From positions 7,459,352 through 7,523,351 of the forward strand of contig MU053934.1 in the NCBI GenBank assembly GCA_013239625.1: 64,000 nt of DNA, given 5' to 3'. The position numbers were made by a program, and so were the translations under genes. The notes below the pieces were generated by a model. The model saw only the letters and a program-made list of their open reading frames with translations. It did not search any database and was not told where the DNA came from. The stretch comes from Lama guanicoe (lineage: Eukaryota). This document shows positions 1 to 64,000 of this stretch, piece after piece (position 1 is the stretch's first letter; each line of letters opens with the position of its first letter).

Positions 1-683
1 TGGCTTTCTGGCTCAGCCCTGGGGACGCTTCAGTCATGGTTCTAGCGGGCTTTCTAGTACCTTCTAATACCTTCAGCCATACTTGTCTGTCTCATCATCC
101 CACGCCTGCTGTCCAGAACATTGTTGCTTTTGTGCAGGCACAGACCCAGCAAATGGCTTAGGGACAAAAATGAGATAAATTCACCCTGACTGACAGTGCC
201 CTGACCAGCAGACCTCCACCAATGGCTCTTCATGGAGGCTGGTTTGACGGCCGTGGTGAAGATCTGGACAAGTCCTGTGGCCCCTCCTGTAGCTCTGACT
301 GAGGAGGGACAAGTAAATACTCGACCTCACACGACCCTAATAATCAGAGGACACATCTCGGAAAGCCAACCAGTGGGTGCCAGTCCCAGGCCTGGAAAGT
401 CAGCCACTTGGTGGCCGGCTCACTCAGCGATCAGGCTTCTAAGGGAGCGCCAGCCCGTTCTCCCTCAGCACCCTGCCAAGGCACGCTCCTGAGGCTGACA
501 TCACCAACCCTGCCTCTACCCAACACGGCCCCAACCCGCTGTTCCCCAAAACTCCAGACAAGAACAGGGCTTTGCTTTGCTCAACAAGACTTTGCCCGAG
601 GAGCACAGCAAATCTCAAGCAAGCAGCACATTCAGCCTTTTGATTTTGGGTATTAAGTTACGGTATCTATTCTTCGATACTTT

Positions 684-775
684 CATTCTTCATTCAACAA
701 ACATTTACTGAGTATCTACGCTTGCTGGGCTCTGGGGATTCAGCAGCGAACAAGACAGGCTGAAAACACCTGCTC
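684..775 (-). mobile_element. L2 LINE 3' end fragment
   Basis: cattcttcattcaacaaacatttactgagtatctac... is the reverse complement of the typical L2 tail (recalled consensus). Boundaries are approximate. Confidence 0.7.
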
Positions 776-1397
776 AAGTGTGCGGAGTGTGTTCAGTGAG
801 GACAGACAGGCAACGCCCAGCAGGGCTCTGTGAAGTGCACATGTCTGGTGGTGCCAAGTGCAACGGGAGGAAAAGAGTGCGAGAGCCGAGTGGCGGGTCG
901 GGGTGCAGAGAGGGGCCAGCTGCTGCTCAGGGTGTGTGGTCAGGAGGGTCCCCGGAGCAGACCCCTGCAGAGAGGGAGGCGCCCTCCAGGCCAACAGAGG
1001 AGCCCAAGCAAGGCTGTGTTGAGGTGGGGGCGCCGCAGCTGCGAGGTCAGGGAGGCTGGCAGGGGGTGGTGAGGGGGAGGGTGGAGGGCAGTCAGGCCCG
1101 GGCGCCACAACCTTTGGGCCATTCTAGGAACTCTGGCTTTGCTTCTGCATGAAGAGGAGTCACTGGAGGGCGCTGAGCCAAGAGGACAGACTCTGACTTA
1201 AATTTAACAGTCTTACTCTGGCAGCCCTGGGGAGGTTAGAGGATGGCGGGGCAAGGACTTGAGAACTGCTTCGGGGACACAGCCTCAGCACCCGGTACAG
1301 GTCCGGCACATAGCGGGTAGTCAGTACGTGTTTATGGAATCAGTGAATGTGGGGGACTGTCCAGCACTCAGCCTAGAGGTGCCCTGAGTACCCAGAG

Positions 1398-1416
1398 CCA
1401 CCAGCAGAGGGCGAAC
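1398..1416 (+). promoter_or_regulatory. Candidate CTCF site
   Basis: ccaCCAGCAGAGGGCGAac resembles the CTCF core CCASYAGRKGGCRS. Motif evidence only. Confidence 0.35.
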
Positions 1417-1906
1417 GAGCCCTGCGCACTCCAGGAGGCCTGCCTCGCCAGACACCGTGGGGCCGGCGGCCTGGGCAGGAGGCAGGTGTGCAGAGACCCA
1501 GCTACTCCTCAGTCCAGGCTCTAGTGCCTTGTAACCACCCCGCCTCTCCTACCAGCCTCCTTGGTAGGACAAGGGGAGCTGGGGGCCGAGGCCTCCTCAC
1601 TCCACTCCCTCTGAGCTGTCAGCTCCCCCTGCGCCACAGCTCTGGCTGCACACACTGACCTCAGATCTCCACCTCCACGCTCTGGCTGGCACCAGTGTGC
1701 TCTCCCACTGTACCCCCTCTTCTTCTGTAAGCCCCCATTCCCACCAGCCATATTCTAGCAGCAGAGGGTCCAGTAGCCCTGAGCCCGAAGGAAGGCCCAG
1801 GGGTCTTTTTGCCCCACCTGGAGAAGTCACAGCCCCTCCCATCCAGGCAGCACGGGGCGAGGAGGGGCTAGGGCCCAGGCCCTTCTTGGGGGTCTTCGAG
1901 GGGTCT

Positions 1907-2032
1907 CAGCAATGGGACCCCGGCGTCAGCTCGCCCTGGGCACTCACCCAGCGATGGGACCCCGGTGACAGCTCGCCCCGGGCACTCACCCAGCGAAGAG
2001 ACCCTGGTGACAGCTCGCCCCGGGCACTCACC
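1907..2032. repeat. Minisatellite, 3 x 42 bp, each unit carrying a copy of the exon-10 splice donor
   Basis: Units at 1907-1948, 1949-1990 and 1991-2032; consensus cagcgatgggaccccggtgacagctcgccccgggcactcacc. Confidence 0.95.
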
Positions 2033-2154
2033 CACACAGTCCTTCTGGTTCCAGTGGAGGCGCCTCCCGGGGGGGCAGACACACGCGTAGCTGCCCTTGG
2101 TGTTGACACAGCCCTGGTCACAGCTCCCGTTGTTCATGCTGCACTCGTCCACAT
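2032..2154 (-). CDS. SCUBE1: SCUBE1 exon 10 (EGF-like 9, calcium-binding type), 123 nt
   Basis: Acceptor ctgtgctcccag|ATGTGGACGAG and donor TGTGTGG|gtgagt. Encodes (D)[40 protein letters not shown], which contains an NGS N-glycosylation sequon. Confidence 0.96.
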
Positions 2155-3615
2155 CTGGGAGCACAGGTAGGAGTGAGGGCAGGAGGGCGGCTGGGCGGGG
2201 CTGGCAGGCGGGGCCTACCCAGGACGGGAGGGCCCTGCATCCCCTGACCCTGACCCCAGCCCGGTACTGTCACCAGCTGCAGACACGCGGCCGCACACGA
2301 GCTCGCGCACACACAGGGCTCCCACAGACACCAGCACACACCCCTCCCCCGGAACCTCGGCGGTTTGCTGAACCTGGGCCGCTGTGCTCGGACTTGCGGG
2401 AGGGCCGAGAAGTGGTACAAAATAAAGTTCCAGTCAGGTCTTGTGGGGCACGGAATGCCCAGCACAGGCCCGGGTCATGAGGCCGTATCTCACTGCGGGA
2501 CCCCGGACAGGCCCTTCCCAGCCCGTTTCCTCTCCCAGGGCGCAGGAAGTCACCTTTAGGGCCCTGCCTTCCTTCGGGTCAAACATCCCCCTGAGGGAAG
2601 CAGCAGGCCCAGGGCAGCTGGTGAGCTGGTGCCCATGTTTCTGGGAGTCCCTCCAGAAGACGCTGCAGCTCCCCCCAGGAGCTCCCCCGCCCCCCAGCAC
2701 CGCCAGGCCTGAGCCTGCCCGACCATCACGGCTGCCCAGCTGAGGAGGTGTGGCTACCACCCCAGGTCCAGGAAAGGGAGGGACTGGAGACCGTGGGGCC
2801 TTTCTTGACTTCTCCACTTTCACACCCCAGGCCTGTACACCTCCACGTCCCATCACCCGTGGATCCTACATACACCTAGACCTTCCCTCTCCCACATCCC
2901 TCCCACCCTGCCAGAGCCAGCAGCTCTCACTCCCCTGTCTGGAGCCGTGTCCTCACCGGCCCTGGGTTCCACTCTCCTAAAGGTGGCAGCCAGAGGGATC
3001 TTGTTACATGACCTTGACTACGTCACACCCCTGCTTAAACCCTCGGATGGTTTCTCATCGTGCTGGGAATAAAACCACAAGTCCCCTGGGGGCTCACAGA
3101 GCCCTGTGTCCCTTCTGTCACCATGCGCCCCTTCCTTCATGGGGCTGTAGCCCCACGGGCTGCATCTCGGTCCCTCTGTGCTCCCTCTGCCTCAGTGCCT
3201 CTGCACACGCTGAACCCTCTGGCACGCTTCCCCTCATCTTGACCCAAACCGTCCTCCTTTAGGATCCCCCCATCTTCCCCACACTCTGCCCTTCTCTGTT
3301 GTCACCCCCTCCCACTGGAATGAACTGGTTAAGGGATTCTCTGTGTAGCCGTCCTCCCTTCCAGACTGGGATTCCCCAGCAACTGCTGTTCACAGGCCTG
3401 TGCCCACAGGCTTGCTGAGGCCTGGCACCCAGGGGATACTTTCTGCCCCTCCCCCCATCCTCCTGCCTGGCCCTTGGCTGAGCCCCTCCCCCCACCAGTC
3501 CCTCCCAGGCCCGTCAGAGTCAAGGTCAGGGGCGGGGTGTGGGGTACAGTGCAGGTGGCCATGTGGCCGGCGCGTGCCTCTGGGGGGAGGTGGCCCTGGC
3601 GGGCGAGCTGCAGAC

Positions 3616-3732
3616 CTCCGCAGTGGGTCGTCCCATAGAGCGTGTAGCCGCGGTGGCACAGGCACTGGAAGCTGCCCGGGGAGTTGATGCAGACGTGGTC
3701 GCAGGTCCGCTCGAAGGAGCACTCGTCGATGT
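3616..3732 (-). CDS. SCUBE1: SCUBE1 exon 9 (EGF-like 8, calcium-binding type), 117 nt
   Basis: Acceptor gtggccaccag|ACATCGACGAG and weak donor TGCGGAG|gtctgc. Encodes (D)[38 protein letters not shown]. Confidence 0.95.
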
Positions 3733-6195
3733 CTGGTGGCCACAGGGAGACAAAGTTTGGGAGAGGTTTTGGGGTGTGGTGGATGGCATGGCCTGTCACT
3801 ACTCAGTCACTCAAAAGACATCTGGGTGCAGACAGTCCCGGGCTGAAGGCTCAGTGCACAGCTGACCCACAGTAAATGCCAGACTTCCGGTCATTGCCTG
3901 ACTTCCCATTTAGTCTCCATTAACCTCATGTTTCTGGGTTGGAAGCCACCTCACATCTTTTCTGGAGGTGGGCAGGGGAGAAATATTGTGAGAAGGGATG
4001 ATTATGCCATTGTGACAGCTCACACTCTAGTGTGGTTAGGATGGGTATTTCATCCACACCTGCAGGAAACCGACGGGCTTGCCTGAGGATGCCGCCGAAC
4101 TGAGATGTGAAAACAGACCTTGGATGCCGACCGAAGTGTGTTTTCCCATCACCCCAAGATGTCTCTTGAGAGAGTAAGGAAAACAGCACAGATAGAAAGG
4201 GGGTTAGGGGGTAATATGCTACCCACAAGGAATAACAAAGCAGCCTTGACAGTACATGAAATTTGATTCTGACCACCCTGGCAGCCAGGGTAAAAAGGGA
4301 AAGAGGGAAGGTCACAGAGCACTTGTCACTGGAAAGGAGGAAATGGACCACGTGTTCACAGGGGACAAGTCTGTCCTGGCCATAAGTTCTGAGGACAATG
4401 GCTCCTGTGGGATAGTTGATGGGGGTCCTGAGGGCAAAGCAGACATTGATCTGCCTCCCCATGGGCACTGCAGTTGGAGTTCATTCTTTGAATACTTTTG
4501 TTCACGTGACTGCAGATGTACTCGTGACATATGCGTGTTTGTAGTAACATAGCACAAGGAAGGAATCACACTGCATGTGCTCAAAGGAGGATGTGATTCC
4601 TCTGGTGGGGGGGCTGGTCTGGAAAGATCTCATGGTGCTTGTGGCACCTGGGCTAGACCCTGAAGGATAGGGCCAGACTGGAGTGAAGGAAGGAGAGTCG
4701 GGGAGGGGCACTCTAGGCAAAGGCTGGGAGGTGGCAGCACCGGCTCCTCGGGGATCGTGTGGAGCTCAGGGGGGCGGGGGAGGTGTCTGGGGTCCGCATC
4801 CCAAGGGCCTTGAGTGCCAAGCAGGGAAGCTTAGACCTCTCCCTGTTGGAACTGGAGATCCAGGGGCTGTGCTGAAGCCGGGGTTGGGGGGCATGGCCAG
4901 AGCCCCAGGCCTCAGAGAGATGAGTCTGGAGAGGGTGGAGAAATCAGTCAGAGCCCAGAGCAGTCCTGCCATTGCCCCTTCCTCGGCAGCTGCCCGCCTC
5001 TCTCAAGGCAGCAGGGAATGCAAAGTCCAGGGCCTCCCTCACTGCCCACAGAATGCGGTATGGCAGACAGAGAAACAAAGTCCAAGAGCAGAGGAGCCCC
5101 GATCGGGGCCTGCACAGATGCTACACTCCCAGGAGGCCCGAGAGGAAGACCGGGCCAGGTGCCCGACCAGGAATGAAGAGGCTGAGCCCAGGGAGGGGGA
5201 CCGCCTGGCTTGGGTCACGTGATGAGCCCCAGGACAGGCTGGCCCTGGACCCTGCCTTGCCAGCCTCTGCTCTCATCATTTTTGGAGCCCTTGGGGGAGC
5301 ACATCCCTGGCCCCTCAGGGCCTTGTGCTGCCCCAGGCCAGCCTCTGAGTGGCACTAAGAGGCAGAAGCTGCAAGGCCCATGGCCAGATGCAGCCACGTG
5401 GAGATGAAATGACTGGATGACAACAGGGTAGCCATAATGGAACAGAGCCACTCCCTCACCGCCCAGGTCATCCTGGTCCCTCCTTCTGCACATTTCCCCA
5501 AAGCTGTCTCCTTCTCAGGGGCCTCATTCAGCCCCAAAGGGCTCCTTGTGGTCCCTCAAGCCCCTTCAGCCCAACAGTGCCGCTCCCTGGATGGGTCCCT
5601 TCCTTGGCTCCTCCTGGAAGATGCCTATTCATCCTTCAAGCAGTTCACCAATGTCCCTTCCTCTAGAGAGCCTTTCCTGACCACCCTCTCTGCTGCCCAT
5701 CCTCTGGACTCTCCCTGCTGAACTTGTCCTGGGCTGTAATTCTTAGCTTCTGCCCAAATTTCTCCTCCCATTACCCCTGCTCCTGGCAGGCGCCCAGAGA
5801 CCCTGAGGAAGGACTGCTGGCAAGCACCCGCCATGTGCACACCTTCCACCAGGTGGCAGCATCCTGCCTCCGAAGCCACCAGGGGAGCCAGGCAGGACTC
5901 CCTGTGCCACCTGGGACTCGGTGATCCCTCCCTGGGCCTCAGGTTCCCATTCATAGTGGGGACAGGGTGGACTGGGTGGCTTCTGGGGGCCTCTAGAGTC
6001 GCAAAGGACAGGGAAGACAGGGAGGGCAAGAGCACATGCTAGGGACAGAAAAACTACAGCCACCCCCTCAGGCCCAGCCCAGTAGGTGGGCGGCCCCAAC
6101 CCCGGGCTCACCTCCTCCCCTAGCGGGCTGTATGAGCCCCCGAGGGGGGAGGACCCCACGAGGACCAGGGCTGCCCGGGCCGGCTGGCAGCTCAC

Positions 6196-6318
6196 CTTGG
6201 CACGTCCGCTCATCCGTCAGCAGCTTGTAGCCCTTCCGGCAGCTGCACTCGAAGCTGCCCACGGTGTTGCGGCAGAAGTGGTCGCAGCCCCCGTTGTTGA
6301 CCAGGCACTCATTGATGT
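6196..6318 (-). CDS. SCUBE1: SCUBE1 exon 8 (EGF-like 7, calcium-binding type), 123 nt
   Basis: Acceptor ggcccccacag|ACATCAATGAG and donor TGCCAAG|gtgagc. Encodes (D)[40 protein letters not shown]. Confidence 0.97.
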
Positions 6319-8629
6319 CTGTGGGGGCCAAGCGGGTGGGGGAGATGAGGATGGTGGGCTCGGCGGTGGGGGCGAGGGTGGGGGCACTGCAGGACCCCCG
6401 GCCGGGACTCCCCCGCCCTGACTCGCCTGCCGCCCAGGGCCCAGGGCTGCGGCGGGTGCCCCAGCTGAGCGCAGGGGTGGGCTGGGCCCCCAGCCGGGGG
6501 GGTGCGGAGGACGGGCCACGCCGCGCCCAGCATTTGTGTATAGAAGGTTGGGGAGCTGATGTCTACTGTACCCCACAAGACAACAGGGTCGATGACACCC
6601 CGAGCCCTTTCGTTCCGGGAGGCAGGCCAGGGGGCAGTGAGGCCTGGGAAGGCAGGCTGCTTCCCCGCAGGGCAGCGGTGACTCTGGGCAAGCTCCCGGG
6701 CCCTGCAGCCCATGCCCCCTGTCGTAACAGCAGGCTCAGAAGCGCCCCTGCTTGAAGAACAGCGGCAGGAGCCAATGAAATAACACCCCCACGGCACTGG
6801 CACTTTCTCAGCGCCCAACCGCCCTTTCTGAGAGGCAGGTTGGCTGCTCCTGTTCCACTGACAGGGAGACCGAGCCGTGGAAGGTGACGGCTGGCTGAGG
6901 CGCTGTGCCTGGAGGCGGGTGTCCCCGGGCTGCCCGACCTCCCGGCCTGGTTCTTCCTGCTCCCCTCCCAGGGCCTGCCCGAGGGTCTGAGCTGTCTCCT
7001 CACTCAGCATTTCACGGGTTGGGTATGTGCCCTGAAGGTCACCTGAGTGTCCCTGCCAGTCGGCCTCTGCTTGCACACCTGGAGTGACGGGAGCCTCCTC
7101 CCTCACAGCCGGGCCTGCTGGCTGATGCCTCAAAAACTTCCCCTGACCCAGGTGAACTCCCTCCCTCCCCCTGGCCCTGCTCATCTGGGTTCTGCTCCCC
7201 AGGCTGCTGGTCAACCTGGCGGACTGAGTTGTCAGAGACCTTGTCCCTGAGGTGCCTCTTCTTCCTCCAGAGTTCCTCTTGGACCCCGATCCCTGGGACC
7301 CCAGTGCTGGTCACACTCCACGCCCCCAGCCCCGACCCAGCAGCTGGAGACAGAAGTAGATGACTTTCAGGGTGGTGTCACCCTGATTTGGAGGGGGCAA
7401 AAAGAAGTGGTGGAAGAGGCAAGGGCTTCTGCTGTGTTGGCCACTGGCCGCACCATAGCAGAGCTGTTGACTCAGACCCCAGCACCCGCTGAGCCTGGCC
7501 TGAGCGTGAAGCTGGACGCCCCTCGTGAGCAAGGTCAGCCTGTCCCCATTTCACCGCCCCACGGAGGGGACCAGGTCCTGTTCCAATGGCTCCCGTCTCG
7601 GGCCCAGCCTCTCCCCGCGCTGCTCTCTTGACTTGAACCTGCTGAAAAATCCTAAGGCGGCATTCCCACAGAATGCTCCCCAACACAAAACAAAACTCAC
7701 AAAACATGGGGACAATGGGGGGCTTTAAAGAGAGCAAGGCTGAGGCCTGCAGTGGGGCCAACCTCGGGGCCTTTGGGAGGGGAATAGGCACAGGGAGTCG
7801 GGCGGGGGCAGGCCCCAGAGCTGCTTTCCTGCAGAGGCCTGGGCAGGACTGGGCTCTGGGGAACACAGGACCCCCAGTGGGCGGGCCTGTCATCACCTTG
7901 CCCTTGGCTGGCCTCCCAGAGGCACCTTCGCCCCAAAGACCCATTCTGTTTGCATATTCTGATGATATTGGCACCAGGAAGATGGGAAGGGAGGGGAACC
8001 TGAGGTGGCCCCATGAAGAAAGGCAGCCGGGGTGTGTGTGGTTCACCAGACCTGGCTCTGAGTCTGGCTCTGCTGCTCATCGGCTGGGGGTCTTGACCTC
8101 TCTGAACACAGTCAGTGCTCTGTGTGTACACACTGAAGTGACTGCTAAAGACAGGCTTCTCAGCACTTCAAACTCTGCACAGGCTCCAAAGCCCGTACTT
8201 CAGGAGCAGAGCTGCCTAAGGAGGAGCCCACGTGCCAGAGTAAGTATTAGGACCCCTAGTGGTCACTGCCCCTACAGGACACCACCTCCTGCTGGCAGCC
8301 AGGCCAAGCACTTTCTGGCAAAGTCTCATGTGATGGTCCAGACAAGTAGGGGGTCAGATCTCCCCCTTTACAGAGGAGGTCACAGCTCCGAGGAGGAGCC
8401 AGATTTGAGCCCAGCTCCAGCTGCCTCTGAAGAGGGGCCTTCTCCAGGACAGCACGCCCGCCCTGCAGCCTCCAGAGGAAGCAGATGACAAGCCCAGTGA
8501 GGGCTTGTCCAGGGCAGAGGCTTGGGCACGTCCATCACCCCCTCCCCTGGGGACTACGGGAAGATGGGTGAGGTTCAAGCTAAAAGCCCCTGGCTGGAAG
8601 GAGAACAGAGGCCCTTCGCCACTCTGCCC

Positions 8630-8750
8630 CAGCCCGCTCTGTGATCCTGGGCAAGGAAAGGCACCTCTCTGTGCCTCAGGTTCCCCATCTGCAAACTGGG
8701 CTGCTAATAGGCACCTCTCCAGCATCATTCATTAAGATTAAATGTGCAGA
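8630..8750 (+). mobile_element. MIR SINE fragment
   Basis: ctgtgatcctgggcaag...cacctctctgtgcctcaggttccccatctgcaaactggg matches the MIR core. Boundaries are approximate. Confidence 0.65.
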
Positions 8751-11463
8751 TGGGGCTTGCCCCCTCAGGAGTGCCTCAGGCTTTCTGGAACCCCCTAATC
8801 CCATCCCCTTCCCCATCTGGGCAGCTCAGGGGCTGTCATAGCAACCAGACAGGCGGTGGGAGGCATGTTTGCTTGAGGACCAGGCTGATGTAGCCGGCTG
8901 CCTGGGGGTCAGAGTGGGGCAAGCACCCCCTCCCCAGCTCTAGTAAGAGTGTGACGGGCTTGCACAGGGCCTCAGGTTTGTTGGGACCCCCAGTTGGCCT
9001 GCCCCCGCTGAGCCCCACACCTGCCCTGCACCTCTCCAGACAGGCCCCAGGGGACCTGGGCTGTGAGCCCAAGGCTCTAAGACGCCAAACCCTGGGTCTG
9101 GAGGTCGTTTGGTTTCCAGGGTTCCCTGATTTGAAGATGTAAAGATGTTTGTATTATGTAGTTCTAGACTAGTCCCACGATCCTTAAGTTCTAATGTCTG
9201 TGACAATATCCAGACTGCACTTCTCTGCCACTGCCGCCCTGTGGCCCCAGCCACTCTCGCCTCGAGCCGGACCCTGCGAGAAGCCCCCATCCAAACAGTG
9301 AGAGGGACTGACTCAAAATGAAAACCTGGCCTGTGCCGCCCCTGCCCAGTGGCGTCTGGGGCCTCACCGAGGCTTGTGGGATGAAGGGCCAACCCCTGCC
9401 CCGGCCCACCCTCCCCGAATTGCCCCCAGATCTAGGCACACTGGCTGCTTTGGGACCTGAAACCCCAGGCCTCTGCACAGCCGTCGTGTGCTGCTGGAAA
9501 TGCTGCCTGGATTGGAGCCTATTGCTCTGTCCTTCCAGACCTCCCCACCACCGCCCAGGCCTGGCCTCGCTCTCCGGCACCAGCCAGCACCAAGTGCTCT
9601 GCTGTACACGCTTATCTTGGTGATTCTGAAAAATTAAAATGTGTCTTCTTTACTCAGTAGAAGATCCCCGGGGACAAGGAATTTCTGTTTCAGTCGTTTC
9701 TGTGCCCCTAGCACCTGTACATGGGAGAAGCCCAGAAAACCCATGTGGTACATGAGTGACCAAGAGGACTTCCTGACTCCAGGACAGTGGGAGTGAGGAT
9801 GTTTGGCTAAAGGCAAAGGGGCAGCTCTGATTAAAGGGCCCAGTTGTTCCAAGAGGAGCCACATGGTGGAAAGATGGTGGGGGCTCAGACTGGTGGGCCT
9901 GGGCTGTGTGGACAGCTCCCTTCAACACCTCCCCCTACCCCAGACTCGCAGTGGGGTGAGGATGGAAGCCTCTCAGGCCACCAATGCATGGGCGGGGGGC
10001 AGTAGCCACAGCACCCTTAGGTGCTCCTCTTGGGCCATGTGATGGCCAAGGTTCCTTTCTGGTCCAGACAGGTTGGCTCCCAGTGCTGAGCTCCTGGTCT
10101 CACGTCAGAAATGAAGCCATGCCCTGCCCTCCTTGTCCTGGGTCAGCGCTGTGCCCTGGGCAGAGGGCAGACTGGCCCGATTCTACCCTCTTCTGTCCTG
10201 GTTGCAAGGGCAACTGGCTGGGTCTGCTGTGACATTGCTGGGCTGGGAGGACGGCTGGGTCTGCGGTGCACGCCTGGCCAGTCCTCCTGGCATGAAGCCC
10301 ATGGGGCAAGGCCGCAGATAGCCCCTGCCCGCCCACTCACCCACCAGGAACACATCTTGCTCTAAGTGGGCCAAGCCAGGGTTACAGAAGGGCTTTATTT
10401 TCAAATAAATAGGCAGAAAAGCTGTTATTTCTGTCAATAATCACTAGGTTCTTCCCAGCAAAGTGTCTGGGAAGGAGAAGTCACACGTTGTCTATTTTTG
10501 CAGGCTTAAAAAAGCCCATCTCAGACTATTTAAAATCTCTCTAAGCCTCCGCTGTCAATATTTTCACCCACTCGGCTCTGGGAGTTCAAGCACCCCTCCC
10601 CTTCCATGCTGGCCGCAAGCCCTGCCCACTTCCTGGCGGGATGGTAGGAAGAGGGCGGCCAGCCTTAGCAGGAATTCCTGGGCTGGCCTGGGGCCACAGG
10701 CAGTGGTGCGGAGGGGTGCACCTCACCCTTCTCAGGGGCTGAGTCCCTGCCCGAGCCCCGCAGCTCAAGGGGTCTGTAACACCCCAGGTCTTTGTCTGGG
10801 CTGGTCCCCCATGCTGCAGGGCTGGCCCCTTCAGTCCTAGGGCTCAGCCAACTCTGGCTTCCCAGCCCCCTTGCTTCCTGTTTCCTGAGGGATCCCCGAC
10901 ACTGCTGAGCACCCTGGAGGCCCTCAGGAAATGTGGGGTGAGGAGGGACAGCGGGCGGGCAGAGAAAGCTCGACCTTCTCTCACTTCCACGCCAGCCCAT
11001 TCCTGACCCTCCCAACCCCTATCTTCTAATTGCAAACTGAGGTCCTTTTGCACCCTTAGTCCTTCAGTTGAGATCCCCCAACAACGTCCCTCCTCCAGGG
11101 ACGAGCATACACAGTGTCCTCATTTTCCCAATGCTGACAAGAAGACAGTCCCGTCCTAGGTGGAGCCCTGTGCCATGCTGCCACCCAGCTGTGCCACACA
11201 GATTACAGCTAAGGTGAGCGCGGGGAAACAGCCCCGCCCCACCCCTGGGAGGCCACGGCCGGCCCAGGAAGCCCAAAGTAGAGAAACACCTTGTTTGTTT
11301 AACCCGGGGTGCAGCCACATTCTTTGATATCAGAACCCCGCTTAAACCTACTGTTATTCAGTGGAAGCAGGGTTCCCCTGAGCACTGTCGGGGAGCGCTG
11401 GTGCTGACTCTCCCTCTTCTCGGCTTCTCCAGCAGAAAAGCAGGTGACACCTGACCATCCTCA

Positions 11464-11925
<462 letters not shown>

Positions 11926-25780: not shown

Positions 25781-26846
25781 AACTTCCACAATCAGAGAGG
25801 TGGGACTGCAGGGGAAGCCGATTGTCACCCATTTCCTCGGCCCCTCCTAGGCCTGGTGCAGAGTCCCCCGATCTGCTCCCCTACCTCTGCCTCCCAAGCC
25901 CGGGATGAGGGTAGCTGTATCCTCGGTGCCTCCCTCCTCACCTCCCTGACCCTACTCCAGGATCTGGTTCAGCACTGCTCGCTCTAGTTAGAAAAAGTAA
26001 GTACGGAGGCCCTGCTCTGCATCTGCTTACCCACCTGCTTGATGTCGACTCACCTCAGCCTGCTTCCCACCATCATCTAGCTGGTAAGGGTGCAGGGCAC
26101 CTGGGGGCCCAGTTCCTGGTCCTGCCCTGCTCTGGAGCTCTGGTGTCAGGCAGCAGTGCCCACTTCTCCGATAAATGAGGCCGTGGGGCCTGGGCCCTCT
26201 TGGGACTCAGCCCACCAGCGGCTCTTACGTTCCTGTCACCCACCGCTAGCCAGCTTTTCAGAAAGCCCACAGCACTGACTCACCCCTTTGTGCAGGGGAG
26301 TAGACACGCCTGGTTGCTGGTGCCTCTAAGCACACGCCTTGGAGGTTTCCAATCCTTCCCAGGCCAACCCAGGCGGCCAACGTCAATGAGACAGCCCTGT
26401 GCAGGGAACTTGCAGAGAGCCAGGCTTCCAGCTACACCTGTCCTTCCCAGCATGGACTTGGGGGTTCCCTGAGCCCTGTCGGCCAGCCCATGACCTCTTC
26501 TGCTCCTCAGACCCTCACTGGGGAAGGCCTCAAGCCTACTCACCAGCATGCAAGGCCACATCCCTCCCCCCGCCCCACACAGACCTCTCTCCTCTCTAGA
26601 TGCCTGGGTTCTAAGTGACCTCTATGGGACCTTCAGGCTCCGACCTCCATGGTCCTATGACCCTGACACTTAAGATGGCCCACATGGCCAAGACCTCTGG
26701 GCTAAGCTCAGCTGCGCAGGGTAGTGTGTGAACTTGGGCACCCCAGCGAGCCTCAGTTTCCGCCTCTGAGACGTGGGAAATATACCACAAAGAAGGCTGT
26801 GACAACCCCTGGCGACGCTACAGCTGTGGTCCAGAGGCCTGGGCAG

Positions 26847-26866
26847 CTGCTGCCACCTAGGGGCCA
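26847..26866 (-). promoter_or_regulatory. Candidate CTCF site
   Basis: Minus strand reads TGGCCCCTAGGTGGCAGCAG, close to the CTCF core CCACTAGGTGGCAG. Motif evidence only. Confidence 0.4.
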
Positions 26867-27699
26867 GCAACCCCAGAGCTGTGGCACCAACCGAGGGCCA
26901 GAGGAATGAGCGCATGAGGAGACAAGACTGCTCTTCTGCTCTGAAGACCAAACAAGGTTGAAGAGCAGTTATTTTCTTTTCCTCCTTCCTTTTCCTCACC
27001 ATGCCCAGGGTCAGCCACCCAGCAGGCCTCCGGGCCACGCGGAGTGGCCCCAGGTGTTTCTGGGCAAGCCTCTCTAGAGGGTAGATCTAGCCCAGGGACA
27101 GTGCTCAGAGGGCAGCTGACCTCACACGGACCCCCCGAGGCAAGTGGGAGCCTCAGAGGGGACCAGGGAAAGTGGGCTGCAGTTGCCAGCCCAGCGGGCT
27201 TGGGCTAGGCTCATTCACAAATGTGGGGAGCCTTGAGGTCAGAGTGGCTGAGTGAGTCTTGCTTTTAGCTGGTCTGCCAGATGACCTCAACCAGTCCTCC
27301 CTTCTCTGGGTAGTAGATTTCCCAACTCAAAAGGGGAGTGGCGTGGGCCGGATGCCCCGAGACCCCATGGTCCTGAATCTAGATGTGGCTCTTTCCCCCG
27401 GACGTGGCTCCTGTCCGAGGCAAGGAGATGGGTAAGGACTGTGCTGCCCAAATCCCTGCTCTACATCAACACCCTCTTTGCTTCTGTGTCTCAGTGTTGC
27501 TTTGCTGACCCTGGGATCCTAACTGCAAACGAGGCGTTACTGCGCGGAGAAGGGTCACAGCACATGTCTCCTCCCACGCAGAGGCCACTAGCACTGGCTC
27601 TGGGTTCTCTGCTACAAACACACAGACAAGGAAACACACATGCTCGATGAAGGGCACAAACTTAAAAAAAGAAAAAGTGAGTCCACGTCTGGAATGGAG

Positions 27700-27901
27700 C
27701 CCTCCACACTCACATGTGGCACGCACGACTGCACACACGTGGGCGCACCCCACAGACACGCAGCCCCCACGCACACTCACCCCACACGCCAGCACAGCGC
27801 TCACAACCTGCCACAGCAGCATGCACACAGATGCCCCCCACGCCGGCACACACCACACACGTGCACACACGCGCACACACGCGCACACACACGAACAAAG
27901 G
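27700..27901. repeat. Degenerate (CA)n low-complexity tract (UG-rich on the SCUBE1 pre-mRNA) running into an assembly gap
   Basis: ...cacacaccacacacgtgcacacacgcgcacacacgcgcacacacacg... Confidence 0.85.
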
Positions 27902-28129
27902 NNNNNNNNNNNNNNNNNNNNNNNNNNNNNNNNNNNNNNNNNNNNNNNNNNNNNNNNNNNNNNNNNNNNNNNNNNNNNNNNNNNNNNNNNNNNNNNNNNN
28001 NNNNNNNNNNNNNNNNNNNNNNNNNNNNNNNNNNNNNNNNNNNNNNNNNNNNNNNNNNNNNNNNNNNNNNNNNNNNNNNNNNNNNNNNNNNNNNNNNNNN
28101 NNNNNNNNNNNNNNNNNNNNNNNNNNNNN
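27902..28129. other. Assembly gap (228 N)
   Basis: Run of N. Confidence 1.
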
Positions 28130-30604
28130 AACACAGCAAGCCGGGCCAGCGCGGCGTCCTCGCCAAGGGGCTAATCCCAGGAACCTCCAAGGTGGTGTGT
28201 TCAGGGCAGAGCAAAGAGGCAGCAGGGTGGGCGGGGGAGGGGCAGGCAGACAAGGGGATGACCACAGAAGGACAGGGGGCCCATCTGCAAGCAAACACAG
28301 GAGGAGGCTGAGGTCAGAGGGGACGGGACCCGTCTGCGGAGGGCCGCAGGGGCAGACAGCACCACCACGGAGATCACGGAGACACAGGCAATTACAGACA
28401 CCCCGGCTCACGCTGGAGAGGTAGGCACAGGACAAGGCACAGGGCAAGGGGACAGGGCCATGAGGTCCGGTGATGGATGTGCCTGGACAGCAGACGCCCT
28501 GTCTCAAGGGCGTGACAGTGTGTCAAACACTCATGCAAGATTAAGAACAAGACATACGGAGGAGCAAATACATACGCACAACAAAGGATTGAATCGAACA
28601 GACACAGAAAAACCAGGGGGTCGATATGGGCAGCGCTGGTTGCCTGCTTGTCTATGGAGGACTGGAGTGAGACATTCAAGTGCTCAAGGAGGGGCTGCAG
28701 AAAGGGGCCCGCCGTTTTGGGAGCGTGCAGAGAGACAGACGGCCGGGCCAGGCAGGGAGCGCCTAGATGCTCCCGTGCAGAAGCATGTGAGGTTAGCTGG
28801 TTCCTGTTTCTTTGCTCAGTGGGAGATGTGGGGAGACACTCGCCCCCGGGGGAGCCCCGGGAGCAGTGAGCAAAGGCAGATGAAAGGTTCTCTGGGCCAG
28901 CAGGGAACAACGGCCCAGGAGCTGGGTCTGGAAAAGGATTTCTAAGGAGAGGGGAGGGAAAGGGGAGGGTGAAGGGAGGTACGTTAGAGTATTTCCAAGC
29001 AGGGACCTTCACATGCAGCAGACACTAAAAGATAAAGAAAAAAAAAAAAGAAAGGATGAGCCAGGTGGACAAAGACAAGATGTGTTAGACGAGGCTGGGT
29101 GTGTGTCTGGCCGGCAGCTGTTTGCGCTGGTCTGGGGCCGGCAGAGGCGGCCCCCTGCAGACACAAACACTGTGGGAGACCCCAGCAGACGAGACAGGAA
29201 GGGGGCCGGTGGGCCGGGAGAGCCCCCAGGAGGACAGCGGAGACAGGGAGAGAGGCGGGAGAGGAGGTTCTAGATGGGATCAGGCTGCAATAGAGACACC
29301 GGTCTGAGACCAGGTTTTGCTTTGAATTTATTTTTGGTTGTTTGGTTTGGTTTGGCTTTTGGCTCTGAAAATAATTAATGAACGTCAGTTATCAGACAAG
29401 ACAGGCAATCAGGGACCATCACCAGAAAAGCAGGAAGAATGAGATAAAATGAAACCAAAAACGGCTGTCTGAGAGGAGAGACCACACAGAGGAAGGGAGA
29501 ACCACGCAGGCAGCAGCCCCTGGGAGACAGTCGGGACTAGGACGGGACCCCTTCGGCCCGACTCCCTGGGGGACAAGGCAGCAGAGTCACGGGGGACAGA
29601 ATGCGACAGCAGACTCTGGGCTTCATGGCTTCGCTTGCTTACCAACCCCTTTTCTGCTACTTGAAAATCCCTCAAGAAGTATCTTCTGAGTCAATAATAA
29701 AATGGGGATGTTTTTTGGAAAAAAAAAAAAAAGAGAACATGGTAACCATCCTGCTGTGGGTTTCTAAAGTTTGCTACCGTTGAAGAGAAAGAAGAGGTTG
29801 AACTCTGGCACCAACTCTGAAATTCCTCTTCTTCTCAGTTAAAAAAATTTGCTGTTATTTTTGAGTCGGGAAAGAACTTACTAGTGATTATGACGTGAGA
29901 TAATCACAAATATTCAAGCTTCCCCTTGGAAGTAAGGACCAGGAGGAAGGAGGAGACCAGGCCTCAGGTCAAGACGCCCCGTAACAGGTGAGGCCACGGG
30001 CTGAGAAAAGGGGCTCTGGGAGGGAGAGGAGGTCCGGCAAGAGGCCCCGATGGCCTGGGGTTCGAAAGCAGCTAAAAACACGGGGAGTCACCCTGGGGCT
30101 CACAGCAGCTGCCTCCCCTGGCGTCCCAGACCATGAAGAATTAAAGCAGTTTTCTGAGGACACCTCTCAGGTTTCCAGACAGCTATGGGCAGCTCGCACC
30201 ATGAAAGGGGCTGTTATGCAGGTTAAGTGAGTCTTTGGTGAGTCTCCCTATTGGGGGAGGAAACTTCTGGGCTTCAGGAGCAGAAGCTGCCCTCCAAAGG
30301 TGCATATACCTTCCTCCTCCCCACAGGACGCCTGCTGGGGACCACCCCCATATCGAGGACGAGGACCCTCAGAAAACCGGCTGTGACACAAAGCAGAGGC
30401 GCTTGGTCCTGGGTGGCTCAACCACCCTGGATAAGTGTCCACAGAGAGCTCCCGCGGGGGCACCTGCCAGCCCCACCAGTACCGTGGGTGCTGCTTTTCC
30501 TGTTTCCCCTAAGCTTCCTCCTTGGAAACCAGGATGCAGTGGGCTGCTGGCCACCTTGGGGCCACGCAGGCTCCCCGTGGGGCAGGGTGGCACAGGGTAC
30601 TTAC

Positions 30605-30721
30605 CGATGCAAGTCCGACCGTCTGAGTGGAGGGCGTACTTCTGGTGGCAGCCGCACATGGGGCCTGTGTCCGTGTCCTCACAGCTGTGCTGGCAGCCTC
30701 CGTTTCCATAGTTACAGGTTA
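30605..30721 (-). CDS. SCUBE1: SCUBE1 exon 6 (EGF-like 5), 117 nt
   Basis: Acceptor ggcctaactag|TAACCTGTAAC and donor TGCATCG|gtaagt. Encodes (L)[38 protein letters not shown]. Confidence 0.96.
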
Positions 30722-33700
30722 CTAGTTAGGCCCAAAGTGTACATATGTGCGTATAAACAGAACGACAACAAAAGCGATTAGTCTATTGCCGTTGGTTGGT
30801 TCTCTTAAAGGATGGGGGAGGAAAGCAAGGGCAGGAGATGGTCAGTGCAGAGGCACACGTCTCCCTGGACATCAGCCCCTCCAGGGTCTTGGATGGCTCA
30901 GTCCCTAGAGGCGAACTGGGGTGGGGCAGAGCATGGATTTGGGGTCATCTGTGCTTCAAACAGTGCTGACACACAGCTGAGGCACACAGATGGTGTTAAA
31001 GAAAGGGATACGCTAGATAATTTTATCCTTCCTAGGTTGCAAAAGACACTTTAAAATAGACTGTTTCAATGAGGCAAATGTCTGTTAACACCAGGCATAC
31101 TCTTCAAGGCGGTGGGGAGGGTGGCACTTGTTTCCTCAGCTCCTGCAGCGCTGTCTTTCCTCGACCTGTGTCTTGGGGCACGTGGAAGGACGTCCCCACA
31201 GGTATCCACTCTCTCCAAGTTCAGCAGCCATCTCAATCCCTGTCCACTCTAAGCCCTAATCCTCCCAAGGAAATGTCCAAATAGACAGAACATATGCAAA
31301 TTAGTGTCATCTCAGATGCAGTTTTGAAAATGACCTTTTATTTAAACACGTTACACAGTGTGCAATGCCTATGGCCTGGAGGAGCTGGTGCCCTTCCGCC
31401 CAGAATCTTAAAATGTTTCAAAGCGTCAGCCACCTGGGTTGCTGAAAAGCAGGCTGAGCAAACAGGAACAGTCTGAAGTAGAAAAAATGATAAACTCAAG
31501 TTTATTTGAAAGAAAACACACTGATCTCTCTTGCTGGGGTGAGGGCTATCCACCGCTAAAGGAGATCCAAGATCTCCATGGGAGGGCTCGCTGCCTGCTT
31601 TATTCTGCTAGAAGATGACAGGGTGCCCATTGACTGTATACACGTCGGACACCAGGGCCTCGAGGACAGGGTGTCTTCCTGGAGACCTTAACCATTTGTC
31701 CAGAATCCTATCCATACTCTGAATTTATCTGGCAAAACCCTACTGATGATCAATGATGCAAAAATAAATCTCAGACCAACTATGGTCAGAGGGACAGAAA
31801 ATCCCAAATGGGCAGAGTCTGAATTAGTGAACTTCTATCAGGCTGACCCATGAGCAGGGCTGGTGCCAGAGGGAAATCACTTGGTGGCAACTCCCCAGTG
31901 AAGGATTCCAAGCAATTCAGAACTGAGTTCTGCAGCTCCCTTTTCCAGGGACTCCTTTTACCAAGAGCACAGCACGGCGGCTCCGGGGGCTTCCATCCTG
32001 AGTGGTGCTGCCCTGTCAACCTGGACACACGTGGTCTCCCTGCCGGGTGAGGAGGACGGAGGAGAACAGTCCCAGACACTGTCCTCAGTGACCAGAGGCT
32101 CAAGTGAGCTGCCTTCTCCACAGGGAGCTAATGACCATCCGAAGGAGAGACCCAGCTTCCCAGGTGGCGTTTCAAGGACATGCAAAATGCTTCAGGACAC
32201 ACAGCTGCAGCTTTAACACCAAGCCCTCTGGCCCCTTCTCCACGGAGCGTCTTCTCTCGGCATTCCCGGCTGCCTGGAAGCCTGGAGTCACGTTCTCTCA
32301 TCTCTCTGCACAGGAAGAGCCTCAGGGAAGCCAAGGTTCCTGGGGCTACCGCTTAGCACCGCTCTCCCGAGAGGGGAGAGACCCAGCCAGAGCCCCTCCT
32401 TGGGCTGGACATGGCTGAGAAAAGCCGCACTTCAGAATGGGCAGGGGTGGGCCAGTGAAGAGACAGTTCTTTCCAAGCTCTGGGCTCCAGGAGATGGACC
32501 GCATCCTGCAAGTGACTCTAAGGAGGACACAAGCCTGTCAGAAGCAACTGGAGGAAGGGCCACTTCCTCTTGCTCCGTCTACACAGGCAATCGTGCATCC
32601 CACAGACCACAGGGGCCGACCTGTGGGCACCTGGAGAGCCTACAACTTGTACATGGAAATAAGTGCTAGAGCCCTGAGCTCTGGGAAGACCCAGAGAAGG
32701 ATGGAGAAAACCTCCCTGGCCCTGGAGTGTGTCCCAGGCTCTGGGGGATGGAAGTTTGGGAAGAGTCCCTGTGGTCCCGCTCGCTCATGGTGGCTGGCTA
32801 GGCCAGGCCTCAGCCCCCCATCCAACTCCAGATCTAGGATTTCCTGGGCTCCAAGTACCTCAAGGGCTAGAGGGAAAGGCTCAGAGCTAACTTTATGCTA
32901 ATCCTGGCACATAAACCACACAGAAGAAACCAAAGCTGGCTGGGCGGACAGCCACAGGCACAGTCCCTCTGCAGGACCGCTGCAGGGCTTGGCTGCAGGA
33001 TGGTCCCAGACTCCCTGCACACCTTGGCAACACCCAGCCACCAAGCAGAGAGGGCGGGGCTGCTACTTCCCTCACAGCTAAAGCTCTGGGCCGACTTGGC
33101 TCTCCTCTGTCTGGTTGGGTAGGGGCAGTCCGCTCGCGGAGCTCTGCCTTGTCCCTGACCCCTCAGACCAGGCTGGCCCCTCAGGAGTTGCTCTCTAAGC
33201 AGACTGTCCCCTTGCAACACTCATCGCGGATGGAGTTAAGAGAATGAGGAAGCGAGTCAGCCAGTCCCAGCCACTTCCCGAGGCTTGTAGCTCCCTGCGC
33301 AGGCCTGGGCTCAGGGCCGGCCCCGGCTGGGCATCAGCTAGGCTTGCTGACTGAAGGAACGCGCCCCTCTCCCGGCTGAGCCTGTCAACAAGCCTGCCTG
33401 CTCCACACGTGCTGGTCCTTGGCCCTTGTCCTGAGGAAGCTCAGACTGCCCGACAGGGAGGACTGGGAAAGCTGGAGCCACTCATCTTCTGTTCCGAAGG
33501 TTGCCCAGTGATAGGAGGTTTCTCTGCAGCTGAAGGAATCCATCTGGTGGAGAGGACGGGGGGCCCAGCCGGAGTCTCAGGGCTGAAGCGGTCATTCCCC
33601 AGTCAGCACGTGGGTCCCCAAGACCTTGCGGACTGTCGGAGGAGAGCCTGAGTTGGGAAAGGCGTGGCAGGTGCCCAGGGGAACTGAGGACAACTGACAG

Positions 33701-34785
33701 AACCTCAGTGCCTCAGGATGATGGGCCGGCGAGGGCCAGCTGTCTTCTCCACAGAATGAAGGCCGGAAGAAAGGCCATCTCCTTAGGGGAGCTGGTCAGC
33801 CTCAGTCTCCCAGCTCAGTGGCGAGGTTGGTACCACTCTCTCTGTTGGGAGTTGGAGTCAGACTCCACCACATCATTGTTCTGCAGCAGAAAGCAGGCCT
33901 GGTATGAAGTGCTTGTCTCTGGCAGAGATGGGCAGTGCTCACACCAGCCTCCCTCAGCTCTTCTCAGATACAGGGTGAACATTACATCAATCCAGGCATC
34001 TGGCTACCCAGTGAGCAGAGGCACATCCTACCATGCCCCGTGCAGTGCTGGTAGGCACTGGGTCCGAAGCTACCGAGGACTAGCGGAGTGTGTTCTGCCC
34101 CATCCTACTTCATTTGCTGCCTCCCACTCCTGCTGGGGAGCTGGGTGACTACATTAAGGGGCTGGATTACACGAGTCTTGCAGGTTGACTTCCAAGCTGG
34201 TCCTGAAATGGTACCTTTGGCCAGAGGCGTCATTCCATCCAAATCTCTCAGCGTATCATTCATAGTGGGCCTTGCAGGGCTATACTCTGAGCTCTGATCT
34301 TTGATTCTGGAAATAAGCTCAGCACAGCCTGCGCTGGGACCTCCCAGAACCAAGCTCCTTGCCTTCTTTATCCCACCCTGCTGCCCAGGGCTGCCCTGGC
34401 CCACTGAGAGCCCAGAGCCCCTCCACTCCTGCTGGAGAGCTTGAGCTCAGGAACAGTGGGTCTCCGGGGCCAGTGGTGGCAGGGGAGGGTTTCAAGAAGC
34501 ACTAGTGGGGAGACCATACAGGGCCCTCCATAAGATCCAGCCCAGCTCTGGGGCTGTGTCTGCAGTGTTGTGCCAGGTGGGGAAACCCAAGCCTGGGGCT
34601 TACGGCCCCGACCCTCAGGCCTCCCCAGGCCCCTTCAGAGGCCCTGCCCTTCTCTCCACCCCGAGGGACTGAGCGCCCTCCCTGGGCAACGTCCAACAGA
34701 CTGGACAGGACCCTGCCCTCCCCTCCCCAAAGCAATGGCAGGAGACGCGTGGGGATGTCTGACCCATTTGCCTCCATCTACCTAC

Positions 34786-34911
34786 GTGTGCAGTCCTTCT
34801 GGTTTTGGGCAAGGTCAAAGCCGGGCCTGCAGTCACAGGCCACCCCACCTTTGGGTGTCTCCCGGCAGATGTGGGCACAGCCATGGTCTTTGTTCATGCA
34901 GTTCATACCCT
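34786..34911 (-). CDS. SCUBE1: SCUBE1 exon 5 (EGF-like 4), 126 nt
   Basis: Acceptor tgtctcttcccag|AGGGTATGAAC and donor TGCACAC|gtaggt. Encodes (E)[41 protein letters not shown]. Confidence 0.97.
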
Positions 34912-35859
34912 CTGGGAAGAGACAGACAAGAGAGGGGTTGGGGACCGGGAAGAGAGAAAATTTCAGGCTTAAAAGAGATAAGCAGGGAAATGTCACAATC
35001 AAACGTAGCGTTCTCGGGCTGCCGTTAGCTGGTGCACGGCTTACACACATGGGCGTGTGCCTGTCCATCCCGGAGGAGATCCCTTAGGGAGAAACCAAGG
35101 ATGCACTGTCCAGGTCTAGAGCCAGGCCTTGTTCTGAGGGACCCATGGAGGAGACGCTCCGGACCCGAGTCAGAATACAGGGCACGGGCTACGGAAGGGC
35201 CTTTCAGGGCAGGGCTCTAGACGCCCTGCTGGAGCAGGCGTGGGTGGCATTTTAAGCGATGGCATGTGCAGCACTTTTCAGTTTGTACAGGGATGCCACA
35301 AGACCCCGTGAGACAGGCGGAGGCTTTTGTTTCGGGCTGGGCTCAGAGAGCAGTGTTGGCAGGTCAGGGGGCTGGGTGGGTGGGCAGACACGTCCTGGCC
35401 GGCCTCCAGTGTTGCACCCACACCCGGAGGCCCCGGTGGCCTGCTTAACCACCACTCACTGCATTCCTGCACGAGTCAGACGCCTGGTCCACTGGACCTC
35501 AGGGCAGCAGATGCTCAACCTCACCAGCCCCACGGCTGTGCCCTGAACTAAACACCACCTCCACACACCACCCCCTAACTGCCAGAGGGGTCACTGCAGT
35601 GCTCCCTGGGACCCACAGAACCCCCAGCCCCAGTGCAGAGCCCTGCACGCCCGGGCGCCGGCCCAGCTCCATCGGCGCCCTGAGCGAGCGTCCCTCTGCC
35701 CTCCGAGCCTGCTCCGGGTCCAGGCCACACACGTTACTGTGTTCCGAACCTTAGCCCGAAATTTCTTTTGGTTGGCAGATGCTACTTTTTAAAGCAAAAA
35801 TGTTTGCAAACCTCAGGCACATTTTCCTCTGAGGCCTCAACTTAAAAGGACAGTCAGTG

Positions 35860-35995
35860 GGGGTGGGTATAGCCCTAGTGGTAGAGCCTGTGCTTATTAG
35901 CATGCATGAGGTCCTGGGTTCAATCCCCAGTACCTCCATTAGGGAAAAAAAGTGGTAAAAAAAAAAATAATAAAGTAAACTTAAAAAAAAAAAAG
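35860..35995 (+). mobile_element. tRNA-derived SINE (camelid Vic-1-like), full length, with A-rich tail and target-site duplication
   Basis: A-box-like tagccctagtggtagagc, B-box ggttcaatccc and an A-rich tail. TSD aaaggacagtcagtg (35845-35859) / aaagggcagtcagtg (35996-36010). An L1 endonuclease-type tt/aaaa site lies at the 5' junction. Family name is from recall. Confidence 0.88.
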
Positions 35996-37025
35996 AAAGG
36001 GCAGTCAGTGACTGACCTCCCTGCTGGCTGGGAAACTTCAGAAATGGGAGACTGCCACAGAGGGCAGGGATGGGCCACCCGCTGCCTGCTCCAGTGCCCC
36101 TACCCTCCAGTTGCAGTGGGCTTTTTTTATCTGGAGCCTCGTCCACATTGGCCCAGCCAGGCAGGCCCTTCCAGATCGTCTTCCTGGCCACACCCTGCCC
36201 AGTCAGTGCGGGGCCAAGAATTTCGCCAAAATTTACCCTGAGGGTACTGGTGTGACGGGGGTGGGGGGGGTGGGGGAACAGGGCTCCCTGGGGTGGGCAA
36301 CATTTGACCCCTCACCCTTAGTTCCTGGGATATCTCCTCATCCCAGAAGACTTGATCTCCCATCCCTGATTGCCTGGAGCTGCTTGGAACCCCCTTCAGT
36401 TGACCCCAGTTGATGTTTATCTTCCTGGTGATTTGTGAGGAGTTTCCAGAATTTATGAGGTCATGGGTCAAGTGAGAGGTTATAGGTCACAAGTCCATCA
36501 AGAGGCTAAATGTAGATGAAAGAGGAGCTGCTGTCCACCCACACGGCCCTGAGACCTCCTTCCCCAGGTGACTCACTGGCCTCCTGTTCAAGGTGAGGAC
36601 TAGTTCAACCCTGACCCCGGCCACTTTAAGCACGGCCATGGGGAAACTGAGAAGTGACAGACATTTAACAATGCAAACCCCCTGGCAGCTACAATAAAGA
36701 TGAGGAAAAAAGTCTCAAGTTGAGTAAAACAAACAAAAAAATCGGAATGAATGAAGCATGCATTTTGCTCAGCACACTGACCTCTGGTTTCACCTGATTT
36801 TACTACTCTTACCATTCTTTCACCTTGATTTTCTCACATATGCAAATCAAACTGTCAGACTGAGGCAGACTAAGACCAGCTAACCAACAGCTGAATAAGT
36901 GAAGCACTTCAACGTCATGGCTCCTCACGGGAAGCTACAGGTTCACATGGAGAGACCAATCCTGTCCTCTTACTAAATTCCAAAATAGCACGTACACATG
37001 ACTGGCAGATGTTGTGGGGGAAAGA

Positions 37026-37200
37026 CAGTGGTGTGCTGATCAATGTTTAACAGCTGGTGGGGGTGGGGATTGAGGCTTGGGTCGGGGGCTGATCTGCAGC
37101 ATTTGCCAGTTTCTGTGGTGTACATGCTCCGACCACGGCTAACTCCAGAGAGACGTCACTGAAGGTGGAGCTGGGGAGAATGCGCACAGTGGGCTCTCGC
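37026..37200 (-). mobile_element. hAT DNA transposon fossil (MER63A-like)
   Basis: Starts cagtggtgtgctgatcaatgtttaaca and contains gcatttgccagtttctgtggtgta and acgtcactgaaggtggagctggggagaatgcgcacagtgggctctcgc. This resembles the recalled MER63A consensus in reverse. Confidence 0.65.
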
Positions 37201-38739
37201 GGGCCTTTGGCTTTTTTAAGGTCATTATGAAGTCAGGCTGATGAGGGTCCGAGCCTGGCCTCCTTGCTAGCCGCGTGCCTTGGAGAAAACTGCTTCACTT
37301 CTTGAGCCTCATCTGTACATGACAGGAGAAGGCCAGGTATGCTAGGTACTCAAAAACTGAGACCAGGTCTTCTATGGGGGCGCTGACTTCTCCTGCAGAT
37401 CTGGAGAAAAGGTAGCTCCTCATGGGGGCCCTGGCTAGGCCAGGCAGCCCCTCCTCAGAGGAGGCCTTCAGGAGAGGGACTCTCTCAGGCCACTGAGACA
37501 TACTCAGGGATTCATCCGGTCATCTGTGACTCCTGCCCTGGTGAGAGTCTGGCCAGTACGTGGTTGCCACCAAGTGGCCTTCCTGACCATCATCAGTGGC
37601 TGTCATCCCTGGTGGGCTGGGCCCAAGGTCAACCCTCGCTCTCTGCTCATATGGTTTTTGTGGCTCCTTGGTACCGACAAGCACACAAGGCAATGGCGTT
37701 CCAGCTTCTTCCCAGCTTCGTCTCCCACCACCTCCCACATGTAGACACTGCCTGCTGACCACCCCCCAGAAGTGCCCATCCACGCCCTTGCCTCTCCTGT
37801 CTTCCATAAACAAAATCCTGGGCCTGCCTCAAACTCCACCAGTTTCATACGGCTTCCTGACTCCTGGTCACACTCCTCATGTCCCTTCTATGCCCCCACC
37901 CGACGTTAATTTCCCGGAGCTGTCCCGAGGCTGGCACAGGAGCTCAGCGCCAATCAGGCAGGTCTGTGCTTTCTTCCGAACCTGAGAAGACCCCACGGGC
38001 CCCCGTTTCAGCTCAGGCTTATACGTGATGAAGAAAGGGAGATGGAATCTCCATTCACAGCCGAAGAATCACAGTTTAGGGGAAGCCCTGCCAGTCGTCA
38101 TCAACTGTAAGTTTGCCACTGGAGAGCCGATGTGGCCCTGAGCTTCGCACACTAGATAGAGCATTAAGCTTTCGGAATTCCCAAGCTTCCTCCCGTGCCG
38201 TGGCCTTGCCGTCAGGCGGTCTTTCTTTTCGATTAGCTAGACGTTAATAACGAGCCAAGATGTCGTCATTGTTTTGCTGGCAGAGGGCAATCTGGGGGAG
38301 TGCTCTAGCATTCTAGTCCAGGGTTGATGTGGCACTGAGCAATGAAACCCCGGAGCTGGGAAGGTGGGCCCCAGTCCCCAGCTGTGATCAGCCAGTCTCA
38401 AAGGTACCTACGCAGTCCTCGCAGCAACTGTGGGAGAGCAGGGCCAGGCCCTCCATCCTCCACCTAAAGACGAGCCAGGTCACGTGACTTCCCCTCCTCC
38501 CTCAGGATTCCACGCAGGCTCTGAAGCTCCCGGCTCCTTGCCCAGCTGCCCCAGAGCCTCCTCTTCCCCTCCAGCTGAGGGCGGGGCGGGGCTGGGTCAC
38601 TAGCAGAGCGGGATTCGGGATCCCCTTGCATTTCTGACAGTTCCTGAGGAGCCGAAGGGCTTGTACTTACGTGCTTGTGTGTCACAGCTGTTAGGGATTA
38701 CCATACTAGACACTAGCTGGGGAGACTTATACTTACTAA

Positions 38740-38826
38740 CTTATTTAAAAACGGAAATTAAAAATTTATTACATGTTAACATTAATACATTTTTTTGGTT
38801 AAAAAACGATATTTTCCAAAACAAAG
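38740..38826. mobile_element. AT-rich hAT-Charlie-like fragment
   Basis: ttattacatgttaacattaatacattttttt...aaaaacgatattttccaaaacaaa resembles Charlie1 internal sequence (recall). Confidence 0.4.
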
Positions 38827-41800
38827 GGACAGTTGGCTGAGAGCAGAGTCCCTGCCGAGGAGCTGGGGGTGGGCACTGACTCTCGACCACACCGTCTGAG
38901 GCCCTGGGAGCGCACCTGGGCCCGGAGCCACAGCCCCTGGTTCTGCAGGCACCAGGCACTCCTGCCTCTGCTAGGTTGTGGGGGTGCCTCTCGTTGACCA
39001 GGCCTGTCACAGACCGGATGCTACAGGGGCCAGTCAGCTGGTGGTGACACGCCAGAGGGTGTTCGCTCTGTGAGGCTGAACATTACTACATCTCTCCTCC
39101 AGGAAGCCTTCCTTGGTCCCCAGGCCAGTCAAGGGCCTTCTGGACGCCATGTCCCCCTTGCTCACAGCACTGATACGGTGGCTGTGTCGCTCCTCTCTGC
39201 TCTCCATGTGACTTGAGCTAAGCTCTGAGTCTTCTCAGTGACCTCACTGTCACAGTGACAGGTCTTGCCCAGGAGGCGACACTCTTGAGTCCTCACAGTG
39301 AAGGGAGGAGAAATGGAATAATCCTGCCCCTCCACGAGAGTCTGGGCAGAGGTCTGGGTCTCACCCCCAAGCAGCTACCAACCTGGGAAACAGGCTGATG
39401 TGGAGTGAGCAGCTGGGAAGAGCAGCCACCAACAGCCAGGCTCACGTGAGGCTGGAGTCTGCTCAGCCTGAGTGCCTCCAGAGGCCACTTCTCCCTGAGA
39501 AGCTGGTCATCACAGTATCGCCGTCACATTTAAAAATGGTCCTAACAACCACTCCAAAGGCTACCACTGCCTAGCTGTGGGGCAGGGGTACAGCTTCCTC
39601 TGTACTGGTAACTTAGCCCCTTGCCCAGCTGTAGACACGGGAACCACCTGCCTTCCCCTCCACTCTGGGCAGCACTGGCTTCCACAGGCCATGAGAAGCC
39701 TGGCTTCATGGCTGGCAGAACACAGGTGGTCAGGGCTGGCTAGATCCTTGCAGTCCATCTCACAAATGGAGAAGACGAGGCCCCGAGGCAGGAGTGACTG
39801 TCTCAGGTCATATGGCAGGAATGGAACCAGGCCCCTGGGCTCCCAGCTATGGCCCTCCTGCCCTGGGGGTCACTGAACTACACTTGTGGGACCCAGATGG
39901 CTGACAGGCAGCAAGCATTTTCTGGAGTGAACAGAACTAGGAACCTGGCACAGAGTTGGTCTAGTAAATGTGGCCTGTTACTATTAATTGTCCTCAGAAT
40001 AAAAGCCTATTAAAATTCAAGGCCAATTCAGACTCTGTGAAGCTCTCTGGGCAGCCCCTCAAGAAAGCACAGAACCCTTGCTCCTCTTTAACCTTTCCCC
40101 AGCTGCCACTGAGCGTGAGGCCAGAGCCGCAGCTCACCTGCAGCACCGTCAAGTTCACACGAAGCCTCGTCTCGCACGCATGCGTCACCTCTCTAGCCTT
40201 TCCAAACGGTGCCAGGTTCCTTGAGCAGCCGTGCTTTACAAAAGCCGGGGTCCCGACCTCTGGCCTGCTTGTCCTCTGAGTCTCCGCTCTCCCTTTGTGG
40301 CCACCACTGGCCTTCCTTCTGGGCTGGAGGCACCAGATCAGCCTCGGGCAGGCCTGGCCCCCGCCCTCCACAGCTGCTCTGTGAAAGGTCATGGGCTCTC
40401 AGCTGAGCAAGGTCATCACTCTGGCTGCCTCTCAAGCGGGAGGAGAGCTAAAGGGCTGGCCGATGAGCCCCGCACCTCAGGGCAGCACCAAGCTGAGCCT
40501 GCTCCACCAACTCGCCTCCCTGGGGCTCGGCCTGAAAGCGGCTCCCATTGTGGGATAACTGACGCCTTCATTCTCCCAGCACAGCTCGAGATCTGCCGCA
40601 CAGACGGCGCTTCCTGGCTCTGTCTCTTCCTGCGGGAGGCAGGCCAGCTCTGAACTTCCTCCTGTGTGTGTCTCCCTGCAGCAGGTGAGCTCCCACCAGC
40701 AGGTGAGCTCCAGGAGGCAGCGTCCTGTCCCTGCTGTGGCCCGTGCCCAGAGCCCTGGCCGCACGACAGAGGCGCAGGAGATCTTACTGGGGAGCGAGTG
40801 CAGAGGCAGCAAGGAGGAGGCCTGCTCCCACCACGTGCTCACACCAGCAAGAGGCCCTGAGGGAGACTGAGCCTCATACAGGGCTGGGGCTGGAACCTGC
40901 CTGCTGGTACCTCTGCTCAGACGCCTTCTTCCGTTTTCTCAGCTGGGAAATGGGTGGTCAGAATCTTTACCTCTGGAGGTTGCCGTGAAGCGCAAGTGAG
41001 ATGATTGTGTAGTATGCGGCACAGAGCGGGTTCCTAAGAAAGTAGGACTGCCACCAAAGCGTTTCTACTCTGCTCCTGCTTCATTCTGTCTTGTGTTAAA
41101 TGTGAATAGTTGCTAAGTTGCTCTCTCCTGCCAAACAGGGGGAATCTGAGGGGAGACCTGAGCTTTATTCTTTTCTGTACCTAAGTACCCAGCACAGAGC
41201 CTGGCAGAGTTAGGGATCAGCAAACAGTAACGGAAAGAAAGCGAAGAAGGACGGGGGTGAGAAAGAGAAGGAGGGAGGAAGAGAAGAGAGCAATGAAGGG
41301 GATCTTACCTCTGAGCAGATTAAACCCACTGCCTATTATTTAGGGGGCAAGGCGAGAGGCATAGAGAGCCTGGAAAGCACTATTGTGGCACCTGCTGTTG
41401 TGTTTTCTATGAAACACAGGACCTCAGGACATCTGATGGAAATTCACAACACATGTTACAGGCTCTGAGAAGTTCTGCAGTCATTCATGGGATAGCCCCC
41501 GTCCCCTCACTCAACACAGTATCCTGGGGAGCTCTGCCCCAACCCCTCTGGGAGGCTCTGAGTTACAGGCTTAGAGATCCCAGAATGGTCCACTTCATCC
41601 TCATCTTACAGGTCGTGGTGGCTCAGAGACTGAGGCGGCACAGGGCAGGGCAGGGAACAGGGCACTAACTCCCACCACATGGAGCCTGGCATGGCTTCCT
41701 CTGTGCCTCAGAGCCTCAGGGGTAGGGCAGATGGCTCTCCCTTCTTGTCTTCTCAGGAAGGCTGTCCTGAGGGCAGGAAGCTAACAGGTAGTGTTCCTGG

Positions 41801-42479
41801 GGCCCAGCAGAGGTTTGAATGTTAAAGGTGAACCCTAGGGCATGCAAGGTGCGTGGTACCAAGCACTTCCGCTCCAGGAGAATGGTCCTGGCTCCACATT
41901 AGAAGGGACTCCAGGTCCCCCACCCTGCTGCGCCCCCATCCCAGCTCCTCTGAAGCAGCCAGGCCCGTTTCTGCCAGCTCCGGCTGGCACACTGTCTCCA
42001 CTGATGCCAGCCCGCAGGCTCCTCCAGGACAAGGGCCGAGCCCAGAACTGGGCACCGAGCAGGCTTTCCGAGCCTGCCGAGCAGAAGGGTCCCGGCTCAA
42101 ACTCTGTCCTCCTGTGGCCCCTGCTTTGTACCATGTCTGCTCTTGGGAACTGCACACAAGGGAGCTGCCGCTGGGCCAGGTGCAGGCATTGCCTCAGCTT
42201 CACTCTCCTTCTCAACACCACGCAGTGCCGCGTCCAGCAGAAAGCTCTGCTTCTCCCTCCTCCTTGAGGAGAAGTGAGATAGAATTTGAGTCGTTCCCAG
42301 AAATCCTGGGCTTCAGGGGCCTGCTGCCAGTCAGGCCAGGCTGCCCGCCAGGTCGACTCTAATTTGATCCAACCCATCCAAATCCAATTATGTTCTGCAA
42401 ACTCGGACCAAGTGTCTCCTTGGTGCCCAGGATGGGGCGGGGAGCAACGAGGACACAGAAGCGTTGCTGCCACATCGCC

Positions 42480-42600
42480 GGGTCTATATTCAGACTCCGT
42501 CACTTGCTGTGTGACCTTAGACAATCACATCACCTCTCTGAGCCTTAGTTTTCACCTGTGGAAAGTGGATAGTCACAGGACCTGCCTGCCTCACAGGCAC
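42480..42600 (+). mobile_element. MIR SINE fragment
   Basis: cacttgctgtgtgaccttagacaatcacatcacctctctgagccttagttttcacctgtggaaagtgg. Confidence 0.7.
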
Positions 42601-43899
42601 TCAGCGTGCAGTCCCTTCTCTGGGCCAGTGAGGCTGGCTAAGGGTGCAGGGAAGGATTGAGGGCCTTCACCCTGGGCAGAGGGAGCCATAGAAAGCTTGT
42701 AAATCGGGCAGCAATGCACTCTGTGTTAGAAAGATCTCTGGATGCTGCATATGGAGGGAACCTGCCGGGGCAAGAGTGCAGGCAGGAAGCAGGTGGGAGA
42801 CTACTGTTCTCACCCCGAAAGGGATGAAGGAGCCTGGAGGGAAGGCAGCGTCTGTGGGGACAGGGAGGAGGGCTGGACTGGGGACACATTTCAGAGCCCC
42901 TTTCTCTGAGCTTTCCAGAAGACGTGAGGCAGGGACTCTGGCTCTAACTATACTTTTACTTAATTTACCCCTCGCTATAAAGCCTGAGATATGGCTATTG
43001 CATGATTTCATAAACAAGCACACGAGGCTGGATGAGGGTGGGGGAAAGACGTGCCAGGGCCACACTGTGCACGAGAGGCAGGGCCAGAGTTCCGAGCTGC
43101 ACCTTCCTCTCCCAAGTGCCCAGAGCTTCCTTCTGAAGGGCTGCTCCCCAGGTTCACGCCTTCCCTAGCCCCTGTGACAGCCCCCTGCAGCCCTTTCCCA
43201 CCAGGGCCTATTTTCCCAAAGGCCTTCTGTCATTTTTGGATGGTCCACAAGAGTGTGCGCAGAGGTAAACGATGGCAGAGTCTGCCTGCCCCAAACCAGT
43301 GTGTACACCGTGTCTTTTGCAAAGCAAAGTTCACGGATGCATCTAAAACAGGGCAGTGTGTGTGGGGGGGTGCGGGCTCGATCTGTTTGTACTTAGGAGC
43401 AGGCCTTTCTTGTAGCCCCCGGCCAGAATAACAAAGCTGGAATGTGTGCCTCCCAGGGGTCGTTGCTATGGTGACTTCATCAATAACATCATTTTCCGCA
43501 TCCCTGTCCCTTAAACACTCGGGAAGGGAAGGCAAGCTGGGAACTGCAGAGCAGGGAGAAAAGAACAATTACGTTGCTCCGCCCTCCCCCAACTCGGGAG
43601 GAAGGGATCTTCCTCCCCTTCCACCTCATCAGTACAAAATGACGGAGCCCAGGATGGGGCTGGAGCCTTGGGAGGCGGCAGGAAGAGGCTGCTGCCATCC
43701 CCAGCCCAGCCTCAGCAAGCCGACCAAGCTAGGCAGGGTAAAGCAAACATAGGCTCCCACGTGCTTCAAAGAGGGGCTGAAGGAAACACCAGAAGGGTCT
43801 TGCTTTGGGGGGAAGACGCAGGAGCAGTGGCGGGGATGGGACCGTGGGAGAGGTGACAATGACAACAGCTGTGCACGTCCGTCCAGAGCTGCCTGTGTG

Positions 43900-44060
43900 T
43901 CGGGCTGTGCCACACGCTCCACATGTGTTATCTCATGAATTCTCCTGACAGCTCCGCAGGGCGGTTCTATCATGGTACTAGCCTCACTTAACAGATGAGA
44001 ACACTGAGGCACAGAGAGGTTAATAACTGAGGTAAGGCAAGGCGGCGGGGCTGGATCTAG
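43900..44060 (-). mobile_element. MIR SINE fragment
   Basis: acatgtgttatctcatgaattctc...aacagatgagaacactgaggcacagagaggttaataact. Confidence 0.7.
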
Positions 44061-44689
44061 GGACAGTGTGAAATCAAGACAGCCTCTGTGCTGCAGAACA
44101 AGCAGGGCAGAAATTCGCGGCTGCTGACAGCCTTGCTCCCGTTACCGAGCGCCCACGGCACACCACACACTTCACGTGAATAACTGCCCGTAAGCCTCGT
44201 GGCCGCTTCCAAGTAGGTGCTGTTACCCCCACTTTGCGAGCGAGGAGAGTAGGTCGAAGAGAGGCTCGGTAACTTGTCCGGGGGTCACGGGTGGGACAGG
44301 CATTCATGCTCACTTCAGAGCCTGTGCTCCCAGTGGGCTTCCAGGAGGCAGTGTTGCATTCACGTCCAGGGGAGGGGCAGGGAAACCAGAGTGGCCCCCT
44401 TCTACTCCACTCCCCATGGTGATCTGGAGCCCTGAAATGGCCAGGCCCCTGCCTTCCCTGGCTATGTCCACGCTTCCATGTTGTCTCTCCAAGCCCACCT
44501 CAAGCGCCAGCTTCTCCAAAGTGCCTGTTTTTTTACCCAACCTTTCCCGCAGCCAGGGAGTGACAGCTCCATGTTCCTCAGATTCCCGGCCTGAGATCAC
44601 TGAGGCAGAGCCAGGAGCACACCCTGTTCACTCCTGATCTGCAGAGCCTAGCCCCAGACCTGGCACAAAGGCAGAGACAGAACACAGGC

Positions 44690-44825
44690 CCTTACAATAC
44701 CACCCTGCAAGGTAAGCAGTTTTGTCCTCATTTTACGGAGCTGTTCAGAGAAGTTGAGCAATTTGCCCTTGGTCACTTGGGTTGGACGTGGTAGAGCTGA
44801 AACTTGAACCCTGTTCTGTCTGCCT
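44690..44825 (-). mobile_element. MIR SINE fragment
   Basis: cctcattttacggag...cagagaagttgagcaatttgcccttggtcac...gtggtagagctgaaacttgaaccc. Confidence 0.65.
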
Positions 44826-45119
44826 TGAAGACCCACCCTTCTCCAGCTGCAGAGGGAACTTCCCGGAGCGTAAACGTGACTGTGTCTTCCTAACTGTTAA
44901 AAACCCTTCGATGCCCCCACGCCGGCCAGGGCTCATAGGGTTAGGCTGAAAGTTCTCAGCATGGTGGTCCAGGTCCTCCAGACCCACTCCCCCCCGCGGG
45001 CCACGGCCTAAGGGAACAGGGATGCTCTGCTGTCAGCCAGCACAGACTGCCTTCCCTTCTCACCTTGGTCCCTTTGGGGATGTAGCCTTCTGCCTGGGAC
45101 ACACTCTCTCTCCTTTGAA

Positions 45120-45430
45120 TAGTAGCTTCTGACTAGTTATTTGAGATTCTGCTCCAGTGTTACCTCTTCTAGGAAGCCCTCCTTGTTGCCACTCTTACCT
45201 CGAGTCACTCGGCTAGATTAGGGGCCTGGCCTGGGCCTCCACACCCCGGACTCCCCTCTCTCATAGCACCCCCACACGAATTGTAACTTCTAAGTTTGCT
45301 GGGTCTCCCTCACCAGACTGGGGGTCCTTGAGGAGGCAGGGCCCAAGACTGAGCCGACTCTTTGCCTCCCCCACCCCTGGCCCTGCACGATGTCCATCCC
45401 CAGAGTGAAGGCCTGAGAAATGTTCGCTGA
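45120..45430 (+). mobile_element. L2 LINE 3' region fragment
   Basis: gttacctcttctaggaagccctccttg...caccagactggggg...aaatgttcgctgaa shows typical L2 3' blocks. Boundaries are approximate. Confidence 0.5.
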
Positions 45431-46686
45431 ACCCAGCTGTACTGGCGAGGGGCCTGGGCTTGGCCACTCTGGGCTTTGGACTCTGCATCAGAACAGCGGC
45501 CAACACTCAGGCAACATGATGCCTCTGTCTGAAGGCCCAGGCGGCTGCTGCCTGCAGTGCAGGGCTGGCCCCAAGCCTGTGCCGCCTGCCTGCCCACCCG
45601 CCGGTCCGGCTCCACCTCAAGCCCCTAATTACACTCCAAGCATCCGTGCCTGGATGGTGCGCTGAGAGACTCTCATTATGAGGCCTGGGCTTAGCAGAAA
45701 TGCAGGACTCTGTCTCCCATCCTGTGCCCCCAAAATTACATCCTCCCTGGCAATTCCAGGCCTGGCTGGGGTGTCCCACACTAGACCCCCAGCCGACCGT
45801 GAGTCCAGCCTACCCCGGGCTGCAACCCTAGGGGTGGCCCTACATGGGAAATGGGAGTAAGACTGTGGGCTTCCACTTACCCAGAGCTCCCCAGTGCCAG
45901 GCCCCATGACAGGCTCTTTGCCAATGCCCCGAATTGACCGTCTCCATGACTCTGCATGCCAGGTGCCATCAGCAGGCCCACCTGACAGGTGACAATGCTG
46001 AGGCTCAGAGAGAGGTCTCTACCTTGTGTGGTGGAGTGGGGCCCCACCCCTCTGAGTGCCAGGTACCAACAGCAGGCCCACAGGGGTCCCGGCACCTTGG
46101 CTGAATGCTCACTTCACACCACCAGCCCTGGTGCCCTCTGGGCTGCCTCAGTGGCCCTCCGGGGGACTTTGCTCTGCTCCTTGTCCTCGCCAGCATCTCA
46201 CTGCCCTCATCAGCCTGATCCTTTCCCACTGTCCCCCAGGCACACAGACCCCTTTACCTTCCCACCACCTCCAGCCCTACTTCCAGGCTTGAAGGCCCCC
46301 AGCCAGGGCCCCGGGAGGACTGGCCCTTCTGAATGTGCACCCCGCCTCCCCTCAGCACTCGCTGGCCAGCTGGTGCAACCACGAGAGTCCAGCCCTCCTG
46401 TGATTTGAATCCCGACTCCTTCCACATTCCCCTGCTCAGTGGCCTGTGGGGTCTCTTTCCACCAATCTTTAGGGAGGGTCTCCTTCCACAGGACCAGCCT
46501 GCTTTCTGTCTGTGCCTTTCACCCGCTTGGCTCTCACAGCGGCTGGACCACAGTCCAGCCCATCATGCGTGTTTAGCAAACACCTGTAGTGTGGCTGGCC
46601 CCGAAGTGCCTGGTTACTTACGAACAAGGGCCCGGCTCCAAATCAAAGCCGCCCTACTCTGAGTTTGCATATGAGCAAACTGCCAG

Positions 46687-46750
46687 AGGGACTGGTTTTC
46701 TGGAAAGCTAGAACTGGAAGGGACTGGTTTTCTGGAAAGCCAGAACTGGA
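46687..46750. repeat. Tandem duplication, 2 x 32 bp
   Basis: agggactggttttctggaaagc(t/c)agaactgga occurs twice with one mismatch. Confidence 0.95.
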
Positions 46751-47463
46751 AAGGAGCTTAAAGAGCATCTAGATGAAGTCTCAACTTTTCCACTGAGGGG
46801 GCCAAAGTCCACCGGACTGGACCCACCCTGGGCCACGCAGTAGCCATTAGTGTCCACACGGAGCCTTGGCTCCCAGTGCCTTGACCCTCAAGTTCCTCAT
46901 TCTTTCCGTCACATCAGGAGGTGGCTTACGAGGCATTGCTGGTTCGGGGGTCACTCACCCACTCAGTCACTTACTCCTACACTTTTGCTGGGCAGCACCT
47001 TTGTGCAGGCCCAGCTCGAGCGCCCACCTGTCACAGGTGCATTTTCAGCTAAGACCAAGTCCTTTGCCACGGCTGCTCACTGGGTGGGCAGGCACCGTGT
47101 ACAGGACAGACGGACAGATGGGCAGACAGAGAATTCAGACTGTGGCTGACTCCTGGCATGTCAGGTGAGAGCAGAGAGGCTGGGCTGGTCTGCCCTCTCA
47201 GAAAGCGGACACGGACACCAGCCTCCCTTCAGCTCCTCACCTCCTGTGCCTTGGCCAGTCCTGCCACTGGGAGCCCCCGGAAAGCTGCCTCTGTGAGGTG
47301 GGGGGGGAGCTTGTCTGATGGCTGTGAGGACCACGTGGCAGTCTGTGCAGACACACGTGGACAGATGTCTGCAAGACTGCAGGTGCCACGGGAAGGTCAG
47401 CATCCCCGGGTGGGAGGGTGGGCCTGGTTTCACCAGCTCTACTTCCCACATCTATTCTGGCTC

Positions 47464-47673
47464 NNNNNNNNNNNNNNNNNNNNNNNNNNNNNNNNNNNNN
47501 NNNNNNNNNNNNNNNNNNNNNNNNNNNNNNNNNNNNNNNNNNNNNNNNNNNNNNNNNNNNNNNNNNNNNNNNNNNNNNNNNNNNNNNNNNNNNNNNNNNN
47601 NNNNNNNNNNNNNNNNNNNNNNNNNNNNNNNNNNNNNNNNNNNNNNNNNNNNNNNNNNNNNNNNNNNNNNNNN
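47464..47673. other. Assembly gap (210 N) flanked by a ~64-bp direct repeat
   Basis: Run of N; 47399-47463 is nearly identical to 47674-47737. Confidence 1.
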
Positions 47674-48161
47674 AGCATCCCTGGTGGGAGGGTGGGCCTG
47701 GTTTCACCAGCTCTACTTCCCACATCTATTCTGGCTCGTTGTAAGGTGTGTGGCCTGGAACTTGCTGGGTTTCCTCCTCTATGAAGCAGAGGAGGAAGGC
47801 CACTAAAGAGAGTCAAGAGGGAATGGCTCCCGCTCAGGGTCCCCGACCACCCCTCTCAAGACGCAGGTGGTGCTCAGTAAAGGCTGGCCTGCACCACCCG
47901 CCAGCCCCCTTTGGCCAACTCTACAGTGTCTGTCCCTTTGGAGCTGCACACTCACCTTCTCCTCCATCTCTTTCCAAGGATAATGGTCCTTCCTCTTCCT
48001 GCCCCTGAAGTTCCCTAGCTGGTCACTAGGCGTCACCACAAGCACATCCAAGCCCCTCTGAGGCCCAGGTGAACTGGGAACACAGGCTTGTGAGACTTTC
48101 TTACCTCCTGAGATTTTACTCTGCTCAGGCTCTGGAGGCTAGAGATGGCCCCTTCCCGCCC

Positions 48162-48359
48162 CAGGGCTGCCAGATATAGCAAATAAAAACATAGGCTACC
48201 TGGCTAAGTCTGGCTCTCAGATAAATAATAAGTATTTCCCGAATATACGTATGTCCCAAGTGTTGCATGGGTCATATTCATACCAAAAGAAAAAACTAGT
48301 CATTGCTTATATGAAACCCAAATTGAAATGGGTGTCCCATATTTTATCTGGCAACCCTA
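48162..48359. mobile_element. MER53-like palindromic MITE (hAT-type DNA transposon), near full length
   Basis: Terminal inverted repeats cagggctgccagata / tatctggcaacccta and internal symmetry around tatgtcccaagtgttgcatgggtcata. Matches the recalled MER53 consensus. Confidence 0.85.
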
Positions 48360-51074
48360 TCCGTCCTTCCACAGGGATCCTAAAGGAAGCCATGGGGGAC
48401 AGTCAGCTCACAGACCTCAGGCCCCGGCCTTGCCATGAACAGGGAGCAAGTCTGTTTCTCCCTCCCAATAGGTGACAGATGGAGGGAGTGCGGGTGTGGG
48501 AAAGGCCAACGTGGTGGCCTCGAGTGTTCTCACAGCAGCTCTGGGGGGCCTGGGAGGAGCAGCCACAAGCGCACCGGGGGACGCACCAGCAGGACGCAAG
48601 CAGCTGCTCCACACCACAGCCGGTGCCTCACCCCCAATGCCCCCACGTGCCGGGATGAGGGCCCGCGCTTCGGCCCTGTGCCAGCTCCGTCCCAGGCCAG
48701 CTGCACCCACTGTCTCTTCCTGGGCCTCCGTTCCCTCCTTTGCACAACGGGGTGACAGCTGTTACTTCCCAGGGTCCTTGGAGGAGTAAAGGGCGGCCAG
48801 AGGCTTGGCACACAGTAGGAACTCCATACATGCCGAGTACCTTTCCCTTCCCCAGGGCTCATTTCAAAGGCAGAACTTTGGGAAATCACGCTGATTCCTA
48901 CCATTTATTCTAACTTGAACAGACTGCCGAGTGGTCACTTCACTTGGTAAACAAACGTGTGGGCACCCACTGGATCAGCTGCTAGGGACCCTGGGGAACA
49001 AGAGGCCAGGTTTGGGGCAGGAGGGAAGAACGGTATTGCAGAAGAGCAATGAGCTCACGCAGAGGCATGGAGACATGAACAGGGTTGGGGAGCGTTTCTG
49101 AACTTCTGACCATCTTGGGCTGTCTTGCTGGAGAGGCCCAGGCTGACCTGCACGGGACTGCAGCTGTGGGAGAGAAGAGAGCCCGGGCGGGCCCTCAGTA
49201 GTGGCACCAGCCAGACCACAACACGCAGGGCAAGTCCCCCAGCTGCTGCTCGGCACCAGGGATGTGAAAGCACTTTGTGACATTCAGACATCATCTCCCT
49301 CATGAGATGAATCCAGTCCTCCTTCACTTCCATTCAGCACATCTCCTCCGCTCCCTGCCCTGTGTTAGATGCAAGAAACGCGTCTGTGGCCTTCTCAGGA
49401 GCTTGCCCACCGGCCCCCTAAGAGAGGTCCGAGCTGCTCTGAACCATGTGGTGCCTGTCGGGAGGATGACATGCTTGCCGTGGAGTCAGAGACGGCTTCA
49501 CAGAGGAGACGAAAGCGAGTTGGGTTTTGAAGGATGATGACGAGTTCTCCAGAACATGAGGGGATGGGGAATGGCATGTGAGGCAGAGGCAAGAGCACAC
49601 AGCAAGGCCAGTAACTGGTAAAGGGCCCCCTGGTCACAGGGGGAGCAGAAGGCAGGTGGGGGGACTGGCGAGGGGCCACACCGTGGAAGACAGAGGTTCT
49701 GGCACAGGAGAGACAAAGGTCTGCTTGTCAGCAGACAAGCTTCACGACATGCACGGAATGGAGAGGAGCCACAGGGAGGTCCTGAGTGGGGAATGACATG
49801 GCCAGAGGGCCATGGAGAACAGCGGCTCCAGCTGCCATCGGAAGGTGGATAGGACAGGGAGAGCCTGGAAATAGCTGCTGCGCTAACTCAGTGCGAGGGT
49901 GAAGCCTGGCCCTGGCAGAGGGTGGAGAGGCAGGGCCCCTGGCCTCACGGGGCTCCAGGCTGTGGGCAACCCCAGCTCCCACTCCTCCAGCCATTTATTC
50001 ATTCAGGATCTTCGGTCTCAGGAGTTGGTCAGATGTGGGTTCAAATCTTGACTGCACCACTGACTACAGACAAATCCTTCGCTTCTCAATCTCCATTTTC
50101 TCACCGGCAGGATGGGAGAAGCCGCTACACAGCACAGGACTGTTCTCAGGATCTGATTACTCACGGCACAGTCCGGGCACAGTGCTAGGCACACAGCGAT
50201 GCCCAGGGACCGCTGACAGTTTTATCGGTCTCAGGTTCAGGCCTCCACTAGGGGACAGCATGTATACGTAGCTCATAAAAAAATTCTACGATGAACACTA
50301 ATGTTTGTTCCATTTTACAGATAAGAAACTGAAGCTCTAGGACCTGCAGCAGGGAAGGGAGCCAGGGCCAGGGCCAGCTACCCCTGCACTGTCCACGCTG
50401 GGAGGCCTGAGGCCCTGCAGCTTGGGGGAGCCCCCACCACCAGTGCCTATGGTACTGGGGTCCCCGCAGGGCTGCCTGGCCGGGGCTGGCTGGAGGCCAG
50501 GCCAGGAGAAGGGCGTGAAGCTGGGCTCACCAGCCAAAGGAGTTGTTTATGGGGTGGGAGGCTTGTTAAAGATAATGGGCTGGATTTATTGTCCCCGCCT
50601 CAAGGGCCGCTCTGGACTGCAAAGAGCCAGGACCAGCCTTCTCCGGCAGCACCGTAAATCTTCCTGCTAAATGGAGAGCTGTTTATTCTCCCGCCCACCT
50701 GGTCTGCAGGCAGGGCTGGAGGCAGGGCTTGGGGGAGTGAGAAGGACCTGCCCAGAGCTCCAGCCTGGGTGATCCACCCAGAGGAGCAGCCAGAGGGGCA
50801 GCCTTGAGTCTGGAGGAGCGGGGGGCGGGGGGGCTGGTAATTCTTGGGCAAGGCCACTGTTTCGCCTCATTTAAAAGAGAAAGTTCCCATCCATACACAC
50901 CCACAGGGAACCCAGCACTCACAGCTGATGATGGAAAGCCCTGAAACAGGGCAGAGAATGTCCCTCACCCTGCAGGAGCCAGGATGGGGCCCCCTGGGTC
51001 AAGGCCTGGCCAGACCCCACAGTGTGGGAATCACATCCTGAGGAAAGGTTGAAGGGGTTAAATGAGGTAATACG

Positions 51075-51203
51075 AGGGTGGCCATATGTCTTCGCTTGCT
51101 TGGGAAAGTCTCAGTTTATACCTGCTGCCCTGTCACAATTAATAGAGCCTCCTTTCACTCTCTAAAGTGTACTGGTTTGAACATTAACTTATATGGCTCC
51201 CAG
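51075..51203 (-). mobile_element. hAT-Blackjack MITE (MER94-like)
   Basis: agggtggccata...attaatagagcctcctttcactctctaaagtgtactggtttg...ttatatggctccc, with degenerate terminal inverted repeats. Family is from recall. Confidence 0.6.
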
Positions 51204-51389
51204 TTAAGACAGGCAAAGTGCTCATAATGTGCCTGGTAGAGTTCTTAGCTATTCAATTGTTATTAGAATGCTAATGCCTGACTGCTGGGCGGGTCCACAA
51301 ACCCATATGTAAAGTGGCACAGAACCCACATGCGTACGTCGTGCTAAAGCCAGCTCCCTGGCGCTGGCTCTGTTCTCCAGTGACGTAAG

Positions 51390-51490
51390 GAGTGACCACA
51401 GAGGGGACACTGGGCCACGGGCATGTGGGTCTCTCCTTACTATTTCTGCATTTCCTATGACTCTATAATTATTTCAAAATAAAAAAGTTG
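51390..51490 (+). mobile_element. Ancient L1M 3' end fragment
   Basis: ctctccttactatttctgcatttcctatgactctataattatttcaaaataaaaaagtt is a typical old L1 3' terminus. Confidence 0.6.
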
Positions 51491-52224
51491 TAAAAACCCT
51501 ATTATTTTGCCTCTAGTTATACTTGGGTACAAACTTACAGATAAAATGAACAGATCCTAAAAATAATTCATGCAGGGGTCCAATAAACAAAAGGATTAAC
51601 TCTAATTGGCCAGAGGTCACGGGCACCGTCATTCAGGGCACACCTGTAAACTCGCAAACGAGCGGGAAGGGCGGGAGCGAACAGCTGTGGCAGAGCCCAA
51701 GCCCTTCCCTGACCGGCCGCGAGCCCTCGGCCTCCTGCCCACATGTACGTGTGGGACCCTGGTGGCTGGTCTTCATAGCAAGAGCCACTAGGGATGGTGG
51801 CACGGGAACGGCGGCCAGCAGCAACATCAGGAGTTACTTCCAGCCCGGAAGCCTGGGGCGTTCAGCACGGGGACGGACATCAAGAAGCGCTCTCTGGCCC
51901 TAAGAGGAGCGGCTGTCTTGGTCACGAGTTCATAACAAATTGCGTGGACTGCAGGGAAAAGAGGCCAGGCCAACTCAGGCTGTTCCCCTGAAGAGAGCAG
52001 GGGAGGGGGCGAGCCACTTCAGAAACTTTCCACCACAAAATGTTTTTTGAACTCTTGATGCTTAAAGAGGCACCTGTGACACCCGGAGAGCTGGCGCCCG
52101 TGGAGCTGCCGGTGGGGCCAGCTGAGGCGGCATCTCTGCTTCTCCCGGGTCGCACCCCACCTGGGCCGGCGGCACAGAGCGGGCCCAGGCCGCGTCGGAG
52201 CCCTCCACACAGTCTGCCCAGGCT

Positions 52225-52400
52225 CAGAGGCCAGACTGCCAGAGCCTGGGTCCTGCTGTGCTACTGGCTGTGCAACCTTGGGCAAGTTTCCTAACCAATC
52301 TGTGCCTCGGCTTCTTAATCTGTAAATGAGGTCACAGTAAGGATGCAACGTGTCAGGCCATGAAGAGCGCTCCTAACAGTGCCTGGTACGCGGTGAGCAC
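52225..52400 (+). mobile_element. MIR SINE
   Basis: ccagactgcc...ctgtgcaaccttgggcaagtttcctaaccaatctgtgcctcggcttcttaatctgtaaatg...aacagtgcctggtacgcggtgagcac. Confidence 0.75.
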
Positions 52401-53699
52401 ACGGGAGACGCGGCTCTCCTATCCCTGTTATCATTTTATGCAAAAGAAGCCTCGCTTCCTATTCCTGGCTCCCACCTTTGATTCTGGCTGGAGCCAGTGT
52501 TACCCTTGATGCCAAATCTTGAGTTTTGTGAAAATGCGGCCCTGAGTGCCACAAGGAATGCTGGTGGTGGGAGGGCAATATGGTTCCCTACACATGTTTA
52601 TGAGCATTTAAACAGGCTCAGAAGGACATTAAATGTTAAATGCGCTCAGGTAAACCCATGACATCCCTACTGGGAGAGTGCCTGCCTGGCATCCACTGCG
52701 CATGGGCCTCGGCCTTGCAGGAATGCAGATGCTCAGCCTCCCCACGGCCTGTTCCAGCGCATCCAAGATGGGAAAGGAGGCAGCACAGCAGGGCTTTGGT
52801 ATACGGTCAACCGGGCAGTGACCTCACAGAGCTACCAGGCCCCTACCACTTGGATAGACCACACCGTCCATTAGCACGTGCTGCCAGGAATCTGCCTGCA
52901 CAGCCTGAGGATGTGGAGTGCCTGGGCCCAGGGAGTTGCCAAGACCTGAGCATCACTCTCCTTCCTCCCTCAGTCCTTTGCAAAGGGCCCGCGTCAGCAT
53001 AGGACACAGAGATGTGGGGAACTCAGTCCCTGCCCTCTGGGAGCTCCCAAGCTGCAGGATGCAGGCAGCAGGTGCGGGGTGGAGACAGAAGCAGCTCTCT
53101 GAGAACAGAGGAGGCAGAGCCTGCCAGTCTTCCCTGGGGCCGGCTCAGGACAGGCGCTGCAGTGAGTGAGCGCTCCTGGGGAGGGCTGAGCGGGGCTGGG
53201 CTCCCCAGCATGAGGAGCAGCCTGAGCTGACAGAGGCCTGACGTCTTCCTCATGTCTGGTTCCCGACTGTGGTGCCCAGCAGGGGCCTGGCACAGTGCTC
53301 AAACCTTCAGAGAGGATAGGGCTGGGCATCCCTAGAGGGCAGGGGCTGGTCTGATCTCTGGAGCCCTAGGTGGGACAAGTGGTGGGCGCTGGCGAGCTGG
53401 TGCTGGATGCACGGGTGAGAGTGAGGCCAGTCGTCTCCACGGGCCTGTGCTGCCCTGAACACGCATAAATCCAAGTGCAAGGGCCACCAGCTCACAACTT
53501 GAAAGTGAGTTCCTCTAGGATGAGGCTTGACTCCTGATCTCCTCTCCAACCTCAGCTGAAGCTCAGGCCTCAGCCAGTACCCAGCACCCAGCATGCATCA
53601 GCAGAGCCAGGCTCAGTGTACACCCAGGCCCCGACTCTGCTGCTGGCTTGCTGTGGGGCTTGGGTGGGCCTGTTTCCTCATCTGTGATAAAAAACAATA

Positions 53700-53875
53700 A
53701 TAAAGAGCCCACATTTATTGAAATGATCTTTTCAACTCTACTAAGTAGGTACTATGACTATCTCCATTTTACAGACCAGGCACAGAGAGGTTAAGTGACT
53801 TGCTCAAGGTCACACAGATGATGAGTGCTGGGATCCCAGCCTAGGCTGCCAGGCCCCAGAACCTGTGCTCTAATC
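53700..53875 (-). mobile_element. MIR SINE fragment
   Basis: ctccattttacagaccaggcacagagaggttaagtgacttgctcaaggtcacacag. Confidence 0.75.
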
Positions 53876-55739
53876 ATGATGTAACAGAGACGACAGGTGT
53901 CCTCTGGGCCAGAGGGCCCGTGGGGCTGGGCTCTGACACGTGCAGCCCCTCAAGCCCCCTGCCAGCCTGTCCTGCTTCCTACACCTGCAGGGACGACGCG
54001 ACATTCCTTCTCAGTCTGGTGCTTTCCAGCACTACCAGAGATCAGACCACAGCGGGCGTCCGGGGAGGCTTCAGAGCACAGCTGTACAGGGCGGCTTCCT
54101 GGGGTGGGGCATGGTGGGGAGGGGAGACGGCTCAAACACCTCAAATCCATTGCCGTCGCAACAGCGGTGGCCCAGGATCAATGCCAGTGAGAGGAGCCAT
54201 CCTTCCCCAGGCTGACCAGGAGACTGTTCGCATTAATCTCCTCTGTTCAGAGGGGACACTAGGGCCCCAGAAGCCCCGGGTCCCTCCCTCCAGAGTGTTT
54301 TTCTCAGCTGGTTATTATAAGGCAACTCCTAAGACCCTTACTGAGCGTTTAATCCCTTTTCTAGGTGGAAGGCTACACAGGAGACCACGCCTGCCTGTGC
54401 TCGCGCAGGGATCCAGGGCCCAGCCAGGCGCCTGGCACGCGGATGAATGAGAAGCTGATCTGCAGTCACACAGCTCGGCAGACCTTCCAGGGCCCCTTTC
54501 CCTCCCTAAATCAATTTTGCTCAGACTGAAAGAAAGAATTCTTCACTCGAAGCAAAAAGTTCATCCAGGAGTCACCTTCTTGGCGCACAGATATGACATA
54601 AGTTTAAGAAAAAAGAGCAGGCGCAGAAGAGGGAGAGCGCGTGAAGGTGCTAGCTGCCCGGCGGCCCGTCCACCCGGTACTGGAGAGGCCCCCTGGGGCA
54701 CGTGACCACGGTGGGGCAGCAGTGGCCGGGACTGGTTTGGACTGGCTGCCCGCAGGCTGTGGGGTGGAAGTGGGACTTATCACTTGCTGGGCCAGAGGCT
54801 TAGTGCGAGGTTAAGCGTGGGCTATGATGGTGCCAGAACCAGCTCCCGGAAGTGCTGAGCAGAGAAAGACGGGCCACGGAGCTCAGCAGCTCTGGGTCCC
54901 CTCCCACCCAGAGCTGGGACAGAGGAACAGCCTGTGTCCCTAAATGAAGCATGAGTTCTAAAGACCTGAAGAAGCTACCTGTATGAGTTGCCACCCCTAG
55001 GGCAGGCCCTGCACTTGGCCCCTTCAAGCATTTCCCCCAACGGAGCTCCGACTCGCCTAGGAGGGATTACTGGTCCCAATTTATAGACAGGAGGCCCAGA
55101 GCGGTAGGAGTAACTGCAGAGGCCACATGACCAGTGGAGATGGAGAAAGGCTGAGGCCCTAAAGCTCCCAACTCCAGCCTGGCAGATGTACATGCCTTGG
55201 GCCAGGGTTTACACTGGCGCCTAGGAGGCGGGGCCACTCGGAGGGGCTGAGCCCCATGGCCTTGCTTCTCGGCCAGGAGCCTGGTCTGACCCTGGCTGAC
55301 CTTGCTCAGGCGTCTGGCCCCCTCTAATCAAAACCAGCCCTCATGCTTTCCCCCCACTCAGGGGAGGCTCCAAAGGGCTGACAGGCATTAGGAAGAGTCA
55401 GATGACATGAGGAATCTGATTTGAGGATCAGAGGCCACTAAGGTACAAAACAAGCTGGGTCTCAGCACCCTGGACACACTCTGATTTTAAGCTCTAAGAG
55501 TCGTCACCATAGTTGACACTCAATCATGGTGCACAGTTGTCATGACAACCGACAGAGGCTCAGGAGGGAGCAGCTTGCCCAGTCACCCAGGCCTGTGCCC
55601 ACACACAGGTATTAACGAGTGGTCGGCCCACGTCCTGAGCAGTGCCCTCTTCAGCCTTCCACACAGCCTTCAGGAACCCTGGAAATGCTGTCACTTGTCC
55701 TTTGGCAGGTATCCAAGAAGTTGTCTGCTGGTTTTCAGA

Positions 55740-55794
55740 TTTTTTTTAAACATTTTTTTTATTGAGTTATAGTCCTTTTACAATGTTGTGTCAA
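55740..55794 (-). mobile_element. Extremely 5'-truncated L1 3' tail with target-site duplication
   Basis: ttttttttaaacattttttttattgagttatagtccttttacaatgttgtgtcaa is the reverse complement of an L1 3' terminus plus poly(A). It is flanked by ctggttttcaga (55728-55739) and ctgtttttcaga (55795-55806). Confidence 0.7.
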
Positions 55795-58572
55795 CTGTTT
55801 TTCAGACTGATTCATTTTCCAGATTAAAAAATTGAGAGATTGACACACAATTCCTAATGAGGGAAGGGACTTCTTAGCCAATATACTGGTTAATGTAGAC
55901 TGAGGTTGAGTTCCCCTCCAATCTGCATTCTGGTTAAACCTAGATTCCTGGCTTCACTTAAAAATCTGGATCTGGCCACCCAGGGCCTTGGGGTGGGGTA
56001 GGGCACGTGGACTCCAGGCTCCACGGCACGACTCATCTGAGGCCCAGCCGCTGCAGCATCCAAGTTCCCCTAGAAGTCCTCCAGCCCCCTCTCCAACATC
56101 AGTTCCCCACCTCTGCTTAGCCAGCTTCCCGTGGCTGCCCCTCTTGAGATCCAAACCCCTGCCTGCATTCCACCAGCCTCTCAGGGTCTGGGCCCTGCCG
56201 AGCTCCCCTCACCCTGGGCTCACTGGGCCTACCATCCCGTCCTGCATTCTGCGTTTCCTGGGAGTCTGGTCCCTTCCCACCTCAGGGCCTTTACACGCAC
56301 CCTGCCTGCCCCCGCCCCCGCCTGCCCCGGATTGCTCCGTAGCCACTCTAGCTCATTGCTTGGTTTCAGCTCATCTGTGGCCTCTTCCAAAGTGACTTGG
56401 GTGACTCCTATTTCTGTCTATTCCTCCACCCAATTTCTCTCCTTGCCAGCCTCATCCCGTCATAGCTAGTGGCCTGGGCTGGAAGCCTGACAGTTACTTC
56501 CCTACGTATGGCCTGGGGCAGATCCAGTCACTGGACTGGGCTTCAGCCTCCTCACCTGTCACCAGGTCTTGCCAGGCTGATGTGACGGCCAGCTCAGAGT
56601 AAGCGCATGACCCCAGAGTAGCCACTGTCACTGCCCCCTACAACACTGCATCCCTCTGACCCCCCAGCTCTGGTTTACATTGAGGCTTGCTTTGTAACAT
56701 CCTTACTGCAACGAATGCTTACAGCCAAACCAGGACCCGGTGGCAAACAGGACACAGCCGCTGTCTGGCATCACGCTGTTCTTCCCTTCCTGCCCACCCT
56801 CCTTTCACCCAGGGGCACAGCTTCACCTGAAGCCCTGCTCGTGGGAAAGCTGTTCTTCAAAGGCACAGAGCACACACAACCTGGCTGAAAGGGGCTCAGG
56901 CCGCCCTGGCCTCGGGGACTTTACAGCTTGCTCAGAGCAGTGGTCGCCCCGTAAACCCCTCTCCTTAATGAAAGCAGGACCCCCTTCCTGCCACCAACAC
57001 TCACTCTCTTCCCCATAAATCTGCTTTTTATAAAATCCGACTTGGGCCCAGGTTCCTCCTCATGGGCAGCTTGACCCCACAGCTGGGAGGTCTCACAGGG
57101 CGCCGTGGGAGTCTGGAGAGCACGCCTGGAGCGGGTGCCCAGGGGCGGCGGAGCTCGGCCTTTCTGTCCTTCTGGAGACACGGCAGGGCTGGGGACTATT
57201 GGGCCGCCTTGTCTTTGAGGAAACTGCCTAAGCAAACACTAAGAACTCTGAGGAGTCTAGTAAAGTAGTTCTGCTTCATTACCTTGGGTTCTATATTTAA
57301 AAAAATTTTTTTCTTTTCTATCTCAGGAACTGTTTTCAAATAAAAATCACGCCCAGGGCCGCCAAATCTCACTCATAATGTACACTGGGGACTTTATCCC
57401 CAAGACCTGGTCCCACCTGCCAAAGACCCTACTGGGTCCCGTTTTGCAGATGAGGAAGTTGAGGTTCAGCGCAGCAGAGCTGCCTGAGGAAGGGCTCCCA
57501 GCCAGGGAGCAGCAGAGCTGGACTGACACCTGGTCCGGCTGACCAGGAGCCCAGTGCCTGCCCTTCCTATTCCCCGCCTTTCAGTGTGAACCACTCTCCA
57601 GCCTCCTGCTGGTGGCACAGACCAGAGGCGAGGCCCTTACAGGTGGCTTCCGGCACCTCCTCCTGGTCTAGAGTCAGCCATGGGGGAGGGGCTCAGGCTG
57701 GGCCTGGTCCTTCTTCCACATCTGCTCCCTTGAATGCGCAGACCGGCCAGGCCCCAGGAGCTCGGCGCCACTCTGCTGCAGCACACAGCCTGCCCCAAGA
57801 TTCTGGACCTTGCCATGATCTTAGGCAGTATGTGCCTCCACACCTTCCAAAATGCCATTCCCTCTGCCTGGAAGCCCCTCGCCTCTAAACACTTGGGTCC
57901 TGGCTTCTGGCCAGCTGTCCCATTTCACAGCCCTGCTGCTTTGAGCCCTGACTGACCACCACAGCCCTGATACCACCTGCTGGGCTCAGCTGGAGGCCAG
58001 GCTCTGTCCCAGCCTGGGGCTGTTTCCAAGGTTGCCTTAGTACTCCAGCTGGCTGGAGTGTTCCCTGCCCCTCTGCACCGCCCCAGGCCGGCCCGCCATC
58101 CCACCTGGCCCACAGAGGGCAGCAGGCTCCTGACCACAAGGACCCTCTGCTGGCTGGTGACCCAGTGGACATGCAATAGACTGAGAAACCAGCACTTGGC
58201 CTGATCAGGCCTCAAGTCCCCCTGGGGGAAGGAGACCATAGAGAATGGAGCCCTGCTCTTTCTGGCCACAGCCAGCCCCCAGCCCAGAAAGGAAAACAGC
58301 TTCTCTGGTCACATCTGCCCATTTGTGGCCCCACCGCGCCTCCACATAAAAACACCAGAAACACCAACAGCCCTGGTGTAGGGGGCGGAGGGAGGGAGCT
58401 GGGAGGCGTTCCATGCAGCAACACCAATAGCACAAAACAGCCTTTCAAACCACCACCAAAGTTCCCTGCCTTGACCATGAGGCCCCCAGAATCAAGGTTC
58501 TGGAGAGGCGCTTTCAGGGGCCACCCGTTTTCTGGGGGTGGGGTGTGACTGGTGAGCACAGGCAGTACTCAC

Positions 58573-58707
58573 CGTTGGAGCGGTGGATGCAGGTGTGCTG
58601 GTTGTCGCTGAGGAAAAAGCCGCTGTGGCACTGACACTCGTAGCTGCCCATGGCATTGACACAGATCTGCTGGCAGCCACCATTGTTGTCCTGACACTCG
58701 TCCACAT
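58573..58707 (-). CDS. SCUBE1: SCUBE1 exon 4 (EGF-like 3, calcium-binding type), 135 nt
   Basis: Acceptor ctcttctcacag|ATGTGGACGAG and donor TCCAACG|gtgagt. Encodes (D)[44 protein letters not shown]. Phase 1-1. Confidence 0.97.
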
Positions 58708-58959
58708 CTGTGAGAAGAGGAAGAGAAGGGGAAAGGAGGAGTCACACCTGGAGCTGGAAGGGGGCGTGGTCCGCTCCCCCAGCTGCGAGGAGGGGGCTCG
58801 GCAGGGCAGGCTGCAGGGCAGTCCTCCCGAGGTCCTCCCTGGGGTGCTCCGCCACGGCACCTCCCGGGGCCATGCTCAGGGGTGGGCGGTACCGCGGCTG
58901 GAGTCTAGCTAGCCCTGGCCTTCCCGTGTGCCTGGCATGCCTCCAAGCATCTTACCAGC

Positions 58960-59125
58960 TTTAACTCCTCAATTCTCCCAGCAACCCTCCCTATATGGTA
59001 GACCTAGGTATTGGTCCATTTTATAGATGAGTAAACTGAGGTACAGAGAGGCAAAGTCATCTGTCCAAGGTCCTACAGAGGCAGGATTCAAACCTGGTGG
59101 TCTCCCTCCCAAATCTGGGCTTTCT
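58960..59125 (-). mobile_element. MIR SINE fragment
   Basis: ccattttatagatgagtaaactgaggtacagagaggcaaagtcatctgtccaaggtc...gcaggattcaaacctgg. Confidence 0.75.
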
Positions 59126-62100
59126 CTGACGTCTCGTAACTCTCCCTCTCTAGGAAGACTGTGCAACCTGTACCGTTCACCCCCAACACTCTGAGTCTTG
59201 CCAACTAAACTTCACCATTCCCTTTCTTCAATCACACCTCAGATTTATAACCAGCAGCACAAGAACTCGCAGTTAAGGAGAGGCTGAAAGCCAGGGCAGC
59301 CTGCTTTCTGCCTTGCAAATTGATTTCAAAAGCCCAGAGAAGGGGAGATTTTTAAAAGGCCCTGACCTCTGGCTGCCAAGCCTGCTGCAGAAGGCTGCCA
59401 AGCGGTCTTTCCCACTCTCCAGGAGAGACAGACCTCAGGGCCGACACTCATTTTTGACCAGAGGCTGCTGGCACAAAGGGTGCTATTGGCTGAAAAGAGT
59501 CTTTATGGAGTTCTGGTCTTGAACAGAACAGCATGTTTCAATTACCGAAGTCATAACCCCCTACACTGTCAGTTTGTTTAATGAAAGAAGGGCTTCTTAA
59601 ACCTTAATGTGCCATGTCTGTATTGTCATTTTAATAGGCAAATATATGAAACCACAAAGGCAACGTGAGCTACTGGCTGCTTTGAGCCAATCCCGCGACC
59701 CCCAACATACACACACAAGCGCACGCACACGCACTCACTTTGGCATTGAGCTTTTTTCTTTTTAACACAGCCATCTTTTAGTTCTGGAATCAAAAGGGTG
59801 TGAGAAGATAAAGAATCAGGCAGTGACCTGCGCTGAGCCGGGAGAGGACTCAGCTCTGGCACTACGTCGGCTGGGTCCTACTGAGGCCTAGGGACCACAG
59901 ACACTCCACTACCCACGAGACCACGCAGTTGCCTTTGAGGCCGACGGTGAGGCAGGTCATTACTCTCCCACAAGCTCAAATGTCAGCTGTGTGGCAGCCA
60001 GGAGGGAGGCAGAGCTCTGAACTCTAAAAGCCACCAACAGTTAGAGCTAAAACGGTAAAGGTGGCCCTTGCTGAGAGGAGATTGGGAGGGGGTCCTGAGG
60101 GAAGCTGGGAAGGCTACAGAAGATTTTTCTGAAAACCTTTCTCCACTCAACAAATCTCACTGATGGTTCCCTAAAGGCCCAGAGCCAGGGTTGCCTTTGT
60201 TGGGGACCCTCCCCTCCATACTCCAGCAGTGTCTGCTGCTGGGGGTCTGCCCCTGCTGGCACTACACCACGAACAGCTCTAAGCCAGGCACTGTGTCCTG
60301 TTCACCCCGTTAATAACAACAGGAAGCTGACCCTCGATGAGTGATCGCTAGGTCAGGCATGGGGCCTCCTCCATCGATTCACTCAATTCCAGCAGCAACC
60401 TTGAATGATAGGTTGTGTTACCAACTCCATCTTACAGATGAACTTGGACAAAGTCACACAGCTGCTCGGAGCAAGGGCAGGACTCAAATCTGCTGTCCAG
60501 CCTCCGGGTACATGCCCTTGGTCCCCTGCTAAGCTGGCCACACCAGCAAGCACGTTCAGACTGAGGTGATGAAGAACCAGCTATTCCTGAAATGAGCTTG
60601 AGCTGGGTGTCACCTTGGATGTGTCTGTGACTCTAGATGCAAACACAAAGCCAGCTCTGCCTGCCATGAGCAACATAAGGAAATCCCAGCATACCTGGGT
60701 TAGTCCTGTCTGTCCCAGCGACACCCTGGGGAGACACTTATGCCCACGGGCCGGCACACACATAACAATGAGATTTGAACTTGGGGAGCTGCTCCAGGGA
60801 CTCAATTCAGACCCCTTTCAAGTCCTGTTCTTTGCTGTTCTTCCCATGGGTCTCAGATTCCTTGCTCTGTACCCCAGCTTCTCTGGCCCTAGTAAAGGTT
60901 CAATTGGTAACACAAACAAAACAGATACAGGCCCTGAATAGTGTGGAAATACTACTTTGACCCCACGAGCTTCCTGGTGCCACCCCTCTGGTCTGGCCCA
61001 CCTCCTCACCTCACTGGAAGCCAGGAACCAAAGGACAATGACGTAACACATCTATGGAGCCTCAGTGAGCTGGCAGAGTGGCTGGGCCTTGGGACAGAGC
61101 TGTTTACACTAGCAGGGAACAATGACTCTCCAACGCTGATGAATAATTTGAAACAAATGCGAAGTCATGTAAACATTTCTTCTCCCCAATCCCAAATGAT
61201 AAAGCCCCAAGATTAAGCAGCAGGGAAGAGGGGTTGCCTCCTCTGCACCCTTTTTCCACTGTGGTCCAAACACAGGCCTCCTGCAAGTTGGACAGGAAAT
61301 CATAGTCTCAGAATCCCTTTGGGTAGTCCGCGGTCACTACCAACTTCTCTAGGGCTGGATTAAGGGCCAAGGCCCACCTCATACCCCTCCCAACCCTGTG
61401 TCCCCAGCCCTCCAAACAGGACCCTCAGTGAGGTCTGAATAGTGACCAAATGGGGCGGCTGAGTCCTCGAGATGGCTGCGCACTGGCCTAGGACAGTCTG
61501 GGTCCACCTGGAGGCCTTCACCAGGCCCAGCACAGCACGATGGGAAATACTCAGTTCCTTGGCCCTCCGGACGGGGGCAAGCCCAGCGCACACTGCTCCT
61601 TGGCGCCAAGGACTTGGCACAATGCGCTGTGCTCCATGGCAAGGAGAGAGCCTACACCTGGGAGTCAGACACCTTGAGTTCTGTCCCTGGCCTGTGGCCT
61701 GTGGGAGGTGCACGGTCCCATCCACAAGAGGAACTGCTGACTGTGCTCCAGGAAGCCCTCCTGGAATGCTTGAGACACACACCTCCTCCTTCTCTCCCGT
61801 GGAACTGACTGTTCCATGCACAGACGAGCCCCTATGTGGGGACTGCCCCCCAACCCAGCATCTCCATGGCCATCAAGGATGACTGGGCAGGGCTGGCAGC
61901 CTTATTTTCATGAATAGTAGCCCTCACTACTGGCCAGGCCCCGGCTGGGGGGCCAAGGCTTTATCTTAACATGTCTGCACAGCAGCTCCACACCAGGAGC
62001 ACTGTTCGCATCATCCCAGTTCTCAAATGAGAAACTGACAGGGGAAGAGACTTGCCCAGTGCTATAAGATAGGTGAAAGCAGGTTCTGAAGGCCAGCGAG

Positions 62101-64000
62101 TCTGGATCCAAAGCCCTTACTCCACTCTTCCATGATGTGGCTTCTCTGAATGAGGATGCTTTGAACCTAATCATGGCGGTGAGAGTAAGTTCCCTGGGTA
62201 TTTATGCTTACAAACCTCCCCTGACTCAACACACTGATATCTCCAAAGCCCAGGGCAAAAAGCCCCCTCCTCTCCGAAGTCTTCCTGGTGCCTGGCAGAA
62301 TTTGCTGGCTCCTGGCTCCCAGACGAAGCATACTTTTGTTTACAACTTTCTTCCTTTGCCCTGGATCTCAGGCTTGGCCATCCTGTCTCTGCTCTGGGCT
62401 GAGGACAGACCTGAGTCTCCTGCATATCCCTGCACCCAGCAGAGGGTCAGGCTGAGTGGGTGCTCAGGAGTCAGCAGGATAAACTGAATGGCACCTGTGT
62501 GCTTGCGCACACCCGTGACAGGGACCACCACCATCCAAGGCCAGTCCCCTGGAGCAGGGCGCCATCCTTGTTCCTTCTAGGCATGCAGAGGGGGCTCATT
62601 CAAGGCTCTCCACAGCCTGCCCAGCTCTCCAGTAGCCCCACTTCCTTCCACTGTTCTCCAAACACACACTGTCAATCACCCGTGCCTTAATGTGTAAACG
62701 TGCACCTCTTCCTGGGACCCACTCTCCCTCCTTGTCCAGACAGGAGTTCTTCCTGCCTCTAAATCCCCCCCAAATTTTGTTCATTCATTCCCTCTGCTAA
62801 CACTGAGTACCTACTATGTGTTCCACTCCCCGTGAGCTGCAGGGGCACCTAAGGGTATACCACTGGTTAAGCCCCTGCTCCCTGAGCCGCCAGCATGTTG
62901 GATCCAAGTATGGAGGGGGAAGGCTTCATGGAGGAAGTCATGGGAGCTCAGCCAAGGAGGGCTGGGACATTTGTGATCTGAGGCTGGAGGATGAGGAAGA
63001 GGAATTCTGGAAGCAGAGTCTTGTGGAAGGTACAGAGCAGGGCGTCGGTGGGGCTGCCTGCAGGAGTTCTGGAAGCTTTGTGGCCTGCATATTCTTTATC
63101 AAATAGACTCCACCAGGGCTCTCACAGACCCGGCCCGAACTGGGTCCTCATGGCCCCTCTTCCTACCAGTCCTGCTGGCAGAGGGGACAGTCCCTGGGGA
63201 AGACAGCTATGCAGCCTGACAAGGCCGAGTGTCATGAGCCCCAAGGCCTCGGGCGGAGGCTGCGCCCATGTGCAGCGGAGGCCCTGGGTGGGGTGCGGGG
63301 AGGGCTCTGCCCCTGAATCGTGCTGGCAGTTCTTGGGCCTTCATTATTATTTACGACCACAGGTGACTGTTCCCAGAAGGCAGGGTGCTCCTCGGCACAG
63401 GGACTCAGCTACAAAGCAGAGAGGAGGCCCCGGGGGTTCCAGGGCAGACTCTGGGAGGCTCCTCTCGGGAAACTCGTTTAATTGGCAACAGAAGAACTAA
63501 AGGACAGAGTGTAGAGAAAGGACCCGAGGCTCCAGCTCTGTGAGGGTTTGGCATGGAGCTCATTGTGGGCTGCCTGGACCAACCAGGTCACCCTCTGGAA
63601 GGCCCCAGCCTGCAGCCTTCCCGGGAGGACGTTTAGCACACAAACGCATCTTCAGCTGTGCCACCAGGACTGCTGGAGCCTTAGCCCTTCTGGGTCAGGC
63701 TGGGGGTGGCAGGTGGGGGTGCGGGGAAGGGAGGGAAAGCTGAACTGCAGGAGCCCCGCCCTGGGCTCAGCCGGCGGGGCTGGGAGGCACCCTCTGAATC
63801 AGATGGTTCCAGCAAGGTCTGGGGTGAGAGACACAGGGCCTGCGCTCCTCCGAGGCTGCTCCCCAGCCTGGGGCCCCGTGCCTGGTGCGCAGTGAGCTCT
63901 CATTTGTTCAGCAGACAGCTGAGGGAGGATGGAAGGTGGGAGGGAGGGCGAGCGGGAGAGAAGGGCGCCAAGGAGGGCAAAGAGGGACCTCGCTCCAGCT

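Follow-up and report, generated by a model that had tools for sequence, protein, structure and literature searches.

Minisatellites that reiterate the donor site of a neighboring exon have been described as a class (Borensztajn et al. 2006, PMC1557585). In intron 7 of F7, a 37-bp VNTR of 5-9 units carries identical donors, and the most upstream site alone is used (PMC1557585). Experiments with F7 minigenes showed that the pseudo-sites are functional and are used only when every upstream site has been inactivated, and that competition was seen only with perfect CAG/gtgagt copies (PMC1557585). Conversion of the F7 sites to TGG/gtgagt (consensus value 91) left splicing confined to the most upstream copy, and mutation of the G triplets had no effect on the pattern (PMC1557585). 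Among other genes, the minisatellites of LMNB2 (100 bp) and PDGF (81 bp) are described as using the authentic site only, and those of IFI6 (6-16) intron 2 and CBS intron 13 as using the authentic site and, constitutively, the next two copies (PMC1557585). The VNTR of ABCA7 intron 18 (25-bp unit) shows canonical use together with a low level of a new isoform that retains one unit via the second copy (PMC5954066).

The choice between repeated donors has also been studied in model pre-mRNAs that carry two strong identical 5' splice sites. The intron-proximal copy nearly always wins when the sites are at least 45 nt apart, and the switch to that copy takes place between about 30 and 45 nt of separation (PMC3413131). 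Two U1 snRNPs can occupy the alternative sites in one complex E, and one of them is then purged (PMC3413131).

We analyzed a window of 64 kb (the whole stretch of DNA, at its full length) in which a single tandem array with a period of 42, 91% matches and no indels was detected by Tandem Repeats Finder. Unit 1 of this array takes in the last 3 bases of the EGF9 exon together with its donor; the exon/intron boundary on the minus strand reads ...GACTGTGTGG/GTGAGTGCCC, the 3' end of the exon being ...TGTGTGG. One donor GT dinucleotide is found per unit, at 2031-2030, 1989-1988 and 1947-1946 of the minus strand. The 13-mer TGGGTGAGTGCCC (TGG/GTGAGTGCCC) has three perfect matches in the 64-kb window, at 2034-2022, 1992-1980 and 1950-1938, spaced 42 nt apart, in frame and with no stop between them. 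With one mismatch allowed, four matches were obtained against 0.47 expected in the window, a number that was reached in none of 100 shuffles. The one-mismatch copy, TGGGTGAGTGACC at 46949-46961 (minus strand), lies deep in another intron and is probably due to chance. A fourth donor was absent from the bases that follow unit 3. The reading frame remains open from the EGF9 exon through all three units up to the stop listed in the Table, and each 42-bp unit encodes one Cys. The original prediction of three identical donors, spaced by 42 bp in an open frame, was correct in all its coordinates and in the peptides of +14 and +28 aa, and its claim of one extra Cys per unit was borne out by the unit translations. 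A minor amendment concerns the limits of the exon, which are those given in the Table.

Table. Positions of the array, its donors and the neighboring features in the 64-kb window
Feature	Position	Strand	Remarks
SCUBE1 EGF9 exon	2032..2154	minus	123 nt, phase 1-1; acceptor AG 2156-2155
42-bp x 3.0 tandem array	1907..2034	minus	Tandem Repeats Finder score 207
Native donor TGG/GTGAGT	2026..2034	minus	cut between 2032/2031; position agrees with conserved orthologue junction V/E
Pseudo-donor 2, same 9-mer	1984..1992	minus	cut between 1990/1989; predicted use would add 14 aa in frame
Pseudo-donor 3, same 9-mer	1942..1950	minus	cut between 1948/1947; predicted use would add 28 aa in frame
First in-frame stop on intron read-through	1868..1870	minus	from the read-through translation
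Six G-runs (GGG/GGGG) outside donors	1918..2021	minus	2021-2018, 2004-2002, 1979-1976, 1963-1960, 1936-1934, 1921-1918

Two features of the array are those of the described class: the first monomer spans the exon-intron boundary, and the exact donor recurs in the monomers that follow. Judged by this architecture, the array in SCUBE1 intron 10 joins the known donor-reiterating class (F7 IVS7/IFI6/CBS/ABCA7 type). The likeness to F7 is close in several respects, since in both genes the first monomer crosses the boundary (with 4 exon bases in F7 and 3 here), every unit carries an exact copy of the donor at a comparable period (37 vs 42 nt), and each unit contains G triplets. The wild-type F7 site is TGG/gtgggt, whereas the engineered F7 site, TGG/gtgagt, is the very 9-mer found in the SCUBE1 array. 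The two arrays differ in that the period in F7 is not divisible by 3 and most of its pseudo-sites would be frame-shifting, and in that F7 has 5-9 near-identical polymorphic units whereas SCUBE1 has three diverged ones. Donor use in F7 is known from splicing tests, and the SCUBE1 array is described here from its sequence.

CBS, LMNB2 and PDGF share the same architecture with SCUBE1 but have other periods and 10-20 units. The minisatellite donors of IFI6 give rise to in-frame protein isoforms, and in this respect IFI6 resembles the outcome first proposed for SCUBE1, in which donor copies yield in-frame isoforms of the protein. IFI6 differs from SCUBE1 in its much shorter unit and its approximately 25 pseudo-sites, and also in that the usage of its donors is documented. 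In ABCA7, as in SCUBE1, the VNTR directly flanks the exon, its first two bases being the canonical donor; unlike in SCUBE1, retention of a unit is out of frame, and the ABCA7 VNTR has at least 12 units, is highly polymorphic and has a length linked to disease risk (PMC5954066).

The identity of the gene was established by comparison with SCUBE proteins. The minus strand carries, in order, seven EGF exons near 58.7, 34.9, 30.7, 11.7, 6.3, 3.7 and 2.1 kb of the window, four of which gave calcium-binding EGF domains (Pfam EGF_CA, E=2.6e-10 to 2.8e-9). The translation of the EGF9 exon, DVDEC...QKDCV, matched EGF_CA with E=2.8e-9 and FXa_inhibition with E=1.2e-9. Across the 286 aa of EGF3-EGF9, identity was 98.6% both with Chacoan peccary SCUBE1 (P0330) and with wild camel SCUBE1 (P0422), and 97.9% with equid SCUBE1 proteins; the median over 89 proteins drawn from SCUBE1 hit lists was 96.5%. 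Identity to mammalian SCUBE2 was 73-75%. EGF9 itself differs from that of peccary SCUBE1 by one mismatch, and an exact match to the window sequence was absent among the fetched proteins; the SCUBE1 protein of this species itself was found neither among the cluster representatives nor among the cluster members listed. Because identity reaches 98.6% with SCUBE1 as against 73-75% with SCUBE2, the gene that bears the array is, by protein comparison, SCUBE1, and the array-bearing exon is the one that encodes EGF9. The seven exons match EGF3-EGF9 of the orthologues, with EGF9 as the seventh and last exon in the window, an order that fits its being exon 10. The earlier assignment to SCUBE1, EGF9 and exon 10 therefore agrees with both the orthologue identity and the order of the seven exons. 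A match resembling exon 11 was absent from positions 1-1906 of the window; exon 11 and the later exons, which would encode the spacer, the cysteine-rich repeats and the CUB domain, lie beyond it.

In these searches, the exons were used one by one and as separate rows of an alignment, and were never joined. The rows of alignment A1 were the translations of the seven window exons, one mammalian SCUBE1 fragment and one SCUBE protein from a crustacean (shrimp); local simulations comparing alignment designs had preceded it. The search with A1 returned 120 full-length proteins, nearly all of them named SCUBE1. A HMMER search with the 83-aa read-through returned mostly multi-EGF giants, the only SCUBE hits being one SCUBE2 representative from a lizard (P0152) and a few fragments of SCUBE1, and a word search started from P0152 listed SCUBE2 only.

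We noticed several other features of the gene in the course of this comparison. At window positions 2084-2086 (minus strand, codon GCG), EGF9 reads ...GSYACVC..., with A at a conserved position where the orthologues have E in 126 of 132 proteins, D in 3, Q in 2, T in 1 and A in none; from this alignment, the A is a substitution specific to the lineage or to the individual, within a calcium-binding EGF that is conserved. At 3611-3617 (minus strand), the EGF8 exon has the donor G/GTCTGC, which matches the consensus poorly, and the donors of the other EGF exons (GTGAGT, GTAAGT, GTCAGT and GTGAGC) are better. Runs of N are found in SCUBE1 introns at 27902-28129 (228 bases) and 47464-47673 (210 bases). 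The SCUBE1 orthologues come in forms of 988 aa and about 1018 aa, implying that the family has a cassette exon of 30 aa.

We examined the array for properties that could bear on the choice of donor. By our own reckoning, the donor 9-mer can form nine contiguous pairs with U1 when wobbles are counted, making it a strong site. Two G-runs follow each of the three donors, runs inside the donors not being counted. Intronic G triplets or runs are said to help mark exon-intron borders, in work cited in PMC1802585, and the G-runs that follow the SCUBE1 donors may have such a border-marking role. The predicted RNA folding of positions 1860-2080 was no more stable than that of shuffled sequences (z = +1.09), suggesting that no structure singles out or obviously masks one of the copies.

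The three units have diverged from one another in a stepwise manner: of 42 positions, 3 differ between units 1 and 2, 4 between units 2 and 3, and 7 between units 1 and 3. Differences at 3-7 of 42 positions argue for a real, old duplication rather than assembly stutter. If the assembler had stuttered over one true unit, the copies would be identical, and the stepwise differences argue against this. There is also no exact stretch of 31 bases or longer that is common to two units, so that short-read graphs can resolve them. In addition, of the words sampled from positions 1800-11750, 87-95% are present in 14 DNA runs carrying four organism labels, a figure that spans the region and not the array itself; three RNA contig sets hold small shares of the sampled window words. 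The two N gaps elsewhere in the window do point to an imperfect assembly. Taken together, we regard an assembly artefact as very improbable.

Three of the seven differing sites between units are CpG transitions. Five codons differ between the units, four of them non-synonymously and one synonymously, and this codon comparison of the three units gave no sign of coding constraint. On these grounds, the array looks like old, neutrally drifting intron DNA. The three 13-mers have remained intact, with all seven differing sites falling in the other 29 positions of the unit; by our own calculation the chance of this is about 0.075, which is not significant. Selection that keeps the pseudo-donors intact was considered as well and was rejected as unproven at this value.

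We then looked at the same junction in other mammals. A word search with the EGF9 exon and its read-through found 14 short ORFs on DNA contigs of other mammals, all of which run from EGF9 straight into the intron, the closest being P0003 and P0009. The comparison across species is one between in-frame translations of intron starts. Twelve sequences, including the SCUBE1 fragment P0095 and the donkey model P0363, had tails of at least 19 aa, and in 12 of 12 the peptide beginning GE... occurs once and shows no 14-residue periodicity. The read-through of the window itself has a self-similarity of 0.6 at period 14. The intron start GTGAGTGCCCGG, which encodes the peptide GECPG, is common to several of the read-through sequences, from which we conclude that this lineage underwent two duplications of a unit that was ancestrally single. 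From these translations, the triplication is lineage-specific, with one copy present in the other mammals compared.

In the annotated orthologues, EGF9 is joined directly to the spacer (ETGKC...), with V, I, L, M or A before the junction and E or D after it, in 125 of the 132 proteins with a readable junction; the exceptions are one model that reads through into the intron and a few that are aberrant. The human-labelled proteins P0351 and P0421 entered this analysis only as counts in the junction table. A repeat-like insert at the junction between EGF9 and the spacer was found in none of the approximately 160 orthologue proteins and isoforms fetched. Because the other species do not have the array, what the orthologue junctions show is limited to conservation of the native junction. 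The SCUBE1 model P0363 of Equus asinus asinus (964 aa) continues past EGF9 through about 45 codons of the intron (GECPGVAIAG...) before it rejoins a later exon; this isoform either retains the intron or is mis-annotated. P0363 illustrates that models reading from the EGF9 junction into the start of the intron are present in public annotation.

The anatomy of the array, the identity of the gene and the single copy elsewhere are described above. As to the choice of donor, we infer that the native site is most likely dominant and serves nearly all transcripts, with a probability of roughly 0.7. We propose that a 42-bp segment, which took in the last 3 exon bases and the conserved intron start GTGAGTGCCCGG, was most likely duplicated in tandem by slippage or unequal exchange, and that the array then drifted in the manner of ordinary intron. 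As a result, two exact pseudo-sites now lie 42 and 84 nt beyond the authentic 5' splice site in intron 10. The spliceosome most likely picks the most upstream copy and cuts after 2032 in nearly all transcripts; copies 2 and 3 would be cryptic sites that are silent or of minor use, and EGF9 would be joined directly to the spacer in the normal protein. We favor the dominance of the native donor because the same 9-mer, when placed in F7 minigenes, was spliced at the upstream copy only.

Several observations count against exclusive use of the native donor. The 42-nt spacing, the strong match to U1 and the use of the two following copies in IFI6 and CBS are among them, and because the extended forms are all in frame, nonsense-mediated decay would not remove them. 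It is conceivable that donor 2, donor 3 or both are used in at least a tenth of the transcripts of some tissue, adding 14 or 28 aa with one or two extra Cys between EGF9 and the spacer, and that allelic copy number could set the longest insert. The identical 9-mers and 13-mers, the open frame and a period that is a multiple of 3 all speak for such use, as do the intron-proximal preference of model substrates above about 30-45 nt (PMC3413131), the use of the first two pseudo-sites in IFI6 and CBS, and the low-level use of the second unit in ABCA7. The F7 minisatellite stands on the other side, because TGG/gtgagt there gave exclusive upstream use; the insert was also absent from all of the approximately 160 orthologues and isoforms fetched, and the units evolve like neutral intron. 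Moreover, selection would probably disfavor an unpaired Cys beside a disulphide-rich EGF, and three units with 7-17% divergence would be a poor substrate for frequent change in copy number. We consider substantial use of donors 2 and 3 unlikely.

The two bodies of work on repeated donors lead to opposite expectations for this spacing. The original prediction had relied on the rule that the intron-proximal copy is often favored; this part holds for artificial substrates (PMC3413131) and does not hold for natural minisatellites, in which the upstream site is chosen (PMC1557585). The substrates of the Eperon laboratory resemble SCUBE1 in having identical strong sites and one acceptor, and 42 nt is within the range tested, but they are artificial globin/adenovirus constructs and their outcome is opposite to that of the natural minisatellites (PMC3413131). 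The 42-nt donor spacing of SCUBE1 falls inside the transition between about 30 and 45 nt.

The extra copies could also serve the native donor without being cut themselves. In such a case, they would act as an intronic enhancer or safeguard that brings more U1 snRNP beside a GC-rich exon, makes the native donor faster, or provides an in-frame back-up, all of which are compatible with dominance of the native donor. In F7, the next copy becomes active once the authentic site is lost (PMC1557585), and two U1 snRNPs are able to bind alternative sites in one complex E (PMC3413131), both of which agree with this role. However, the copies carry no evidence of selection, and the other mammals, from which the array is absent, splice the EGF9 exon normally. 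We think that an enhancer or safeguard function is improbable.

If, as we favor, the native donor is dominant and the extra donors are silent, the SCUBE1 array would be one more natural reiterated donor beside those of F7, LMNB2 and PDGF. Its strong identical sites are 42 nt apart, which is where artificial substrates switch downstream and natural minisatellites do not. Because all of the possible products keep the frame, none would be concealed by nonsense-mediated decay, and together with the spacing this would let the locus discriminate cleanly, in a natural setting, between the 'upstream scanning' and the 'intron-proximal' rules. In its fullest form, the use of the extra donors in some tissues would mean that SCUBE1 is secreted as a ladder, with +14 and +28 aa and one Cys per step, the top of which is set by the allelic number of units; we hold this to be distinctly unlikely. 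If the ladder were true, it would be a natural, in-frame and copy-number-tuned insert in a signalling protein of platelets and endothelium. If the extra donors were used, this species would have SCUBE1 variants with extra unpaired cysteines, which could affect the oligomerisation of SCUBE1 or its platelet and BMP/Hedgehog-related functions.
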